Assembly (NCBI GenBank): GCA_964231105.1
Contig: CAXRJI010000034.1
Span: 30,235 to 94,234 of the forward strand
Reading direction: 5' to 3'
Source of the DNA: Porticoccaceae bacterium
GTDB lineage: Bacteria; Pseudomonadota; Gammaproteobacteria; Pseudomonadales; Porticoccaceae
Length of the DNA stretch: 64,000 nt
Part shown: in pieces, positions 1-64,000 of the stretch
How positions within the stretch are numbered: position 1 is the stretch's first letter
Layout of the letters: each line of letters opens with the position of its first letter
Translations under genes and position numbers: made by a program
The notes under the pieces: generated by a model
Databases searched by the model: none
Told to the model about the DNA's origin: nothing
Seen by the model: the letters and a program-made list of their open reading frames with translations, nothing else

Positions 1-137
1 TCAGAGGCTTGGTAGCCAGGTGCATGAGTATCCACAGTGCGCAAGATATGTTCCAGCAATTCTGGTGAAGCATCACCCAATACCTTGATAGGGTACTGGC
101 AGGGAAATTCTATTTGCGGCTTTTCCTGTTCGCTCAA
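1..137 (-). CDS. ybeD: YbeD/DUF493 family protein, 5' part (runs off window start)
   Basis: Manual translation from TTG at 137: SEQEKPQIEFPCQYPIKVLG..., the typical IEFPCxYPxKVxG N-terminus; usual position downstream of dacA. Not in the ORF track. Confidence 0.8.
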   Translation of the reverse strand, partial: MSEQEKPQIEFPCQYPIKVLGDASPELLEHILRTVDTHAPGYQAS

Positions 138-146
138 GGCAGATCT

Positions 147-1337
147 CTAGGACAATAGTTGTGTAAATAACAACAGAATCCAGTCAAAAAAGCGTGAAAA
201 CACACCCGCTAGAGGGATATCTTTTTCCGCCACAAGAGGCGCATTGACCACTATTTCATCATTAAGACTTATTTTAAGGCGCCCTAATTCCCGTCCAGCA
301 TAAACTGGTGCTTCAATATTTGTGTCAACCACCACTGTAGTTTGCAGATTCTTTTGCTGCCCCTTTGGAAGGGTAAGGGTTATGTCATCCGCAACGACTA
401 AATTAATAAAATCATCCTGACCATACCAGACAGGCACATTTTCTTTGATATTTTCTCCGGCAGAATAGATATTTAGCGTATCGAAATGCCTAAATCCGTA
501 GGAAAATAACTTTTGCGTTTGTCTGGTTCTGGAGTCATCACTGTTAGCTCCAAGAATCACGGATATTAAGCGCATACCACGGCGTTCCGATGAAGCCACT
601 AGGCAATAACCCGCCTCTTCAGTGTAGCCAGTTTTTAAGCCATCCACGCTTGTATCACGCCACAACAGTCGGTTGCGGTTGGGTTGTTTGATATTGTTGT
701 GCTCATAGTATTTCTTAGAGTATATGCTGTAGTACTTAGGATGATGTTGGATAATTGCGCGCGCTATCAGTGTTAAATCTCTTGCCGATGTGACCATACC
801 TTCGGCGGGTAGCCCTGTAGCATTGGCATAGACTGTATTGGACATACCCATTAACTCAGCCTGAAAATTCATATTGTCGGCAAACACGGTCTCATTGCCA
901 CTTATATGCTCTGCTAGGGCGATGGCTGCATCATTGCCTGACTGAATAATAACGCCGTGCATTAGTTCCAGTACTGAGACCTTAGATTTTGCACTCAAAA
1001 ACATAGTAGAGCCCTCAGTCCTGGCACCACCCAGCCTCCAGGCATTGTCACTAACTAGAACAAGATCGGTCTCTTTTAGGCGCTTTTCTGCTATGGCTTC
1101 AGAGGTGATATAGGTGGTCATCATCTTCGCTAAACTAGCAGGAGGCAGTCGCAAGTCTGCATTGTGCTCAACAATCACATGGCCTGTATTAGCATCAACA
1201 AGGATCCACGCTTTTGCATTAAGCTTGGGAGGATCTGGAAGAAATTGTGCTGCCAAGGCTGTACCTAATTGAGCGCAACACAATACACATAAAAACGTTT
1301 TGAAAAACCATTTCTTTAACATAAAACCTATACCCAA
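147..1337 (-). CDS. dacA: D-alanyl-D-alanine carboxypeptidase (PBP5/6)
   Basis: SxxK (PASLAKMMT), SGN and KTG motifs; C-terminal PBP5 domain; start could be ATG 1322. Confidence 0.93.
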   Translation of the reverse strand: MGIGFMLKKWFFKTFLCVLCCAQLGTALAAQFLPDPPKLNAKAWILVDANTGHVIVEHNADLRLPPASLAKMMTTYITSEAIAEKRLKETDLVLVSDNAWRLGGARTEGSTMFLSAKSKVSVLELMHGVIIQSGNDAAIALAEHISGNETVFADNMNFQAELMGMSNTVYANATGLPAEGMVTSARDLTLIARAIIQHHPKYYSIYSKKYYEHNNIKQPNRNRLLWRDTSVDGLKTGYTEEAGYCLVASSERRGMRLISVILGANSDDSRTRQTQKLFSYGFRHFDTLNIYSAGENIKENVPVWYGQDDFINLVVADDITLTLPKGQQKNLQTTVVVDTNIEAPVYAGRELGRLKISLNDEIVVNAPLVAEKDIPLAGVFSRFFDWILLLFTQLLS

Positions 1338-1432
1338 ACCGCTAATCTAAACTGCATTTAAAAAGTAGGAGGTATTTTACCACCTGTCACAGTTTATGCC
1401 CATTTTTGGCAGCAAAACTTATCCTATAAAAT

Positions 1433-2302
1433 CTATTGCTTAACACTAAATGCGGAAATATTTAGACGCAACTTAAGTTGTTCCTTTGTTGTCTGTAGTT
1501 CCCTATCATCTTGCAAAGGTCCCACCCAAACTTTAAAGGCTTGACCCACCTCTGTGACTAATGCCGGAACTGTGACCGCTTGTGCTATTTTGTTGGCAAG
1601 TGTTATTGCTGATTGGTGATTTTCAAAAGCCCCTGCTTGCAGGTATCGATCCAAGTTAACAGGCGTATTGTTTTGACTGTTCGCTTTGGGCACCGAGGGT
1701 CTAGATACATAACCTGTGGCGGGATTCAGAGCCTCAACAGATACTTTGGCCGTGCCATTAGCGGCAAAACCCAGTTTTAATGCGGCTACATAAGAAAGAT
1801 CAATAATTCTCGATTCATGAAAAGGACCGCGATCATTTACTCGAACAATCACTGAGCGCCTATTTTCTTGGTTAGTCACTCTGACATAGGTGGGTATGGG
1901 CAGGGTTTTATGGGCCGCGGTCATGGCATACATATTGTAAACATCACCATTGGATGTGCGGCGACCATGGAACTTGCTTCCGTACCATGAGGCTATTCCT
2001 GTTTCTCTAAACCCTTGGCTAGAATTCAACACATAGTAAGTTTTACCAAACTGCGTATAGGGACTTTTATTACCCGCTTTAGTAATGGGTTCAATTTTTG
2101 GAACAGCATCCTTAATGGCACTGATATCAACTGCTTGTCCGGGGCCATCTTTAATTGAAATACTGAGGGTCTGAAGATCACTGCAGGCACTGAGTATCAG
2201 AGCACAGAGGATAGAATATCGAGTTTTAGTTTGAGAAAGCAGATTAACAAGTCGTGTTAAAAATGTCGCAACAGATAGACTAGCAGTTTCCAATCGAGTC
2301 AC
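1433..2302 (-). CDS. rlpA: Septal ring lytic transglycosylase RlpA
   Basis: Lipobox LSAC; ASWYG..FHGR, TAAHKTLP, VRVNDRGPF, RIIDLS; C-terminal SPOR (YLQAGAF). Confidence 0.93.
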   Translation of the reverse strand: MTRLETASLSVATFLTRLVNLLSQTKTRYSILCALILSACSDLQTLSISIKDGPGQAVDISAIKDAVPKIEPITKAGNKSPYTQFGKTYYVLNSSQGFRETGIASWYGSKFHGRRTSNGDVYNMYAMTAAHKTLPIPTYVRVTNQENRRSVIVRVNDRGPFHESRIIDLSYVAALKLGFAANGTAKVSVEALNPATGYVSRPSVPKANSQNNTPVNLDRYLQAGAFENHQSAITLANKIAQAVTVPALVTEVGQAFKVWVGPLQDDRELQTTKEQLKLRLNISAFSVKQ

Positions 2303-3299
2303 AGTAACGCCCTTGAATACTTGTGCTGAGTTGGTACACCGCCATTGCGTATTTTATTCTCGGGTTGTAACGACCGATAACATATAAGTTATGCAACCCT
2401 AGCCAATATTCCTCACCATACTTTCCAGTTAGCAGAATTGGAAAGGCCTTATAGTCTTTATTGTAATTGGCAACGGGCTTATAGCCTTTAGCCTCAAGGT
2501 CGGCAATAGTCAGTTTGGGTCGGCGCAGTTTATTCAGTTCGTCAGCATTTGGTTTACCTATTACAAGGGTTCTGGTTGCCACTGGCTGACCCTTTTGCCA
2601 ACCATGCTCAACAAAGTAGTTGGCAACACTGGCGATTACATCATCAGGGTTATTCCAGATATCGGTCAGTCCGTCTTTATCGTAATCAACGGCATAATTG
2701 CGATAACTGTTAGGCATAAATTGTCCCCACCCCATTGCACCAGCATAAGAGCCTTTTAAAGACATCGGGTCTTGGTTTTGCTCGCGTGCTAATAAGAATA
2801 AGTGCTCTAACTGAGTGGTAAAAAATTTCTTACGTGACTCTCTTTTAACGTTGTAGGTATAGAAATCAAAGGCTAATGTGCTAAGCGCATCGACTACTCT
2901 GTGATCACCAGTATTGCGACCATAGTTAGTTTCAATGCCGATAATGCTCACTATAATGGCTGGATCTACGCCATATTCCTGTGCGACATCATTTAGGGTC
3001 TGACGGTTGGCTTGCCAAAATTCTATACCGCGCTCAATGCGTAAATCAGTGATAAAGATTTTTCTGTAGTCATACCAAGTTTTAACTTTCTCTGCAGGTC
3101 GACTCATGGCATCAACGATAGACTTTTGATAGCGCGCTTGCGCCATCCAATTTTTAATTTGCTGTCGGTCAAAGTTATGTTCATTGACCATACGCTCAAT
3201 AAAGGAACCTACCTCGGGATGCTTCGAATAGTCAGCAATACTGAAACTGGCGAAGGAAGCTGTAAGCGAAAATAACAGTGAAAGTATTAAATTTTTCAA
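2280..3299 (-). CDS. mltB: Lytic murein transglycosylase B
   Basis: IIGIETNYG catalytic Glu; GSYAGAMGWGQFMPNSY; SVANYF. Confidence 0.93.
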   Translation of the reverse strand: MKNLILSLLFSLTASFASFSIADYSKHPEVGSFIERMVNEHNFDRQQIKNWMAQARYQKSIVDAMSRPAEKVKTWYDYRKIFITDLRIERGIEFWQANRQTLNDVAQEYGVDPAIIVSIIGIETNYGRNTGDHRVVDALSTLAFDFYTYNVKRESRKKFFTTQLEHLFLLAREQNQDPMSLKGSYAGAMGWGQFMPNSYRNYAVDYDKDGLTDIWNNPDDVIASVANYFVEHGWQKGQPVATRTLVIGKPNADELNKLRRPKLTIADLEAKGYKPVANYNKDYKAFPILLTGKYGEEYWLGLHNLYVIGRYNPRIKYAMAVYQLSTSIQGRYCDSIGNC

Positions 3300-4432
3300 C
3301 GTTGAGTCCTAAGTTGTCTGGGTTCAGAGCTAATGGCCATTAGGATACCAAATCCAAAAAAAAGTGTAACAATAGCTGTTCCACCATAGCTAATCAGCGG
3401 TAACGGCACGCCAACCACAGGCAGTATGCCTGATACCATGCACATATTCACGAAAACATAGATAAAAAATGTGAGGCTTATGCTTCCAGCAATAAGTCGG
3501 CCAAATTGAGACTGCGCATTGACTGCGATCATCATGCACTGCCCTATCAAAATAAGGTAAAGTACAGAGAGCACAACGACGCCTAAGAGCCCAAATTCCT
3601 CAGCTAGCACAGCAATAATAAAGTCAGTATGGCTCTCAGGTAAAAAATTTAATTGGGACTGGGTGCCTTGAGTCCACCCTTTACCCTTTAACCCACCAGA
3701 ACCTATGGCGGTTGTTGATTGAATAATATTCCAACCCGCACCAAATTTATCATCCTCAGGCGATAAAAGGGTTAGTACTCGCTGCTTCTGGTAATCGCGC
3801 ATAACATATATCCACAATGCCGGTACTGCGGCGATGGCGGCTAAAGCACTAATAATTAAATAACGCTTTCTTAAACCCGCCAGAAACAGCACAAAAAAAC
3901 CAGAGGCAAAAACCAAAATAGCAGTCCCTAAATCCGGCTGTTGGACAATAGCTAATACGGGCACTAGCACCATAACAAGCGCGACAAATACATGCTTAAA
4001 TGTTGGCGGTATATAGCGCTTACCCAAGTAGGCAGACACCATCATAGGCACGGCTATTTTTGTTACTTCAGAGGGTTGAAAACGGGTAATCCCCAAATCC
4101 AACCAGCGTGTAGCACCTTTGGCTTCCACACCAAACAGCATAACCGCCATAAGCGAGAGAACTGCAATTGTATAGAGTAGAAATGCCCAACGCTCCCAAA
4201 AGCGCACTGGAAATTGAGCCGCTACCAACATGCCTAAAAAGCCAACAAACATAATCACTGCTTGGCGTTTTACATAAAAAAGACTTTTTTCACTGGCACT
4301 GTAGAGAATAAATAGACCTGCAACACACAATACGAGCAGTGTTAATAAGAGACCAAGATCGATATGAAAACGGTTGGCTGGCTTATCAATTCCTCGGGTA
4401 TCGAGGCGCCTGACAAAATCGTACTGCTGCAT
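3296..4432 (-). CDS. rodA: Rod shape-determining protein RodA
   Basis: SEDS motifs GATRWL, FQPSE, QPDLGTA, FLPESHTDFI, LPLISYGG; follows mrdA. Confidence 0.95.
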   Translation of the reverse strand: MQQYDFVRRLDTRGIDKPANRFHIDLGLLLTLLVLCVAGLFILYSASEKSLFYVKRQAVIMFVGFLGMLVAAQFPVRFWERWAFLLYTIAVLSLMAVMLFGVEAKGATRWLDLGITRFQPSEVTKIAVPMMVSAYLGKRYIPPTFKHVFVALVMVLVPVLAIVQQPDLGTAILVFASGFFVLFLAGLRKRYLIISALAAIAAVPALWIYVMRDYQKQRVLTLLSPEDDKFGAGWNIIQSTTAIGSGGLKGKGWTQGTQSQLNFLPESHTDFIIAVLAEEFGLLGVVVLSVLYLILIGQCMMIAVNAQSQFGRLIAGSISLTFFIYVFVNMCMVSGILPVVGVPLPLISYGGTAIVTLFFGFGILMAISSEPRQLRTQR

Positions 4433-4435
4433 CTG

Positions 4436-6340
4436 CTAGTTTGCCCCTATTCTTGTATTTCTGAATGCTGGATTTGACCTGTCACCGGCATATTGACTGC
4501 CGGACTCTTTAGTCTCCATATAAGCATCAATAACTTGGCGCGCTACAGGTGCCGCCGTTAAACTACCATGCTCTCCATTCTCAACAATAAGTGCAACTGC
4601 AATTTGTGGGTCCTCTGCGGGAGCAAAGGCAACAAATAGGGCATGATCCCAATTTCTTTTATCTATTTTTGAGGAATCATATTCTTCCTCTTCATTAATA
4701 CTAATTACCTGTGCGGTGCCAGTCTTGCCGGCCATTTTATATTTTAAACCTTGGCTGACTCCAACAGCTGTCCCCTTATTGGAATGCACAACATCAACCA
4801 TAGACTGGTGTACATAGTCCCAGTATCTCTGATCAATTTGAATATCCTCTTCCACTTGCATGTTTTCAACGTCTACACCATTGATCGCTTTTAACAAACG
4901 GGGCTTAACCATTTTTCCGCGCGATGCAATGCGCGCTGTCATCACAGCCAACTGCAGGGGTGTGGTAAGCATAAAACCTTGCCCAATACTCATATTGATC
5001 GTATCACCATTAAACCAGCCTTCGTTTCGGTATCTTGATTTCCACTGTCTTGTAGGCATGATGCCCTGCTTTTCGCCATAGAGGTCTATGCCAGTTCTTT
5101 TGCCCAAACTAAACTTGGTACTCTCATTGGCTAACATATCAATGCCAATTTTTACCCCTATGGTGTAGAAAAACACATCACAGGATTCAATAATTGCTTT
5201 AGAGAGATCAACACCAGCGCCGTGTCCACCCCGGTCTGAGTTGTGGTCACGCCAGGGGCGTGAAATACCCTCCATATAAAAATACCCTGGGTCATTAATA
5301 GCAAAATCCATATCAAAAATATCATTCTCTAAACCAATCAAGCCAAACAGCGGTTTTAGGGTCGAACCCGGTGGGTACTGGCCACGCAGAGCACGATTAA
5401 AGAGAGGCTGATCCAATGAATTGATTAACTTATCGTAGTCACGTTGGCTGATACCTGAAACAAACGGATTAGGATCATAAGTGGGTGTGCTAACCATACT
5501 CAGAATACCGCCTGTTTTGACATCCATGGCAACTAGCGCGCCACGCGTATCCTTGAGCGCCTCATGGGCAACCGCCTGAAGATAACTATCAATATACAGG
5601 GTAAGATCATCACCTGAGACAGGGTCTGTGCGATCTAAAACACGCATTACTCGACCCCGAGCATTGGTTTCTACTTGCTCAGTCCCCTGACCGCCCAGTA
5701 GATTTTTCTCATAGAATTTTTCTAAACCAATTTTGCCAATAAAATCGATCCCTCGGTACTGATTGAGATCTATGATTTGGCGTTCACGCTCATTAATTCG
5801 TCCCATATAGCCCACTACATGAGCAAAAAGATCGCCACTAGGATAAAAGCGCGTTAACTGCGCACTTACCTCTGCGCCCACCAGTGCGTGACCATTAACT
5901 GCCAGAACAGCCCGTTCTTTTTCGGTTAAATTATATTTTAAGGCAATAGGTTCAAAGGATTTACCCCGCTTAAAGCGCTTCTCAAAGGTTGATAAATCAC
6001 GCTCAGAGATGGTGATCAATGATCTGATTTGAGTGATTAGTTCATCAACTTTTTGCGTGCGGTCAGCAATAATATTAAGGGTAAAAGTTGGACGGTTGTC
6101 CGCCAGAAGAATTCCATTTTTATCAAAAATCAAACCACGAGGAGGAAGGACTGGTCTAATATGTATGCGGTTATTGTTAGAGTTTGTAATGTAGTCCTGA
6201 TGTCTAACAATCTGCAAATCGAAATAGCGGTATATCATAATTGAAGATAACATCAATACCAAAATAGCAGCCACCAACAATCTTACAACAAAGATTTTAC
6301 GTTCTGTATGCGGGTCTGATATAGCAGAATCTTGCAACAT
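4436..6340 (-). CDS. mrdA: Penicillin-binding protein 2
   Basis: PPRGLIFD, YPPGSTLK (SxxK), SCDVFFY, KTGTAQ; upstream of rodA. Confidence 0.95.
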   Translation of the reverse strand: MLQDSAISDPHTERKIFVVRLLVAAILVLMLSSIMIYRYFDLQIVRHQDYITNSNNNRIHIRPVLPPRGLIFDKNGILLADNRPTFTLNIIADRTQKVDELITQIRSLITISERDLSTFEKRFKRGKSFEPIALKYNLTEKERAVLAVNGHALVGAEVSAQLTRFYPSGDLFAHVVGYMGRINERERQIIDLNQYRGIDFIGKIGLEKFYEKNLLGGQGTEQVETNARGRVMRVLDRTDPVSGDDLTLYIDSYLQAVAHEALKDTRGALVAMDVKTGGILSMVSTPTYDPNPFVSGISQRDYDKLINSLDQPLFNRALRGQYPPGSTLKPLFGLIGLENDIFDMDFAINDPGYFYMEGISRPWRDHNSDRGGHGAGVDLSKAIIESCDVFFYTIGVKIGIDMLANESTKFSLGKRTGIDLYGEKQGIMPTRQWKSRYRNEGWFNGDTINMSIGQGFMLTTPLQLAVMTARIASRGKMVKPRLLKAINGVDVENMQVEEDIQIDQRYWDYVHQSMVDVVHSNKGTAVGVSQGLKYKMAGKTGTAQVISINEEEEYDSSKIDKRNWDHALFVAFAPAEDPQIAVALIVENGEHGSLTAAPVARQVIDAYMETKESGSQYAGDRSNPAFRNTRIGAN

Positions 6341-6357
6341 ATTAATAACCTAATTAT

Positions 6358-6825
6358 CTAACTGCGATGATAAGGATGATTAGTATTAATTGTCCATGCC
6401 CTGTAAAGTTGTTCCATAACCATAATGCGCACCATAGGATGAGGTAGTGTCAAATCCGAGAGAGACCATCTCATATTGGCGCGCGCCAAACAATCAGTGG
6501 ATAGTCCGTCTGGTCCACCGATCAGCAGACATAGATTTTGCCCGCTCATTTGCCATTGCTCAAGCTGAATTGCAAGCCCTTCGGTTGATAAAGGCTTACC
6601 CAAAACATCTAGAGCAACAACAAAATCATGCTCATGAATGCTCTTAAGAATAGCCCGGCCCTGATTTTGCATTGGCTCAGAGGACGGATTTCTGCCTCTT
6701 ACATTAACGGGAATCTCAATCAGTTCAACCTTTAGCTCAGATGGCATACGTTTGGCGTACTCCTTAAAACCGCTATCCACCCAATTTGGCATTTTCGTAC
6801 CAACAGCTAATAGTTTGATCTTCAT
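6358..6825 (-). CDS. rlmH: 23S rRNA m3Psi1915 methyltransferase
   Basis: MKIKLLAVGTKMP, IGGPDG, LPHPMVR, EQLYRA, HPYHR. Confidence 0.96.
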   Translation of the reverse strand: MKIKLLAVGTKMPNWVDSGFKEYAKRMPSELKVELIEIPVNVRGRNPSSEPMQNQGRAILKSIHEHDFVVALDVLGKPLSTEGLAIQLEQWQMSGQNLCLLIGGPDGLSTDCLARANMRWSLSDLTLPHPMVRIMVMEQLYRAWTINTNHPYHRS

Positions 6826-6831
6826 AAGTGA

Positions 6832-7221
6832 CTAGTCACTTTCACCATCGGGCGAACCCCACAAACTGCTTACCTCTTGGCTCTCTGGCACAGGATCATT
6901 GGGCCTAACCGACCACAAGCGCTCAAGATCATAAAATGCACGAGTTGCTGGCAACATGATATGGATAATAATTTCACCAAAATCCACAAGGATCCATTCG
7001 GCGGTATTTTCACCCTCTATACCCAGCAAACTATAGCCAGCTGCCTTAGCATCCATCACCACAGCATTTGCCAGCGCCTTGACTTGACGGTTGGAATTAC
7101 CCGAGGCAACAACCATGGTGTCCATAATGCCAGTTAACTCGCGCACATCAATTAAAGTGATATCAATTGCCTTAATTTCCTCAAGGGCATTGATAACAAT
7201 TTCTTTTAGGGATTTTGTCAT
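6832..7221 (-). CDS. rsfS: Ribosome silencing factor
   Basis: KAIDITLIDV, ASGNSNRQV, WILVDFG, YDLERLW. Confidence 0.94.
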   Translation of the reverse strand: MTKSLKEIVINALEEIKAIDITLIDVRELTGIMDTMVVASGNSNRQVKALANAVVMDAKAAGYSLLGIEGENTAEWILVDFGEIIIHIMLPATRAFYDLERLWSVRPNDPVPESQEVSSLWGSPDGESD

Positions 7222-7237
7222 AACAACTATTTACTCA

Positions 7238-7891
7238 TTACTCATACAGGTGGTTAGTTTTTATATAATCGACTACTTTATCAGGAGTCATTGAAGAAAT
7301 ATTTTCGCCACGCTTAATGGTATCGCGAATAGTCGTTGAAGACAGTTCTAACATCATAAGATCACAAAAATAAATACAGCCATTAGCCTTGTTTTGCACC
7401 TCATTTATATCGTCACAGCGATAACGTGCAACCCAATGGCCGATATCACCATGCTCTGGCACTGGCCAACCAGGCCTAGGTGATATCGCAATATGGCAGT
7501 AATCTAAAAGATCCTGCCAACAGTGCCAAGTATTCAAAGACGACAATACATCCATACCTAAACATAAGAACAGAGGTACCGTATCGCCAACCTCTTGCCT
7601 AACCAATTTTAAGGTATCAATGGTGTAGCTCGGCCCAGCCCTATTAAGCTCTAGATCATCCGCTATAAGTAGCGACTGATCGCCCAAGGCCAAGTTCAAC
7701 ATAGCCAAGCGCTGTTTAGCAGTGACATCGGGTTTTGCTCGGTGGGGCGGTGAGCCACAGGGTAGCAAGCGCATCTGCGACACCTGTAACAACTCTGCCA
7801 TTTCTTCAGCGATTTTTAGATGTCCGAAATGAACCGGATTAAAGGTGCCGCCAAATAGAGCAACCGATGTATTACTGACGGATCTGTCCAT
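7238..7891 (-). CDS. nadD: Nicotinate-nucleotide adenylyltransferase
   Basis: [27 protein letters not shown]; ATG 7891 preferred over the ORF-track start 7903. Confidence 0.93.
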
Positions 7892-9128
7892 CACCCAGAA
7901 CAACCCACTTTTGGCTGGTAAGGCCCTCTAAACCGACTGGACCTCGCGCATGAATTTTATCGGTAGAAATACCGATTTCGGCACCTAATCCATACTCAAA
8001 GCCATCCGCAAAACGCGTAGACGCATTGACCATCACAGAACTCGAGTCCACTTCAGTAATAAACTTTTGCCCGCGATCAGAATCTTCAGTAACGATTGAT
8101 TCGGTATGCCCAGAGCCATAGCGATTAATATGCGCAATCGCCTCCTCAATACCTGAGACAATTTTTACCGCCAGCACAGGGGCTAAATATTCCTGATACC
8201 AATCTTCCTCTGCAGCCTTATTAAGGCCCGATACAATGGCGCAAGATTTAGCACAACCGCGCAACTCAACCTGCTTTTCAGCATAAATTGATGCCAACTC
8301 TGGCAATAGGTCTGGGGCTACAGATTGGTCAATTAACAGCGATTCCATGGCATTGCATACCCCATAGCGGTGGGTTTTAGCATTGATTGCAATGGCTACA
8401 GCTTTATCTCTATCTGCTTCACCGTCTATATACACATGACAGTTGCCATCTAAGTGCTTAATAACAGGCACCCGAGCATCCGAACTAATGCGTTCGATTA
8501 AACTCTTACCGCCACGGGGCACTATGACATCTACATACTCGGTCATGGTAATTAATTCACCCACCGCAGCGCGGTCAGTGGTGGCTACTACCTGCACCGC
8601 AGACTCTGGCAGTCCGGCATCAGCCAACCCCTGAGAGATACAGCGGGCAATGGCTTGATTGGACTCAATCGCCTCACTGCCACCGCGCAAAATGGTGGCA
8701 TTGCCAGACTTTAAACAAAGACTCGCCGCATCAATGGTTACATTGGGTCGCGACTCATAAATAATGCCCACTACACCCAGAGGCACACGCATCTTGCTTA
8801 GGTTAATGCCACTAGGTCTTTTGCCCAAATCAGTGAGCTCACCCACTGGATCGGGCAGAGCCACTACTTGAGCTAGACCCTCAATCATGCCATCAATACG
8901 CGCATTATTAAGCTCAAGGCGATCCAAAAGCGCCGCATCCAAGCCGCTTGCACGCCCCTTTTCCATATCGATTTGATTGGCCTGTATTAGGCTATCGCGC
9001 TGTTGCTCCAAACGCTGGGCAATGGCTTTTAGGGCATTATTTTTGATCTCTGTGGAACTAGCCGCCAAAACGCGCGAGGCTGCCTTGGCAGCACTGCCTA
9101 GATCATTCATATACTGTTTAATATTCAT
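7872..9128 (-). CDS. proA: Gamma-glutamyl phosphate reductase
   Basis: [55 protein letters not shown]. Confidence 0.97.
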
Positions 9129-9295
9129 GCTTTTATATATAGGTGCTATTTTTGAGCGCCATTATACGATAGCGCTATAGCAAAGTGCTATCGTAGGCAT
9201 ATGGGAGGAAAAGCGCTATCGCAGCAATATGGCAGTATATAGCGGGTAAGGTGAGTTATTTTTAACCAAGCCTCGTATACTTAAAGGTTATTTAA

Positions 9296-10129
9296 TTGAG
9301 TTTAAAACCCATGCAAGATGCCGTAGAAAAACTGGTCAGCAATAAAAAATGGTTAGTGCTAACCGGTGCCGGTATCAGTGCCCAATCGGGTGTGCCGACC
9401 TACCGCGACAAAAACGGCGTTTGGCAACGCAAACCTCCCGTAACCCACCAGCAATTTATGCAAGATCATCAAGCGCGACAGCGCTTCTGGTCGCGCAATA
9501 TGGTGGGCTGGCGATTTATGTCTCAAGCTGAACCCAATCATGCCCATCGCGCTCTGGCTGAACTAGAAAAGTGCAATGCGCTAGATCATGTGGTGACGCA
9601 GAATGTTGATGGTCTGCACCAGCAGGCGGGCAGTCTTAAGGTAACTGATTTGCATGGACGTATTGATAGGGTTAGCTGTATGGCCTGTGGTGCGTCCCAG
9701 TCGAGAAAAGATCTTCAAAACTGGCTGGAACAAAATAATCCAGACTATGTTCAACTATCTGGCCATCTTGGGCCCGATGGCGATGCCGATATTGATGACC
9801 TAGATTATTCCCATCTTACGGTGCCCCCCTGTGAAAGATGTGGCGGCATACTTAAACCCGATGCAGTCTTTTATGGCGATTCGGTGCCTAAACAACGCCT
9901 TGCCAAGGTAGAGCAGTTAATGCAGAAAGCGCAGGGCTTGGTGGTAGTAGGTTCATCCCTAACGGTATTTTCTGGATACCGTTTTTGCCTGTGGGCACAA
10001 CAGCAGGGCAAACCGATTGTGATACTTAATGAAGGTCAGACTAGAGCCGATACAATGGCTACTATTAACTACCGCGGGCCTTGTTCACCGGCGTTGCAAC
10101 TATGGCAGCAAACTGTTGAGAAGCACTAA
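9296..10129 (+). CDS. NAD-dependent protein deacylase (sirtuin, class II/SIRT4-like)
   Basis: LTGAGISAQSGVPTYR, RQRFWSRNMVGW, TQNVDGLH, zinc ligands CMAC...CERC, LKPDAVFYG, GSSL; start TTG 9296 or ATG 9311. Confidence 0.9.
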   Translation: MSLKPMQDAVEKLVSNKKWLVLTGAGISAQSGVPTYRDKNGVWQRKPPVTHQQFMQDHQARQRFWSRNMVGWRFMSQAEPNHAHRALAELEKCNALDHVVTQNVDGLHQQAGSLKVTDLHGRIDRVSCMACGASQSRKDLQNWLEQNNPDYVQLSGHLGPDGDADIDDLDYSHLTVPPCERCGGILKPDAVFYGDSVPKQRLAKVEQLMQKAQGLVVVGSSLTVFSGYRFCLWAQQQGKPIVILNEGQTRADTMATINYRGPCSPALQLWQQTVEKH

Positions 10130-10138
10130 ATTTAACAG

Positions 10139-11155
10139 CTACCCTAGCTGACGGTTAACCACATCTGCCAATGCCTTTATATGGGTACTGTCGCTATTAA
10201 GGCACGGGATATAGTGGTAGGCCTCGCCTCCCGCTTCCATAAAGATCTCTCGACCTTCCATATTGATCTCTTCAATAGTCTCTAAACAATCTGAAGAGAA
10301 TCCTGGGCAGATCACCGCTAAATGCTTAGTGCCCTGTTCTGGCAATTGCTCAAGAGTTTCGTCTGTGTAGGGTTGAAGCCATGGCTCGCGGCCAAAGCGC
10401 GATTGGAAGGTTGTCATCACTTTGTCTTCTGGCAGATTTAACGATTCACGCACCAGCCTTGTGGTCTGATGACAGAAGCAGTGGTAAGGGTCACCGTTTT
10501 TAAGATAGCGCTCCGGCGTGCCATGATAGGAAAACATAAACTTATCGGGCTCACCCTGCTCTTTAATATGGCGCTTAATACTCGCGCAAATAGCCTTTAT
10601 ATAGGCTGGGTTTTGGTGATAGCCACCAATAAAATGTAACTCTGGTACCCAGCGCAATTTGGTAAAGCATTGGGCTAGGGCATCAAAAGTCGAGCCTGTG
10701 GTAGCACCCGAATATTGGGGGTACAGAGGCAATACGGTGATATTGCGTACATTTTGCTCTGTTAAACTTTTGATTGCGGATTCCATGGAGGGATTGCCAT
10801 AGCGCATACCCAAAACCACTGGCACATCCTTTTTATACTTCTCTGATAACAACCGCTGAACACCCTCTACCTGAGCGCGACTGTGTACCAGTAGCGGTGA
10901 GCCCTCCTCTGTCCATACGCTTCTATACAGTTTGGCTGAACGGCGCGGACGAATACGCAAGATAATTAGATTTAGAATTAGCCACCAAATTAGGCGCGGT
11001 ATTTCCACCACCCGTGGGTCGCTTAAGAACTCTTTAAGGTAACGGCGCAGCTCTGTTGTCTGCGGCGCATCGGGCGTACCCAGATTACACAGTATTACCC
11101 CTTGCTTGGGCGATGGACCTTGGTGGTCATACTCGGTTTGACCTTGATACTTCAT
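10139..11155 (-). CDS. hemH: Ferrochelatase
   Basis: NLGTPDAP, FLSDPRVVE, PLYPQYS, SYHG, FQSRFGREPWLQPY, DCLETIEE. Confidence 0.96.
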   Translation of the reverse strand: MKYQGQTEYDHQGPSPKQGVILCNLGTPDAPQTTELRRYLKEFLSDPRVVEIPRLIWWLILNLIILRIRPRRSAKLYRSVWTEEGSPLLVHSRAQVEGVQRLLSEKYKKDVPVVLGMRYGNPSMESAIKSLTEQNVRNITVLPLYPQYSGATTGSTFDALAQCFTKLRWVPELHFIGGYHQNPAYIKAICASIKRHIKEQGEPDKFMFSYHGTPERYLKNGDPYHCFCHQTTRLVRESLNLPEDKVMTTFQSRFGREPWLQPYTDETLEQLPEQGTKHLAVICPGFSSDCLETIEEINMEGREIFMEAGGEAYHYIPCLNSDSTHIKALADVVNRQLG

Positions 11156-11366
11156 AGGGCGGTTTCCAGATAGGGGTAAAGTAGTTAGTTATTCGAAATC
11201 CTACTGTAAGAGGTTTACTCGAACAAATGAATTTTTGGTTAATTTATTCTTTTTATGTTTCATATCCTATACTCAGTTACGGTTAGGTCTATAGTTTTTA
11301 TGAGGTCCTCTTGATTGAGGATTGAGAGTAATAGCCTAATTGAAGAAAAATTCTTATATGATTTTC

Positions 11367-11383
11367 GTTGCGCAACACGCAAC
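11367..11383. promoter_or_regulatory. Inverted repeat upstream of higB, candidate HigA operator
   Basis: GTTGCG-caaca-CGCAAC, which also contains the perfect palindrome GTTGCGCAAC, 10 bp before the higB ATG. Confidence 0.45.
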
Positions 11384-11392
11384 ATTTATTAT

Positions 11393-11671
11393 ATGATCAA
11401 ATCAATTAAGCACAAAGGTCTTATGCGCTTCTACAGCACTGGCAGCATCCGTGGTATTCAGCCGCAACATGCAACAAAGTTACGAATGCAATTGGCAGCT
11501 TTAGATACCGCTATGGTTATTGAGGATCTGGATATCCCCGGCTATCGACTGCATCAGTTGCAGGGTCAGCGCAAAGGTATCTGGTCAATCACCGTCAATG
11601 CTAACTGGCGTCTAACCTTTGCGTTTATTGAGGGTAATGTTTTTCTACTTAATTATGAGGACTATCATTGA
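11393..11671 (+). CDS. higB: HigB (RelE/ParE superfamily) toxin
   Basis: MIKSIKHKGL..F, PGYRLHQL.G..KGIWSITVNANWRLTF.F...DYH; true start ATG 11393 (ORF-track extension from 11315 is unlikely). Confidence 0.9.
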   Translation: MIKSIKHKGLMRFYSTGSIRGIQPQHATKLRMQLAALDTAMVIEDLDIPGYRLHQLQGQRKGIWSITVNANWRLTFAFIEGNVFLLNYEDYH

Positions 11672-11683
11672 GGGCTAACACTG

Positions 11684-11977
11684 ATGACTATGCACAATCC
11701 GCCCCACCCGGGTGAATTTATACAGGCAACCTATATGCAACCCTTTGATTTGAGTTGTCGTTATTTGGCTAGGCAACTCAATGTGGCACCCTCTACCCTC
11801 AATAGGGTGCTTAAAGCCCAGAGTGGTATCAGCCCAGAGATGGCTTTGCGTCTTTCCAAGGCGTTGGGTCGCACGCCTGAGAGCTGGCTTGCTATGCAAC
11901 ATACTTATGATCTCTGGCAGGCTAAGCAAACCATCGAACTGGATAGCGTCAATAAAGTTAAACTAGATGCCGCTTAA
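11684..11977 (+). CDS. higA: HigA antitoxin (HTH XRE)
   Basis: MHNPPHPGEFI, ISPEMALRL...LG..PESWLAMQ..YDLW; toxin-first order typical of higBA. Confidence 0.92.
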   Translation: MTMHNPPHPGEFIQATYMQPFDLSCRYLARQLNVAPSTLNRVLKAQSGISPEMALRLSKALGRTPESWLAMQHTYDLWQAKQTIELDSVNKVKLDAA

Positions 11978-12003
11978 TTCTTAGCGAAGTTTTATTAAAG
12001 CCT

Positions 12004-13287
12004 TTAGCGTACTTTGGGCAACTCCCCCCAGCGCGTGGTGTAGGCCGGTGATAGATGTTCACGCTTTATGGCCCATTTCTTTTTGATGCCCTGCCCGGCA
12101 AAAAATAAACCGCCCTTATTTTTGCGGTTAACCTGATCCATAAGGGTCATCAGTTTATTGCTTCTATTGTCCCCTTTGGGATGAGTATTAAGCACATCGA
12201 ATATATCTGGCTGATAGATACCTGACGCATAAAAATCCGAGAGCATTACGCCACATTTAGCGTAGTGATAATCGTCGCGCCATATCTGTCTTAGCAGCTT
12301 GACTGCCAGTGCGATTAAATCTCGGGTATTGTCAGTGGCATTCACCAACTCACTGGAAGCGGCATTTGAATACTGAGGTCTATCAGTACTAAATGGGCTG
12401 GTGCGAATAAATACCGTCAGCACTTTGGTCTGTTGTCGTTCTTTGCGCAGCTTCTCTCCGGCGCGCACCGTATGCTCACAGACTGCCTCGCGCATCTGAT
12501 TAAAGGTAGTCACTCGCTGACCAAATGAGCGACTACAGACAATTTGCTTTTTCGCTGCAGGTATTTCTTCAAGGGCTATACAGGACTCGCCATTAAGCTC
12601 TCTAACGGTGCGCTCTACTACCACTGAAAATTGCTTTCGAATCAGCTTTTCCGGACTATCGGCCAAATCCAGTGCAGTTCTAACCCCCATAGCATGAAGT
12701 CTTTTGCCGAGGCGTCTACCTATGCCCCAGATTTCTTCAACCGGTACCAGTTCCATTAGCCGGCGCTGGCGCTGTGGACTGGTTAGATCCACCACGCCCT
12801 GAGTGGCTGGGAATTTTTTCGCCGCATAATTAGCCAGTTTGGCCAATGTCTTGGAGGGCACAATACCGACACAGACGGGAATGCCGATCCACTGGCCAAT
12901 GGCCTGTTTAATATTTTCGCCATATTGCTGTAGCGGCATAATCGCTTGGGTATTACTTAAGTCGAGAAACGCTTCATCGATTGAATAGATCTCTACGCTG
13001 GGCACCATACTTTCCAGTGTATTCATTACCCGCGCGCTCATATCTGCATAGAGTGCAAAGTTAGAGGAGAAGACTTTGATTTTATGGGCGCGAATTTCCT
13101 GTTGAATTTTAAACACCGGCACACCCATTTTAATACCTAGCGCTTTGGATTCTTTGGAACGCGCTATCACACAGCCATCATTATTGGATAACACAACCAC
13201 CGGCCTATGGCGCAAATCGGGTCGAAACAGTTTTTCGCAACTGGCATAAAAGTTATTGCAGTCAACTAATGCGAATACATTACTCAT
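12004..13287 (-). CDS. umuC: DNA polymerase V subunit UmuC
   Basis: LVDCNNFYASCE, VLSNNDGC, YSIDEAF, KTLAKLAN, C-terminal W..KRE.LSPAYTTRW (DUF4113). Confidence 0.95.
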   Translation of the reverse strand: MSNVFALVDCNNFYASCEKLFRPDLRHRPVVVLSNNDGCVIARSKESKALGIKMGVPVFKIQQEIRAHKIKVFSSNFALYADMSARVMNTLESMVPSVEIYSIDEAFLDLSNTQAIMPLQQYGENIKQAIGQWIGIPVCVGIVPSKTLAKLANYAAKKFPATQGVVDLTSPQRQRRLMELVPVEEIWGIGRRLGKRLHAMGVRTALDLADSPEKLIRKQFSVVVERTVRELNGESCIALEEIPAAKKQIVCSRSFGQRVTTFNQMREAVCEHTVRAGEKLRKERQQTKVLTVFIRTSPFSTDRPQYSNAASSELVNATDNTRDLIALAVKLLRQIWRDDYHYAKCGVMLSDFYASGIYQPDIFDVLNTHPKGDNRSNKLMTLMDQVNRKNKGGLFFAGQGIKKKWAIKREHLSPAYTTRWGELPKVR

Positions 13288-13296
13288 GGAGATTAT

Positions 13297-13743
13297 CTAT
13301 TTGCGCTGGGTATTGCGAATTACACTGATCACTACCCCAAAGATAGTTAACTCACAGCCCTCGGGGATATCGATGGGTGTGTAGGCAGCGTTTCTGGGTA
13401 TTAATCGCACACAGGGTTTAAGTTGCAGTTCTTTTACCGTGAGCTCACTGTTAATCTCAGCAATAATAATATCCCCCTGCTTGGCTTTAACTGAGCGGTC
13501 GACCACCAGAATATCGTCGGCATAGATACCGGCTTCAATCATGGAATCGCCCTCGACGCGGACAAAAAAAGTCGCATTGGGACGCTTGATACAGAGCTCG
13601 TTTAAATCAAGCGTCTGCTCAATATAGTCCTGTGCTGGTGAGGGGAACCCCGCCGAAACGGGCTCCGTAAATAGGGGAATTTTTAGGCATTTCGCCGCTA
13701 CCACATCGAGAGCGCTAATGCCGCTTAATAGCGAGACACTCAT
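13297..13743 (-). CDS. umuD: DNA polymerase V subunit UmuD
   Basis: AGFPSPA cleavage site, catalytic Ser (GDSM) and Lys (TVK). Confidence 0.95.
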   Translation of the reverse strand: MSVSLLSGISALDVVAAKCLKIPLFTEPVSAGFPSPAQDYIEQTLDLNELCIKRPNATFFVRVEGDSMIEAGIYADDILVVDRSVKAKQGDIIIAEINSELTVKELQLKPCVRLIPRNAAYTPIDIPEGCELTIFGVVISVIRNTQRK

Positions 13744-13771
13744 TAAAACCTCAGGGGAAATAAACTGATAA

Positions 13772-13787
13772 CTGTATATTTATACAG
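13772..13787. promoter_or_regulatory. LexA (SOS) box of umuDC
   Basis: CTGTATATTTATACAG = CTG-N10-CAG with AT-alternating spacer, 28 bp upstream of the umuD ATG. Confidence 0.93.
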
Positions 13788-13999
13788 TATCTAATAATTT
13801 ACGGATTTCTACAAGTAAAATTATCTTTTTTACAATCATGGTAAATAATTCTTATGTAGCACTGTGTATTTGATAGAGATTGAAAGATGCACTATCAATT
13901 ATTCATTGATTGTTTCTCTTAGTAAGATCGGGGAGAATAGCCCCCGTTTTAAATACTCGCTGCATAAATATTCAGGTAAAAGCTAGAAGATTAGAATAG

Positions 14000-15586
14000 A
14001 TGTCAAACGCAAAAAGTCCCGATAAGGTCTCACAGAGACGCACCTTCGCCATTATCTCTCACCCCGATGCAGGTAAGACCACGATCACAGAAAAGTTACT
14101 GCTACTGGGTAATCTGATTCAGGTGGCAGGAACGGTTAAGGGACGCAAGAGCGATCGTCATGCCACCTCTGACTGGATGAGCATGGAAAAAGAGCGGGGA
14201 ATTTCTGTGACCTCCTCGGTGATGCAGTTTCCCTATAACGACTGTGTGGTCAATTTGCTGGATACCCCAGGTCACGAGGACTTTTCTGAGGATACCTATC
14301 GCACATTAACCGCCGTAGACTCATCATTAATGGTGATTGACGGCGCTAAAGGGGTGGAGGACAGAACCATTAAATTAATGGAGGTCTGCCGTCTGCGCGA
14401 TACGCCGATTATTTCGTTTATCAATAAAATGGACCGCGATATTCGCGACCCTATTGACCTGCTTGATGAAATTGAAGAGGTGCTGAATATTAGCGCAGCA
14501 CCGATTAATTGGCCCATTGGTATGGGGCGCGGATTTCGCGGTGTTTATAACCTCTATACAGACACTATTCATGTCTATGTTCAGGGCAAGGGCCATACAC
14601 TGATGGATGATATCCAAATTAAGGGCCTAGACTCAGAAGAAGCGCGCGAGGCACTGGGAGACTTTGCCGACGATGTATTGGAAGAACTGGAGCTAGTCAA
14701 AGGTGCAACCCATCAGTTTGATATGGATGAATTTTTAGCCGGACGTCTAACACCGGTATTTTTTGGCACGGCGCTGGGCAACTTTGGGGTACGTGAAATG
14801 CTCGATGACTTTGTGCGCTGGGCTCCACAGCCGCAACCTCGAGCGACCCTAGACCGAGAGGTCTCGGCACAGGAAGGTAAATTTAGTGGCTTTGTTTTTA
14901 AGATACAGGCCAATATGGACCCTAAACATCGCGACCGTATTGCCTTTTTGCGCATTTGTTCAGGTACCTATACCAAGGGTATGAAGATAAAACATGTGCG
15001 CACTGGCAAAGATATGCGAATTGCCGATGCCTTTAGCTTTAAAGCCGGTGAGCGAATCTCAGTTGAAGAAGCAGTGGCCGGCGATATTATTGGCTTGCAT
15101 AATCATGGTTCGATTCAAATTGGTGATGCTTTTACCGAAGGTGAGTCACTAAAATTTACTGGGATTCCCCACTTTGCGCCGGAGTTATTTAAGCGCATTC
15201 GCTTAAAAGATCCGCTTAAAACCAAACAATTACAAAATGGTATTCGTCAGCTTTCAGAGGAAGGCAGTACTCAGGTATTTTTCCCCTTTCGCAATAATGA
15301 CATTATTGTGGGTGCAGTGGGCCAGCTTCAGTTTGATGTAGTGGCTTTTCGCCTAAAAGAGGAATATGGCGTGGAAGCTATTTATGAGCCTGTTAATGTA
15401 CAAACAGCGCGCTGGGTTGAATCTGAGGACGATAAAAAACTGACAACTTTTAGGAATAAAGTTGAAGAAAATCTTGCCCTGGACGGCGGTGGTCACCTAA
15501 CCTATTTGGCGCCCACCCGTGTGAATCTCTCGTTGGCTGAGGAGCGTTATCCAGATATAAGCTTTACTGCCACCCGAGAGCACTAG
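14000..15586 (+). CDS. prfC: Peptide chain release factor 3
   Basis: [40 protein letters not shown]. Confidence 0.97.
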
Positions 15587-15647
15587 AACAATTTAAGATC
15601 ACCAAATATTAAAATAATGGTTATTAATAATCAGTGTGGGGTAGATA

Positions 15648-16250
15648 ATGAGCAGACTAAAACCATTTGAAGAAAACCAATGTCCAGAGCACTTGCGAGC
15701 TAATCGCAGCGTCTTAACACGCTGGTTTGGTCGCACGTTTTATGGCCTATTTGGCTGGAAATTGGAGGGCAATATCGTCAATGCGGAGCGTGTATTGATT
15801 ACTGCTGCACCTCACACCTCCAACTGGGATGCTGTACTGGGATTTGCCGCTATTTTAGGCATAAACGTTCGTCTGCACTGGCTCGGCAAACACAGCATTT
15901 TTCTACCGGGACTGCGCTGGTTTATGCGCTGGCTGGGTGGTATTCCCGTCAACCGAAAAAATCCAGAGGCGGTGATGGGTTATGTCAATGACGCAGTATC
16001 CAAGCATGAGGGCGTGGTGATTATTGTAGCGCCAGAGGGTACACGTAAAAAAGCCAAAAAATGGAAAACGGGATTCTTACGCATTGCCGAAGCCAATGAC
16101 TGTGTTATCCAACTGGGTGCGTTGGACTTTCCCAATAAACGTATTGTACTGGGTAAAACCTTTGAGCCCACAGGGGACTACGAAGCTGATATTGAAAGTA
16201 TTAAACAGTGGTATAAGCAGTTTGAAGGCAAATACCCAGATCAGTTTTAG
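15648..16250 (+). CDS. 1-acyl-sn-glycerol-3-phosphate acyltransferase family protein
   Basis: HTSNWD (HX4D), LGGIPVNR, APEGTR, WKTGF motifs. Confidence 0.88.
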   Translation: MSRLKPFEENQCPEHLRANRSVLTRWFGRTFYGLFGWKLEGNIVNAERVLITAAPHTSNWDAVLGFAAILGINVRLHWLGKHSIFLPGLRWFMRWLGGIPVNRKNPEAVMGYVNDAVSKHEGVVIIVAPEGTRKKAKKWKTGFLRIAEANDCVIQLGALDFPNKRIVLGKTFEPTGDYEADIESIKQWYKQFEGKYPDQF

Positions 16251-16302
16251 GCACCCAATAGAAGCGAGTAAAAGCAAATAGAAGCGAGGCAAAACCAAGA
16301 GC

Positions 16303-16665
16303 ATGGCACCAGACTTTATTATCACTCTGTTACTGTCATTTGTGGTGATACTTATTGCATTATTCGTGTTTCAGTATGTAAGACCGCCGGTTTATAGAGT
16401 CGAAGCAATCAATATCAAACGCTTGCTAGAGTCAGCTCTCAATGGACAGGCCACCGCAACGGATTGGGATATTTTTCTCAGCATGCCCATTCGCCAAGAT
16501 CCTGAACTAGATCAAATTCGCCTTAAATGTGCTATGTTGGCAAGCACAGAGTTTAGTGAACGGCAGGGACGGATTGTTTTTAGTGAAGCCGCTAAGCAGG
16601 AGGTCACTGAGTTTTTGCAACAATTAAATAAAAAAATACAGGTATCGGAATTAGATCATGATTGA
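16303..16665 (+). CDS. Hypothetical protein with N-terminal membrane anchor
   Basis: Hydrophobic N-terminus (IITLLLSFVVILIALFVF); overlaps the next gene by 8 bp, operon-like. Confidence 0.7.
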   Translation: MAPDFIITLLLSFVVILIALFVFQYVRPPVYRVEAINIKRLLESALNGQATATDWDIFLSMPIRQDPELDQIRLKCAMLASTEFSERQGRIVFSEAAKQEVTEFLQQLNKKIQVSELDHD

Positions 16666-17689
16666 TAAAACCTCACCTATATCTAAGTTTTTAGTGGTAG
16701 CTGCAGCCTTTGTAATTGTGGTTTCTGGTCTAAAGATGGCCTCTTCCTTGGTCGTGCCTTTTCTACTCTCCGTTTTTATTGCAATGATTGTGTCTCCACT
16801 ATTAGCTCTGCTAAAAAAACGCGGTATACCAGGGGTTGCCGCCATCGCTTTGGTGATTATGTTAATAATGTCTATCGGCCTTATGCTAGGGGCAGTGATT
16901 GGCTCGTCTCTGGACAGCTTTAGAGAGGATATGCCTATTTACTCAGCCAAGTTGTCTGCCATGAGCGAATCTCTGCAACAATGGTTGAGCGCTAGAGGTA
17001 TTGCGATTGATGCAACCCAGTGGCAGAGCAGTTTTGATCCCTCAGCGGTGATGAGCTTGGTAGGCAGTACCTTAGCTTCGTTTGGCAATGTAATGACTAA
17101 CTCGGTCATGATCTTGCTCACTGTAATTTTTATTCTGGCGGAAAATATAACATTCGGAGAGAAATTAAAGCTGGCGCGCGGCAATGCCAACTCGCAACAA
17201 TGGCTAAGTAAATTTTCAGACAGTGTTCAAGGCTATCTGGCAATCAAAGCTGCTATTAGCGTTGCCACAGGTCTACTGATATTTATTTGGCTCAGTATTG
17301 TAGGTGTTGACTATGCAGTGCTCTGGGGACTGTTGGCATTTCTTTTAAATTTTGTTCCCACGGTAGGCTCATTTATTGCTGCAGTACCCGCCGTTTTACT
17401 GGCATTGGTTCAATTGGGTTTGGGCCCTGCGGGTTTGACTCTGGGTGGCTTTGTTGCTGTCAATTTCCTAATGGGCAGTGCTCTGGAGCCGCGCCTCATG
17501 GGCAAGGGGCTTGATCTGTCGCCCCTAGTAGTTTTTGTTTCCTTGGTACTTTGGGGTTGGGTGCTGGGGCCTGTCGGTATGTTGTTATCCATACCTCTGA
17601 CCATCATGATCAAGATCGCCCTTGAAACTCAACCTGATACGCGTTGGATAAGTATTATGTTGGGTGGCGGCAATAGCAAACCAGATTAG
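16658..17689 (+). CDS. AI-2E family (PerM/TqsA-like) transporter
   Basis: Multi-TM; LLNFVPTVGS, EPRLMGKGLDLSPLVVF, WGWVLGPVGMLLSIPLT. Confidence 0.88.
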   Translation: MIDKTSPISKFLVVAAAFVIVVSGLKMASSLVVPFLLSVFIAMIVSPLLALLKKRGIPGVAAIALVIMLIMSIGLMLGAVIGSSLDSFREDMPIYSAKLSAMSESLQQWLSARGIAIDATQWQSSFDPSAVMSLVGSTLASFGNVMTNSVMILLTVIFILAENITFGEKLKLARGNANSQQWLSKFSDSVQGYLAIKAAISVATGLLIFIWLSIVGVDYAVLWGLLAFLLNFVPTVGSFIAAVPAVLLALVQLGLGPAGLTLGGFVAVNFLMGSALEPRLMGKGLDLSPLVVFVSLVLWGWVLGPVGMLLSIPLTIMIKIALETQPDTRWISIMLGGGNSKPD

Positions 17690-17828
17690 GTAGGTTCTGC
17701 TTTTCTCTCTTTGCTTGCAAATGCTTGTAAGCAAGAGCCAGCTATTTGTTTTAAAGGCTATTTTGCTGTTAATATCCGCACCTGCAACAGATTAGATCAG
17801 TCAATTAATTACTAAAGGGAATTAGTAA

Positions 17829-18134
17829 ATGAAGATCTTTGTATCACTGCCTTGGATGGCATTAATCATCTCCTGCCTTATTTCTGCGATCGCGGCCTCG
17901 TCAGAATCGTCCTCGCCCCAAAATGACTTGATTAAATGTAGTCATTTAAAACAGCAGATAGCGAGTCTAAAAGCTAACGACAGACCAGTTTCAAAAGGTT
18001 CAAAGAGACAAATTGAAAATTATGTCTTTTCAGGACTGATTGGAAACCAGATCAAAAGCAGCCAAACTCGCAATTCAGCAGACAAGCGATTCAAACACCT
18101 AAGCAATCAATATGCGCTGAAGTGTAGCAGGTAG
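17829..18134 (+). CDS. Hypothetical small secreted protein
   Basis: SD-like AAGGGA upstream; signal-peptide-like N-terminus; two Cys in the mature part. Confidence 0.6.
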   Translation: MKIFVSLPWMALIISCLISAIAASSESSSPQNDLIKCSHLKQQIASLKANDRPVSKGSKRQIENYVFSGLIGNQIKSSQTRNSADKRFKHLSNQYALKCSR

Positions 18135-18225
18135 GTATTTATATATTTTTAGCATTGTCTCAAGAGGTCGAGACTGATAAATAAGACTGGTTAGAAATAG
18201 ACCGTTTGTTACAAGCTAAAAGAGT

Positions 18226-18301
18226 TGGTGCCCAGGGGCGGAATCGAACCACCGACACGAGGATTTTCAGTCCACTGCTCTACCAACTGAGCTACCTGGG
18301 C
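18226..18301 (-). tRNA. tRNA-Phe (GAA)
   Basis: Reverse complement GCCCAGGTAGCTCAGTTGGTAGAGCAGTGGACTGAAAATCCTCGTGTCGGTGGTTCGATTCCGCCCCTGGGCACCA: 76 nt, D-loop, GAA anticodon, GTTCGA T-loop, encoded CCA. Confidence 0.98.
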
Positions 18302-18350
18302 AAATTGGGAAGGCGCGTATTAAAACGTTTGATTGGCGCTTCGTCAAGGA

Positions 18351-18623
18351 TTATTGCGCTGGGGGAATATATCCATCAGCCTTATCAACTTCTTTACCCT
18401 CAAAGAATTTTTCTCGCTGCTCTTCTAGGTAGTTACGCGCTGTTAAATCCATCATATTTAGACGCATTTCATTGATTAAAGTTGTCTGATGGGACACCCA
18501 CTCGTTCCAAGCCTGCTTTGAAACTGTATTAAATATTTGCTCACCCTTAGGGCCGGGAAAAGGAGGCATATCCAGTCCGGGAAGTTCTTTATTGTATTTG
18601 CGACATTGCACAGTTCGCGCCAT
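18351..18623 (-). CDS. yggX: Fe(II)-trafficking / oxidative damage protection protein
   Basis: [18 protein letters not shown]...VSKQAW..W...QT.LINE.RLNM. Confidence 0.93.
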
Positions 18624-18629
18624 AGCCAG

Positions 18630-19691
18630 TTACCTTAAGGGATAATTTTTACCGTAGCCATCGAGAAGCGCCTTTACCGGCGCGGGCATTCCCAATGATA
18701 AAGGTTTTTTTGGGTTATACCAACGTTGATCACTGTTATCAGCCACCCTGTCTGAGATTCTTTCAACGTAAACAGCCACTGGCTGATAATCTAAATGAAA
18801 ATGACTAAAGGTATGGCGCTGTTTTTCTAAAAGCTGACTGCTTACAGACCCAAATCCTAAGCGCTGAGCAAACTCAGGCAACTGGTCTAGGGTTTCAATT
18901 TGCGGAAATACCCAGAGGCCACCCCACAACCCCGTTGGTGGATTTTGTTGTAACAGTAGCTCACCTTGCTTATTGCAAATCAATAGAAATATGGTTTCTT
19001 TGATGGGTAATTTCTTTTTTGGCTTTTTACCGGGAAAGTCCTGAGGATTGCCCTGTGCATTGGCTAGACAGTCAGTTGCAAGAGGACATTCGCAACAGTT
19101 GGGTGAGGTTTTAGTGCATAGGGTCGCACCCAAATCCATCATCGCCTGACTATAGTCGGCCGTATGTGTTTGAGGACTAAAGCTTTCTGCGATTTCCCAA
19201 AGCTGGTTATGAACAGAACTCTTGCCCGGCCATCCTGCTACTCCAGCAAATCTGGCCAAAACACGCTTTACATTACCATCGAGAATAGCGGCGGGTTTCT
19301 TGAAAGCGATTGAGCGAATAGCGCCAGCAGTAGAACGGCCAATACCCGGCAAATCTGTTAACTGCTCTATATCATCGGGAAACTGTCCATTGTGGGTGGT
19401 ACAGATAATTTGAGCTGTTTTGTGTAGATTGCGTGCCCGTGCGTAATAACCCAATCCAGTCCAGTGATGCAGTACATTATCCAAAGGCGCAGTAGCCAAT
19501 TTATCTACCGTTGGAAACGATTGCATAAATCGTTCAAAGTATGGAATAACTGTAGCAACCTGAGTCTGTTGCAACATAATTTCAGAGACCCATACGCGGT
19601 AGGGATTAATAGATTGCTGCCAAGGTAAATCTGAACGACCGGAGTGCTTAAACCACCCCAGAACAGCCTGTTGAAAATCTTCAGCAATCAT
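18630..19691 (-). CDS. mutY: A/G-specific adenine glycosylase
   Basis: VWVSEIMLQQTQV, W.GLGYYARARNL, HhH LPGIGRSTA, DGNVKRV, FeS motif C..T.PNC..CPL...C. Confidence 0.96.
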   Translation of the reverse strand: MIAEDFQQAVLGWFKHSGRSDLPWQQSINPYRVWVSEIMLQQTQVATVIPYFERFMQSFPTVDKLATAPLDNVLHHWTGLGYYARARNLHKTAQIICTTHNGQFPDDIEQLTDLPGIGRSTAGAIRSIAFKKPAAILDGNVKRVLARFAGVAGWPGKSSVHNQLWEIAESFSPQTHTADYSQAMMDLGATLCTKTSPNCCECPLATDCLANAQGNPQDFPGKKPKKKLPIKETIFLLICNKQGELLLQQNPPTGLWGGLWVFPQIETLDQLPEFAQRLGFGSVSSQLLEKQRHTFSHFHLDYQPVAVYVERISDRVADNSDQRWYNPKKPLSLGMPAPVKALLDGYGKNYPLR

Positions 19692-19759
19692 TATTATTTG
19701 AGTAAATTGGTATTTTGATTATTTGTTTGTTTGAGTGGTTTGCCCTATTTAGTTGCTGG

Positions 19760-21598
19760 TCAATTTAGTCGTCTGTCTAGAAGATTTCTCACCGGATTAT
19801 TCTGACCATTAAGGCCCAAACCCTCGGACACTCGGTCACTCAGCTTATTGACAGCAGATTCCTTTAAAAAGAGCTTTATCAAACTTGCATCTGGCCTGCA
19901 GTTTGCTGGCTCACCTAATCTACCCTCACATACAAAGGGCAAATCACGGTTTTGTAATTTTGCGTTAACAGAACAGCCAGTTTCGCTTGTAGCAGACCCA
20001 GCAACCCATAATGTATTGTTAAGCCTATAAACTTGTTCAATTAGGTTTACTGAGCCCTTGCCTGATAGGTCAATATTGCCAGCGCCAGTTTGAAAATTAT
20101 CAATAATTACACGCCCACCGCTAAGCCTAAAATCAGAGGTTAAATCATTTAACTGCGTGCCCTCAGCCCATTGTTGGTCGCTTTGTTTACCAGACAGCAT
20201 AGCCACTGCAGAGCACAATGTCTGCTCGATATTAATCTCCTTGTAATAGGGCGATAAAACCTGTAGCTGACCAGTGCCTGAAAGAGATTTAACAATAGGT
20301 TGCACCTGATTACCTGAGCCCTGCAGGTTAAACGTCAGATCTAAAAGTCCCTGCATCTTTGGCTGAGACTGAGAGTTATTTTGGGCGACTGAAACTCCCA
20401 GTAGTGATTCAAGATTGAGATTATTTATTGATGACTGAATATTAAAATTAGCCTCTTTACCACGCAAATCAAGCGTTGCAGTAGCATCAATCTGACCCTC
20501 AAAGGCGTCAGCAGCAAACGAATTTACTTTAAAAACATTGCGGTTTCCGAATAGGTTGATATAGATATTGCTCAGCGCTAAATTATTTAGCTGTAGCTGT
20601 CCCAAATGGACTTCCACCTGACTCTTTCCATGCCACAATGCCAGTGGGATTGCCAAAGGCGCAAATAGCGCAGCATTACCATTGCTTGACGTGCCTTTTA
20701 TAAGATAGGCACTTAAATCCAAGTTATCAGCTGACATCATGGTTGTCATTTTGTAGCGCTGCTCATCAATCAACACATTGATATCAACGGGCTGATTATC
20801 AATCACTAATTGTGTTTGGATTTCTGACGTTTGGGTGCGTTCAATACTAAAATTGCTAGTGATACTGACAGACTTAAACGCTTGGGGGTCAACCATCTCA
20901 GGCACATACAGGTCTGGAATTAACTGCTGTAGTGTTGCTAACTGCCCCAACAGGTCGAACCCATTTGTTTGCAACTGACCACTGATATAGGCCATTTGCT
21001 CTGAGCTATTAATCTCACCCATCAACTTGATATCACCTAGCCTCAAACTAAAATCTGACAAAGAGAAGTCGCTTACTCTTTGTTGGGAAAGGGCCATACC
21101 AAGTTCAGTATCGAGATTAAACTTTACTCCCCCAGGAACTTGCAGTGAAATGCTTAGCGGAAATTCTCTGCCATCCAATGCAATATTGCTGGCTTTTAAA
21201 TTAATATCACTGATTTGTAAGGGCAGTTGATTAGCCCTTGAAATAAATAAACGACCCTTTTCAATTGATAGGCTATTGACCGGCAATTGAGCACTTTCCT
21301 CGCTATTAGCTAGCATCGACAGGATACTCACCCCCAACCACAGTTGATCAATTCGTCCTGCTATGGACTGGTCTTTCAAGTTATAGTTAACCTGATTAAG
21401 GCGAATACCTAAGGGGAAGAACTGCCACTCTAAATCTCCGTTTAGAGATAACTCCACACCATTTTGATCTGCGATAGTTTCTATATCACCCCTATACTGG
21501 TTGGGATCAACTGCAACTGCTATGTAGATAATCCCTAATGCCAACAACGTCAAAAGAGTGAGCACAGAGGTGGTTAGCCATTTAATTATTTTTTTCAC
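19760..21598 (-). CDS. AsmA family protein
   Basis: N-terminal TM followed by DPNQYR...L.L.GDL.W.FFP; beta-rich C-terminus; usual asmA-mutY-yggX order. Confidence 0.82.
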   Translation of the reverse strand: MKKIIKWLTTSVLTLLTLLALGIIYIAVAVDPNQYRGDIETIADQNGVELSLNGDLEWQFFPLGIRLNQVNYNLKDQSIAGRIDQLWLGVSILSMLANSEESAQLPVNSLSIEKGRLFISRANQLPLQISDINLKASNIALDGREFPLSISLQVPGGVKFNLDTELGMALSQQRVSDFSLSDFSLRLGDIKLMGEINSSEQMAYISGQLQTNGFDLLGQLATLQQLIPDLYVPEMVDPQAFKSVSITSNFSIERTQTSEIQTQLVIDNQPVDINVLIDEQRYKMTTMMSADNLDLSAYLIKGTSSNGNAALFAPLAIPLALWHGKSQVEVHLGQLQLNNLALSNIYINLFGNRNVFKVNSFAADAFEGQIDATATLDLRGKEANFNIQSSINNLNLESLLGVSVAQNNSQSQPKMQGLLDLTFNLQGSGNQVQPIVKSLSGTGQLQVLSPYYKEINIEQTLCSAVAMLSGKQSDQQWAEGTQLNDLTSDFRLSGGRVIIDNFQTGAGNIDLSGKGSVNLIEQVYRLNNTLWVAGSATSETGCSVNAKLQNRDLPFVCEGRLGEPANCRPDASLIKLFLKESAVNKLSDRVSEGLGLNGQNNPVRNLLDRRLN

Positions 21599-21666
21599 TG
21601 TATTTACCTGTGATAAGACTGGATCCTTGCTAGCTTAAGTTTAACCCAAACCTAGTTACCCTAAAA

Positions 21667-21704
21667 CTAAAAAACCGCAGTTAACATCAACTGCGGTTTT
21701 TTAG
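21667..21704. terminator. Bidirectional-type intrinsic terminator ending the TBDR transcript
   Basis: CTAAAAAACCGCAGTT-aacatc-AACTGCGGTTTTTTAG, a 16-bp stem with A/T tracts on both sides. Confidence 0.88.
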
Positions 21705-21757
21705 CGTTGCTGTTAACTAACTAGCTATTCACTAGCTGTTAACTAGCTTTTGGGACA

Positions 21758-23944
21758 CTAGAAGGAATAGCTAGCCTTTATACCCAGGTTTCTACCAGGT
21801 AATGGCACCTCGTCTTTAACAAAAGAGCTATGATTTCTAGCCACTTCGTCAAGAAGGTTTTTACCAAACAGAGACAGGGTTAAGTTTTGCCCAGGACTTA
21901 GCTCAACTGTTTTTGACAGATTTAGATTTAACATTTTATACCCATCAGTAGCAGTCTCATGCTCAGCTGTATCATTTTGATCTTGAACATCATTGAGAGA
22001 CAGTGAGGCTCTTAGCCCATCCTCTACATAGGAAACTTTGTAGAGATTTCTATCGGGAACCATGCGCAGGATATTACTGCCATCGGCAAAGGTACCTGAA
22101 ACTGAATCCTTGGCAAAAGATAGGGTCAGTTCACCACGCGCTAGCTCAAAGGTCTTACCGATCTCTAGTTCATAGCCATCCAATTCAGCGTCTTGTTGCA
22201 CATACTCAGCATGAATTAAATCACCATGATCATGGGGATCAACAGCATTGGGGTCTTCATTAGGATGGTCATCGTCATCATCGGGATGCCCCTCGTCATG
22301 ATCTTCCTCGTCCAATAAGTAGATATAGTTATCGACATCATTTTGGAAGAAGGTTAAGGCGGCGTAGAAACCCTCATTTTCATAGTTAAAGCTCAGATCA
22401 ATATTATTGGAAGTTTCGGATTGCAAATTAATATTGCCTTCTTCATACCTAGCCGTCGATAGGTGAGGCCCATCCATTAGAAGTTCTACTGCTGTAGGTG
22501 CCCTTTCAACACTAGAAAGACCAATATTGATCTTTAACTGATCACTGATATCCGTACTTAGGCTTAAGGCAAAACTGGTGCTGTTGATATCTTTTTCAAA
22601 GGACTCCAGTTCACCATCATGATTAAGCGACCCTTTACGGCTGATTTGATCATGCCGAATACCAAAATCAAGATGATACGCATCGAACTCTTTATCAACA
22701 TAATAACCCAGTGTTAATTCATCACTTTGTGTTGGATTAATAAAGGCTTCTTCACCGATTACAGAGACATCTTCTTTTGCAACGTTAAGCGCTATCTTTT
22801 GCGACACTGTGTCATTGCTTAAATCAAATATAGCACGGTATTCCGTAGCATCATTATTAAAGGTTGTTGGGCCCTCTTCAGTATGCCCTTCCTCAGCAAT
22901 GTGTTGTTCAGTATGGGAATATTCAGAATCACGGTAGTGATAGTCAACTTTTTTCAGCCAACCATTACCCACATTAAATGAACCTCTAAAGCTTAGAACC
23001 TCAGACTTTGTATCAGCAAAGATTCTTTCTTCTTCATGATCATCATCCTCTGGATGATCCTCATCTTCTGGGTGATCCTCATCTTCTGGATGGTCACCAT
23101 CTTCTGGATGATCATCATCCTCGGGATGCTCATCACCATGAAAAGGAATACCATAGAGGCTTTCATTATCAGTATAAGCAAGACCAACAAAACCCCAGTC
23201 TCCAGTTTTAGACACGCCCAGACGAGAAAAGTTAAACTCCATATCGGTATTGCTTAGAGAATCGCTTTCTTCCTCGTCGGGGTGATGCCCATCACCCTCT
23301 CCCTCATGGCTAATTGCGCCCTCGGGAATATCGTAGTTTTCGAACTGCGAGTCTTTATGGGCAAAACTTAGATTTAGACCACCCACATTATTTTGATAAG
23401 AAAGATCATAACCGTCCCCATCATTTACTGATTGGGTTTCCAAGCCAAGTTTAAATGTAGGCTTTTCAAAGTTTTGTTTGGCAATGGTGTTATCTACAAT
23501 ATTAATAATTCCGCCAATACTGCCATTAGAATAAAGTAGCGAGGAGGGACCTCTAACCACTTCTATTTGCTGAATATTATTCATATCAACATCATTGATA
23601 TGATCTGGACCAAGACCCGAAGCATCTCTAACCACAACACCATTATTAAGAATTTTTACTCGGCTACCAGACATACCCCGAATAATGGGTTGACCCACGG
23701 CTGCGCCGTAGTCACTGGTTGATAGACCCACCAAATCACCTAAACTAGCACCCAAACTCTGGGTTGCATCATTGGCAATGGCGCTACCATCAACAATATG
23801 CAATGGGTTGGAGATGCTATCTGCTGTAGCATCAATCAATGACGATGTAACAATAATTTCTTCAATATCACCGGCCAATGCGCCAGTCGACAAATGCATA
23901 ACGCAAGCTGCCAGAGGCAACTTTCTCGCGATAAACTTATTCAT
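21758..23944 (-). CDS. TonB-dependent receptor, ZnuD-like (zinc/metal uptake)
   Basis: TonB box IEEIIVTS; plug SLG..L..L.G......G.....PIIRGM.G.RVKIL.NG; two His/Asp/Glu-rich loops; C-terminal NHSSFVKDEVPLPGRNLGIKASYSF ending in Phe. Confidence 0.88.
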   Translation of the reverse strand: MNKFIARKLPLAACVMHLSTGALAGDIEEIIVTSSLIDATADSISNPLHIVDGSAIANDATQSLGASLGDLVGLSTSDYGAAVGQPIIRGMSGSRVKILNNGVVVRDASGLGPDHINDVDMNNIQQIEVVRGPSSLLYSNGSIGGIINIVDNTIAKQNFEKPTFKLGLETQSVNDGDGYDLSYQNNVGGLNLSFAHKDSQFENYDIPEGAISHEGEGDGHHPDEEESDSLSNTDMEFNFSRLGVSKTGDWGFVGLAYTDNESLYGIPFHGDEHPEDDDHPEDGDHPEDEDHPEDEDHPEDDDHEEERIFADTKSEVLSFRGSFNVGNGWLKKVDYHYRDSEYSHTEQHIAEEGHTEEGPTTFNNDATEYRAIFDLSNDTVSQKIALNVAKEDVSVIGEEAFINPTQSDELTLGYYVDKEFDAYHLDFGIRHDQISRKGSLNHDGELESFEKDINSTSFALSLSTDISDQLKINIGLSSVERAPTAVELLMDGPHLSTARYEEGNINLQSETSNNIDLSFNYENEGFYAALTFFQNDVDNYIYLLDEEDHDEGHPDDDDDHPNEDPNAVDPHDHGDLIHAEYVQQDAELDGYELEIGKTFELARGELTLSFAKDSVSGTFADGSNILRMVPDRNLYKVSYVEDGLRASLSLNDVQDQNDTAEHETATDGYKMLNLNLSKTVELSPGQNLTLSLFGKNLLDEVARNHSSFVKDEVPLPGRNLGIKASYSF
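23039..23128 (-). repeat. 5 x 18-bp tandem repeat encoding HPED(D/G/E)D
   Basis: Plus-strand units atcatcatcctctggatg / atcctcatcttctgggtg / atcctcatcttctggatg / gtcaccatcttctggatg / atcatcatcctcgggatg. Confidence 0.95.
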
Positions 23945-24012
23945 AATGTTTCCTCTAAATATATATCTTATGCGCCAATTTCAGGCGCCAATTGACCTCC
24001 TTTTAAAAGAGG

Positions 24013-24438
24013 CTAAACGGATAATCTAGAGGTTTGAGGGGGTGCTCTGGCGAGAAAAGCTGCACGGGGTGCAGAATAAAAAGAACGAGATAATACAACG
24101 AGTTCGTTTGAGACAAGCGCTGCATAATCAATGGCTAAGTAATCAGGCGCAACACTGGAACTACTATTTTGCAGAACGGTATAACTACACTGCTCAGCAC
24201 TAAAACCATAATGCTTAGAATTTTTTGAGTGCTGAGAATCTTCCCCATGATCATGATGCTCTGCGTGCTCGTGATGGCCAGCATGGTCATAATGGGCGGC
24301 ATATAAGAAGTCACCGGAATGATCATTATGATCATGGGCAACTTCAAGCGTGGTTCCCAGACCCAGCATAAAGCTGAGAAAAACCACAACAGCTAATCTA
24401 AAAGATTCTTTGCCTGTATAATTATCACGAAGGGACAA
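24013..24438 (-). CDS. His-rich membrane-targeted leader protein with C-terminal RAPP motif (DUF2946/CruR-like)
   Basis: Likely TTG start at 24438 with GGGGTG upstream (the ORF-track start 24570 overlaps hisB). Hydrophobic segment, then AHDHNDH...HYDHAGHHEHAEHHDHG, then ..FLARAPP (24037-24048). Lies 68 bp upstream of the TBDR. Confidence 0.72.
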   Translation of the reverse strand: MSLRDNYTGKESFRLAVVVFLSFMLGLGTTLEVAHDHNDHSGDFLYAAHYDHAGHHEHAEHHDHGEDSQHSKNSKHYGFSAEQCSYTVLQNSSSSVAPDYLAIDYAALVSNELVVLSRSFYSAPRAAFLARAPPQTSRLSV

Positions 24439-24471
24439 TTTTCGCGTGCACCCCAAAAAAATAAGCCGGAA

Positions 24472-24501
24472 ATTGTAGTTTGTTTTAAATTGTAAAATCA
24501 A
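24472..24501 (-). promoter_or_regulatory. Candidate sigma70 promoter for the leader ORF/TBDR
   Basis: Minus strand TTGATT-18 bp-TACAAT; -10 about 33 bp upstream of TTG 24438; back-to-back with the hisB -10. Confidence 0.4.
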
Positions 24502-24514
24502 ACACTTTTGCGCG

Positions 24515-24520
24515 TATAAT
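24515..24520 (+). promoter_or_regulatory. -10 element of hisB
   Basis: TATAAT flanked by GC-rich GCGCG/GCGCAC, about 30 bp before the hisB ATG. Confidence 0.55.
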
Positions 24521-24551
24521 GCGCACCTAAAATTCGTTATTGGAGAATGTA

Positions 24552-25145
24552 ATGACTGAGCGCACCGCAACCGTAACGCGCGATACTTTGGAATCTCAAA
24601 TTACCGTTACGATTAACCTAGACGGAAGCGGAAAAGCCAATTTAAATACCCCAGTGCCTTTCCTAAATCATATGCTGGATCAAATCGCTCGTCATGGTTT
24701 AGTGGACTTGGATATTCAAGCAGCTGGTGATACAGAGATTGATGACCATCACACAGTTGAAGATATAGGTATTACTCTGGGCATGGCCATATCAGAGGCT
24801 ATTGGCGATAAAAAAGGCCTGACCCGCTATGGTCACGCCTATGTCCCCCTTGATGAAGCACTGTCGCGAGTCGTTATGGATTTCTCAGGACGTCCAGGCC
24901 TTATTATGCATGCAGATTTTTTACGCAGCCATGTGGGTGGCTTTGACGTTGATTTAACCAGAGAATTTTTCCAAGGCTTTGTAAATCACAGTTTAGTGAC
25001 ACTGCATATTGATAACTTGCGAGGGGCCAATGCCCACCATCAGGTCGAAACAATTTTTAAGGCCTTTGGTCGTGCTTTGCGTATGGCTATTAATTTAGAC
25101 CCCCGCATCAGTGGTGTTACTCCCTCTACTAAAGGCACACTTTAA
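24552..25145 (+). CDS. hisB: Imidazoleglycerol-phosphate dehydratase (monofunctional)
   Basis: [46 protein letters not shown]; SD GGAG before ATG 24552. Confidence 0.97.
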
Positions 25146-25177
25146 ATAAACCTACGACTTAGTAATCAGCATTTAAA

Positions 25178-25202
25178 GGGGATTTTTAGGATAAAAATCC
25201 CC
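25178..25202. repeat. Perfect 11-bp hairpin between hisB and hisH
   Basis: GGGGATTTTTA-GGA-TAAAAATCCCC. Confidence 0.8.
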
Positions 25203-25225
25203 ATCTGCTAACTAGATAAACTTTT

Positions 25226-25876
25226 ATGAGCGACTTCCGAAGCCACATAGCCATTGTCGATTATGGAATGGGTAATCTCCATTCAGTTGCCAAAGCACTG
25301 GAGCATGTTGCCTGTGGTTCAATAATCACTGTTACCTCTGACGCCAAGGTTGTTGAAGAAGCAGATCGGGTGGTTTTTCCAGGTGTAGGAGCAATTCGTG
25401 ACTGCATGCATGAAATCAAACAACTCAGGTTACAAGATGTGCTGAGCAAAGCTATTACAGAAAAGCCCGTGCTTGCTATTTGTGTGGGCATGCAGGCTTT
25501 AATGAGTCACAGTGAAGAAAATGGCGGTATTGACTGCCTTAACCTATTACCAGGCAATGTAAGATTTTTTGGTAATGATCTAGTGGATGGGCAAGAAAAT
25601 AAGCTCAAGGTGCCACATATGGGTTGGAATAATGTTTATCAAACTCAAGAGCACCCCCTATGGCAGGGCATTGAGCAGGACAGTCGATTTTACTTTGTGC
25701 ACAGTTACTATGTGGACGCGGTTAACAATCCTAATCTTGCGGCAACCTGCGGCTATGGACTTGAATTTGCCGCCGCTGTTTGTCAAAAAAATCTCTTTGC
25801 TGTGCAGTTTCATCCCGAGAAAAGTGCTAGTGCTGGGCTGCAATTGTTGCGAAACTTTTGTCAATGGTCGGGTTAG
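25226..25876 (+). CDS. hisH: Imidazole glycerol phosphate synthase glutaminase subunit
   Basis: DYGMGNL, FPGVGA, ICVGMQ, KVPHMGWN, YFVHSY, QFHPEKS. Confidence 0.96.
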   Translation: MSDFRSHIAIVDYGMGNLHSVAKALEHVACGSIITVTSDAKVVEEADRVVFPGVGAIRDCMHEIKQLRLQDVLSKAITEKPVLAICVGMQALMSHSEENGGIDCLNLLPGNVRFFGNDLVDGQENKLKVPHMGWNNVYQTQEHPLWQGIEQDSRFYFVHSYYVDAVNNPNLAATCGYGLEFAAAVCQKNLFAVQFHPEKSASAGLQLLRNFCQWSG

Positions 25877-25914
25877 CACTAACAAATAATCTTGATAAAG
25901 GCATAGACTTCAAA

Positions 25915-26226
25915 ATGGTCTCCCAAGACAATACTGATGCATTAGTTGAACGTCTTAATGCTGAAACGGCAAAAATACGCTGGCATGAACTTCAAAAACA
26001 TTATGCAGCTGGTAACTTGCTGGGGGCATCTGCGGATAAGGACCTAATTAAGGTCGCTATCGCTTTCCATCAGGACAATACAGACCTGGTCAAAAATTGG
26101 CTGGCCAGTGGCTCTCTATTTGAAGTCAGTGATCAGCAAGCGCAACGCTGGTTCGAAAACAATACGGAGTTATGGGCAGTAGTGATACCACCTTTTGTTC
26201 TAGTTCAAGAAGTAAAGGGTGAGTAA
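25915..26226 (+). CDS. DUF2288-like protein
   Basis: W.EL..H, DL..VA.A...D....V..WL, WAVVIPPFVLVQE pattern; ATG 25915 preferred. Confidence 0.7.
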   Translation: MVSQDNTDALVERLNAETAKIRWHELQKHYAAGNLLGASADKDLIKVAIAFHQDNTDLVKNWLASGSLFEVSDQQAQRWFENNTELWAVVIPPFVLVQEVKGE

Positions 26227-26267
26227 AAAGCATTGCGACAACAGTTTTTGTGGTGCCTGCTGAAAAC

Positions 26268-26609
26268 CTATGAGTCAATCCACACTTCGCGAACCGGCTC
26301 ACCAAAATCGTCGTAGATAATCTTCTTTTTAGGTCGCGCTGTAGGCTTTTTAGCGGCGGGAGCCTGTTTGTTTTTCTTTTTACGACTATCAAGCCGAGAG
26401 ACTACATCGTTTAAGTAGGTTCTGGTTTTTAGCGGAGAGGGGCTGACAAATACAGATTTATTGCGGGGTTGATCGTATGGCTCTGCAGTTTCTCCACGAT
26501 CACAGCGCTGTATTTCCCCTCCTTTAGAGAGAAATTCCTTGGTTTTACTTTGCAACTCCTTGCGCATCGATTTTTTTGAACGGCCAGTATTCACAGTAAT
26601 AAAACACAC
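26268..26609 (-). CDS. Small basic hypothetical protein with SutA-like EFLSKGGEI motif
   Basis: ELQSKTKEFLSKGGEIQ near the N-terminus; C-terminal KKIIYDDFGEPVREVW; start uncertain (26609 or 26567). Confidence 0.65.
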   Translation of the reverse strand: MCFITVNTGRSKKSMRKELQSKTKEFLSKGGEIQRCDRGETAEPYDQPRNKSVFVSPSPLKTRTYLNDVVSRLDSRKKKNKQAPAAKKPTARPKKKIIYDDFGEPVREVWIDS

Positions 26610-26697
26610 GCAGTTTTAAAAGATTAGTCTATCAAACAATCGTTAGTATGTATGCTTGCAACAGCAGACCCTCTGCTTAGACTACTCACAGGAAAAC

Positions 26698-29600
26698 CTA
26701 ACTCTCAGATTCAGTGAGTTCAGGCTGAGCAGATTTTATTCCTAGACGGCTGGCAATAGCTCCGGGCAATACTAGTAAAGCCGGTGTCAGTAGAAGGGTC
26801 ATCACGGTGGACAGCAGTAATCCATTGACCACTGCACTTGCCATAGGCTGCCACCATCCCACCACCATGCTGCCATATTCAATTTTGCGGTTGACTATAT
26901 CAACACTGTAACCTGATGCTAACGGCAACAATCCCACTACCGTGGTCACAGTTGTTAACATAACCGGTCTAAAGCGTGATTGTGCGGCTCTAAAAGCAGC
27001 CTCCGCTGTTGTTATATCGCTTTGACTGCGCCGGATAAAGTTGTAACTATCAATCAAAACAATATTGTTATTGACCACAATACCTGCGAGGGCCACGATA
27101 CCCACGCCAGTCAAAATGGTGCTAAATACTGATTGGGTGATTAAAAGTCCAAGTAAAACACCAGCGGTTGAGACGACCACTGAAAATAGGATAATTAAAG
27201 CCTGATAATAACTATTAAATTGCGCAACTAGCAAAATTAGCATTAACCCCATGGCCAAAAGGAATGCTGTTGATAGGAACTCAGCTGACTCAGCCTGCTC
27301 TTCGTTAGCCCCTCTAAATTGAATAGCCACCGAGGGATCCAGAGGCTGGGTTTCCAGCCATTGAGTTATCTGTTTAACTTGATTATCGGTAACATAGCCA
27401 TCTTGCGAATTAGCAAATATAAATGTCGTTTCGATCATGTCTATGCGCTGTATGGTATCTACGCGAGGTTTGGCCAGACGCTCGCTAAAACTGCCCACCG
27501 GCACTGGGCCGTTAAAGGTATTTACCTTCAGGGTATCCAATGACTGCAATGTTCGATATTCAGCGGGATAGCGAACACGAATTTCCAATTCTTTGTCAGC
27601 ATCATCTGGACGGTATTCGCCAATCATCATGCCATTGGTAACCAATTGTACCATTTGGCCTAGGGTTACCACGTTAACGCCCAGAGTTGCAGCCTGAGCA
27701 CGGTCTATGGCCATCTCCCACTCGATACCAGCCAAGGGGAGCGTATCTTCAATATCTCTTATACCAACAATATTTTGCCGCATCCAATCACGTATCATGA
27801 CAACAGTACTTTCTCTTGCTTGCCTGTTATTCGATGAAACCTGTATCTGGATATCCTTACCTACTGGCGGCCCCTCTTGAAGTGCATCGGCAATAATGTA
27901 CACCCCCGGAATATCACTGGTTATTTCCCTAATTTCAGTAAATATTTCCGTACTACTTTTATCCCGTTGCGCGCGCGGCGTTAGCTCAACCAAAATCAGA
28001 CTAATTTGATCACGACTGGCATCCATCTGCCCGACTAGCTGACCTCCTTGGCTGGAAGCGTAGACTTGATTTATGCCTTCAAGTGAAGAGAACTTTTGTT
28101 CTACTTTTGCAGTAATCTCTCTCTGCTCTTCAATGGACAAATTACCTTGGGCACGAACCACAACCGAACCAAAACGATTTTCAAGTACAGGTATAAACTC
28201 CATACCTGCACCAAAGCTACCATAGCCCTTAAAGACCAAGACAAGCAATAATAGAACCAAGCCTGCAACTTTAAGGGGCTTATCAATGGCGGGCCGCAAT
28301 AGTTTTAGATAAAAATCTAATAGTGGCTGAAACAGGGTTGATGCAGAAATCTCAGATTTTTCATTTTCATCTTGTGAATTTTTTACTGCTGCCTTGCGCG
28401 ATAAAGTAATACCTAGAATAGGCGCAAAAATCAGTGCATAGACCAATGACCAAGCCAGTACTGAAAATACGGTAACTGGCAGGTAAAACATAAAACTTCC
28501 GGAAACACCGGGCCAAAATAACATGGGTAAAAATGCCGCAAGGGTTGTTGCAATGGAGGCAATAACTGGTATACGCATACGTCTTACAGCCAGTAAATAG
28601 GCCTCCCGTGCGGATAGGCCTTGGGCTATATTAGTATTGGCGAATTCTACAATTACAATGGAGCCATCAATTAACATCCCCAAAGCAAGAAGTAGCCCAA
28701 ACATAACCATAAAATTGAGACTGGCACCCATCAGGTTAACAATAATCATCGCGCCAATTAGGCTAAATGGGATACCAAAGCCAACTAGTAGGCCGGAGCG
28801 AGTTCCCAGAGTCGCAACAACTAGCACCAGCACCAAAGCCATGGCAGTGAGAATATTTCCCATCAACTCATCAACCATATTCTGGGCATACTCGGAGCTA
28901 TCCATCATAAAATTGATATTGATATCCCGTGAAAATTGATCGCGATACAGGTCAACCAACTCGCGCACTGCCGCCACAGTCTCAATGGAGTTTGCGTCCA
29001 GGCGTTTGCGCACACTAACAGCAATAGCGGGCTCACCATTAATGGTGCTAAATTGGGTTGGATCTTTGAAAGTACGTCTTACTGAGGCCACATCATTAAG
29101 AGTTATTGCACCTTGGCTATTGGTGCGAATAGGTAATTCCCGAATATCATCAATAGTCTCAATTAAGGCCGGCACCTTGACCCCAAAACGGCCCTCGGCA
29201 GTATCCATTTCTCCCGCGGGTATCAGAAGATTGTTGGTGGCAACAAGATTAACTAATTCATCAGCAGTGATATTGTGAAAGTCGAGCTTGGAAGGCTCTA
29301 AAATAACTTCCGCTACCTCATCACGTTGCCCAGAAATATCAGCCTCAAGCACATCAGCTAGACCTTCAAATTTTCGCTGAAAAAACTTAGCTGCTTTATA
29401 GAGATCTCTTTCACCAACGCGCTCACCAGAAAATGTCACGACTATATCGGGCTGAGGGCTGGGAGTAAGCTGTTTAACAATAGGCTCTTTGGTTTCGTAG
29501 GGAAATTCTGCCTTGGCTCGATCGACAGCCTCACGCACATCGGCTATAACTTTGTCCACATCCAAATCAATATCAAACTCGACAAACACATAGACCACAC

Positions 29601-29859
29601 TTTCGCGGGCGTTAGCAGTAAGTTGCTCAAGACCATCCAGTGTTTTAAGTTCTTTTTCGATTGGCCGAACTAGCAGTCGGGTACCATCTTCTGGTGAGAT
29701 CCCATCATGGCGAACCGTAATTACCACAGCTGGCACCGTAACATTGGGATTTAATTCAACCGGCATATTGGCTTGCGACATCATGCCCGCAATTAATACC
29801 AGTGCCATCAATGATAATGAGGCACGGGATCGGTCGACAAAGGTTCTGAGAAGGCTCAT
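26698..29859 (-). CDS. RND efflux permease (AcrB/AcrD/AcrF family)
   Basis: 1053 aa, 12-TM pattern; GMLIDGSIVIVE (TM4), LVAQFNS, RFRPVMLTTVTT. Confidence 0.92.
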   Translation of the reverse strand: MSLLRTFVDRSRASLSLMALVLIAGMMSQANMPVELNPNVTVPAVVITVRHDGISPEDGTRLLVRPIEKELKTLDGLEQLTANARESVVYVFVEFDIDLDVDKVIADVREAVDRAKAEFPYETKEPIVKQLTPSPQPDIVVTFSGERVGERDLYKAAKFFQRKFEGLADVLEADISGQRDEVAEVILEPSKLDFHNITADELVNLVATNNLLIPAGEMDTAEGRFGVKVPALIETIDDIRELPIRTNSQGAITLNDVASVRRTFKDPTQFSTINGEPAIAVSVRKRLDANSIETVAAVRELVDLYRDQFSRDININFMMDSSEYAQNMVDELMGNILTAMALVLVLVVATLGTRSGLLVGFGIPFSLIGAMIIVNLMGASLNFMVMFGLLLALGMLIDGSIVIVEFANTNIAQGLSAREAYLLAVRRMRIPVIASIATTLAAFLPMLFWPGVSGSFMFYLPVTVFSVLAWSLVYALIFAPILGITLSRKAAVKNSQDENEKSEISASTLFQPLLDFYLKLLRPAIDKPLKVAGLVLLLLVLVFKGYGSFGAGMEFIPVLENRFGSVVVRAQGNLSIEEQREITAKVEQKFSSLEGINQVYASSQGGQLVGQMDASRDQISLILVELTPRAQRDKSSTEIFTEIREITSDIPGVYIIADALQEGPPVGKDIQIQVSSNNRQARESTVVMIRDWMRQNIVGIRDIEDTLPLAGIEWEMAIDRAQAATLGVNVVTLGQMVQLVTNGMMIGEYRPDDADKELEIRVRYPAEYRTLQSLDTLKVNTFNGPVPVGSFSERLAKPRVDTIQRIDMIETTFIFANSQDGYVTDNQVKQITQWLETQPLDPSVAIQFRGANEEQAESAEFLSTAFLLAMGLMLILLVAQFNSYYQALIILFSVVVSTAGVLLGLLITQSVFSTILTGVGIVALAGIVVNNNIVLIDSYNFIRRSQSDITTAEAAFRAAQSRFRPVMLTTVTTVVGLLPLASGYSVDIVNRKIEYGSMVVGWWQPMASAVVNGLLLSTVMTLLLTPALLVLPGAIASRLGIKSAQPELTESES

Positions 29860-29872
29860 GGTAATTTAATTC

Positions 29873-31000
29873 TTATTGAGTTGCAGAGGGGGAGAACACC
29901 TCTACCAACTCCCCATCGGAAACGTAACTCTGCCCCACCGTAATAAGGGTTACGCTTTCAGGCAAACCCTGCACCCAGATACCCTGCTCTGTCTCTCCAA
30001 CCATAGTAACGGCAATTTCACTGACCCGGTCGTTTTCATCAACCGCCCGTACTGTTGGCTCACCATTGGCGTCTAGAACAATAAAACTGGCAGATATTAA
30101 ATGTGCTTTGACAGCAGGCTGTTTAATTTTTAGGCGTCCAGACATACCGGCACGCAGGGTAAAATCTGTGTTGGGTACGGTTGCCTCAATTCGATAACTA
30201 CGTGTTTTGGCGTCGGCTTCATGGGCAATATAGGTAATTGTTGAGGCTACATCACCGTGGGTAAAGAATTCAGCCACGCCCTGATCACCAAGTTGCAACT
30301 TAGCAACATCCACCTCTGACACTTGGGCTATTATTTTGATAGGGTCCAACTCAAGCAATCTCGCACACAGTTGTCCTGTTGAAATAAAGTCCCCTACTTC
30401 AACTGGTCTGGCCTCAACAATGCCATCAAACGGTGCTTTTACACTGAGGTTATTTAGATCAATTTGACTTTGTTTAAGACTAAGCTTAGCACTTTGTAAA
30501 TTGGCATTGGCCTCGGCAATAGCAAATTCTGACTGATAGCCTGCTGTTTTCAGTTGCTGTGCTCCGCGATAGGCAATTTGTGCCTGCTGTAGTTGAGCTG
30601 CAGCGCGATCTACCCTTAACTTCCGGTCCTTAGGTTCAATGACGCAGACAGGTTGCCCCTGCTCAACCTTGGATCCACGGCGCCCAGGCACTGCCATTAA
30701 TTGGCCCGTAACCTGTGCTTTTAATTCAACAACGCGATAGGGCTCAGTGCGTGACTGAAGAGATAATTCAGGGATAAATTCTCGTTGCTGGTACTGACTG
30801 GCTTGAACTTTGGTCAAGGTAACCTGCGAGGTCTCAATACTATCTTTTGCAGCAGAATTTATAAAAAGACCACTTAGAAGCCACAGGACAATCAGCGAGG
30901 AAATAACAAGGGCAATTCTAATATTAGGGTTCACAAGTAATGCCTCTGTAACAAGATATCTCTCCTTAAATTTATTTATGTTGCGGTACGTCTTGTGCAA
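29873..31000 (-). CDS. RND periplasmic adaptor (membrane fusion protein)
   Basis: Lipoyl-like halves, coiled-coil hairpin, VKAPFDGIV, LRAGMS; start probably near GTG 30934. Confidence 0.88.
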   Translation of the reverse strand: MHKTYRNINKFKERYLVTEALLVNPNIRIALVISSLIVLWLLSGLFINSAAKDSIETSQVTLTKVQASQYQQREFIPELSLQSRTEPYRVVELKAQVTGQLMAVPGRRGSKVEQGQPVCVIEPKDRKLRVDRAAAQLQQAQIAYRGAQQLKTAGYQSEFAIAEANANLQSAKLSLKQSQIDLNNLSVKAPFDGIVEARPVEVGDFISTGQLCARLLELDPIKIIAQVSEVDVAKLQLGDQGVAEFFTHGDVASTITYIAHEADAKTRSYRIEATVPNTDFTLRAGMSGRLKIKQPAVKAHLISASFIVLDANGEPTVRAVDENDRVSEIAVTMVGETEQGIWVQGLPESVTLITVGQSYVSDGELVEVFSPSATQ

Positions 31001-31212
31001 CGCACTAGTTTACTGTTTTTTGGGTATTTCGACAGTTAAAACATAGACCCTTAATGGTTATTTAACCTATGGCAACCAATAGGGATCCATCGCAGCTTAC
31101 CTCGCTACATAAAATATAAGCGTTTGGGTACAGTTTATTATAGGTATAGTAATATAAGTTATTAAACAACTGAGCGCTTTTTAATTACGGCTCTAGTTTA
31201 TTTTTAGACGCT

Positions 31213-31221
31213 TGGTATAAT
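31213..31221 (+). promoter_or_regulatory. Extended -10 promoter of ppa
   Basis: TGGTATAAT (TGnTATAAT), 37 bp upstream of the ppa ATG. Confidence 0.65.
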
Positions 31222-31258
31222 CGCCCATCTTTTTAATGTAACTCAATGGATCCTATCA

Positions 31259-31789
31259 ATGAGCTTTAGTGATATACCTGCAGGCAATGATCTGCCCAAT
31301 GATATTAATGTAATTATAGAAATACCGGCTAACCACGACCCTATCAAATACGAAGTGGATAAAGATAGCGATGCTATTTTCGTTGATCGCTTTGTGGCTA
31401 CGCCAATGTTCTATCCTGCAAACTATGGCTATGTTCCGCAAACTCTATCAGAGGACGGCGATCCACTGGATGTTTTAGTGGTTACACCCTACCCAGTTAT
31501 GCCTGGTTCTGTAATTCGTAGTCGTGTTATTGGCGTACTTAACATGAGTGACGAGTCTGGTGTAGATGCTAAACTCTTGGCGGTACCCCACAGCAAACTG
31601 ACTAAACTCTATGATCATGTAAACGAAATCTCTGACCTTGACGAATTACTGGTTAAGCAAATTGTTCACTATTTTGAAAACTACAAGGCATTGGAGCCCG
31701 GCAAGTGGGTTAAGGTAGACGGCTGGGATAATGCTGAGGCAGCTAGAGCTGAGGTGACGGCATCAAGAAATCGCTACACTGCTGAATAA
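31259..31789 (+). CDS. ppa: Inorganic pyrophosphatase (family I)
   Basis: [43 protein letters not shown]. Confidence 0.97.
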
Positions 31790-31869
31790 TGGTCAGCCTG
31801 AAGGGCGTCATTGATATATTTATAAACACCTTATCTATAGATTTTTTTGTATAACCTTTTTATGTATCT

Positions 31870-31898
31870 ACAAGAGCAGATTGAAAGACTGCTCTTGT
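31870..31898. terminator. Hairpin between convergent ppa and rpoS
   Basis: ACAAGAGCAG-attgaaaga-CTGCTCTTGT, 10-bp stem. Confidence 0.55.
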
Positions 31899-31916
31899 CC
31901 TCTTGTCTATGGCGTC

Positions 31917-32819
31917 CTACAAATAATCTTCATCAATATCAGAAAACATTAGCTCCCGAGATAGCCCATTTTGCTTAAGCATTGAGCGCAACCGCTTTAG
32001 ACCATCAATTTGGATCTGTCTTACTCTTTCACGTGTTAAGCCAACCTCACGACCTACTTGATCAAGCGTCTCTTGCTGGTGATCCATCAGGCCAAATCTG
32101 CGAATCAAAACCTCCTTTTGTTTTTCTGGCAGTTCATTGATCCACAGCGCTAGCTTACCGGAGAGATTATCATCACTCACCAGCCGCTCTGGGCTATTAG
32201 TTTGATAATCTGGAATAGTATCTTTTAAAGACTTATCACTTTCACCCACCGAGACATCTAAAGAGCAAATTCTATCATTGAGTTCCAGCATCTTGCTGAC
32301 TGTTTCTACAGGCTTATCAACCAGTTTAGCCACGTCCTCAGAATTCGGCATATGATCCAAATTTTGAGCTAGCTTCCTGGCCGCACGTTTGTAGGTATTG
32401 AGCTCTTTTACCACATGAACAGGTAACCTGATGGTTCGGGTCTGATTCATCAAGGCGCGTTCGATAGTCTGCCTAATCCACCAAGTGGCGTAAGTAGAAA
32501 AACGGAAGCCGCGATGCGGATCAAATTTCTCAACCGCTCTCATCAGCCCAAGGTTACCCTCTTCAACTAAATCTAACAGGTCGAGACCACGATTAATGTA
32601 GCAACGCGCAATTTTGACAACTAAACGCAGGTTGCTCTCAATCATCTTAAGTCGGGCAGTATTATCACCTTGACGCAAACGGATAGAGTAAGAAACTTCC
32701 TCTTCGGCAGATAAAAGGGGTGAATAACCAATTTCCTTCAGATAGAGACTGGTTGCATCTAATGTTTGAGAACTAGATTTGGAATCAAGATTTTTGTTAA
32801 CTACAGACAGTTCTTCCAT
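31917..32819 (-). CDS. rpoS: RNA polymerase sigma factor RpoS
   Basis: [82 protein letters not shown]; follows nlpD; start 32819 or 32855. Confidence 0.92.
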
Positions 32820-32938
32820 GATCTTTGCAACTCCTTTGCAATTTCCTTGGCACACTTGCCGGTATTTGAGCGTAGGTTTCAGAGACTACTGAAACAGTAT
32901 CTAGATCTAGGTTAAATTGACAAGGTTATGTATAACGG

Positions 32939-33688
32939 TCAATTTAAATAACGCTCAGGATTTACCGGTTTGCCATCTTTACGTATTTCAAAATACAACC
33001 GACCACTGGAACCTAGTGTGGAGATAAAATCTCCATTTTTTACCGTCTGCCCCTCACTAACAAGGATGGTTTGATTGTGGCCGTATGCACTGAGTAAATC
33101 ACTCGTGTGTTTGATAATAACCAGTTTCCCATAATCACGCAAACCGTCACCAGCATAAACAACCTCCCCACTGGCAACAGGACGAACTGAAGCACCACCT
33201 TTTGACTCTAGAGTTATTCCTTTGCGCAGTTCTTTCGGATTAAAGTCTTCAACTACCTTTCCCTGCACCGGGGACTGCCAAGCTAGGGCGCCACCTGCAA
33301 CTGCAGGTGAGGATGAAGGTTTTGTATCAGTCTCTTTTTGGGATGGCTTTTTAACCATTGTAATTATTTTTCGGCCCACTGTTTGAGCGCCTTGGCTAAT
33401 TTTTTGAACTGTTGAGTAGGGTTGATTTTGAGGCTCAGATTGAGGATCGAGATGCAAAATTTGTCCCTGCTTAATTATGTAGGGTTGATTGAGCTCATTA
33501 ATATCAGCAAGTACATCAACTGTTAAATCATAGCGCCATGCAATTGAATAAAGGGTATCACCCTGCTCCACCTGATGTGTTGTTATTTTGATACTGGGAG
33601 GTTGCTTTAGACTTGTGATTGATGCCGGGTAGGTTGAACAGGCTTGCACGAGGATTATCATAATCATCAGCGGCAGACTTGTTCGCAT
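32939..33688 (-). CDS. nlpD: LysM/M23 lipoprotein NlpD
   Basis: Lipobox VQAC; LysM (GDTLYSIAWRY); M23 (YGKLVIIKH, SAYGHN, LYFEIR); upstream of rpoS. Confidence 0.9.
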   Translation of the reverse strand: MRTSLPLMIMIILVQACSTYPASITSLKQPPSIKITTHQVEQGDTLYSIAWRYDLTVDVLADINELNQPYIIKQGQILHLDPQSEPQNQPYSTVQKISQGAQTVGRKIITMVKKPSQKETDTKPSSSPAVAGGALAWQSPVQGKVVEDFNPKELRKGITLESKGGASVRPVASGEVVYAGDGLRDYGKLVIIKHTSDLLSAYGHNQTILVSEGQTVKNGDFISTLGSSGRLYFEIRKDGKPVNPERYLN

Positions 33689-34635
33689 TAGGCATCGACC
33701 TTTGTGTTATGTTGGATTTTCTGAGTAATAAACTCTACGCCTAGGACAATACATAAACCAGCAAAAAAAGCCAACGCACAACTGAGGGTTTGTGGGTCTT
33801 GTTGCACGATCTCTAAATAGCGATTTGGCAATAGGTTTTCAGAGGCTAAAACCAGTGTTTTACCTGAGGCACTCAGTACCGATTCAGTCACATGTCTCCA
33901 GGGCCAAATGATCTCCAAACTAGCCACTAGAAATCCGCACATGGTGGCGATCACCCAGGTTTCATAGTGCGCTAACAGCCAAGATAGTAGGCGGCTAAAC
34001 AACATTAAACCTATCAGTCCACCGAGGCTAAAGGCACTCAGAATATCCAGCTGTACATTGACGAGAGCGTCAATAAAAACCGGATATAACCCCAGTAAAA
34101 CAAGTATAAATGAACCTGAGATACCCGGAAGAATCATAGCGCAGAGGGCAATGCTACCTGCAAAAAACATGCTCAGAACAGTACCCTCAATTATCACTGC
34201 AGGGGCACTTGAGATACAGTAAGCAATAAATAATCCAAGACAGAAGAATGCCCAGTTAGATAAACGACTCAGAGGATAACGGCGCAACATAAAGATAACC
34301 GAAGCGACAATAAGACCTATAAAGAATGACCATAGGGGCAGTGGATAATGAGTTAAAAAGAACTTCATCACCCCTGCAAGGGAAAATAAGCTGACAAATA
34401 TCCCCGAAATCAGAACCAGTAGAAAACTTCCATTGATATGCTGCCACGCGGCGTAAATCCCTTTTTTTCTTAGAATCCTAAGCGCTTCTAAATTAAATGA
34501 CTTGATACTATTTACCAATTCGACATAGATGCCAGTGATAAATGCAATGGTTCCTGCTGAAACACCAGGCACCAAGTCAACCGCTCCCATAATGAGACCA
34601 CGCAAAAATAATAACAGAGGACTTTTCATTAACAC
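33688..34635 (-). CDS. DUF368 membrane protein (undecaprenyl-phosphate translocase family)
   Basis: Duplicated motifs PGVSAGTIAFITGIY and MILPGISGSFILVLLG.Y. Confidence 0.88.
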   Translation of the reverse strand: MLMKSPLLLFLRGLIMGAVDLVPGVSAGTIAFITGIYVELVNSIKSFNLEALRILRKKGIYAAWQHINGSFLLVLISGIFVSLFSLAGVMKFFLTHYPLPLWSFFIGLIVASVIFMLRRYPLSRLSNWAFFCLGLFIAYCISSAPAVIIEGTVLSMFFAGSIALCAMILPGISGSFILVLLGLYPVFIDALVNVQLDILSAFSLGGLIGLMLFSRLLSWLLAHYETWVIATMCGFLVASLEIIWPWRHVTESVLSASGKTLVLASENLLPNRYLEIVQQDPQTLSCALAFFAGLCIVLGVEFITQKIQHNTKVDA

Positions 34636-34649
34636 CTAGCTAAATATGT

Positions 34650-35327
34650 TTAATTTGCCTGTGAGACACCCCCTAACAGGGGGACAAATTTTACTTTTTC
34701 GATAACCTGTTCTTCAAATTTGTTGCTATCTTCCATTCTTTTAACAACCCGCAATTCTTGAGAAGCACCATTACCCACAGGAATTACCAACAACCCGTTG
34801 GGCGCTAACTGAACAAGTAATTGCTGCGGTATCTTATGCGGGGCGGCAGTGGAAATAATACCATTGTAAGGCGCATATTCCTGTAGGCCTAGAGTGCCAT
34901 CAGAGAGCCTTGCGGTAATATTATTAAGACATAACTTGCGAAAGCGCTCCTTGGCTTGTTTCAACAGAGCTTCTATTCTCTCCACAGAGATCACTTCTGA
35001 AACCAACTGGGATAAAACCGTTGTCTGATAACCTGATCCAGTACCAATCTCAAGGGCTCGATGAATGGGTCCCTCACTGAGCAGGATTTCTGTCATACGC
35101 GCCACGATATAGGGTTGAGACAAAGTCTGTGAAAAGCCAATAGGAAGAGCGGTGTCCTCATAGGCTCTGTGGGATAGCGCCTCATCCACAAACAGGTGAC
35201 GAGGGGTACTTCTTATAACATCTAGCACAGATTGATTAGTTATGCCCTGATCTTGCAGGCGCTGTATTAGACGCTCTCTAGTGCGCTGGGATGTCATACC
35301 AATACCAGCTAAGTCATTCGATCTCAC
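34650..35327 (-). CDS. pcm: Protein-L-isoaspartate O-methyltransferase
   Basis: [46 protein letters not shown]. Confidence 0.96.
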
Positions 35328-35387
35328 TCAATGCTCCAAATCTGCAAAACTACCTAAAGTATGCGCTAATCAAAGATGCCAAATATA

Positions 35388-36311
35388 TCATAGGGCCGTG
35401 ACTTGAGGGCGAAATAATTTGCTAATTTCACGTAAAAGCGCAGTAGCATAGGTTCCACTAGGTAAACTAAAGTTGAGTGTTAATACATCCACCTCAGCAA
35501 ATTGATACTGCATATTTTCTGCTTGCGCCAAAAAGGCTCTGCGGTCTTGCTGTAGTCCCGAGTGCTCAAGGGCATTACACCATGTTGACCAAGGCTTAAG
35601 CACTGTATTTTCTATTTCACGCATTGCTTGGCTACTAGCAGACCGACCTCTACCCCAAAGCGCGCCTGTATCTTCTGGACAAGGTTCACCTCGACGTAAA
35701 TAGCTATCTAATAGCAAATTAAAAAGCCATGAACGGGCCGCTGACAGGTATAGACCTGTGGAATGTCGATTACCCTTTAGCTTGCCCTGGCTCACTAGTT
35801 CAGCAACCTTGTGTAGGTTATTGGCCTGCCAACCAAAACGTTGCTCACCAAAATAATTAGGAAAGCCCTGGCGCTTAATTTGCTCAAGTCTCTGCGTAAC
35901 AGTCTGCTGATCTACTAAAAAATCACGCAGTACTAGGGCAAATTTATTGCCTTTATGCATGCCTCTTTTGAGTTTTTTATGATGACGATGCTTGGAGAGA
36001 ATTTCAAAATGTGGGTGCTGCAACTGATCTTGGGCAATGTCCCTACCCGGCACATGCAAACTAAACCACTGAGTAGTCACTGCAAAACGATCTTTTAGGC
36101 CACAAAAACCAACTGCATGGCGATCTATACCCGCTAAATCAGATAATAAGTTGGCAACCCACTGGGTGTTTTGATCACGTTTTTTAATATGAAGAAGGAT
36201 GTGCTCTCCCTGTTGAGAGGGCTCAAAGTCAATGATTTCGTCTACTGTGAAATCTTCAGGCTGACTGCGAAATAAGGCTTGCCCTAAGGGCTGCCCATGC
36301 ATATAGGCCAA
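35388..36311 (-). CDS. truD: tRNA pseudouridine13 synthase
   Basis: PEDF.VDE, GLKDRFAVTTQW, GN.F.L.LR, PNYFGEQRFG, LSAARS, F.LP.G.YAT; start may lie slightly upstream. Confidence 0.93.
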   Translation of the reverse strand: MAYMHGQPLGQALFRSQPEDFTVDEIIDFEPSQQGEHILLHIKKRDQNTQWVANLLSDLAGIDRHAVGFCGLKDRFAVTTQWFSLHVPGRDIAQDQLQHPHFEILSKHRHHKKLKRGMHKGNKFALVLRDFLVDQQTVTQRLEQIKRQGFPNYFGEQRFGWQANNLHKVAELVSQGKLKGNRHSTGLYLSAARSWLFNLLLDSYLRRGEPCPEDTGALWGRGRSASSQAMREIENTVLKPWSTWCNALEHSGLQQDRRAFLAQAENMQYQFAEVDVLTLNFSLPSGTYATALLREISKLFRPQVTAL

Positions 36312-36352
36312 GGCATGATAATCAAATTGTTCTTGGGTAATTGTTTTCAGCC

Positions 36353-36838
36353 TCAGCTTGGTGCTTTAGTTTTACTCAACAGAGCAACCGCATGGCAGGC
36401 TATGCCCTCACCGCGACCGATGTAACCCAATTTCTCAGTAGTGGTGGCTTTGATATTGATTGTATCTTCAGCGCACTTTAAGTCCTGCGCAAGATTGGTT
36501 CGCATCTGGGCAAGGTATGGGGCCATTTTGGGTTGCTCAGCCAAGATCGTAATGTCGGCATTACTCAACTGATAGTTTTTGGCCGCCATCATCTCTTGTA
36601 CTTTAACCAGCAATGCGCGGCTATCGCAATCTTTGTATTGAGGATCCGTATCAGGAAAATGTTGCCCAATATCTCCTAGGGCAAGTGCACCGAGAAGACT
36701 GTCTATCAGAGCATGGATAAGAACATCACCATCGGAGTGCGCCATAAATGCGTGATTAAAGGGTATAGATACCCCACCTAGGGTGAGTTGATTGCCCTCG
36801 GTAAACCCGTGCACATCATAACCATGACCTATACGCAT
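36353..36838 (-). CDS. ispF: 2-C-methyl-D-erythritol 2,4-cyclodiphosphate synthase
   Basis: [34 protein letters not shown]. Confidence 0.97.
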
Positions 36839-37548
36839 CCTTCAATCTCCTGATTGGCAATTATGGCTGCAGCCACTGCGAGATCCTCGCGCTTAGTGAT
36901 TTTAATATTATCTTGACGCCCCTCCACAACTAAAGCCTTATGACCACAATATTCAACGGCAGAAGCCTCATCTGTAGGGATTTTATTATCCTCTAGCATA
37001 CTCTTTATGGCCTTAAAAAGCAGACCATAGCGAAACATCTGCGGTGTCTGGGCAGCTCGAAATAAACTGCGATTGGCAGTTTCATGTATATGTTTGTTGG
37101 AATCAATCAGCTTTAGGGTGTCATTAATTGGTGCCGCTAGGATACCCCCTACCGAATGGCCAACCAGCGCAGCGATTAACTGACCTATATTTTCAGGTGT
37201 GACACAGGGTCTTGCCATATCATGAACAAGCACCCAATCATCTTCGGCGGCAAATTCTTGAATGGCCAACAAGCCATTAAGGACTGATGCAGCTCTATTA
37301 TCACCTCCACCAATTAAACGAACACGGCCATCACTGGCGGCAGGCACACGAGACCAGTAGGCGGAGCTTTCATCACAGGGAGCATAGATCGCTTCAATGA
37401 TAGATAATTTCAGTAAACGACTTAACGTATGCTGAGCAACAAGCTGGTCATCGAGCTGGTGAAATTGTTTGGGTATATCAGCTGAGAAGCGACTCCCAAC
37501 TCCAGCCGCCGGCACAATACACCAAAATTTTGGCGAAGATTGATTCAT
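36829..37548 (-). CDS. ispD: 2-C-methyl-D-erythritol 4-phosphate cytidylyltransferase
   Basis: [32 protein letters not shown]. Confidence 0.95.
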
Positions 37549-37560
37549 ACAACTCTCAAC

Positions 37561-37866
37561 TCAAGGCGCGCTTTCTGGCGCCGGCAAAGACTCTGCTTTA
37601 TCAATAACTAGATAAAAGGTTTCGTTATCCTTAATCATACCTAGATCTTCTCGCGCTTTTTCTTCAATGGCATCTAAGTTATTTTTAAGACTTTCAACTT
37701 CCTTTGCTATTAGTTTATTGCGATGTTTTAGTTCCTCGTTATAAACTTGCTGCGCTGATAATTCCCGATCAAGCTGTGTCTTTTGACTAATACTCCCTTC
37801 CCCAAACCAGAGCCGAAACTGGAGTGACACAAGAATAAGGAGCAAAACAATCATTAACCAGCGCAT
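37561..37866 (-). CDS. ftsB: Cell division protein FtsB
   Basis: TM + LQFRLWFG.G, EE.AREDLGMIK..ETFY. Confidence 0.93.
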   Translation of the reverse strand: MRWLMIVLLLILVSLQFRLWFGEGSISQKTQLDRELSAQQVYNEELKHRNKLIAKEVESLKNNLDAIEEKAREDLGMIKDNETFYLVIDKAESLPAPESAP

Positions 37867-37928
37867 AGTAGTCTATTTCTATTTCTGACCTTGATCTGCA
37901 GCCATTTACTTTAACATCTATTTAAACT

Positions 37929-39215
<1,287 letters not shown>

Positions 39216-39295
39216 TTACTTGTTACTCCATAGGGTTTGGTTATTGCAAAGATTGCATCTAGGCATTGGTTTAAGTTTATCTAAAGGCTAATCCT

Positions 39296-41816
<2,521 letters not shown>

Positions 41817-41821
41817 TCACT

Positions 41822-41851
41822 TTGCATAGTCTTGCGCAGTCTTGCATAGGC
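41822..41851. repeat. 3 x 10-bp imperfect direct repeat upstream of pyrG
   Basis: TTGCATAGTC-TTGCGCAGTC-TTGCATAGGC. Confidence 0.75.
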
Positions 41852-42043
41852 AATTAATACAAAGGTCAATATTATTTATTGCTCTCGCTGGAAGGTTATG
41901 AGGTCGAGATTGAAGAAGTCGTGATTGTAGTATTTATATAACAATTTAGCTTGCACTCAGACCGAGACCCATCCCATGAAAGATGGGTTAGTAAATTACC
42001 ACAAAGGGCGTCTCTATGCCACACTGATGTGCATCTCTTGAAG

Positions 42044-43369
42044 TTAACTAACTTGCCAATTGATCGCTAAGCCTGGCTCATCACACTTAGCATTCCAACC
42101 GTCACAAACCCATAAATCAGCTACAGCAACTAAGGTATTGTCTTTATATAGGAGGGGTATTTTGTCCCTCCACCAAGGTGGAACAGCATACTCCTGTAGC
42201 AGTTTTTTGACGCTATTGGAATGAGCGCGCCCACAGGGCTTACAGCGTTCACCTCCCTGGCGGTAACGAATAACTAAAGGTCCAACATTGGCCCTAAGAC
42301 CAGAACCTATCACGGAATGACAGTGCAATACCGACCGATCAGCCAGTGTCAGTGGGGCTTGCATTGACCATTCAGCCTGTGATTTTTGATCAAAGGTTTG
42401 AGTTTGCGCCTCAAGCAGATACAGTCGCCCCTGAAATCTTGTCCACTGAAGTGACTGCCAAATAACCTTGGGTGCTGAGTCATCTCGAGCATTTACAACT
42501 GAATTTAAAATTTCATCTATGATTTTGCCTCCCGGCAACGGCGATTGATCTGCAAGGGACCAATGGCGCAAAACATTTCTCTGCCGCATAGCTGATAGGG
42601 TCATAAATTTTTCAATAACAATTGAACGACCTGCACGCTCTTCCCTGAGATCAAGATGCCTTAAATCCTGTGCCGCCATTTCCTCGACCAATTGTTCAGA
42701 TTGACCACAAAGATCAGCACTCTGTTGCAGAGATTGAGCATAGTCCGGCCAGCGCTGAGCAATCTCTGGAAAAACCTTATTACGAAGGTAATTGCGATCA
42801 AAAGCGTTGTCTTGATTACTTTCGTCCTCTACCCATGTAATGTTTAACCTGTTTGCACAGGCTAAGATTTGTGATTTATTCCATGCTAAAAAGGGTCTAA
42901 TCAGTGAGCCTGCACCTATGGGTCGACAACTTGGCATAGCAGATAGCCCTTTAGGGCCAGAACCACGCAATAATCGATAAAGCACCGTCTCCGCCTGGTC
43001 ATCGGCATGATGGGCTAAAAATAATAGGCCATTGGGTATAATTAGGCTCTCAAAGACTGCGTAGCGCTTGTTTCTAGCAGCGGCCTCGAACCCCTGACCT
43101 GAGGGTTTAACTTGAACCTTTTGGGTATAAAAGTTGACGCCCAGTTGCTTGCAAGTATCTTCAGCTGATGCCTGCCAACTATCCGCATAAACTGACAAAT
43201 CATGATTAATATGCACTGCAGTAATGCGACTGGGATCAATGTGTTGAGATAACAGTTTCAGTAATAGCGTCGAGTCCAGACCACCACTGAATCCAACCAA
43301 AATTTGTGGCGCACCGGCAATTAGATCCGCCCATGGTGATAATTCAAAATCTTGATCACGCTGAGACAT
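42044..43369 (-). CDS. tilS: tRNA(Ile)-lysidine synthetase
   Basis: PP-loop SGGLDS, EAAAR..RY, AHHADDQAET, WVEDESN, RNYLR; TilS C-terminus. Confidence 0.95.
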   Translation of the reverse strand: MSQRDQDFELSPWADLIAGAPQILVGFSGGLDSTLLLKLLSQHIDPSRITAVHINHDLSVYADSWQASAEDTCKQLGVNFYTQKVQVKPSGQGFEAAARNKRYAVFESLIIPNGLLFLAHHADDQAETVLYRLLRGSGPKGLSAMPSCRPIGAGSLIRPFLAWNKSQILACANRLNITWVEDESNQDNAFDRNYLRNKVFPEIAQRWPDYAQSLQQSADLCGQSEQLVEEMAAQDLRHLDLREERAGRSIVIEKFMTLSAMRQRNVLRHWSLADQSPLPGGKIIDEILNSVVNARDDSAPKVIWQSLQWTRFQGRLYLLEAQTQTFDQKSQAEWSMQAPLTLADRSVLHCHSVIGSGLRANVGPLVIRYRQGGERCKPCGRAHSNSVKKLLQEYAVPPWWRDKIPLLYKDNTLVAVADLWVCDGWNAKCDEPGLAINWQVS

Positions 43370-43371
43370 GA

Positions 43372-43722
43372 TTAATCCTGCTTATCCAAATCTGCATTAG
43401 AGGCTAGATGCTGGTCTTGGGAAAACTCCTGCGAATAATCTTCATAGGCGTCTAAATTATTTCCACTGCCATCAGCATGTTGTTTTACTTCGTCTTGTTT
43501 GCCGCGTTTAAATTGTTCACGTGTCATTAATGTACAGTTCTCTGTGCGCGGGTCAAAGGTGATCAGCACTTTACCGCTCTCAAGCTGTTTTCGCACCTGA
43601 GCCCGCTTATCCTCCAAACTTACCTCGTGGGTACCATAGTCGGTCCCCTCGCGGAGAATGAACTCCTCGATCACTGCTTGCAATGTATCAGTTTCCAGTC
43701 GTGTGTACGGAATTTCAATCAC
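43372..43722 (-). CDS. yheU: YheU (UPF0270) family protein with acidic tail
   Basis: IPY..L...TL...IEEFILREGTDYG, V..QL.SG. Confidence 0.85.
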   Translation of the reverse strand: MIEIPYTRLETDTLQAVIEEFILREGTDYGTHEVSLEDKRAQVRKQLESGKVLITFDPRTENCTLMTREQFKRGKQDEVKQHADGSGNNLDAYEDYSQEFSQDQHLASNADLDKQD

Positions 43723-43817
43723 TTAAATCACTCAACCCTTTTAATTCTCTGTGACAGCGCTTACGGGGCGCCATCTTTAATGTAATAATACACTGCATTT
43801 ACACTAAACCATTAATT

Positions 43818-44303
43818 ATGCTCGACATAGTACTTTACCAGCCCGAAATTCCACCTAATACAGGCAATATTATTCGCCTATGTGCTAATACAGGCTTTAA
43901 GTTACATCTTATTGAGCCTATTGGCTTCGACCTCGACGATAAAAAACTTCGCCGCGCAGGTCTGGACTATTTGGAGTTTCAAAGCCTGCAAATCCACGCA
44001 AGCTGGGACACGTATATAGAGCGTGTAAAGCCAAATAAGGTTTATGGACTTAGCACAAAAGGCACCCGCTGCTATTCAACTGTGCAATATCAAATAGGCG
44101 ACTGTTTACTGTTTGGCCCTGAGACCCGAGGTCTCCCCGCCAATTTGCGCGAAGATCTTGGAGATCAACAAGTCATTCGTCTGCCTATGCAACCCGATAG
44201 CCGCAGTATTAACTTATCCAATGCTGTATCTATTGTTAGCTATGAAGCGTGGCGGCAATTAAACTTTATGGGCAGTAGAACAGTTGGTAATGACGAGACT
44301 TAA
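43818..44303 (+). CDS. trmL: tRNA (cytidine/uridine34-2'-O)-methyltransferase
   Basis: IVLYQPEIPPNTGNI.R, RRAGLDY, FGPETRGLP, RSINLSN. Confidence 0.96.
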   Translation: MLDIVLYQPEIPPNTGNIIRLCANTGFKLHLIEPIGFDLDDKKLRRAGLDYLEFQSLQIHASWDTYIERVKPNKVYGLSTKGTRCYSTVQYQIGDCLLFGPETRGLPANLREDLGDQQVIRLPMQPDSRSINLSNAVSIVSYEAWRQLNFMGSRTVGNDET

Positions 44304-44846
44304 ATGCAGCAACCTATAGGACTTTTTTACGGCAGTTCAACTTGCTACACAGAAATGGCAGCGGAAAAAATTGCTGATGCCATCAATAAAATCGCTGGCC
44401 AATCCTTTGTCAAACTACACAATATTGCTGAGGATTCTGTGCAACTAATGGCTGACTATCAATATATTATTCTTGGCATTCCAACTTGGGACTATGGAGA
44501 ATTACAAGAAGATTGGGAGACGCATTGGGACAGCTTAGACAGTCTCGATCTCAGTCATAAACAGATCGCCCTGTATGGACTTGGTGATCAAATTGGCTAC
44601 CCACAATGGTTTCAAGATGCTATGGGCTACCTGTGGGCTAAGGTGCTTGGCCAAGGTGCTACTTGCGTTGGCCAGTGGCCCAACCAAGGCTACCAATTTG
44701 AGCAATCAAAGGCGCTGACGCAGGATGAAGCATTCTTTGTTGGTTTGGCTCTTGACGATGAAAATCAACCTGAATTAACCGACCAATATATTGATCAGTG
44801 GTCACAACAGGTCTTACAGCAGTTCGGCTGTCTAAACAGTGACTAA
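44304..44846 (+). CDS. fldB: Long-chain flavodoxin FldB
   Basis: GLFYGSSTCYTEMAAEKI, GIPTWDYGE.QEDW, YGLGDQ, FVGLALD. Confidence 0.9.
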   Translation: MQQPIGLFYGSSTCYTEMAAEKIADAINKIAGQSFVKLHNIAEDSVQLMADYQYIILGIPTWDYGELQEDWETHWDSLDSLDLSHKQIALYGLGDQIGYPQWFQDAMGYLWAKVLGQGATCVGQWPNQGYQFEQSKALTQDEAFFVGLALDDENQPELTDQYIDQWSQQVLQQFGCLNSD

Positions 44847-46899
44847 CACCAGCTCTCACATTATTGATTGCGCCAATATTGAATGGCGCAATGGCACACC
44901 ATTTTCCTTGGATTTTGAGGATTTTTACTACCACAGCGGCCAGCCATTTACAGAAAACGGTTTGCGCGAGACTGAATATATATTTTTACAGCAAAATAAG
45001 TTGCAGCAACGCTGGAGCCAGCTTTGTCAGTCAAACACATTCAACAAATCCTTTGTTATTGGAGAAACAGGCTTTGGAACCGGACTGAACTTTCTCTGTG
45101 CCTGTGATTTGTGGCTTAAAACCGCACCTGAGGACTGGTGTTTATTATTTATCTCTACAGAACTAAAGCCAATCAACAAAGAGGTGCTGATCGATATTTA
45201 TCAAAGCTGGGGCACGTTATCTGAACGCTGCGATGAATTAATCGAACAGTATCCCGAACTTCTACCAGGTACTCATACCATCTCCTTAGCCAATGGACGC
45301 ATTAAACTGTATCTGATGCTTGGCGAAGGAAATGAGAAGCTTCAGCAGATAGCCCAAAGCGCCGAACCTGAGTTGGCTAACTATGCAAAGTGCGGCGTAG
45401 ATGCTTGGTTTTTAGACGGTTTTGCACCGGCAAAAAATCCTCAACTCTGGTCCCAGACTATTTTTGAAACAGTCGCCTCTCTATCTAATAAAGACGCAAC
45501 GTTTGCCACGTTTACCAGCGCCTCTCAAGTTCGCAAGGGATTGGCTAATGCAGGCTTTACGGTACAAAAAGTCGCTGGGTTTGGACGCAAACGGGAATCC
45601 CTTACAGGCCATTACAATGACCCAAAAAAAATCTTTAAACTTAGCACCACTCACTGGTACCTCAATCAATCACCGCCTGTAGATAAAAGCAAGCAAGTGG
45701 TGGTTTTGGGCGCCGGGATTGCTGGCTGTACAACTGCTGTTGCCCTGTCCCAAAAAGGGTTTGATGTTACAGTGATTGATCGCCATCCCATCGCAGGACA
45801 AGAAGGGTCAGGCAACCATCAGGCCATTGTTTATCCCAGATTGTCTGTACAACATGACCAACTTCCCAGAATTAATCTTACAGCTATGCTGTTAGCAAGC
45901 CGCTACTACCAGCCCCTGTGGAAACAGGGCCTAGGTGCTCAATGCGGAGTACTTCTTTTGCCCACTGGCAATCAAGACGAGGAAGATTTTTTTCAAATTG
46001 GTAAACGCTTTAAGAAAGATAGGTCATTGGTTCGCTTAGTTGATAATCAAGAAATATGTTTGTTAAGTGGTATAAATCTCAATGCAGCCATGGGTTTATT
46101 TTTCCCTGGTCTGGGCTGGCTGCCCCCCAGTTTAGTTTGTCAGACCCTTCTAAAAGACCATGACATACCCCTAATACAAGCAGATATAGATCGCATACAA
46201 CGCTGTGATAAAAAAGATCAGTGGCAGTTGCACTCTGAATCGCAACAATCTCCCTATCTAGCTCATACATTGGTTATAGCTAATGCCCATAACTGCCTTC
46301 AGTTTGATCAAACCAACTTTTTAAACCTGACTCAGTTGCGAGGTCAGGTTACTCATATCCCCAGCAATACGGTCAGTGCCCATTTGCAAACTGTTATTTG
46401 CGGAAAAGGTTATATTGCACCGGCAAATCAGGGTTTTCATAGTTGCGGCGCAACCTACAATAAGGGGTTGTATTCAACCGAGGTGCGCACACAGGATCAT
46501 CAAAAAAATCTCGACACCATGTTGGCAACAGACCAAGGAATCATGGATACCTTGGGAGATCAGAGCATTGAAGATCTACAGGGAAGAGCAAATTATCGCT
46601 GTACTAGCCGAGATTATTTACCAATGGTAGGGCCTGTGCCTGATATAGACGCATTTTTGCGTTTATTTGAGCCTCTGCGAAGCAATGCCAATATAACATT
46701 GGATCAGTTTGGCGCTTACCAACCAAACTTATATATCACCTGTGCTATGGGCTCGCGGGGTCTAAGCTATGCACCCTTGGCTGCAGAGCTGATTGCCTCA
46801 GAAATTAGTGGTGAGATTCCGGCTCTGGAGAGAGACTTACGTCTGGCCATGCATCCAGCGCGGTTCATTATTCGGGATCTAAAACGACGAAAAATCTAA
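44839..46899 (+). CDS. mnmC: Bifunctional tRNA mnm5s2U34 biosynthesis protein
   Basis: GETGFGTGLNF, DAWFLDGFAPAKNP, GFGRKRE; FAD domain GAGIAG, GSGN.Q..., GSRGL. Confidence 0.94.
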   Translation: MTNTSSHIIDCANIEWRNGTPFSLDFEDFYYHSGQPFTENGLRETEYIFLQQNKLQQRWSQLCQSNTFNKSFVIGETGFGTGLNFLCACDLWLKTAPEDWCLLFISTELKPINKEVLIDIYQSWGTLSERCDELIEQYPELLPGTHTISLANGRIKLYLMLGEGNEKLQQIAQSAEPELANYAKCGVDAWFLDGFAPAKNPQLWSQTIFETVASLSNKDATFATFTSASQVRKGLANAGFTVQKVAGFGRKRESLTGHYNDPKKIFKLSTTHWYLNQSPPVDKSKQVVVLGAGIAGCTTAVALSQKGFDVTVIDRHPIAGQEGSGNHQAIVYPRLSVQHDQLPRINLTAMLLASRYYQPLWKQGLGAQCGVLLLPTGNQDEEDFFQIGKRFKKDRSLVRLVDNQEICLLSGINLNAAMGLFFPGLGWLPPSLVCQTLLKDHDIPLIQADIDRIQRCDKKDQWQLHSESQQSPYLAHTLVIANAHNCLQFDQTNFLNLTQLRGQVTHIPSNTVSAHLQTVICGKGYIAPANQGFHSCGATYNKGLYSTEVRTQDHQKNLDTMLATDQGIMDTLGDQSIEDLQGRANYRCTSRDYLPMVGPVPDIDAFLRLFEPLRSNANITLDQFGAYQPNLYITCAMGSRGLSYAPLAAELIASEISGEIPALERDLRLAMHPARFIIRDLKRRKI

Positions 46900-46907
46900 T
46901 CACAAAA

Positions 46908-48107
46908 TCACTGATCAGTGACTACAAACTCCAGCCCTTTCTGATAAATTTCTAGGCGCGCTTGATCATCATCCAACGCTGCATAAATAGTTGCGAGATC
47001 AAAAAATATCTGAGCGCAGGGCTGAAGCCTATTAGCTTCCTCAAGGTAATCTCTAGCCTTGCCATATAATTCCATTTGCATACATATGTGACCCAAGGCA
47101 GCCAATAAATGAGGATTTTGCGGATGTTGTTTGAGCCATTTTTCGGCTAACGCTAGCTGTTTTTTTGACTCTTTAACTACCAAAGCAGCAAAGGCTGTTA
47201 TCAGCTCATCCTGCCACTGTGCATTGAGTCTTTTGCTTAAAAGATTAAAAGCACTGCTTGCGTCATCGCGCGCCACAAGCGCATCAACATAGGCAATTAA
47301 AATCTCTGTTTCCTGCCTTAACTGTTTGGGAATCTTTGACCATAGCGCATCAAGCTTAGACCCTGAATCAGCGTCTTGAGCTTCATCGGAAAAAGAGCGT
47401 AATAAACCACAGTATGTGGCTACCTCAAGTTGACGTAAATCTTTTTTCTCGTAAACCTGCAATTTCTTAAGCACCGGCAAGAGGTCAAAAAGAGTGGACC
47501 AATCAGCGTATTTTTGAGCGGTTGATGACAATGACTTTAAGACATCTAGGTTTTCTGGCTCAGTCTGATAAAGGCTGTGCAGTGTTTTTAAAGCCTGTTT
47601 ATGTTTAGAGTCCTCAAGCAAAAAATCCACCCAAAGTAGATCAGCTTGAAGCGTTGCTTCTGGAAACCGATTTTTTAAATCCTGAAGGAGTTGCTGACAC
47701 AGCTGCCAGTCTTTATTTTTGCCTGCAGCAGTAGCCGCATAAAGCAGGTTAACTTGCGGTGTTTCTGAATTCTTACTTGACTGACTGAGCAACTTGCTGG
47801 ATTTTTGCCAATCTTCTTTAAGAAACAATAGAAGCCCACTCGCCGTTTGACTGATTTGTTGCGAACGACGGCGGTTGCTCCACCAACTGCGCATACCACC
47901 TGCCAACAATAGCCACCTCAAAAGCGCTAGCACACCAATCAAACCCACAGTGCAGATCAGGTAAATTAAGACCCCCAACCAAAAGCTCATTTCAATTGTT
48001 GTGCCAGCTAAACTGATCAGAATATACCCCCGATCCTGTTGCACAAGCCAAATACCCACGGCTCCCATCAGCAGTGCAAAGACACAGAAAAGCAGGGTAC
48101 GTCTCAC
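46908..48107 (-). CDS. hemY: HemY-like membrane/TPR protein
   Basis: N-terminal TMs with GY.LI...G..IEMS.W, TPR-like helices; last gene of hemCDXY. Confidence 0.82.
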   Translation of the reverse strand: MRRTLLFCVFALLMGAVGIWLVQQDRGYILISLAGTTIEMSFWLGVLIYLICTVGLIGVLALLRWLLLAGGMRSWWSNRRRSQQISQTASGLLLFLKEDWQKSSKLLSQSSKNSETPQVNLLYAATAAGKNKDWQLCQQLLQDLKNRFPEATLQADLLWVDFLLEDSKHKQALKTLHSLYQTEPENLDVLKSLSSTAQKYADWSTLFDLLPVLKKLQVYEKKDLRQLEVATYCGLLRSFSDEAQDADSGSKLDALWSKIPKQLRQETEILIAYVDALVARDDASSAFNLLSKRLNAQWQDELITAFAALVVKESKKQLALAEKWLKQHPQNPHLLAALGHICMQMELYGKARDYLEEANRLQPCAQIFFDLATIYAALDDDQARLEIYQKGLEFVVTDQ

Positions 48108-49297
48108 TGCGATTTCTCCCTCTTAACTGTTTTATCATTGGTATTAGGATTATCTAAACCAGTGCCTGTCAATCGCTGCTGACGTGTAACCAGCAATGTC
48201 TCTAATGCCTCTAAGTTTCGAGTGATAGCGGGCAACTGCTGTTGTACTGACATTTGACGCAACACTGTTAGCCGCTCCGTTACTGCCTGAACTTTTGAAT
48301 TGGATTGAAAGAAACGTGAAAGGTAATCATCTGCCTTAGCTAGACTGGTTTCAAAAATACCCTGCTCCTCTCTTAGTAAGGCAATCTGCGCCTGCTCCAA
48401 CATCATGGCCAAGTTATATTTTACTAACGCAGCCTCAGCCGGTTGCAAAATTGGCTCAATGGGAGTTTTTCGCTGGGTTACACGCACCAGTGATCGAATC
48501 TCATAAAAAAAACCACTTTTGACGTCAGCGTGATTCGATTCTTCTGCTTTCGATTCTTCTGCTTTCCATTCTTCTGCTGTGGCTAACTCTTTTGCAGCGG
48601 CCATCTGGGCAGGAATATCGATTAGAGGTAATGATTCAATATTATTAGCCAGGGCCTGCAATTCTAGATACATGCCTTGCCTATCCACATCCTTAACAAG
48701 ACGTAATGCGGTGATATCCTCAGCCAGTGCACGACGCACTGGTAGCAGATCTTCACCCTCCAATTCTTGGAGAATATGGTCAACGCTCTCCAATAATGCC
48801 AACGGATTTTTTACACCACGCTCAGTCTGCAGTCGCTGATTTGCAAGGCGACTCAAATACACTGCCTCTGCCAATAGCCAATCACTTCGTGTTGAAGATC
48901 CAAACTCAGCCATTCGCCGACCCTGGGTATTCACTCTTAACTGCAAGTCATCAATTTTTTTCTCTAATTTTTCGATTTGTTTCTCAAATTGCGACTGATC
49001 TGCAATTAAACCGGTTGATTGATCACTTAAAGTATCGGTTAACTGATTAAGGGATAGTAGAGCCTGATCAGTCTCTTGCAGGATAAGGCCGCGCTCCTGC
49101 CACTTACCCCACATAAAATTAACGCATAGGCCGACACCAGCAATAAGCCCCAGACCTAGAACAACAGCGAAAACTTTGAGCCGTTTTTTGCTAGGTTTTG
49201 TGGTTGCCTTCGCCTGACTAGTCGCAGTGGCATCTTTGGCTGCTGTTTGACCACTTTTAGCAGGCGATGTATTTTTTTGCTCGGTTTTTTCGTTCAC
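48104..49297 (-). CDS. hemX: HemX-like protein
   Basis: Polar N-terminus, TM, coiled coil, DWLLAEA.YL.RLANQRL, RRALA.DI..L. Confidence 0.88.
   Translation of the reverse strand: MNEKTEQKNTSPAKSGQTAAKDATATSQAKATTKPSKKRLKVFAVVLGLGLIAGVGLCVNFMWGKWQERGLILQETDQALLSLNQLTDTLSDQSTGLIADQSQFEKQIEKLEKKIDDLQLRVNTQGRRMAEFGSSTRSDWLLAEAVYLSRLANQRLQTERGVKNPLALLESVDHILQELEGEDLLPVRRALAEDITALRLVKDVDRQGMYLELQALANNIESLPLIDIPAQMAAAKELATAEEWKAEESKAEESNHADVKSGFFYEIRSLVRVTQRKTPIEPILQPAEAALVKYNLAMMLEQAQIALLREEQGIFETSLAKADDYLSRFFQSNSKVQAVTERLTVLRQMSVQQQLPAITRNLEALETLLVTRQQRLTGTGLDNPNTNDKTVKREKSQ
48534..48578 (-). repeat. 3 x 15-bp tandem repeat inside hemX (AEE(W/S)K)
   Basis: ttcgattcttctgct x2 followed by ttccattcttctgct. 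Confidence 0.9.
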
Positions 49298-49372
49298 TGT
49301 TTATCCCCGTTATTACCGAAACCTTATTTAGATCTCACCCTTTTATTGCCTAAAAAATTAGGCATTGCAGTA

Positions 49373-50110
49373 TCACTTATTTCGCAGGCGCAGTACTGCA
49401 TCTAACATTGATTCTGGTAGCGCATTTTGTGCAACTTCAATTTGTTTATAACCCAGTTCCCGTGCTTGTTCAGCAATTCTAGCACTGGGTACGACAAGCG
49501 GTATATGACTGTTATTACCCCCTCCCATGCCCTGCAATAACTCGCCACTATGGGCTACAAGACAACTTGCCTGGTTAAGAAAGGCTCGCGCTTGGTCAAC
49601 TTGCGTTGGCTCTATGACTCTCTGGTAGAGATTACAGTAAACAACATCAGCACCTCGCTCAGTCAATATTGATGCCAATGTTTGACGTCCTTCACCACCG
49701 CGAAAAATAATCACCGATTTGCCCTCAAGATCATTTAACTGTGGTAGCTCTCTAAGCAAACCCTCGGTGTTGGGCTGCTCAGTTGGACAGTGAACAGAAT
49801 AACCATAATCATCAAAGATACTCGCCGTCTGTTGACCTACTGCCAAAAACTCAATGCCCTGTGGTAATTGAGGCCAGCGTTTAGCAATAAGTGGCAATCC
49901 AATCTCTGCAGCATTAGCACTAATAAAAATTGCCAAATCATAGCGATTGAGACCTTCAACCATGGGCGTGATTATGTGTTTTTGCGCATCCACCACAGAG
50001 TGGATATTCATAATTGGCAGATGCTGATAGGGTATATCAGCAGCAGATAAAAGGGCCAAAAATGCATCACCCTCTCGCAATGGTCTAATTACCAATAGCG
50101 GCTTATCCAT
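49373..50110 (-). CDS. hemD: Uroporphyrinogen-III synthase
   Basis: IFISANAA, AVG..TA, IFRGGEGR..L...L..RGA.V; ATG 50110, just after hemC. Confidence 0.9.
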   Translation of the reverse strand: MDKPLLVIRPLREGDAFLALLSAADIPYQHLPIMNIHSVVDAQKHIITPMVEGLNRYDLAIFISANAAEIGLPLIAKRWPQLPQGIEFLAVGQQTASIFDDYGYSVHCPTEQPNTEGLLRELPQLNDLEGKSVIIFRGGEGRQTLASILTERGADVVYCNLYQRVIEPTQVDQARAFLNQASCLVAHSGELLQGMGGGNNSHIPLVVPSARIAEQARELGYKQIEVAQNALPESMLDAVLRLRNK

Positions 50111-50114
50111 CGCT

Positions 50115-51050
50115 TCACTCGTCACCATAAACAGAGGCCAGTATTTCACCAGCACCCATGGCGAGAAGCTTATCGGCAAGCTGTTGCCCTAGAAGCTCAG
50201 CATCCTCGACAGGACCCTGAGTATTGGCCTTAAGCACAGTTTGACCATCTAATGACCCCACTAAACCATCTATTTTTAGGGTTGAACCAGAGGCATCTAA
50301 CCGAGCAAAACCGCCTATAGGCACCTGACAGCCCCCCTGTAAACGCCGATTCATGGCTCTTTCAGCGGTGACACAGCAAGCGCTATCTGGATGATGTAAT
50401 GGCTGCAGTAGCTGCTGTATCGATGGGTCATTAGTTCGACATTCAATACCTACGGCACCCTGACCCGCCGCAGGCAGACATAAATCAGTCTCCAATCGGG
50501 AAGCTATTCTCTGTTGCATCTCCAGCCTAATTAAACCGGCACTGGCAAGTATTAAAGCATCGTAGTCACCGCTATCTAACTTCGCCAATCGGGTGTTGAC
50601 ATTACCACGCAAATCTTTGATCTGTAACTCGGGATAACGTGCACGAATTTGACACTGACGCCGAAGACTGGATGTACCTACAATAGCACCGGCAGGAAGT
50701 TCATCAAGATGCTGATAGCGATTGGATACAAACGCATCTGAGGGATCTTCGCGCTCGCAGATAACTGCTAGAGACAAGCCCTCGGGAAACTCCATGGGCA
50801 CATCTTTCATGGAGTGCACGGCTATATCAGCCTTTCCCTCTAGCATGGCCACTTCAAGCTCTTTGACAAAGAGCCCTTTGCCACCCACTTTGGCCAAAGA
50901 AGTATCCAACAATTTATCGCCCCTAGTGCTGATAGCAAGCATCTCAACCTGTAATTGAGAATGATGGTCTAATAATTGTTTTTTAACATACTCTGCCTGC
51001 CACAGGGCGAGAGGACTTTTTCTTGTAGCTATTCGCACCAACTGAGTCAT
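50115..51050 (-). CDS. hemC: Porphobilinogen deaminase
   Basis: [55 protein letters not shown]. Confidence 0.98.
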
Positions 51051-51255
51051 AATTGCTGTCTAGAATTGTGATTTAAACGCTATTATCAACAATTTAATCA
51101 GGTTTGTCAGAGTGAGTTTTAGCAAATATTTAATTTATTAAAATAAGGCTTACAGCTTTAGCTGTATAGCCTTAATTGATAGACAACTTTTACCACCTAA
51201 TCATCAGGATTAGCTATAATCTCGCCGATATTTAAATAAGCAGGTATTTGCACCA

Positions 51256-52686
51256 ATGGGTAAATCTAAAAACGACAAGACAAGACAAGAGGGTAATGCA
51301 CTCACAAATGCATCGTGGGGGGGACGTTTTGATGAACCCGTTGATGCTTTTGTAGCAAGGTTTACCGCCTCTGTTGACTTTGATCAACGACTAGCCCATG
51401 AGGATATTCAAGGTTCAATTGCCCATGCGCAAATGTTACAGCAAGCGGGAATTTTGGATGCATCGGAGCTTACGCAAATTGTTGATGGTTTAAAAAGTAT
51501 TGCCGTTGATATCAAACAGGGTCAATTCACTTGGTCACAAGCTCTTGAAGATGTACACATGAATATTGAAGCTACACTGACAGAGCGTATTGGAATCGTG
51601 GGTAAAAAACTTCATACCGGGCGCTCTAGAAATGACCAAGTGGCAACCGATATACGCCTATGGTTACGCGCACAAATTGATACCATCAAACCGATTATTA
51701 GCAACCTTCAAGAGCAGATTATTGGTTTAGCAATTGCTGAGTCAGGCACCATCATGCCAGGTTTTACCCATTTGCAAACAGCGCAACCTGTCACCTTTGG
51801 TCATCATCTTCTGGCATGGAATGAAATGCTCGAAAGAGACTACGGACGCCTGTGTGATTGTAGAGCAAGACTAAATCAAAGCCCATTGGGCTCAGCAGCT
51901 CTTGCCGGTACTAGCTACCCCATTGATAGACAATTTACTGCTGATGCGCTGGGCTTTTCTAAACCTACAGAAAACTCCCTAGACTCAGTGAGTGATCGTG
52001 ACTTCGCCATCGAGTTTTGTGCCTTTGCCAGCCTTTTAATGACTCATCTGTCACGTATCTCTGAGGAATTAATACTTTGGACTTCTGCCCAATTTCAATT
52101 TATTGAGCTTCCAGATCGCTTCTGTACCGGCTCCTCTATTATGCCGCAGAAGAAAAATCCAGATGTTCCAGAATTAGTTCGAGGCAAGACAGGTCGAGTT
52201 CATGGTCAACTTATATCGCTGCTGACGCTAATGAAGTCTCAACCACTGGCCTATAACAAAGACAATCAGGAAGATAAAGAGCCTTTATTTGATGCGGTGG
52301 ATACCGTCTTAGATTGCCTGCGAGCTTTTGCCGATATGGTGCCTGCGCTAAAAGCTAACCGAGAGGCAATGTATAAGGCCGCTAAAAAGGGTTACGCTAC
52401 AGCAACTGATCTTGCGGATTATTTGGTGGGTAAAGGTGTGCCTTTTCGAGAGTGCCATGAGATTGTGGGAAAAACTGTGGCTTATGCCATTGCTGAACAA
52501 AAGGACCTTGAGGAACTGAGCCTTAAAGAGCTTCAAGGTTTTTCTGATTTGATTGAGGAGGACGCCTACCAAGTACTCAGCCTTGAGGGATCAGTGAATG
52601 CGCGCAATCATATTGGCGGTACAGCACCACAACAGGTAGAGGCCGCCGCACAGCGTGCTTTGGCGTTACTTAAAACTCGAAGTTAA
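51256..52686 (+). CDS. argH: Argininosuccinate lyase
   Basis: [51 protein letters not shown]. Confidence 0.98.
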
Positions 52687-53002
52687 CCTGCTCACCAGAT
52701 TGAGCGAGGCAAGCCTCGCTCAACATCTTACTCAAGGGTTCACCTGTGACTGTATTTAGCCACACTTCACCCTCTTCTGAGGCTTGTAGATTAAAGTGAA
52801 ACCCGCCCGAACGAGCCGCCAGCCATATCTCTCCCAGTGGCGGCTGCCGAGATAGGATTATTTGTGAGCCATTGCATTCACAGGTAATGGTTAACATGCC
52901 GCTGTTATTTTCATAATCCAAGTCTGCACCACTATCATCAATGGCCTCTTCGATAGAAAACATAAGCTCGTCAACCTGTTGATTAAACTGCGCTTCGGTC
53001 AT
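52670..53002 (-). CDS. cyaY: Iron donor protein CyaY (frataxin)
   Basis: M.E..F......L...IEE..D, SGMLTI, II.SRQ.P..EIWLA..SGGFHF. Confidence 0.93.
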
Positions 53003-53095
53003 AAATTAGGATCCAATTATCGAGGCGTCAGTATAATTGTTTGAGTGTCATCCTCCAATACCGCTATACTTACGCCTTTGCCGAGGTAGGGTATT

Positions 53096-53221
53096 ATGAT
53101 ACGTCACTGCATACTTTTTCTATCAATTCTATTTGTTTGCGGGCTTATCAGCTGCGGCAACACTGGCGAACTCTATCTACCTAATGATGCACCAGTAACT
53201 GACAACTCTGACTCCAAATAA
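53096..53221 (+). CDS. lptM: LptM/YifL/LppL small lipoprotein (missed by the ORF track)
   Basis: MIRHCILFLSILFVCGLISCGNTGELYLPNDAPVTDNSDSK*, 41 aa; lipobox then CG..G.LYLP; SD GAGG; canonical position upstream of lysA. Confidence 0.88.
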   Translation: MIRHCILFLSILFVCGLISCGNTGELYLPNDAPVTDNSDSK

Positions 53222-53223
53222 TT

Positions 53224-54480
53224 ATGCATAACACTATTTCTCTGCGCGGCAACCAACATTTTATGGAGGATGTCCCACTTACCACAATTGCGCAGCAATT
53301 TGGGACGCCGTGTTACGCCTACAGCAAAAAGGCTATTAGCGACAATTTTTTGACCTACCAAAGTACACTTAAATCAAGAGACCATCTTATTTGTTATGCG
53401 GTAAAAGCTAACTCAAACATTGCTATCTTACAGCTCCTTGCCAACCTTGGTGCTGGTTTTGATATTGTCTCTAGGGGTGAACTGGAGCGTGTCTTAATGG
53501 CTGGTGGAGATCCCCAAAAAGTTGTCTATTCAGGGGTAGCTAAAACTGCTGAGGATATGCGGCGGGCATTAGAGGTTGGCATACATTGTTTTAATGTGGA
53601 GTCAGAATCAGAGTTAGCACTTCTGAATAAAACTGCTGCTGAAAAAAATAAAATTGCACCAGTGTCCCTGCGGGTAAATCCCGATGTTGATGCCAAAACT
53701 CACCCTTATATTTCCACAGGTCTTAAGGAAAATAAATTTGGTATTGAGATCGATAGAGCGCTCGAAGTATATAAACAAGCCGCACAGATGACACATATTT
53801 CTGTGGTTGGCGTTGACTGTCACATTGGCTCACAGCTAACCGATATCAGTCCATTTGTCGAAGCTATGCAACACCTACTTGTGCTGATTGATCAGTTGAG
53901 TGACTGTGGTATTGAGTTACAACATATTGATATTGGCGGTGGTCTGGGTGTTTGCTATCAGGATGAGGTAGTGCCCACATTGAATACCTATATGGCCTCT
54001 TTGCTGCCTTTACTGCAAGATCGTCATCACACCCTGATTATGGAGCCCGGACGCTCAATTGTGGCCAATGCTGGAGTATTACTAACACAGGTACAGGTAA
54101 TAAAAAGTAATGGCGACAAAAACTTTGCCATAGTCGATGCAGCGATGAATGATATGTTGCGGCCTGCGCTCTATAATGCTTGGATGGCACTTAGCCCGAC
54201 TGATAACAGGTCAGATATAACTACAACAAGCTATGATGTGGTTGGCCCGGTGTGTGAAACAGGTGACTTCCTCGGTAAAGATCGTACACTGGCTATTACT
54301 GAGGGAGATTATTTGTTTTTATCCTCAGCGGGTGCCTATGGTTTTACTATGAGTTCTAATTACAATAGCCGCCCAAAGGTAGCGGAAGTAATGGTTGATG
54401 CTGATCAACTGTATTTGATTAGATCTCGAGAGACCATTGAAGATCTGGTCAGAGGTGAACAGCTTATTGCAGAGTTATAG
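53224..54480 (+). CDS. lysA: Diaminopimelate decarboxylase
   Basis: YAVKANSN (PLP Lys), STGLKENKFG, HIGSQ, EPGRS, GP.CETGD, AGAYG..MSSNYN. Confidence 0.97.
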   Translation: MHNTISLRGNQHFMEDVPLTTIAQQFGTPCYAYSKKAISDNFLTYQSTLKSRDHLICYAVKANSNIAILQLLANLGAGFDIVSRGELERVLMAGGDPQKVVYSGVAKTAEDMRRALEVGIHCFNVESESELALLNKTAAEKNKIAPVSLRVNPDVDAKTHPYISTGLKENKFGIEIDRALEVYKQAAQMTHISVVGVDCHIGSQLTDISPFVEAMQHLLVLIDQLSDCGIELQHIDIGGGLGVCYQDEVVPTLNTYMASLLPLLQDRHHTLIMEPGRSIVANAGVLLTQVQVIKSNGDKNFAIVDAAMNDMLRPALYNAWMALSPTDNRSDITTTSYDVVGPVCETGDFLGKDRTLAITEGDYLFLSSAGAYGFTMSSNYNSRPKVAEVMVDADQLYLIRSRETIEDLVRGEQLIAEL

Positions 54481-54494
54481 GGGAGCTCTCAAGG

Positions 54495-55322
54495 ATGCCG
54501 TTAAAATTTACAAAAATGCACGGCCTAGGTAATGATTTTGTTTTAATCGATGCGGTGAAACAAAATATCGTGGTCACCTCGCAACTGGCAAAACGTCTGG
54601 GAGATCGACACTTAGGCATAGGTTGTGATCAGATATTGGTATTAGAACCTCCCTCCACCAAACATGTAGATTTTGATTATCGAATATTTAACGCGGACGG
54701 TACTGAGGTCGAGCAGTGCGGCAATGGTGCGCGCTGTCTGGGGCGCTATATATTTGATCAGCGTCTGTCAGGAAAGAAGTCGTTACTGTTAAAAACTCAA
54801 AACCGTGTGATGGAGATCCAGTCTAGACCAAATAGGCTGATCAGCGTCAATATGTCTGCACCCCTTTTTGAGCCTGCAGAAATTCCATTTCATGCAGATG
54901 GTCAACAAATACTCTACTCCATTGAGGCTGATAAAACGCTGAATTTATCGGCTTTATCTATGGGAAATCCCCACGCAGTGATTCAAGTGGAGGATATAAA
55001 TACAGCACCAGTGGAAACAGTGGGTCGACAATTGCAACAGCATGCGAGTTTTCCCGAGAGTGTTAATGTAGGATTTATGCAAATTATTGATCGACAGCGT
55101 ATTAGACTGCGGGTTTTTGAACGTGGTGTGGGAGAAACTCAGGCTTGTGGGTCTGGTGCCTGTGCTGCTGCTGTAGCAGCTATACAACAAAATCTAGTAG
55201 ATAATCTTATAAGCGTCGAATTGACAGGCGGTGAACTACAAATTGAATGGCGTGGCGATGAGCAGCCAGTCATTATGACCGGACCCGCAGTCACTGTGTT
55301 CCAAGGACAAATTAAATTATGA
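54495..55322 (+). CDS. dapF: Diaminopimelate epimerase
   Basis: FTKMHGLGNDF, EQCGNGARC, MGNPH, ERGVGETQACGSGA. Confidence 0.97.
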   Translation: MPLKFTKMHGLGNDFVLIDAVKQNIVVTSQLAKRLGDRHLGIGCDQILVLEPPSTKHVDFDYRIFNADGTEVEQCGNGARCLGRYIFDQRLSGKKSLLLKTQNRVMEIQSRPNRLISVNMSAPLFEPAEIPFHADGQQILYSIEADKTLNLSALSMGNPHAVIQVEDINTAPVETVGRQLQQHASFPESVNVGFMQIIDRQRIRLRVFERGVGETQACGSGACAAAVAAIQQNLVDNLISVELTGGELQIEWRGDEQPVIMTGPAVTVFQGQIKL

Positions 55323-56008
55323 CTAAAGAACCTATAGATAATCTTCCCTCAAAGGACGAAGTCAGAAAATACCTACAGGAAAATCCAAACTTTTTGGAGG
55401 AAAACCCTGATATCCTCGAACATCTTACTATTTCTCATAAAAGTGGAAAGGCTGTATCTCTTGTCGAGCGTCAGCTTGAGGTAATGCGTGATCGCAATAA
55501 GGAAATGGGTCGCCGTGTCGATCAAATGGTGACATCGGCTAATGATAATTCGCAACTATTTGAGAAAACCAATCGTCTTGTAATGGGGCTGGTAAAAGCT
55601 ACCAGTTTGGCGCAGCTTGTTGATGCTCTCCAGCATAGTCTTGATAAAGATTTTTTGACACAAACCTACAGCCTTACTTTAATTAATGATGGGCATTTAA
55701 AGCCACAAACGGGGGTTAACCTTGTCTCCAGAGAGGATGCTGAGCGAGAAATAGGCACCATAATGTCAACTGCGGGCGCAGTAAGTGGCGTAATTCGCGA
55801 TGAAGAAATTACTTTTCTTTTTGGTAGCAACAAATCAAAGGTTGGGTCTGTTGTGACCCTTCCATTGACCACTGGTAAGAATATATTTGGTATTCTTGCT
55901 ATAGGCAATAAAGACCCTCAATACTATTCTCGTGATACCGGTACCTTGTTTATCAGTTATATTGGTGAACTGTTAGATGAACTGCTGCCCAGACATCTAA
56001 ACCAGTAA
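55319..56008 (+). CDS. DUF484 (YigA) family protein
   Basis: YL..NP.F, AVSLVERQ...R.RN, GTLF; follows dapF. Confidence 0.88.
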   Translation: MTKEPIDNLPSKDEVRKYLQENPNFLEENPDILEHLTISHKSGKAVSLVERQLEVMRDRNKEMGRRVDQMVTSANDNSQLFEKTNRLVMGLVKATSLAQLVDALQHSLDKDFLTQTYSLTLINDGHLKPQTGVNLVSREDAEREIGTIMSTAGAVSGVIRDEEITFLFGSNKSKVGSVVTLPLTTGKNIFGILAIGNKDPQYYSRDTGTLFISYIGELLDELLPRHLNQ

Positions 56009-56026
56009 AAGATTTCGCCAAGGGTA

Positions 56027-58438
56027 TTATCTTGATCTTTTCTTTTTGGCTTTTTTGCGTCTAGTAGGGGATTTTCCCGGCGCAACTTTTTTACCCCTAG
56101 CGCTACCTCGGACGCCTTTAGGTTTTGTTTTTGCTTTGCCTCCCTTTGTACTCTCCCTAGGCTTTTTAACTTTGGCTGCCCTACTCTTTGGATCCTTGGG
56201 GTCGGTTTTTTCTACTAATTCAAAATCAATCTTTCGCTCTTCGAGGTTTACACGCGCCACCTTCACTAACAAACGTTGGCCCAATCTGTAAATGCGGCCA
56301 GTGCGCTCTCCAACCATTCGCTGCTGAGAAGCTTCATGGTAGTAATAATCCTTGGGAAGACCAGTTACATGAATCAGCCCCTCGACACGCAACTCATCCA
56401 ACATCACAAAGAGACCAAACCCCGTAACCGCACTGACAACACCTAGATATTCCTCCCCCACTCTATCCATTAGATATTCACACTTAAGCCAGTTAACAAC
56501 GTCTCTTGTTGCCTCATCAGCTCGGCGCTCAGTCAATGATAGATGTTGACCAATCTCTCCCAATGCGGGTAGCTGATAGGGATATATAGAGTCTTTTTTA
56601 TCAACCTTGTTAACCTTAGCGCGTTTAATATGAGCTATTTTTTTCTTACTTCTAATTAGACTGCGTATGGCTCTGTGGGCAAGTAAATCAGAGTAGCGAC
56701 GAATAGGTGAGGTGAAGTGTGTATAGGACTCAAATGCCAAACCAAAATGCCCTAAATTTTCTGGCTGATAAACAGCCTGACTCATTGATCGCAATAGAAC
56801 TGACTGAATGATATTGGCGTCTTCTCTTTTTTGCGTGGCCCTAAGCACTTGTTGATAGTGCGCAGGTTCTGGATCATCTCCGCCTCCCAAGGCTATACCA
56901 AGCTCACCCAAAAATTCTCTTACAGAAGTTAAACGCTCCTCACTTGGCCCCTCATGCACCCTGTAGAGCCCAGGTAATTTATAGTGATCAAAGAACCTAG
57001 CACAGCACTGGTTAGCACATAACATACACTCTTCAATAAGACGGTGTGCATCATTTCTTTCAACAGGAATTATTTGATCAATTTTTCGCTGAGCATCAAA
57101 TAGGATGCGTGTTTCTTGACTGTCAAACTCTATAGCACCTCGACCGGCTCGACGCTTTTGCAATTGTTGTGAAAGCGCCTGAAGGGCATCAACTTGTGGA
57201 GTTATATGGGCAAATTGCTTTCTGATGCCAGAATTATTTGCCTTAGATGTTTCTGCTATGATCTGGGCTACTTGAGTATAGGTCATGCGAGCATGGGAGT
57301 GCATGATAGCCTCATAAAACTGAAAATGACCAATCTCTCCGCTGTCACTAATTTGCATTTCACAGACCATACAAAAACGGTCCTCTTGGGGATTCAGCGA
57401 GCAAAGTCCATTGGAGAGTTTTTCTGGCAACATTGGCACTACATGATTGGGAAAATATACGGAATTACCACGTGCACTCGCTTCTTTGTCTAGTGGAGAG
57501 TCAACATTGACATAGTGAGACACATCAGCAATAGCAACAATCAGTGTCCAGCCACCTTTTGATTGCGGCTCGCAATAGACAGCATCATCAAAATCTCTGG
57601 CGTCCTCGCCATCAATTGTTATAAGAGGCACCGACCTTAAATCAATGCGATAATCTGTTGCCTTGACCTCGGTACTTATACCTTCAGTTTGAGATTTGAC
57701 CTCATCGGACCAGACAAAGGGAATCGCGTAGTTGCGAATGGCTACATCAATTTCTATACCGGGCTCTAGGTGATCACCAAGCACCTCTGTTATGCGACCC
57801 ACAGGTAAGTTGTTTCGTGTAGGTGGCTCGAGAATATCCACCACCACAATTTGACCGGGATCAACTGAACTGATGGCTTCTCCGGAAATCACAATATCTT
57901 GACTGATACGGGGGTTGTCAGGTCTGACAAAGTTAATACCACTTTCGCGAAAATAACGTCCTACCAATTGTGAAGTGTTTCGCTCAACAACGTCTACTAA
58001 CGTACCCTCGGGGCGACCGCGGCGATCCCAACCGGTAATGCGAACCAAAACAATATCACCATCAAAAACTCGTCTCATTTGAGCACTGGAAAGGTAGATA
58101 TCATCTCCATTCGATCCCAACGGAGACACAAAACCGTAACCTTCGGAATGACCAATCACACGACCCTTTACTAAATTAAGTCTATCTAAAGTGCCATATC
58201 CTCCTTTACGATTACTTGCCAACTGACCATCCCTTTCCATAGCTATAAGACGACGTCTCATTGCTTCAATCCGTTGGTCGTCATGCAAATCTAGGCCAAC
58301 ACAAATCTCTTTGTGAGTCAGGGGACCGACACTTTGCTCAAGATAGTCAAGAATAAATTCCCGACTGGGAACAGGATTTTCATATCGAGTTGCTTCGTTA
58401 TCAGAGAATGAATCTTTGAAATGTTTGGATTTGCTCAT
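56027..58438 (-). CDS. rnr: Ribonuclease R
   Basis: Y.NP.PSRE HTH, CSD GH..GYGF, RNB TIDGEDARDFDDA, HFTSPIRRY.DL, S1 domain, basic C-terminal tail. Confidence 0.97.
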   Translation of the reverse strand: MSKSKHFKDSFSDNEATRYENPVPSREFILDYLEQSVGPLTHKEICVGLDLHDDQRIEAMRRRLIAMERDGQLASNRKGGYGTLDRLNLVKGRVIGHSEGYGFVSPLGSNGDDIYLSSAQMRRVFDGDIVLVRITGWDRRGRPEGTLVDVVERNTSQLVGRYFRESGINFVRPDNPRISQDIVISGEAISSVDPGQIVVVDILEPPTRNNLPVGRITEVLGDHLEPGIEIDVAIRNYAIPFVWSDEVKSQTEGISTEVKATDYRIDLRSVPLITIDGEDARDFDDAVYCEPQSKGGWTLIVAIADVSHYVNVDSPLDKEASARGNSVYFPNHVVPMLPEKLSNGLCSLNPQEDRFCMVCEMQISDSGEIGHFQFYEAIMHSHARMTYTQVAQIIAETSKANNSGIRKQFAHITPQVDALQALSQQLQKRRAGRGAIEFDSQETRILFDAQRKIDQIIPVERNDAHRLIEECMLCANQCCARFFDHYKLPGLYRVHEGPSEERLTSVREFLGELGIALGGGDDPEPAHYQQVLRATQKREDANIIQSVLLRSMSQAVYQPENLGHFGLAFESYTHFTSPIRRYSDLLAHRAIRSLIRSKKKIAHIKRAKVNKVDKKDSIYPYQLPALGEIGQHLSLTERRADEATRDVVNWLKCEYLMDRVGEEYLGVVSAVTGFGLFVMLDELRVEGLIHVTGLPKDYYYHEASQQRMVGERTGRIYRLGQRLLVKVARVNLEERKIDFELVEKTDPKDPKSRAAKVKKPRESTKGGKAKTKPKGVRGSARGKKVAPGKSPTRRKKAKKKRSR

Positions 58439-58555
58439 TAATACCCAACCGGTTTTTTAACAGTCTATGATGGATTAACCTATGAGAAAAGGAATTATTT
58501 TTATATGTAGTGGTGTTTTACAAATAGTGGTGGTTGCGCAAAAAGGATGACGTAT

Positions 58556-58581
58556 AAAAAAGCCTCGCTTACGCGAGGCTT
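58556..58581 (-). terminator. Intrinsic terminator (minus strand)
   Basis: Minus strand AAGCCTCGC-GTAA-GCGAGGCTT followed by a T run. Confidence 0.88.
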
Positions 58582-58592
58582 AAATGAGGAGG

Positions 58593-58781
58593 GTACAAAA
58601 AGATCGACCAGAGCCATCCATGGCGCATAGCGACTACCTTGTCGCTCTAGTGAAATGGAGGGCTCTTATGTTAATACTTGAATGACCGAGGTGTTTCTCA
58701 AGTCTAGCTTAGAACTACCATTTCTTTACTAGTTAAGATCCTTTTGAAAGCTTCCTACTTTCAGGTCGATCTTGGGTGTAC
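58593..58781 (-). ncRNA. Unannotated structured element: candidate Csr/Rsm-type sRNA or MITE/REP-like repeat
   Basis: Closing stem AAGATCGACC/GGTCGATCTT (58600-58609 with 58764-58773). Internal hairpins TGAAAG-TAGGAAG-CTTTCA, GCCA-TGGA-TGGC, AGCGAC-AAGGTA-GTCGCT and ACTTGA...TCAAGT; terminator directly downstream. Confidence 0.45.
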
Positions 58782-58795
58782 TTTAACGAAGTCTA

Positions 58796-58813
58796 TGTAA
58801 GAAAAAAATTACA
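58796..58813. promoter_or_regulatory. GacA/UvrY-box-like palindrome
   Basis: TGTAAG-AAAAAA-ATTACA, 11/12 match to TGTAAG-N6-CTTACA. Confidence 0.5.
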
Positions 58814-58849
58814 CTGACGCATTAATCCAAAAGTATTAGTTGTCAGATT

Positions 58850-61087
58850 TTACTGACTAAAGATGGCAGACTTCTCGATATGCTTACGAATATCATTCAA
58901 CTTTTTTTGTGTTTGTTTGGTATCTAAACGCTTTTGTTGCTCACTTAAGTCGACGACCAAACTTCTTAATTCCGACATACCGTAGAGACCTGAGAGCCCC
59001 AATAAATCATGGATAATTTCTCTCACATCATTTTTATCACTTTGAAGTGATGACTCTAGTCGATCTAGGTTATCTATAAGCGCCTTTTTTAATTCCTGCT
59101 TGGGAAGCACATTACCCAGTAGACCACCACTGGATAATTGGGTGGCAGAGGGTTTTCGATTGATGGCATCTAATATTGCATAAATCAACTGTAATTCATC
59201 AATGGGCTTCAAAAGCACCTTAATAGCTCCAGCTGCAATCATTTTTTGTTGCTCTGATTCCATAATATCTGCAGTTAAACCGATAATTGGCGGGCTATCT
59301 TTGCTGTTCTTAACAATGGTCTCTGAAGCAACAATACCGTCAATCTCTGGCATGTGCATATCCATTAACACCACATCAACCTCAGGATTTTTAGCCATAT
59401 CAATAGCCTCGCGCCCTGTTTGTGAAATGGCACAGGAAGCTCCATAGCCACTGAGTAATTTAAGCAACAGCTCCTGATTAAATGGATTGTCTTCTGCAAC
59501 TAAAATTGATACGCCAGACAGAACCTCTTGTGGTGAAGGGAAGTGATCCTTTATCCGCTCTAGAGTGGGTACTGTGTCGGGTTCAGCGAATTGACAAGTA
59601 AAGGTAAAGGTGGAGCCCACATCGACCTTACTACTGACACTTATTTCACCCCCCATAGCCTTTACTAAACTTTTTGATATTGAAAGTCCCAAACCGCTAC
59701 CGCCAAATCGACGACTAATAGAACTGTCTTCTTGGGTAAAGGCATGAAACAGCATGTCGATTTTCTCTTTGGCAATTCCTTTGCCAGTATCGGTAACAGA
59801 GAACTCTAACTTTAGTGACTTATCTTTTTCGCCTATAAACTTTATATTGGTTCGAACACCACCTTTTTCAGTGAACTTGATCGCATTACTAAATAAATTT
59901 GTAAGTACCTGTGCCAGACGCGCGGCATCACCGCTGACATACTCAGGGACATCCTCTTCTATGGTAACTTCATATGTCAGGCCCTTATCGCTTGCCTGCC
60001 TTGAGAAAACGGTTGTGGTGTCGTTAATCAATGACACCAAATTGAAGGTTTTATTATTGAGGGTAAAGCCACGCACATTGGCTTTTGAAAAATCGAGAAT
60101 ATCATCAATCACTGTGAGCAGTACGTCTGAGCACCTATAAATCATTCGTATATGTTTGCGACGCTCGGACTCATCTGTTTCCTTTGAGAGCAAATCTGTA
60201 AAACCCATCACCGCTGTAAGCGGCGTGCGAAGTTCATGGCTCATGCGCGCCAAAAACTGATCTTTGGTCTCCATCGCCTCTTCCAAATCTACTAATGTTA
60301 CCTGTAGCTGTGAGGTGGCGCGCTCAATCTCACTTTCCATACGTACTTTAGATTCGCGTACATTAGTAGCTAAGCTATTAATGCCTAGGACTAGCTTATC
60401 CAGCTCATAAAGTCCCGTTTGATCGGCCACAGATTCAAGATTTCCACCTTCCATCTCTTCAACAACTTGAGTCAGTGACTGCAGTGGGCGAGAGATATAA
60501 CGGCCGATTCTAACTGACAACCAAAAGGCTACTAGCAGTGCCAACAGGATAACGCCGAGCGTTGCCAAAATCATATAGGCACGCTTTTCTTTAAGATATT
60601 TATCCGTAATCTGCAGTAATACCCATCCTATGGGCTGGGGCTGAGGATCAAAAATATTCTCCTCTTTTTGAGATACAGTGTGATCAATAACATCAGAAAA
60701 AAAATACCAATTGTTATCTAAGTAGAACGGTGAACCATTATTAAAATCGATAGGCAACTGGGTTATATCGGTATCAAAATTACCCATTCGGACTAATTCA
60801 CCCTTTTGATAACTGGCAAAAAGTACACCTGTTACGCTTGGTGCCTCAAGTGCGGTGTCGCCCAATATTTTTAGCATCTCTTGATCGCCGGCACTCAGAG
60901 GGGATTCTGCGTAGGATGCTGTCTGAGCAACAGCCGTTTTGCCTCTTTCAGTGAGGTTATGCTGCAACTCTGAGGACTGAGTTGAAATCATGTAATAACC
61001 CAAAGCAATACTGAGTAAGCTTAGGGGTACCAAACTGATAAGGAGCAGTTTTTGATGAATACTGTTTGGCGCATTTATTGATTTCAT
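58850..61087 (-). CDS. GacS/BarA-like hybrid sensor histidine kinase (TM-periplasmic-TM, HAMP, HisKA, HATPase, REC, probable HPt)
   Basis: N-terminus with the GacS pattern (KLLLISLVP..L....LGYY......ELQ..L.ERG); FLARMSHELRTPL, NLFSNAIKFT, DTGKGI, GGSGLGL, VVLMDMHMP..DG; HPt-like IIHDLLG; ATG 61087 preferred. Confidence 0.82.
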   Translation of the reverse strand: MKSINAPNSIHQKLLLISLVPLSLLSIALGYYMISTQSSELQHNLTERGKTAVAQTASYAESPLSAGDQEMLKILGDTALEAPSVTGVLFASYQKGELVRMGNFDTDITQLPIDFNNGSPFYLDNNWYFFSDVIDHTVSQKEENIFDPQPQPIGWVLLQITDKYLKEKRAYMILATLGVILLALLVAFWLSVRIGRYISRPLQSLTQVVEEMEGGNLESVADQTGLYELDKLVLGINSLATNVRESKVRMESEIERATSQLQVTLVDLEEAMETKDQFLARMSHELRTPLTAVMGFTDLLSKETDESERRKHIRMIYRCSDVLLTVIDDILDFSKANVRGFTLNNKTFNLVSLINDTTTVFSRQASDKGLTYEVTIEEDVPEYVSGDAARLAQVLTNLFSNAIKFTEKGGVRTNIKFIGEKDKSLKLEFSVTDTGKGIAKEKIDMLFHAFTQEDSSISRRFGGSGLGLSISKSLVKAMGGEISVSSKVDVGSTFTFTCQFAEPDTVPTLERIKDHFPSPQEVLSGVSILVAEDNPFNQELLLKLLSGYGASCAISQTGREAIDMAKNPEVDVVLMDMHMPEIDGIVASETIVKNSKDSPPIIGLTADIMESEQQKMIAAGAIKVLLKPIDELQLIYAILDAINRKPSATQLSSGGLLGNVLPKQELKKALIDNLDRLESSLQSDKNDVREIIHDLLGLSGLYGMSELRSLVVDLSEQQKRLDTKQTQKKLNDIRKHIEKSAIFSQ

Positions 61088-61214
61088 AACGTCATCAATT
61101 CCTTTTTCAACACGATGGCTGAGTCTATTCCAATCTTTTACCACTCCAAGCTAGCCCAAAAGGTTTGTTATGGCTATTTGAATCCAGAAATCCCTTTTGT
61201 ACTGAAATCAAACT

Positions 61215-61871
61215 TTACGAATTTAACAATCCTAGTTTTTGACCTAATATGCCAGCCTGTGTCCGATTAGCCAACCCAAGGGCACGCAACATCGCACTGA
61301 CATGAACCTTCACGGTATTTTCAGAAAGATCTAACTCACGCGCAATATGCTTATTTGAGCATCCACGGCTTATACAACGCAAAATATCCATCTGACGTTC
61401 AGTGATCAATTCAGAAATAATTTCGATATTAACCCCCGAATCCACCTCATCTATCACCTTAGCTACTTCTGGCATTGACTCAATAAGATACTTTGGTACG
61501 TATTGCTCACCATCAATAGCCTTAAGAATTGCCTCAAATAGGGACTCTTTGGGCGCTGACTTAGTCACAAAGCCAGTTACGCCAAGTTCCAGACATTTCC
61601 TTATATGGGTTGCATTTTCTGACGCGGAGAGAACGACTAGTGGTAGATCAGGATAACGCTCTCGAAGAAGACTAATAAAATTAAAGCCTCCTGAGCCACC
61701 AGGCATAAACAAATCCAGAATCATCAGATCGAACTTATGATCTGATAGGATGGAAAGGGCCTCATCACAATTTACTGTGGATTTAACTTCCAATTCGTCA
61801 AATTCTTCACTTAAGGTTGCCTTTAGACCCTCACAGACGAAAGCATGATCATCAACAATTAGTATGTTCAT
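61215..61871 (-). CDS. NarL/LuxR-family response regulator
   Basis: ILIVDDH, ILDLFMPG (phospho-Asp), GFVTK, TERQ.DIL....G.SNK.IAREL.LSE.TVKVHVS. Confidence 0.92.
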   Translation of the reverse strand: MNILIVDDHAFVCEGLKATLSEEFDELEVKSTVNCDEALSILSDHKFDLMILDLFMPGGSGGFNFISLLRERYPDLPLVVLSASENATHIRKCLELGVTGFVTKSAPKESLFEAILKAIDGEQYVPKYLIESMPEVAKVIDEVDSGVNIEIISELITERQMDILRCISRGCSNKHIARELDLSENTVKVHVSAMLRALGLANRTQAGILGQKLGLLNS

Positions 61872-62044
61872 CTACCTTTTCCTTACATGGCTGAGACATG
61901 TGATTTCCCTATCAAACTTTACATTTCCTTCTCAATCCGTACTCAGTTGAACTACCTTGGATAAGACCATTTGAGAATAACAGAATCAAAAGCTGTCTGC
62001 ACCTGCAGAGCTTAACTTAAAAAGGGCGTTTTGTTACATACATT

Positions 62045-62070
62045 AAAAAGGCGACCTTATTGGTCGCCTT
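62045..62070 (-). terminator. Terminator of the rpsP-rimM-trmD-rplS operon
   Basis: AAGGCGACC-ttatt-GGTCGCCTT with a T run on the minus strand. Confidence 0.85.
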
Positions 62071-62086
62071 ATTAAAAACTAGAGAA

Positions 62087-62446
62087 TTAATTCTCCAACT
62101 TCTCTTTGATTCGCGCTGATCTTCCAGAACGCTCGCGCAGATAGTAGAGCTTAGCTCGACGCACAGCACCACGTCTTTTTACCGTAATACTATCCACTAA
62201 AGGGCTGTAAGTTTGGAATGTACGCTCAACGCCAATGCCATTGGAAATTTTACGTACAGTAAAAGATGAATTTAGCTGACGGTTACGCTTACCTAGAACT
62301 ACGCCTTCAAATGCCTGTAAACGCTCTCTGTTTCCCTCTTTTACTTTCACTTTAACCACAATGGTATCACCGGGGCTAAAATCAGGAATCTCTTTGTTCA
62401 TTTGCTCTTTTTCAAGAGCCTCGATAATAGGTGTCTTACTGGTCAT
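62087..62446 (-). CDS. rplS: 50S ribosomal protein L19
   Basis: [42 protein letters not shown]. Confidence 0.98.
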
Positions 62447-62516
62447 GTTTTGCTCCTCAATTTACATTGGTTGGTGGCATGCCACCTGTTTTAGAGCTCT
62501 GTACAGAGAGGATGGC

Positions 62517-63278
62517 TTATCCTTTGCCTTCATCTGCCAGCGCATTTTTCAACTCTTTCAACTCTTTCAACAAAGCTGCCTGTTCTTTATCTAACTGCAA
62601 CTTGTCTAATAATTCTGGTCTTCTTTGCTGGGTTCTGAGCAGAGACTGCTTTAAACGCCAGCGTTTTATTTCTCCATGGTTACCAGACATTAAGACATCT
62701 GGTACCGATAATCCTTGATAGTTGTCAGGCCGCGTATAGTGGGGACAATCTAATAATCCCTCGGAAAACGAATCTTGAGCGGCGGATTCGCTGTGCCCCA
62801 GTGCACCTGGCAACTGCCTAATCAAGCCATCAACTAATACCATCGCAGGTATTTCGCCACCACTGAGGACGTAGTCGCCAATTGACCATTCCTCATCAAC
62901 TTCCAGCTGGATAAGTCGCTCATCAATACCTTCATAGCGTCCAGCGATTAAAATCAATGACTGCTCTGTTGCAAAATCATTGACCTTAGCTTGACTCAAA
63001 ACGCTGCCTTGCGGGGACAGGTACACAACCTTTGTCGGCCCACCTATCCAATCCTTAGCAGCCTCGATTGCGCCTTTTAAAGGCTCAATCATCATCACCA
63101 TCCCTGGGCCACCCCCATAGGGACGATCATCAACCGTGCTATGGTTATCATGGGTATAATCTCTAGGGTTAAATGAAGATATTTCAACCAACCCTTGTTT
63201 TACTGCCCTGCCACTAACACCATAGTCAGTTAGTGCTTTAAACATATCTGGAAACAGAGTAATCAGCGCTATCTTCAT
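62517..63278 (-). CDS. trmD: tRNA (guanine37-N1)-methyltransferase
   Basis: [37 protein letters not shown]. Confidence 0.98.
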
Positions 63279-63308
63279 AACCGAGCCTCCGTTTCACAAA
63301 AAAACTCA

Positions 63309-63851
63309 CTAGAAATCAGGATCCCAATCAACGTCAATACGCATTGAGTCTAAATCCACACTTAACACAAAGTTCTGTGTGTAGGGAATCAATCTCTCTC
63401 GCTTATCTATACTGTCCGAATCCCCTTTCACGACTAGTACATCATTTGCACCTGTCTCGAGCAATGAAGTAACCAATCCTAATCTCTGCTCTTGCTGGTC
63501 ATGGCAGGAGTAGACTGAAAGTCCCTCAAGCTGGTACCAATAAAATTCTTTCTCTTCCAGTTTTGGTATTGTTGCCTTGGCAACACTGATATCCCTATGA
63601 CACCAGTCTCGTGCCTCATCTCTGTCATCAACGCCCTGGAGATGTGCTATCAGCCCATCACCTTGTCGCTTCCATGCATCTATTTCAACCTTGTGAGTGA
63701 TGCCGTCCTTTTCAATTAACCAAGGTTGATAGTCAAATATAGTTTCGGCCAATTCGGTAAAAGACTTAATTTTTACCCAGCCACGAACACCATGTACCGC
63801 CGATATACGACCGACAACAAGTTCACCTTGAACAATATTAGAATTGCCCAC
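63309..63851 (-). CDS. rimM: Ribosome maturation factor RimM
   Basis: HGVRGWVKI.SFT, EFYW.QL.GL.V, ETGANDVLVV, LIP, VDWDPDF; GTG start. Confidence 0.96.
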   Translation of the reverse strand: MGNSNIVQGELVVGRISAVHGVRGWVKIKSFTELAETIFDYQPWLIEKDGITHKVEIDAWKRQGDGLIAHLQGVDDRDEARDWCHRDISVAKATIPKLEEKEFYWYQLEGLSVYSCHDQQEQRLGLVTSLLETGANDVLVVKGDSDSIDKRERLIPYTQNFVLSVDLDSMRIDVDWDPDF

Positions 63852-63866
63852 AGGCTACACTACTCT

Positions 63867-64000
63867 TTAGGCTGCTTGTTTAGCAGCCTCTTTAAGCAAA
63901 GCTGTAACGCGATCACTGACCTGAGCACCTTCACCCTGCCAATAACTGGCGCGCTCAAGATCTACACGAAGCCGCTCTTCACCACCGCGAGCTATGGGAT
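63867..64000 (-). CDS. rpsP: 30S ribosomal protein S16, 3' part (runs off window end)
   Basis: Manual translation [43 protein letters not shown]; GAQ.SDRV..L motif; operon position. Confidence 0.93.

Follow-up and report, generated by a model that had tools for sequence, protein, structure and literature searches.

A RAPP-bearing leader peptide family upstream of a ZnuD-like TonB receptor in marine Porticoccaceae, a probable non-copper variant of the CruR/CutF nascent-chain metal sensors

Copper, through CruR and CutF, is so far the only periplasmic metal for which co-translational sensing by an arrest peptide has been demonstrated. CruR (Bp2923) of Bordetella pertussis is encoded by a DUF2946 upstream ORF (uORF), which controls the TonB-dependent Cu transporter BfrG/CrtA (PMC9426467, PMC12914433). 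Its arrest at RAPP was demonstrated by toeprinting and is EF-P-resistant (PMC12992588), and the spacing of ∼45 residues between Cys and RAPP was shown to matter (PMC9426467). CutF of Rhodobacter capsulatus is the DUF2946 leader of cutFOG (PMC9973294, bioRxiv 10.1101/2025.02.05.636593), and for both proteins a spacing of ∼45 residues from the metal motif to the stall motif was reported (PMC9426467, PMC9973294). The two characterised relatives are opposite in polarity, with Cu ending the stall in the case of CruR but lengthening it in that of CutF. Clusters resembling that of CutF but carrying His-only or Cys+His motifs, with TonB-like neighbours, were described and proposed to serve other metals (PMC9973294), and RAPP/RGPP uORFs upstream of TonB-dependent receptors were catalogued (PMC12992588). 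A His-rich RAPP leader ahead of a metal receptor, as put forward in a first-pass annotation of the DNA analysed here, is therefore less new an idea than was assumed there, both elements being published (PMC9973294, PMC12992588). The new result is an RNA-level helix between an anti-Shine–Dalgarno (anti-SD) and a Shine–Dalgarno (SD) sequence, placed where a RAPP-stalled ribosome would cover it.

The window, the whole stretch of 64,000 nucleotides analysed (Porticoccaceae bacterium, assembly GCA_964231105.1, contig CAXRJI010000034.1, positions 30,235 to 94,234), carries the leader ORF and, on the same strand behind a spacer of 68 nt (24012–23945), the ATG of a TonB-dependent receptor (TBDR) gene (Table 1). 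The span first marked, 23944–24438, thus covers the ORF, the spacer and the first receptor base. What had been described in it was borne out: a hydrophobic N-terminus (residues 15–31), a dense His cluster (13 His), a single Cys (C84, 24189–24187), RAPP seven codons before the stop and a TonB receptor 68 bp downstream in the same direction.

Table 1 Coordinates of the leader, the spacer RNA and the receptor gene in the window
Feature	Position	Strand	Basis and remarks
ZnuD-like TonB-dependent receptor (TBDR), 728 aa	21758..23944	minus	plug plus barrel; His/Asp/Glu-rich loops
18-nt × 6 tandem repeat in receptor gene	23028..23135	minus	encodes HPEDxD repeat loop
Receptor Shine–Dalgarno region AUUUAGAGG	23952..23960	minus	GAGG ends 7 nt before ATG at 23944
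Central spacer hairpin GCGCC-UGAAAUU-GGCGC	23972..23988	minus	enclosed by anti-SD:SD helix
Spacer hairpin 1 (CCUCUUUU/AAAAGGAGG)	23995..24012	minus	3′ arm is an SD-like decoy
Leader ORF, 141 aa	24013..24438	minus	TTG 24438–24436 to TAG 24015–24013; 50 homologues
Anti-SD CCUCUAGAU	24024..24032	minus	pairs with 23960–23952 in MFE fold
RAPP arrest motif R131–P134, AGA GCA CCC CCT	24037..24048	minus	invariant in 50/50 homologues
Putative sensor core C84-S-Y-T-V-L-Q90	24169..24189	minus	C, V (≥90%) and Q conserved in family
His-rich linker, residues 35–76, 13 His	24211..24336	minus	sequence; His35 invariant in family
N-terminal export segment (predicted), residues 1–34	24337..24438	minus	sequence, AlphaFold2 helix
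Alternative leader starts	GTG 24387, ATG 24369	minus	start codon uncertain
Candidate sigma-70 promoter for leader, TTGATT-18-TACAAT	24472..24501	minus	weak; consensus scan, not enriched over shuffles

The predicted export segment comprises an n-region containing K/R, the hydrophobic core LAVVVFLSFMLGLGTTL and a terminal ...EVA before His35; in the AlphaFold2 model, residues 9–27 are helical. The window leader has E at −3 of the predicted cleavage site, and one homologue (L003) is without the hydrophobic segment. The TTG start has no good SD and was retained only because the diverged relatives L001 and L002 keep an open frame of equal length. Together with other clades, in which the start is without any SD, this makes efficient translation of the leader less certain. 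RAPP is followed by seven codons (QTSRLSV) and TAG. In a six-frame translation of the window RAPP occurred 3 times vs 1.4 expected, so that a single occurrence is not above chance; the motif in the leader is, because it is conserved in 50 of 50 homologues, always 1–7 residues from the stop.

The family comprised 50 proteins, all from marine Porticoccaceae metagenomes or MAGs, and came into view through a word-indexed profile search with alignment A3. A profile from alignment subset A5 retrieved 15 Porticoccaceae loci, an exhaustive representative search with the close-relative profile A1 added just 3 remote clusters, and a scan of species-representative genomes with A1 yielded no match. Invariant in the family are RAPP, His35, Gln90 and a Cys exactly 47 residues before the RAPP Arg, found at this distance in 31/31 loci and 50/50 proteins, with 46 intervening residues and zero indels. 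Exactly one Cys is present in 35 of the proteins; the residue at C+3 is mostly T (44), otherwise S (3) or A (3), and CxxC occurs in none. The His-rich linker holds 3–15 His within 11–51 residues, a 5-fold variation in length, and the tail after RAPP measures 1, 3, 4 or 7 residues. Homologue N-termini follow the pattern M-x5-8-LLLSLLLGLSTTxSxA/H (the slash marking predicted cleavage), with a hydrophobic core and a small-x-A site before His in nearly all members and H-x-H at the predicted mature N-terminus in roughly a quarter to half. Run with the 50-sequence alignment, AlphaFold2 reached a pLDDT of 56, too low for a confident fold, and no relative was found in a PDB profile search with the family. 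Judged from the alignment, a fixed Cys–RAPP distance combined with a variable His linker fits a positional sensor better than a folded protein.

In a search against DUF2946 (PF11162), proposed in the first-pass annotation, the window leader reached 21.3 bits, below the cut-off of 23.7 (E 5e-4, aligned to the C-terminal two-thirds of the model), and 19 of 50 family members matched at E ≤ 1 (best 5e-6). By profile score the family is a remote, mostly sub-threshold DUF2946 (CruR/CutF) relative, not a curated member; a match to the CzcI family was weak. The Cys–RAPP spacing of 46 intervening residues is close to that in CruR (45, give or take 1–2), and the CXXC metal motif of CruR is absent, CxxT/S/A standing in its place in 50/50. 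The proposed kinship with CruR is hence partly upheld, by the remote DUF2946 relation, RAPP, the spacing and the TBDR, and falls short at the Pfam cut-off and at CXXC. That His would take the place of the Cys ligands was half right: the His cluster is there, but one Cys is retained and is invariant across the family, and the alignment suggests a sensor module of Cys plus His rather than His replacing Cys.

For the receptor, the best NCBIfam model was ZnuD (NF038289) at 272 bits, below its cut-off of 950, the next model scoring 113 bits, and the best PDB match was ZnuD 4RDR (E 6e-42). Receptor D114, H115 and H494 align with D113, H114 and H513 of the 4RDR chain. On an assumed numbering offset of 14, the latter correspond to the ZnuD Zn ligands D99, H100 and H499, and 3/4 ligands would then align, the fourth, Glu340, falling in an unaligned stretch. 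The survey of homologues likewise bore out the earlier expectation, as RAPP was present in 50/50 and an orthologous receptor (62–72% identity) lay downstream of the leader, at 66–85 nt, in all loci with enough flank except L008. Synteny is conserved as hisH-hisB <> leader-TBDR-asmA-mutY-yggX; a sec or yidC gene was not found downstream of the leader, where the TBDR is followed by asmA and mutY.

The anti-SD, 9 nt long, begins 4 nt past the second Pro codon of RAPP and spans +10 to +18, counted from the first base of the predicted P-site codon. In the window, the spacer MFE fold has z = −4.3 with the anti-SD paired to the SD, and the duplex (−12.8 kcal mol−1) ranks in the top 0.5% of windows. 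The anti-SD:SD helix closes the MFE structure of ∼20 of 23 loci, and in 18 of 23 the 26 nt after RAPP ranked within the top ∼3% of windows when scored for pairing to the SD region. Cognate anti-SD/SD pairs gave −9.15 vs −7.67 kcal mol−1 for the less stable non-cognate pairs (permutation p = 0.0005, a statistic that ignores phylogeny), and the helix occurs in three covarying flavours, CCUCU:AGAGG, GUCUCU:AGAGAC and AGCGUCU:AGACGCU. The nucleotides of the anti-SD are retained in coding positions, across the stop codon and beyond it, and their reading frame in the window's clade differs from that in other clades. Pairing is weak in the L009/L010/L018 clade and in L004 (−5 to −6 kcal mol−1, no better than background). 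RNAalifold on a MAFFT alignment gave only the central hairpin, because the register of anti-SD:SD pairing shifts between clades, and the outer helix was for this reason tested locus by locus. The central hairpin was found in 20 loci, with compensatory changes at 4/5 pairs. Spacer hairpin 1 is confined to the window's clade, and in its place L001–L003 keep a hairpin of changed sequence. A U-tract follows the central hairpin in the L025/L028 clade, where it received a terminator-like call; given this resemblance to an intrinsic terminator, attenuation may contribute there. The RNA anatomy points to unmasking of the receptor SD, as in CutF and SecM, rather than to CruR-style Rho-dependent termination in a long spacer. 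What the sequences themselves show is how the locus is built and conserved, that the helix covaries and how the family is related. Two further candidates were rejected, a 7-codon mini-ORF behind a perfect AAGGAGGU in the window spacer, not conserved in L001–L003, and a terminator-like hairpin within the leader (24074–24060), not conserved in L001.

Transcription signals were screened by consensus. No Zur box had been noticed before, and this held at consensus level: with ≤3 mismatches no Zur/Fur site was found in the whole 64-kb window, which is weak evidence, since Zur in Porticoccaceae may recognise a motif of its own. AT-rich palindromes were observed upstream of the leader in other clades, e.g. 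AATGGTATATCATT and TATTATGCTATAATA in L015; they are inseparable from promoter −10 elements, and no operator is claimed. The leader region is present in marine metatranscriptome assemblies, as assembled contigs which may include DNA and carry no strand or 5′-end information. No unambiguous RNA contig in the metatranscriptomes covers leader to receptor, the single spanning contig, in X6, coming from a library whose type is uncertain. A transcription start at 24445/24446, suggested by unitig ends in three metatranscriptome runs, was rejected as a strain-variation bubble because other runs have an inserted C at 24450 plus SNPs.

With moderate confidence, the leader is proposed to be a cis-acting nascent-chain metal sensor of the DUF2946 type (CruR/CutF), in which the stall turns the ZnuD-like receptor on and release by metal turns it off; it is probably a non-copper variant of these sensors. 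Arrest, export, metal binding, the identity of the metal and the direction of the response are what we infer in the following steps. The leader would be translated and its hydrophobic N-terminus would direct the nascent chain to the Sec translocon. The ribosome would arrest at RAPP, its P site occupied by Pro133 and its A site by Pro134, a position predicted by analogy with the CruR toeprint (PMC12992588). At this point Cys84, 49 residues from the peptidyl-transferase centre, would sit at or beyond the periplasmic mouth of SecY, as would the His/Glu residues just N-terminal of it. As an arrested ribosome covers about +15 nt of mRNA, it would occupy the anti-SD, leaving the receptor SD free and the receptor translated. 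Binding of the cognate metal to the exposed His/Cys module would release the arrest, as in CruR; Zn(II) is the favoured guess, with Ni, Co and Cu as alternatives, and the polarity is itself a guess by analogy. After release, the ribosome would finish the last seven codons and leave, the anti-SD:SD helix would close around the central hairpin and translation of the importer would stop; Rho polarity or decay of the untranslated mRNA may follow. A wider proposal is advanced more tentatively and is possible but doubtful: that a nascent-peptide sensor, for Zn or some metal other than copper, stands in for Zur-type transcriptional control of a ZnuD-class importer in SAR92/Porticoccaceae, an abundant marine clade, and acts purely at the level of translation via the anti-SD. 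If true, no earlier importer would combine a CutF-style RNA switch with the polarity of CruR, and no earlier sensor of the DUF2946 type would rely on one Cys together with His ligands.

A reversed, CutF-like polarity appears unlikely. Metal would then prolong the RAPP stall, the receptor SD would be exposed only with periplasmic metal or a metal complex, and the importer would be induced by its substrate or by another metal that competes with it. TonB receptors induced by their substrates are familiar, e.g. FecA, but repression of an importer by metal is the usual logic for a scarce, potentially toxic metal, and it is what was measured in the sole characterised leader–TBDR pair, CruR–BfrG/CrtA. 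The SD-shielding stem-loop, the short spacer and the predicted Sec-type signal are closer to CutF, in which Cu prolongs the stall and melts the stem-loop, than to CruR; the CutF arrest motif, however, is weaker and EF-P-dependent, whereas RAPP arrests alone and is EF-P-resistant, a self-sufficiency that fits a leader stalled by default and released by a signal.

Transcriptional control of the CruR kind is judged quite improbable. Here the stalled ribosome would mainly block a Rho-dependent or intrinsic terminator, with SD pairing secondary, and stall release would end transcription ahead of the receptor gene. The Rho mechanism demonstrated for CruR operates in 162 nt in B. pertussis, against a spacer of 68–85 nt here that is structured and not C-rich. 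Although central hairpin and U-tract are terminator-like in L025/L028, the window hairpin is without a U-tract and no terminator was called in the window spacer; moreover, the RAPP-stalled ribosome would be at least 50 nt away from the hairpin, and the loci showed no conserved alternative fold that could act as anti-terminator. Receptor mRNA left untranslated would be exposed to Rho polarity regardless, but the element that is conserved and covaries is the anti-SD:SD helix.

It is very unlikely that the leader serves as a secreted His-rich metal-binding protein (periplasmic chaperone, buffer or receptor partner) with RAPP structural or incidental. A predicted signal segment, a high His content, an invariant His at the start of the predicted mature chain and an adjacent metal importer would suit such a protein; a confident fold is missing, however, the His region varies in length with only the Cys-to-RAPP distance fixed, and RAPP is among the most avoided proteome tetrapeptides unless used for arrest. 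Furthermore, conservation of the nucleotides after RAPP is independent of frame, these nucleotides pair with the SD of the gene that follows, and the CruR and CutF products either escape detection or are quickly degraded. An export-monitoring arrest peptide of the SecM/ApdA/ApdP type, its stall reporting Sec or outer-membrane biogenesis capacity instead of metal, is scarcely credible, for while monitoring substrates of the ApdA/ApdP type are characterised by RAPP together with an N-terminal signal and translocation pulling force is a known release mechanism, the gene downstream is not sec/yidC but a metal receptor with His-rich metal loops, and the invariant Cys/His module is placed at CruR/CutF spacing in a protein with DUF2946 similarity.

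As a putative metal-sensing leader, the family offers a compact, clear test case for extending co-translational metal sensing beyond copper, combining the chemistry of one Cys plus His, a ZnuD-type importer as target, an anti-SD only 4 nt from the arrest site and natural compensatory variants already in hand. It could help to explain why metal releases the CruR stall but prolongs that of CutF. It is relevant, too, to how a widespread clade of marine heterotrophs acquires trace metals; the streamlined-genome Porticoccaceae may use cis-acting leaders instead of dedicated regulators.

Among known systems, ZnuD of Neisseria meningitidis (4RDR; PMC4557270) is the best structural relative of the receptor, which shares with it loops rich in His, Asp and Glu and whose PDH in the plug and barrel His would match Zn-ligand positions on the assumed numbering; the similarity is partial, and ZnuD is Zur-regulated without a leader peptide. 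As predicted here, a stalled ribosome disrupts an SD-sequestering helix in SecM-secA, VemP-secDF2 and MifM-yidC2, whose leaders sense translocation activity and are unrelated in sequence to the window leader. Arrest with two Pro codons in the P and A sites would be common to the window leader, the RAPP uORFs and ApdA/ApdP; ApdA and ApdP, unlike the window leader, precede sec genes. The uORFs surveyed in PMC12992588 likewise lie upstream of a TonB receptor, and the small signal-bearing proteins they encode have RAPP close to their C-terminus, but that survey is generic and defines no Cys/His sensor module, metal or RNA mechanism for the window's group. With CutF, the leader would have in common an exported nascent chain and a metal motif ∼45 residues from a C-terminal Pro-rich stall site, and in both a stem-loop shields the SD of the next gene, which in CutF is melted by the stalled ribosome. 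CutF differs in CxxxC, in a weaker, EF-P-sensitive Pro motif, in controlling a detoxifying multicopper oxidase and in metal prolonging the stall, and the published His-only CutF-like clusters adjoin HupE/UreJ genes, not ZnuD-type receptors. As for CruR, CXXC there contrasts with CxxT/S/A plus a His cluster, and action via Rho in a 162-nt GC-rich spacer with an AT-rich spacer of 68–85 nt in which the SD is paired to the codons after RAPP; the receptor belongs to the ZnuD type rather than to the CrtA or OprC type, and no PepSY_TM gene comes after it. Like CruR, the leader is a small first-position ORF directly upstream of a TonB-dependent metal importer, with a hydrophobic N-terminus, a C-terminal RAPP few codons before the stop and a Cys ∼46 residues upstream of RAPP, and the logic expected for both is the same, with the importer on when metal is scarce.

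The His-rich open reading frame ahead of the ZnuD-like TonB-dependent receptor (TBDR) is a real and conserved feature, and is very probably a regulatory arrest-peptide leader for that receptor. The first-pass annotation had described the frame accurately, the sole reservation being that its TTG start lacks a convincing Shine-Dalgarno (SD) sequence. RAPP occurs three times in the six-frame translation of the 64-kb window against 1.4 occurrences expected; a lone RAPP in a stretch of this size is unremarkable, and comparative data decide. Close homologues were few, and a subsequent profile search retrieved 49 relatives, all of them from marine metagenomes or Porticoccaceae/SAR92 MAGs. The survey of homologues for RAPP, which the first-pass annotation had proposed, found the motif in all 50 sequences, in which His35, Cys84 and Gln90 are likewise invariant. 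The distance from the Cys to the Arg of RAPP is exactly 47 residues, with zero indels, in every protein and at every locus; the stretch from His35 to the Cys ranges from 11 to 51 residues with 3–15 His, and 1, 3, 4 or 7 residues come after RAPP. A sensor that works by position on the nascent chain should keep a constant distance between ligand and arrest site and let the adjoining linker vary freely, as seen here; a folded domain would not be expected to show this pattern. Consistent with a non-folded sensor of this kind, AlphaFold2 gave no confident fold for the family (pLDDT 56; residues 9–27 of the leader modelled as helix), and no relative of the leader was found in the PDB.

Features of the leader, the spacer and the receptor gene in the window, and the helix types found across loci
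Feature	Position	Strand	Details
Leader ORF	TTG 24438 to TAG 24015-24013	minus	141 aa
Hydrophobic segment	leader residues 15-31		
His-rich stretch	leader residues 35-76		13 His
Single Cys	C84		
RAPP	R131-P134, 24048-24037	minus	seven codons, then stop
Anti-SD CCUCUAGAU	24032-24024	minus	leader codons 136-139; pairs with AUUUAGAGG
Spacer	leader stop to receptor ATG (23944)		68 nt
Receptor SD region AUUUAGAGG	23960-23952	minus	pairs with CCUCUAGAU
Tandem repeat, 18 nt x 6	23028-23135	minus (receptor gene)	encodes HPEDxD repeats of one loop
Helix flavour 1			CCUCU(A/G)A with U(U)UAGAGG
Helix flavour 2			GUCU(C/U)UAAA with UUUAGAGAC
Helix flavour 3			AGCGUCU with AGACGCU

With regard to the leader start, codon K10 (AAA) in the window's clade is homologous to the ATG of other clades (window 24409-24438), so that the start must lie upstream (TTG 24438) or downstream (GTG or ATG). 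The frame from the TTG is open at equal length in the diverged loci L001 and L002. A strain-variable T/G tract (24439-24461) directly precedes the TTG: unitigs from metatranscriptome and metagenome end at 24445/24446 in three runs, and other runs carry a C inserted after 24450 and SNPs at 24454, 24460 and 24461. At other family loci (L030, ~4985-5000; L025, 141-184; and more) the leader ATG has no SD sequence and lies 7–16 nt downstream of a TATAAT-like hexamer, which suggests an mRNA for the sensor ORF there that is leaderless or has a very short 5'UTR. In the close relative L003 (150-480) the upstream sequence is different and the hydrophobic N-terminal segment is absent (MNYDYLQTHNHDDH...); the DNA upstream of this leader contains ATGTTATAATAG, similar to half a Zur box. 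The leader region occurs in marine metatranscriptome assemblies, as contigs without strand information that possibly contain DNA and that establish neither a 5' end nor co-transcription.

The leader is flanked upstream by the divergent genes hisB, hisH and a DUF2288 gene, and downstream by asmA and mutY; the order hisH-hisB <> leader-TBDR-asmA-mutY-yggX, where the DUF2288 gene comes after hisH, is a conserved trait of Porticoccaceae (window 18630-26226; loci L009-L016) and assigns the window to this family. The companion survey for a downstream TBDR found an orthologous receptor, 62–72% identical over the available N-terminal parts, 66–85 nt after the leader at every locus with a sufficiently long contig, the single exception being L008. 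There (474-601), the leader is of the L009 type, but the sequence, otherwise near-identical to L009, departs midway through the spacer hairpin and continues into a convergent ppx gene, with no receptor; a scaffold chimera or a genuine rearrangement is the probable cause.

The receptor is 728 aa long and contains plug and barrel domains. Its best family model is ZnuD, albeit under the curated cut-off, and the closest solved structure is that of N. meningitidis ZnuD (4RDR, E 6e-42), the Zn ligands D99, H100 and H499 of which align with receptor D114, H115 and H494 when a 14-residue PDB-chain numbering offset is assumed. Long His/Asp/Glu loops are present, and an (HDD)n run occupies the place of the HPEDxD repeats in the L005 orthologue, which marks the metal-loop as a low-complexity array that evolves rapidly. 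The predicted mature N-terminus of the leader, directly after the predicted signal-peptidase site, begins with the invariant His (window 24334-24336, His35; alignment A4 of the 50 family proteins), and at least 12 of the 50 members would carry an ATCUN-like H-x-H at this position, an arrangement better suited to Cu(II) or Ni(II) than to Zn. Our best guess for the metal is Zn, because the receptor is ZnuD-like and three Zn ligands are aligned; Cu and Ni are kept in play by the predicted H-x-H N-terminus of some members and by the bias of DUF2946 towards copper.

The segment from RAPP to the receptor start in the window folds far better than shuffled sequences (z = -4.3), with a helix that encloses two hairpins and pairs the receptor SD region with the nucleotides just after the RAPP codons (anti-SD). 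This helix was tested locus by locus at 23 loci, using the 26 nt that follow the second Pro codon against the SD region. The resulting duplex ranked in the top ~3% of all locus windows in 18 of the 23 loci (-12.8 kcal/mol and top 0.5% for the window), and the MFE structure was closed by the anti-SD:SD helix in about 20. Cognate pairs were the more stable, at -9.15 kcal/mol versus -7.67 kcal/mol for non-cognate pairs (permutation p = 0.0005, phylogeny ignored), the helix covaries across loci in three flavours, and the central hairpin shows compensatory changes at 4 of 5 pairs. The anti-SD nucleotides are retained whatever their coding status: the leader stop codon lies inside them in some clades (…CUC UAA A), they follow just 3' of the stop in others (UUU UAG UCUUUAAA), and the window's clade translates them in a different frame, giving Thr-Ser-Arg-Leu, and reaches its stop four codons further on. 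Pairing is marginal, at 5–6 bp, in the L009/L010/L018 clade and in L004. The central hairpin of the L025/L028 clade, together with the U-tract that follows it (UUUUUUAUAUUUUU; L025 566-590 and the L028 equivalent), was called terminator-like, and some lineages may add transcription attenuation to the SD switch. In the first spacer hairpin (window 23972-24012), AAGGAGGU forms a perfect decoy SD ahead of a TTG and a mini-ORF of 7 codons (M-A-P-E-I-G-A); this arrangement was not conserved in L001-L003.

A ribosome covers about 15 nt downstream, with toeprints at +16/17. When Pro133 sits in the P site, the anti-SD falls at +10 to +18, so that a RAPP-arrested ribosome would cover the CCUCU by which GAGG is masked; the P-site position assumed for Pro133 is the mapped stall position of CruR (PMC12992588), which, like CutF of Rhodobacter capsulatus, is a DUF2946-type nascent-chain copper sensor (Bordetella pertussis). 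Coupling through SD unmasking is the best supported reading, and we regard it as likely. Beyond anatomy and conservation, we infer a switch of the CutF/SecM style that follows CruR-style logic: the leader would stall at RAPP by default, exposing the receptor SD and keeping the importer on, and metal bound by a Cys/His/Glu module where the translocon opens to the periplasm would release the arrest, upon which the ribosome would terminate, the helix re-form and the importer be turned off, possibly with Rho polarity following on the mRNA left untranslated. The chief alternative reverses the polarity, with metal prolonging the stall, as Cu does for CutF (PMC9973294; bioRxiv 10.1101/2025.02.05.636593), whereas the stall of CruR is released by Cu (PMC9426467).

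The concept itself is not new: CutF-like clusters with His-only or Cys+His motifs were described by Öztürk et al., with Ni/Co sensing suggested for those adjoining HupE/UreJ genes and TonB-like neighbours listed (PMC9973294), and RAPP/RGPP uORFs are enriched upstream of TonB receptors (Fujiwara et al., PMC12992588). No prior description was found in the literature of the CxxT + His family, which Pfam mostly misses, of such a leader paired with a ZnuD-class receptor, or of an anti-SD abutting the arrest site. The hallmarks of CruR are CXXC, RAPP, a spacing of ~45 residues, an export signal and first position in Cu-related operons (PMC9426467, PMC12914433), and it works through Rho in a 162-nt spacer (PMC9426467). 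The present family agrees with CruR in RAPP, spacing and operon position, but lacks CXXC and falls below the threshold of Pfam DUF2946; with CutF it shares the SD-shielding. On these sequence features the leader family is filed as a remote relative that would work like CruR and CutF, outside the CruR family proper.

Follow-up and report, generated by a model that had tools for sequence, protein, structure and literature searches.

The leader-receptor locus and its relatives

The window, by which we mean the whole 64,000-nucleotide stretch of Porticoccaceae DNA analysed here, carries on its minus strand a small leader gene followed directly by the gene of a TonB-dependent receptor. The features of this unit are as follows.

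24472–24501, minus strand: candidate sigma-70 promoter of the leader-receptor unit, TTGATT-18 nt-TACAAT, from a consensus scan only; back to back with hisB
24013–24438, minus strand: leader ORF (uORF) of 141 codons, from the ORF list; TTG start 24438–24436, stop TAG 24015–24013
24337–24438, minus strand: predicted N-terminal export signal, residues 1–34, ending in FRLAVVVFLSFMLGLGTTLEVA with HD next (read from the translation)
24211–24336, minus strand: His-rich segment (alignment and His/Cys counts; the leader protein has 13 His in total)
24187–24189, minus strand: sole Cys of the leader, C84, in the motif C-x-x-[ST]-V-x-Q, invariant in 28 of 28 homologues
24037–24048, minus strand: RAPP codons AGA GCA CCC CCT (R131-A-P-P134), read from the sequence
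21758–23944, minus strand: TonB-dependent receptor of 728 aa, ZnuD-like with His/Asp-rich loops; ATG 23944–23942, Pfam Plug and barrel domains
21667–21704, no strand assigned: strong terminator-like hairpin of 16 pairs with a T-run, past the receptor gene

The TTG start of the leader was picked by aligning it against homologues that start with ATG. In this alignment the hydrophobic N-terminal core is kept in all homologues, and an E-V-A cleavage-like site was judged by eye. In these peptides a signal peptide is followed by the motif A-H-x-H-x-x-H-x-x-x-x-C-x-x-[ST]-V-x-Q, then by a stretch of about 40 residues that varies freely, and finally by ARAPP, which is invariant throughout. Between the Cys and the Arg of RAPP, 28 of 28 homologues have exactly 46 residues, of variable sequence. 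N-terminal to the Cys, His-rich insertions of 0–50 residues come and go; that of the window accounts for its His-rich segment and amounts to about 40 residues relative to the minimal homologues, which are 89 residues long. The leader C-terminus reads ...AFLARAPPQTSRLSV, with 7 residues between RAPP and the stop, compared with 1–3 in homologues.

In Bordetella pertussis the DUF2946 protein CruR serves as a leader peptide, and through its arrest at RAPP the downstream TonB-dependent transporter stays on (PMC9426467). The window leader matches Pfam DUF2946 (PF11162) at 21.3 bits (E 5e-4, profile positions 34–117 of 117), below the gathering score of 23.7, and 5 of 8 leader homologues tested likewise match below threshold. 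Because CXXC-bearing leaders of the same genus also fall under the cut-off, the DUF2946 model appears to be insensitive to this lineage. All 63 database homologues of the leader are annotated as 'hypothetical', and only two show a weak DUF2946 match. The CXXC motif itself is absent, the window reading C84-S-Y-T and all 28 type A and type B homologues C-x-x-[ST]. By analogy, the leader looks like a divergent CruR/DUF2946-type arrest peptide, and we assume that arrest would occur at its RAPP.

Of 79 genomes from the same Porticoccaceae genus, 46 contain the leader according to a profile search. One order is common to every locus: hisB divergent, the leader, a spacer, and a ZnuD-like receptor. 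The TonB receptor lies 67–94 nt downstream of the leader in 29 of 29 distinct loci, and 68 nt downstream here. The identical layout at every locus indicates that the leader-receptor unit is ancestral at this site in the genus and is no mobile cassette. Genomes that seemingly lack a window-type leader carry other RAPP leaders ahead of receptor genes. Type C leaders (ECDSCH...YLSRAPPKV) precede a receptor about 60% identical to that of the window; type D leaders (LCSICVLQ...ARAPPHNL) also adjoin hisB, and their receptor is about 30% identical. The alignment of type D with the window type implies that the Cys of the window corresponds to the first Cys of CXXC, the second having been replaced by Ser/Thr.

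For the receptor, the best family model is NCBIfam ZnuD NF038289 (E 1.2e-80; 272 bits, short of the equivalog cut-off of 950), and the closest solved structure is ZnuD 4RDR (E 5.9e-42). The hairpin at 21667–21704 probably ends the two-gene transcript. Metatranscriptome contigs, which as assemblies report presence only, cover both genes, one of them, from a related strain, spanning the junction; they show that leader and receptor genes are both transcribed in the sea. We considered Zur as a regulator of the unit and rejected it. Contig C41 of the genome has two perfect copies of the Zur box, ATGTTATAATATAACAT, between zur-znuCB and the divergent znuA, whereas no Zur box is found near the leader promoter, where the best match in 23900–24620 has 6 of 17 mismatches. 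A Fur-like or other operator was also rejected, as the upstream regions, inspected by eye, contain no element common to all loci. Visual inspection showed only the -10 element of hisB, on the opposite strand, along with lineage-specific inverted repeats.

A predicted RNA fold over the receptor SD

The initial annotation had pointed to an anti-SD segment a few nucleotides past the Pro-Pro codons, complementary over 8 bp with one G-U to the region of the receptor SD. Both strands are indeed present, CCTCTAGA at 24032–24025 and TTTAGAGG at 23959–23952, and RNAfold of 24050–23930, run without a ribosome footprint, predicts that they pair. The predicted helix, P1, consists of 9 bp (24032–24024 with 23960–23952) and a further 4 bp (24023–24020 with 23967–23964); it is found in the minimum-energy as well as the centroid structure, and closes a three-way junction with two hairpins, P2 and P3.

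24020–24032, minus strand: 5′ strand of P1 (anti-SD), CCUCUAGAU 24032–24024 and UAUC 24023–24020; minimum-energy fold, conserved and covarying
23952–23967, minus strand: 3′ strand of P1, GAUA 23967–23964 and AUUUAGAGG 23960–23952; sequence, fold and per-locus folds
23995–24013, minus strand: P2 hairpin, GCCUCUUU / AAGGAGGU; fold
23972–23988, minus strand: P3 hairpin, GCGCC, loop UGAAAUU, GGCGC; fold and RNAalifold consensus

The receptor SD, GAGG at 23955–23952, lies within the 3′ strand of P1, 7 nt upstream of the ATG. P2 is the nested hairpin that had been described inside the loop, and its two arms, CCTCTT at 24012–24007 and AAGGAGG at 24002–23996, were found where they had been placed. The folding energy of the junction is −30.3 kcal/mol, compared with −20.8 ± 3.2 in 200 shuffles, 3 of which are equally stable (z −2.97). 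As a duplex, the 24 nt after the Pro-Pro codons and the SD region reach −11.2 kcal/mol, against −5.9 in dinucleotide shuffles (p ~0.01). Rfam gives no match at E ≤ 1 in 23800–24600. Two other roles for parts of this fold were considered and rejected. P3 is no intrinsic terminator or attenuator: there is no T-run directly past its stem, and an intergenic terminator scan flags nothing. A mini-ORF after the AAGGAGG of P2 (TTG 23991 to TAA 23968, 7 codons) was rejected because the close relatives L030 and L044–L046 lack the SD-like word and the start codon and nonetheless keep the hairpin.

The predicted masking of the SD extends across the genus. When each locus is folded alone, 27 of 29 distinct loci give a pairing probability of 0.5 or more between the SD (−14 to −8) and the leader 3′ end; in L008 and L017, per-locus folds and duplex energies indicate weak pairing only. 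Duplexes between each locus's own partners average −9.7 kcal/mol over 30 loci, versus −3.9 for 1060 segments taken elsewhere within these leaders, and the shuffle test on the duplexes gives p ~0.01 for most loci. In L030 and L044–L046 all three helices are kept while the sequence of P2 changes (CUCCU/AGGGAG, CCCU/AGGG, CCC/GGG).

Covariation in orthologous loci was a check named in the initial annotation, and the helix is conserved there with compensatory changes. With P1 and P3 as a named structure on a MAFFT alignment of the loci (A2), 86% of cells are paired, and 92% in the P1 core. The covariation score of P1 plus P3 is 0.381 on A2, versus 0.229 for shuffles (0 of 500 reach the observed value) and 0.06–0.18 for slid registers. 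Column pair 19:125 of A2 is C-G in 15 loci and U-A in 9, and column pair 27:122 is C-G in 18, U-G in 9 and U-A in 2. At least five distinct complementary P1 sequence pairs occur among the loci of the genus: CCUCUAAA:UUUAGAGG, CCUUUAAA:UUUAAAGG, GUCUUUAAA:UUUAGAGAC, AGCGUCU:AGACGCU in a shifted register, and that of the window, (C/U)CUCUAGAU:AUUUAGAGG. Leaders of types C and D arrive at SD pairing through sequences unrelated to those of the window type. Type C uses the Pro-Pro codons themselves as anti-SD (CCGCCUAAAG:CUUUAGGAGG), and type D uses the pair CACCUGUAA:UUACAGGUG.

Several of the covarying cells and differences represent few ancestral events common to clades, and L032 and L038, which share a C-G to U-A change, both sit in an unresolved polytomy on the receptor tree. 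RNAalifold alone on A2 gave P3, with two-sided changes in 6 of 7 pairs, and not P1; P1 was therefore tested as a named structure, which is a weaker test than blind prediction. The sequence features, the predicted fold, and the conservation and covariation of that fold are what this analysis establishes. With the SD-masking fold preserved through compensatory substitutions across about 40 related loci from the sea, the element looks like a real switch.

A proposed switch with a stalled ribosome at the edge of P1

How might such a switch operate? We propose, with a probability of about 0.55, that leader and receptor form a two-gene operon under a nascent-peptide switch, in which an arrested ribosome opens the mask and metal-triggered release closes it. 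The leader would encode an exported peptide with a His/Cys metal site and, exactly 46 residues on, the RAPP arrest motif. In free mRNA, 9–13 nt beginning 4 nt past the Pro-Pro codons would pair with the receptor SD to form P1, and initiation would be blocked. A ribosome arrested on RAPP would occupy or unwind the G-C-rich 5′ edge of P1, leaving the SD free and allowing the receptor to be made. At the moment of arrest, the metal site would sit just outside the exit tunnel. Metal, when available, would be bound by the nascent peptide, the chain would be pulled, and the arrest would be released; the released ribosome would then terminate, P1 would re-form and receptor synthesis would stop. It is homology and geometry that point to an arrest, to P1 being opened by the stalled ribosome, to metal binding, to which metal is bound and to the direction of the switch.

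The expected stall, with CCC 24042–24040 in the P-site and CCT 24039–24037 in the A-site, is taken from the CruR toeprint (PMC12992588). Counted from the first base of the P-site codon, the 5′ strand of P1 covers +10 to +18 (to +22 with the extension), and in orthologues its 5′ edge is at +9 to +12. Most orthologues have their stop codon within the anti-SD. In the window, a 1-nt indel has shifted the stop downstream by three codons, to a place 10 nt past the anti-SD, and the distance of the anti-SD to the Pro-Pro codons is kept (4–5 nt) despite this shift. That the stop has moved while the RAPP distance is kept suggests that the stall site is the reference point.

The probability that the SD is unpaired was computed with the mRNA forced single-stranded through a given position, for 40 loci and the window.

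Free RNA: 40-locus mean 0.17, window 0.00
Single-stranded through +10: 40-locus mean 0.25, window 0.14
Single-stranded through +11: 40-locus mean 0.37, window 0.28
Single-stranded through +12: 40-locus mean 0.47, window 0.40
Single-stranded through +13: 40-locus mean 0.51, window 0.40
Single-stranded through +15: 40-locus mean 0.52, window 0.43

In the window, a footprint through +15 increases this probability from 0.00 to 0.43, and the 29-locus mean rises from 0.12 to 0.48. Opening tops out near 0.5 because alternative weak pairings cover part of the SD under the constraint. Footprint folding and covariation, the two computational checks, both support the reading of this region as an SD-occluding element; stalling and its direction (stall = ON) we infer.

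In 2005, Takyar et al. reportedly placed the helicase site of the ribosome near +11. Nuclease protection by the ribosome extends to about +15. In our model of the stalled complex, the G-C pairs of P1 are located exactly at the mRNA entrance of the ribosome. As P1 starts at +10, right at the entry channel, a stalled ribosome may open it just partly.

This geometry can be read in other ways. One is Rho-dependent attenuation, the published mechanism of the closest homologous system, Bordetella CruR (PMC9426467). Here the arrested ribosome would cover a C-rich Rho loading site at the leader 3′ end, and upon release of the arrest Rho would terminate transcription ahead of the receptor gene, with P1 secondary or acting jointly with Rho. 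Over its last ~100 nt the leader is rich in C and poor in G, which makes a contribution of Rho possible; the C>G bubble at 24116–24013 has 35% C and 14% G (ratio 2.45) in an mRNA that elsewhere has G over C. This C-richness, however, is largely a product of Ala and Pro codons. The spacer, moreover, is tightly structured and short (68 nt here and 67–94 nt in the genus, versus 162 nt in Bordetella), and one RNA contig spans the junction, which is weak evidence against termination there. Nor does Rho account for the covariation of the SD with the end of the leader, which takes at least five forms, and we regard attenuation of this kind as a rather unlikely account of the locus. It could also be that the logic is inverted, and that read-through ribosomes, on terminating in or beside P1, are what mainly opens it. 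A ribosome held at RAPP would then halt just short of P1 and leave it closed (stall = OFF), with metal inducing the stall, as proposed for CutF, a case of metal-induced stalling within this family. Such translational coupling would make sense of the stop codon inside the anti-SD in most orthologues and of a helix that starts at +9 to +12, where the ribosome entrance may tolerate it; a terminating ribosome, for its part, opens the SD at least equally (0.52, versus 0.25–0.51 for a stalled one, depending on the assumed edge). The window argues otherwise, with its stop 10 nt beyond the anti-SD and its RAPP distance kept, as do type C leaders, whose anti-SD is the Pro-Pro codons and cannot be paired while a ribosome is stalled on them. 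Loss of RAPP in the homologous TonB-transporter system, moreover, gives constitutive OFF, mutation of the CruR RAPP abolishing transporter expression (PMC9426467), so that stall = ON there. We consider inverted logic improbable.

Finally, the junction may have no regulatory role, serving instead to stabilise or process the mRNA or to damp receptor translation constitutively, with RAPP as a family relic. Intergenic hairpins are common, and SD-like and anti-SD-like words are short. Yet the ARAPP is invariant and 28 of 28 homologues keep the Cys spacing of 46 while the rest of the peptide drifts freely, the anti-SD keeps a fixed distance from the stall codons, and proteomes strongly avoid RAPP unless it is used for arrest (PMC12992588). 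The absence of any regulatory role seems to us very improbable.

Under the proposed switch, in which the stalled ribosome opens P1, which metal would be sensed? The fold and loops of the receptor suggest zinc, and an H3C-like motif in the leader is compatible with it, so that zinc is our best guess. The ZnuD-like fold does not settle the matter, since orthologous receptors (~60% identical) sit behind CXXC-type leaders. Tentatively, and with less than even odds in our view, the leader might be a zinc-sensing, or at least non-copper, arrest peptide that took control of a ZnuD-type receptor over from Zur. The His3-Cys site H-x-H-x-x-H-x-x-x-x-C, which directly follows the signal peptide and lies 46 residues away from the peptidyl-transferase centre, would bind metal on leaving the tunnel or translocon; RAPP arrest would be released and the SD-masking helix would close. 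If true, this would be translational zinc sensing without a riboswitch and without Zur.

Relation to known arrest peptides

In the CruR system, copper is sensed via CXXC, the arrest is released and Rho-dependent termination follows; a fixed CXXC-RAPP spacing of 45 ± 2 is needed (PMC9426467). CruR stalls with two Pro codons in the P and A sites, and a survey found RAPP/RGPP leaders to be enriched upstream of TonB-dependent receptors (PMC12992588). Like CruR (Bp2923) ahead of bfrG, the leader described here is small and predicted to be exported, is the first gene of its operon, lies directly ahead of a TonB-dependent transporter and has a C-terminal RAPP. The distance from metal-binding Cys to RAPP is similar as well: 46 residues from the single Cys (the putative site) of the window, compared with 45 from the second and 48 from the first Cys of CruR. 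From the second-Cys position of the window, the spacing is 43, which is 2 below that of CruR. For an uptake gene one would expect the same logic in both, stall = ON and metal = OFF. Several differences are also evident. The window has C-x-x-T and a His cluster in place of CXXC, 7 residues past RAPP instead of three, a spacer of 68 nt instead of 162 nt, and a ZnuD-like receptor where that of CruR is copper-linked; its Pfam score is under the family cut-off. And while CruR has been shown to act via Rho-dependent termination, the window has a covarying SD-masking helix.

The initial annotation had likened the locus to secM-secA, an apt analogy, for which CutF and CruR are the closer precedents. 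In Rhodobacter capsulatus, a ribosome stalled on CutF, a DUF2946-like leader, opens a stem-loop shielding the SD of cutO (PMC9973294, bioRxiv 10.1101/2025.02.05.636593). As in CutF/cutO, a stem-loop between leader and target shields the SD of the target, and stalling on a C-terminal Pro motif would open it in the window as well; both leaders have a Sec signal peptide and a Cys/His metal site, predicted in the case of the window. The CutF target, in contrast, is a detoxifying multicopper oxidase, and copper induces the CutF stall; because the target in the window is an uptake receptor, metal should here release the stall. CutF also has CxxxC and a Pro-rich tail instead of RAPP, and the window helix, unlike that of CutF, closes a three-way junction. 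With SecM/secA of E. coli, MifM/yidC2 and ApdA/ApdP (PMC7897499, PMC10951233), the window shares a RAPP/RAGP-type arrest motif in which Pro occupies the A-site. As in the SecM/MifM class, an SD-sequestering helix lies just downstream of the stall site, where the arrested ribosome would be expected to open it. The SecM, MifM and Apd peptides differ from the window leader in that they monitor export or membrane insertion, are released by the pulling force of Sec or YidC, have no metal site and control localisation factors.

The mechanism proposed here is not new in kind, as both of its parts have been published: SD masking for CutF and SecM, and a RAPP leader before a TonB receptor for CruR. Its sensor is a new variant, in which the second Cys of CXXC is replaced, His clusters are added, and the receptor is of the zinc type without a Zur box. 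Natural compensatory mutations, which are unusually abundant here, provide experiment-independent support for the mask, and SD masking may be common in CruR-type receptor operons. The locus is a concrete candidate for translational sensing of a non-copper metal in the abundant marine Porticoccaceae. The metal-sensing arrest peptides CruR and CutF were described only in 2022–2025, and they seemingly work in different modes, Rho termination versus SD unmasking; the window and its roughly 40 relatives join a CruR-type RAPP leader before a TonB receptor with an SD mask of the CutF/SecM type.

Transcription and setting of the leader-receptor unit

A 718-nt contig from sequencing run X26 covers the 3′ end of the leader (the small ORF ending in the RAPP codons), the spacer and the 5′ end of the TonB-dependent receptor gene (window 23480-24190). 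The library is labelled RNA-Seq, and the contig is about 95% identical to the window, and therefore derives from a related strain. This junction-spanning contig fits a bicistronic leader-receptor transcript; it may also come from DNA carry-over in a library that bears the RNA-Seq label.

The leader-receptor unit is divergent from hisB in almost every genome of the genus (window 24438-24560; loci L002-L041). A conserved ATTATA upstream of the leader promoter is the hisB -10 element (TATAAT), read on the opposite strand. This hisB-divergent position argues against the unit being a recently inserted portable cassette.

Hairpins within the leader and spacer

One hairpin lies within the leader ORF itself:

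24060-24074, minus strand: hairpin CUGCAC-CCC-GUGCAG, 6 bp, followed by CUUUUCU, inside the leader ORF

The RAPP codons follow 12 nt downstream of its end, and the hairpin would lie immediately behind a stalled ribosome. It was flagged by a terminator scan, the total count of which was not above chance.

Between leader and receptor, the GCGCCAATT "direct repeat" of the initial annotation (window 23972-23993) proved to be both arms of the GC hairpin P3. These arms, GCGCC and GGCGC, surround the palindrome GGCGCC; in relatives, the stem is kept and the loop is variable.

Other RAPP leaders

Two more types of RAPP leader precede TonB receptors in other genomes of the genus, namely type C (L047-L058; peptide pattern ECDSCH...YLSRAPPKV) and type D (L059-L061; LCSICVLQ...ARAPPHNL). 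Neither type reaches the Pfam DUF2946 cut-off. In type C, the receptor SD, AGGAGG, is paired by the Pro-Pro codons themselves (CCGCCU); in type D, CACCUGUAA pairs with UUACAGGUG.

A further RAPP leader is found in a different family of the same order (genome G053, locus L007, ~1285-1770, minus strand of the locus), with the pattern ...HHHHHHAHH...YCPYG...SPRAPPVNR. Its downstream neighbour, 78 nt away, is a non-TonB gene, the product of which is an exported protein. This locus suggests that leaders of the RAPP kind may control other metal-related outer-membrane proteins as well.

Zinc locus and receptor loops

The genome carries a canonical zinc locus on contig C41 (22567-25535), in which znuA is divergent from zur-znuC-znuB. 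The 17-bp Zur box (ATGTTATAATATAACAT) occurs there twice in perfect form, at 24600 and at 24683. The remainder of the genome holds only two near-matches to the Zur box, at C48:81381 and C83:4269, with 3 mismatches each.

The receptor has the following feature:

22227-23140, within the receptor gene (minus strand): long loops of His, Asp and Glu, with five HPED(D/G/E)D units in tandem

These loops are consistent with metal capture of the ZnuD-like kind.

Follow-up and report, generated by a model that had tools for sequence, protein, structure and literature searches.

A small non-coding RNA gene beside rnr in SAR92 bacteria and its family with Csr/Rsm-type architecture, a candidate CsrA/RsmA decoy

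The described RNAs closest to the element reported here are RsmX, RsmY and RsmZ of Pseudomonas and relatives, which are intergenic, independently transcribed RNAs of 100-400 nt with an intrinsic terminator, and which carry several short hairpins with A(N)GGA loops and single-stranded GGA motifs between them. Their promoters contain a conserved upstream inverted repeat of ~18-20 bp, the GacA box TGTAAG-N6-CTTACA. The CsrB and CsrC RNAs of Enterobacteria and Vibrio follow a repeated-unit design in which the unit is a single short hairpin. The GGA density of RsmY, RsmZ and CsrB is ~1 per 17 nt, and McaS of E. coli is a low-GGA sRNA that binds CsrA alongside another function. Five criteria for CsrA-regulating sRNAs were published by Kulkarni et al. 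2006 (PMC1488887), namely an intergenic location, motif density, a Rho-independent terminator, repeated GGA in loops and free regions, and an upstream UvrY/GacA site of the csrB, csrC or rsmY type. Among the Cellvibrionales relatives, Teredinibacter, Saccharophagus and Cellvibrio encode GacS, GacA and CsrA (PMC2699552).

We looked at a 64-kb stretch of DNA (the window), which the relatives of its RNase R place, judging by sequence, in the SAR92 clade of Porticoccaceae. An element between a sensor kinase gene and rnr is a separately transcribed small non-coding RNA gene, and the RNA family of which it is a member has a Csr/Rsm-type architecture and had not been described before. We read it, with moderate confidence, as an independent minus-strand sRNA gene of ~218 nt whose product would most likely act as a CsrA/RsmA-sequestering decoy through exposed A(N)GGA motifs. 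The locus is made up as follows:

56027-58438, minus strand: rnr (RNase R), flanking the sRNA element
58554-58581, minus strand: intrinsic terminator with a 9-bp G+C-rich stem, a 4-nt loop and UUUUUU (stem-loop 58581-58560, then the T-run), with homologous terminators in relatives
58556-58773, minus strand: predicted sRNA of ~218 nt, its start (~58773/58772) and its 3' end after the terminator U-run both being predictions
58850-61144, minus strand: gene for a BarA/GacS-like hybrid sensor kinase, from NCBIfam and Pfam matches

The intergenic gap measures 411 nt, from the rnr start codon (58438) to the kinase stop codon (58850), both genes lying on the minus strand. The element lies 77 nt past the kinase stop codon and 117 nt ahead of the rnr start codon on this same strand, and is thus intergenic in the sense of Kulkarni et al. 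2006 (PMC1488887). It was originally predicted to hold no ORF, and those that overlap it are indeed mechanical ones of 33-38 aa, with no conserved ORF in the gap. The top NCBIfam match of the kinase was BarA with E 1e-126 and 424 bits, short of the 890-bit equivalog cut-off, followed by TorS with 313 bits, and its Pfam domains were sCache_4, HAMP, HisKA, HATPase_c and REC. The gene order kinase-sRNA-rnr was found to be conserved, the kinase lying upstream in all 16 sRNA-bearing genome loci compared. A response regulator gene at 61215-61871 was considered as the sRNA activator. It is NarL/ErdR-like and, at 66 bits where the cut-off is 280 bits, not GacA, and as it adjoins the kinase in few lineages only, no such claim is made.

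The presence of a discrete transcript, which the original prediction had asked for, was borne out in marine metatranscriptomes. In each of eight runs, from at least four studies, a 900-nt test stretch was matched by a single contig; these were 156-179 nt long and all lay inside 58575-58765, and none was found on rnr or the kinase in those 8 runs. A main-subgroup homologue (L085) was likewise found in many RNA runs. As the RNA assembles in metatranscriptomes of several studies where the neighbouring genes do not, it probably ranks with the more abundant RNAs of SAR92 cells. The contigs carry no strand information; terminator and promoter point to the minus strand, on which all the motifs quoted in the original prediction are read, and they also place the probable ends of the sRNA. 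The terminator had been predicted correctly, and the element shares this Rho-independent end with the RNAs covered by Kulkarni et al. 2006 (PMC1488887).

The RNA was compared with the Rfam models of RsmX (RF02144), RsmY (RF00195) and PrrB_RsmZ (RF00166), which form clan CL00106, and of CsrB (RF00018) and CsrC (RF00084). None of these known families, for which a check had been proposed, gave a match at gathering threshold, and a scan of the window against all families of Rfam 15 at that threshold returned nothing but one tRNA. In E-value mode, only sub-threshold chance matches were obtained for the window copy and for a GGA-rich relative, and the best match to the RsmX/RsmY/RsmZ models was RsmY on the wrong strand with 19.5 bits, the gathering score being 57. 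We propose that the SAR92 RNA may work like RsmX/Y/Z, and its expanded relatives like CsrB; as no Rfam model matches, it is a member of none of those families.

The predicted fold of the window copy has the following parts:

58764-58773, minus strand: 5' arm of the closing helix, AAGAUCGACC (the window strand reads GGTCGATCTT)
58745-58763, minus strand: hairpin A, UGAAAGU-AGGAA-GCUUUCA, with its loop GGA at 58755-58753
58739-58741, minus strand: single-stranded GGA in AAAAGGAUC (AAGGAUC), 14 nt past the loop GGA
58704-58732, minus strand: hairpin B, with an AAUGGUA loop (GGU, not GGA), from single-sequence prediction
58676-58703, minus strand: hairpin C, ACUUGAG...UUCAAGU, from single-sequence prediction
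58629-58646, minus strand: hairpin E, GCGAC-AAGGUA-GUCGC, with GGU in the loop, homologous to the main-subgroup hairpin CGAC-UAGGAA-GUCG
58611-58626, minus strand: hairpin F region, GCGCC-AUGGAU-GGCUC, homologous to main-subgroup GCGCC-AAGGAC-GGUGC
58600-58609, minus strand: 3' arm of the closing helix, GGUCGAUCUU (the window strand reads AAGATCGACC)
58582-58599, minus strand: single-stranded linker UUUUGUACCCUCCUCAUU, unpaired in the fold and holding CCCUCCUC

The 226-nt stretch that contains the element folds at -81.8 kcal/mol against a shuffle mean of -52.1 (z = -6.1), and none of 200 shuffles folded as well. The closing helix described in the original prediction was recovered with perfect complementarity over its 10 bp (58600-58609/58764-58773), and its arms extend to 13 nt at 92% complementarity. 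The GTAC motifs said to flank it are both present, at 58593-58596 and 58778-58781, but the outer one lies probably upstream of the transcript start and is not conserved in relatives. Of the GGA-bearing hairpins, the TAGGAAG loop was confirmed as exposed (P unpaired 0.98), and AGGAAG of hairpin A is conserved in the window-like subgroup; the loop GGA of this hairpin is the best candidate CsrA site. The GGA of AAGGATC was found to be unpaired as had been stated (P unpaired 0.7-0.98); the position homologous to 58741-58739 carries GGA in all subgroups and is a candidate for the second half of a dual CsrA site. The hairpin with a GGT variant proved to be hairpin E. The claim that TGGA is exposed in a loop did not hold: this GGA of hairpin F (58619-58617) is paired with an upstream UCCAU in the MFE fold and in the ensemble (P unpaired 0.02-0.05), and is looped out only in an alternative local fold. 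Two of the three GGA of the window copy are therefore predicted to be accessible, one in a loop and one free, and the third paired. A CU-rich, anti-Shine-Dalgarno-like stretch, CCCUCCUC, lies before the terminator at 58593-58586. The window copy lacks the middle modules and, at 218 nt, is the minimal variant of the family.

The rnr upstream region of the window was found to align with 16 of 80 genome loci, and 71 further loci came from a promoter-pattern scan of metagenome contigs. These yielded 66 unique SAR92/Porticoccaceae variants, one per locus and always upstream of rnr. The same was seen in the copy number that the original prediction had wanted checked: no family member matches elsewhere in the 64-kb window, and among 151 loci the element occurred once per locus, always syntenic and with no dispersal. 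No near-identical sister of the window copy was found in the metagenome scan, by which it is the only member of its sub-lineage. Some genomes have other arrangements: in L012 and L067 (HTCC2207 lineage) and in L018 the kinase and rnr are adjacent with no element between them, in L003 and L013 rplS occupies its position, in Porticoccus and Cellvibrio a tRNA does so, and L019 retains a 3' remnant of the element only.

The consensus folds of both subgroups agree in the closing helix and two 3' hairpins, and covariation was tested on a 40-sequence alignment of these modules. Standard pairs make up 94.7% of the cells across the 40 sequences, and 25-39% once the partners are slid. Changes on both sides were seen in 11 of 18 pairs versus 6.6 in shuffles, and none of 500 shuffles reached the observed value. 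By helix, both sides had changed in 7 of 9 pairs of the closing helix, in 1 of 4 pairs of the hairpin E stem (helix 2; 95% of cells paired) and in 3 of 5 pairs of the hairpin F stem (helix 3; 97% paired). As the compensatory changes keep the pairing and not the sequence, the terminal inverted repeats are an RNA helix.

We then compared the upstream regions, where the following motifs were located:

58822-58839, minus strand: inverted repeat CTAATAC-N4-GGATTAA at ~-66 to -49, a predicted dimeric-activator site
58808-58819, minus strand: box CGTCAGTGTAAT at ~-46 to -35, exact in 11 of 17 homologues, the remaining 6 having at most 1 mismatch
58780-58785, minus strand: predicted -10 hexamer TAAAGT, its TAnnnT position being conserved

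The inverted repeat has the family consensus ACTAaTaC-TTTn-GTAtTAgT over ~18-20 bp, occurs once per locus and always upstream of the sRNA, and has a high information content over 65 unique upstream regions; it may well be the binding site of a dimeric activator. The box CGTCAGTGTAAT has a single exact match within the 64-kb window, CGTCAGTATAAT at 53026 having been set aside as an ordinary promoter rather than a second match. In all 17 independently found homologues, TAnnnT stands exactly 22 nt past the box across a spacer of variable sequence. Read as a -10, TAnnnT sets the start at ~58773, the first base of the closing helix, and in most family members the closing helix begins 0-5 nt past the predicted start. 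The box would then be part of the activator/-35 region or, less likely, hold an upstream -10 hexamer (TGTAAT). The use of TGTAAT as the -10, with a start near 58801, was displaced in favour of ~58773 by the invariant 22-nt TAnnnT spacing and the contig ends. The longest window contigs stop 8-11 nt inside the predicted start. Two low-depth contigs of the L085 lineage extend 6 and 18 nt upstream of the start predicted for L085; given these two, an additional upstream start from TGTAAT or read-through may occur.

A near-GacA box, TGTAAT-N6-CTTACA, at 58813-58796 is the sole such match in the 64 kb. It was dropped as a GacA box, as only its left half TGTAAT is conserved across relatives. None of the 80 related genome loci matches TGTAAG-N6-CTTACA anywhere within 1 mismatch, and none of the 2-mismatch matches in these loci falls at the homologous site. 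In place of the UvrY/GacA site of the csrB, csrC or rsmY type (PMC1488887), the promoter has a different, conserved inverted repeat of ~20 bp.

The original prediction cautioned that three GGA are few for a CsrA-titrating RNA. Dinucleotide shuffles gave an expectation of 2.96 GGA (p = 0.63), and the window copy has 3 in its 218 nt, of which 2 are AGGA. The structure of the window copy goes far beyond chance, whereas its GGA count, taken for this copy by itself, does not. In the main subgroup, which has 6-8 GGA per ~225-nt core, the mean stood at 6.1 versus 4.6 in shuffles (1.3-fold, median p 0.25). As such simple shuffle enrichment is weak, the argument for a sponge is based on the conservation, exposure and modular expansion of GGA. 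The 41 unique sequences of the main subgroup share six GGA columns, each present in at least 39 of them and all unpaired, of which three lie in hairpin loops (ACAGGGAGU, CUAGGAAGU and CCAAGGACGG) and three in linkers (AAAGGGACU, AACAGGAUG and CAAAGGAAAG), and the conserved sites have an A(N)GGA context. In the predicted folds of all 66 variants, GGA ranks second of the 64 trinucleotides for being unpaired, with an unpaired share of 60% against 38% for all, 21% for GGU and 13% for GGC.

The lineage-wise multiplication of GGA-bearing modules is the most telling evidence. L094 has four tandem modules in ~780 nt with 21 GGA, all of them A(N)GGA, L098 has two full cores in tandem, and L101 and L135 have tails built of CAUGGAUGAAC repeats; the expanded relatives reach 15-21 GGA, nearly all A(N)GGA. 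Across the family the GGA count runs from 3 to 21 and follows length (r = 0.89); each further 100 nt of RNA brings ~3 GGA, whereas the rnr coding sequence has 1.4 per 100 nt. In the predicted folds, the repeated GGA of loops and unpaired regions named by Kulkarni et al. 2006 (PMC1488887) is a feature of the family, and a weak one of the window copy. The stems of the two 3' hairpins still covary in the window copy and its closest subgroup, though the loops (AAGGUA/AGGGUA; AUAGAU) have lost GGA, which suggests that these hairpins may do something besides presenting GGA. The CsrA-sponge reading is supported at the family level, and indirectly, by the conserved and apparently exposed A(N)GGA motifs of the relatives and by the multiplication of their GGA modules.

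Set against RsmX/RsmY/RsmZ, the SAR92 RNA has in common the intergenic position, independent transcription, size, terminator, arrangement of hairpin and single-stranded GGA, and the presence of a conserved upstream inverted repeat of similar length; its host belongs to the same broad order (Pseudomonadales in the GTDB sense) and has a GacS/BarA-type kinase. Unlike them, its family has a GGA density of 1 per 37-73 nt, two to four times lower and well below the ~1 per 17 nt of the known RNAs, its 5' and 3' ends are clamped by a long-range helix, its gene adjoins a sensor kinase gene, and its promoter carries the palindrome ACTAATAC-N4-GTATTAGT plus CGTCAGTGTAAT instead of the GacA box. The long members L094, L098, L100, L127, L128 and L142, with 600-780 nt of tandem modules, resemble CsrB/CsrC, and their 15-21 A(N)GGA sites recall the repeated-unit design of CsrB. 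The window copy differs from CsrB/CsrC in its short length and its 3 GGA; sequence similarity and a UvrY/GacA box are lacking, and the SAR92 repeat unit is a multi-hairpin module of ~115 nt. With McaS the window copy shares no homology, but its two predicted accessible GGA and a separate single-stranded CU-rich stretch make a dual role conceivable.

We also searched for the partner protein and for earlier reports. A tblastn search with E. coli CsrA found no csrA in the window and 1.35 Mb of loci, all from the same genomic region, and a broad protein search for CsrA returned only the enterobacterial protein. Neither csrA nor barA nor gacA is named in the supplements of a paper on a SAR92 genome and transcriptome, and no publication that connects SAR92 with CsrA or describes small RNAs of its own came up in our literature search.

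In the proposed mechanism, an activator bound to the palindrome/box region would switch on a promoter whose -35 is weak and whose -10 is TAnnnT, and transcription would end at the intrinsic terminator. The product would be a stable multi-hairpin RNA with its 5' and 3' ends clamped by the 10-bp helix, whose exposed A(N)GGA motifs would capture CsrA/RsmA dimers and titrate them off mRNAs, such that CsrA control of target mRNAs would be relieved. In the window copy, one CsrA dimer may bind the AGGAA loop and, 14 nt further downstream, the single-stranded AAGGAU at the same time, a spacing within the usable range for dual-site binding by CsrA. Upstream, the BarA/GacS-like kinase encoded next to the sRNA could plausibly provide the input, a regulatory link that we infer.

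A tentative extension, which we regard as unlikely, is that the family began as a CsrA sponge and that window-like lineages were remodelled into a dual-function or purely base-pairing regulator, the whole family being driven not by GacA but by the regulator of the new 20-bp palindrome and CGTCAGTGTAAT. Three observations underlie this extension: the middle GGA modules are lost, the 3' hairpin loops have gone from GGA to GGU/AGA with stems still covarying, and a CU-rich stretch is fixed before the terminator.

Alternatively, the RNA may be a trans-acting base-pairing sRNA, possibly Hfq-dependent, in which CCCUCCUC would occlude the ribosome-binding sites of target mRNAs and the body would serve stability or protein binding; this function, which may coexist with CsrA binding, seems rather doubtful to us. 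The CCCUCCUC stretch is unpaired in the predicted fold, the similar ACUCCCUCUUU occupies the same place in 10 of 10 window-like variants, and CCCUCUU is found in some main-subgroup members. Hfq-binding sRNAs usually have a 3' module consisting of an A/U-rich stretch followed by a terminator with a U-tail, which the arrangement of the 3' end resembles, and it is precisely the window-like lineages whose 3' hairpin loops have lost GGA, which fits a shift of function. However, most members of the main subgroup lack the CU-rich motif and have long 3' tails that vary, overall similarity within the window-like subgroup is so high that conservation of the motif weighs little, and the modular multiplication of GGA in other lineages is left unexplained.

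It is likewise improbable that this is a structured RNA of a new class serving another protein or role, with the GGA incidental or read by a different factor. The GGA number, unremarkable in the window copy and weakly enriched in the main subgroup, would fit such a role, as would the retention of hairpins E and F with covariation even where their loops have no GGA, the lack of any Rfam match and a promoter motif that differs from the GacA box. Against it, the exposure of GGA is selective when set beside other G-rich triplets, six unpaired GGA positions hardly vary, and the lineage expansions add A(N)GGA units specifically; exposed, invariant and expanding A(N)GGA motifs are hallmarks of CsrA decoys (PMC1488887).

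That the element acts in cis within an adjacent mRNA, as the 3' UTR of the kinase transcript or as a leader or attenuator of rnr, is largely refuted and very unlikely. The common strand of the three and the short gaps of 77 nt and 117 nt would allow it, but the element has its own conserved promoter and terminator, rnr has conserved promoter-like boxes of its own past the terminator that are found also in genomes without the element, the metatranscriptome contigs cover the element and neither neighbour, and L012, L018 and L067 do without it between the same two genes. The MITE/REP-like element offered as an alternative in the original prediction, whose terminal inverted repeats (10-13 nt at both ends) would mimic a closing helix, is scarcely tenable and was rejected given the single syntenic copy in the window and in each of the 151 loci, the compensatory substitutions by which its arms keep pairing, and the dedicated promoter, terminator and discrete transcript.

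SAR92 bacteria are abundant coastal oligotrophs that are active in carbon and DMSP turnover, and to our knowledge almost nothing is known about how their gene expression is regulated. If the RNA is a CsrA decoy, it would give a handle on a global switch of carbon metabolism and physiology in a clade of the uncultured majority, and its new promoter motif could help to track down the regulator and the regulon. Close relatives with 3 to 21 GGA sites would then form a natural series for the evolution of sponge capacity. The family could enter RNA family databases, which would allow its annotation in marine genomes and metatranscriptomes.

As homologues of the predicted Csr/Rsm-like RNA were compared among related genome and metagenome loci, tandem duplication of GGA-bearing modules was found to have enlarged the RNA in L094, L098, L100, L125, L127, L128 and L142, reaching a maximum of four modules and 21 GGA. 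The homologue of L094 extends ~780 nt downstream of its own promoter. In those of L101 and L135, the 3' tail contains short CAUGGAUGAAC repeats in place of module duplication.

At L019 (3800-3910) the 3' ~100 nt of the RNA is all that is retained, comprising hairpins E and F, the 3' arm of the closing helix and the terminator, and this remnant lies directly 3' of the rplS terminator. The sRNA gene of L019 is truncated by rearrangement. In L012 and L067 (both of the HTCC2207 lineage) and in L018, the BarA-like kinase gene adjoins rnr with an intergenic gap of only ~105-270 nt, and the sRNA is absent from this kinase-rnr gap; in these lineages it was either lost or relocated. The surroundings of the sRNA in the window include the following features:

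61215-61871, minus strand: NarL/ErdR-like response regulator gene, directly upstream of the BarA-like kinase gene
58499-58532: tandem 17-nt direct repeat (TTTTATATGTAGTGGTG / TTTTACAAATAGTGGTG), in the interval that separates the sRNA terminator from the rnr promoter region
58462-58496, minus strand: promoter-like boxes AATTCCTTTTCTCA and CATAGACT, upstream of rnr

A regulator of this type adjoining the kinase was observed solely in the window, L012, L018 and L067. The 17-nt repeat was absent from the aligned relatives. The two boxes were kept across the examined SAR92-clade Porticoccaceae loci, including those that are devoid of the sRNA, and probably represent the rnr promoter. Upstream of the sRNA, TGTAAT-N6-CTTACA (58796-58813) forms a near-perfect Pseudomonas-type GacA box and is the sole such match in the 64 kb. 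As its right half is conserved in no relative, this sequence is either a chance match or a lineage-specific site.

Among the sequencing runs, the metatranscriptome contig from X34 differed from the window at three positions (58636, 58687 and 58690), the latter two of which fall inside the loop of hairpin C and leave pairing unaffected. Runs X41-X44 (L085:3600-4800), labelled as single-organism transcriptomes, yielded SAR92-like contigs of 7.5-57 kb at a depth of 26-108, which suggests either that the culture contained a SAR92 bacterium or that DNA had been carried over.

In loci of the main subgroup, the one with six conserved unpaired GGA sites (e.g. L004, L011, L020 and L086-L089), the 5' arm UUGACUCCUUG of the closing helix can pair with either of two partners, namely the 3' arm or the hairpin-D sequence CAGGGAGUUGA (10-12 bp). 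Pairing of UUGACUCCUUG with CAGGGAGUUGA is a possible alternative conformer of the RNA, which would hide one AGGGA site.
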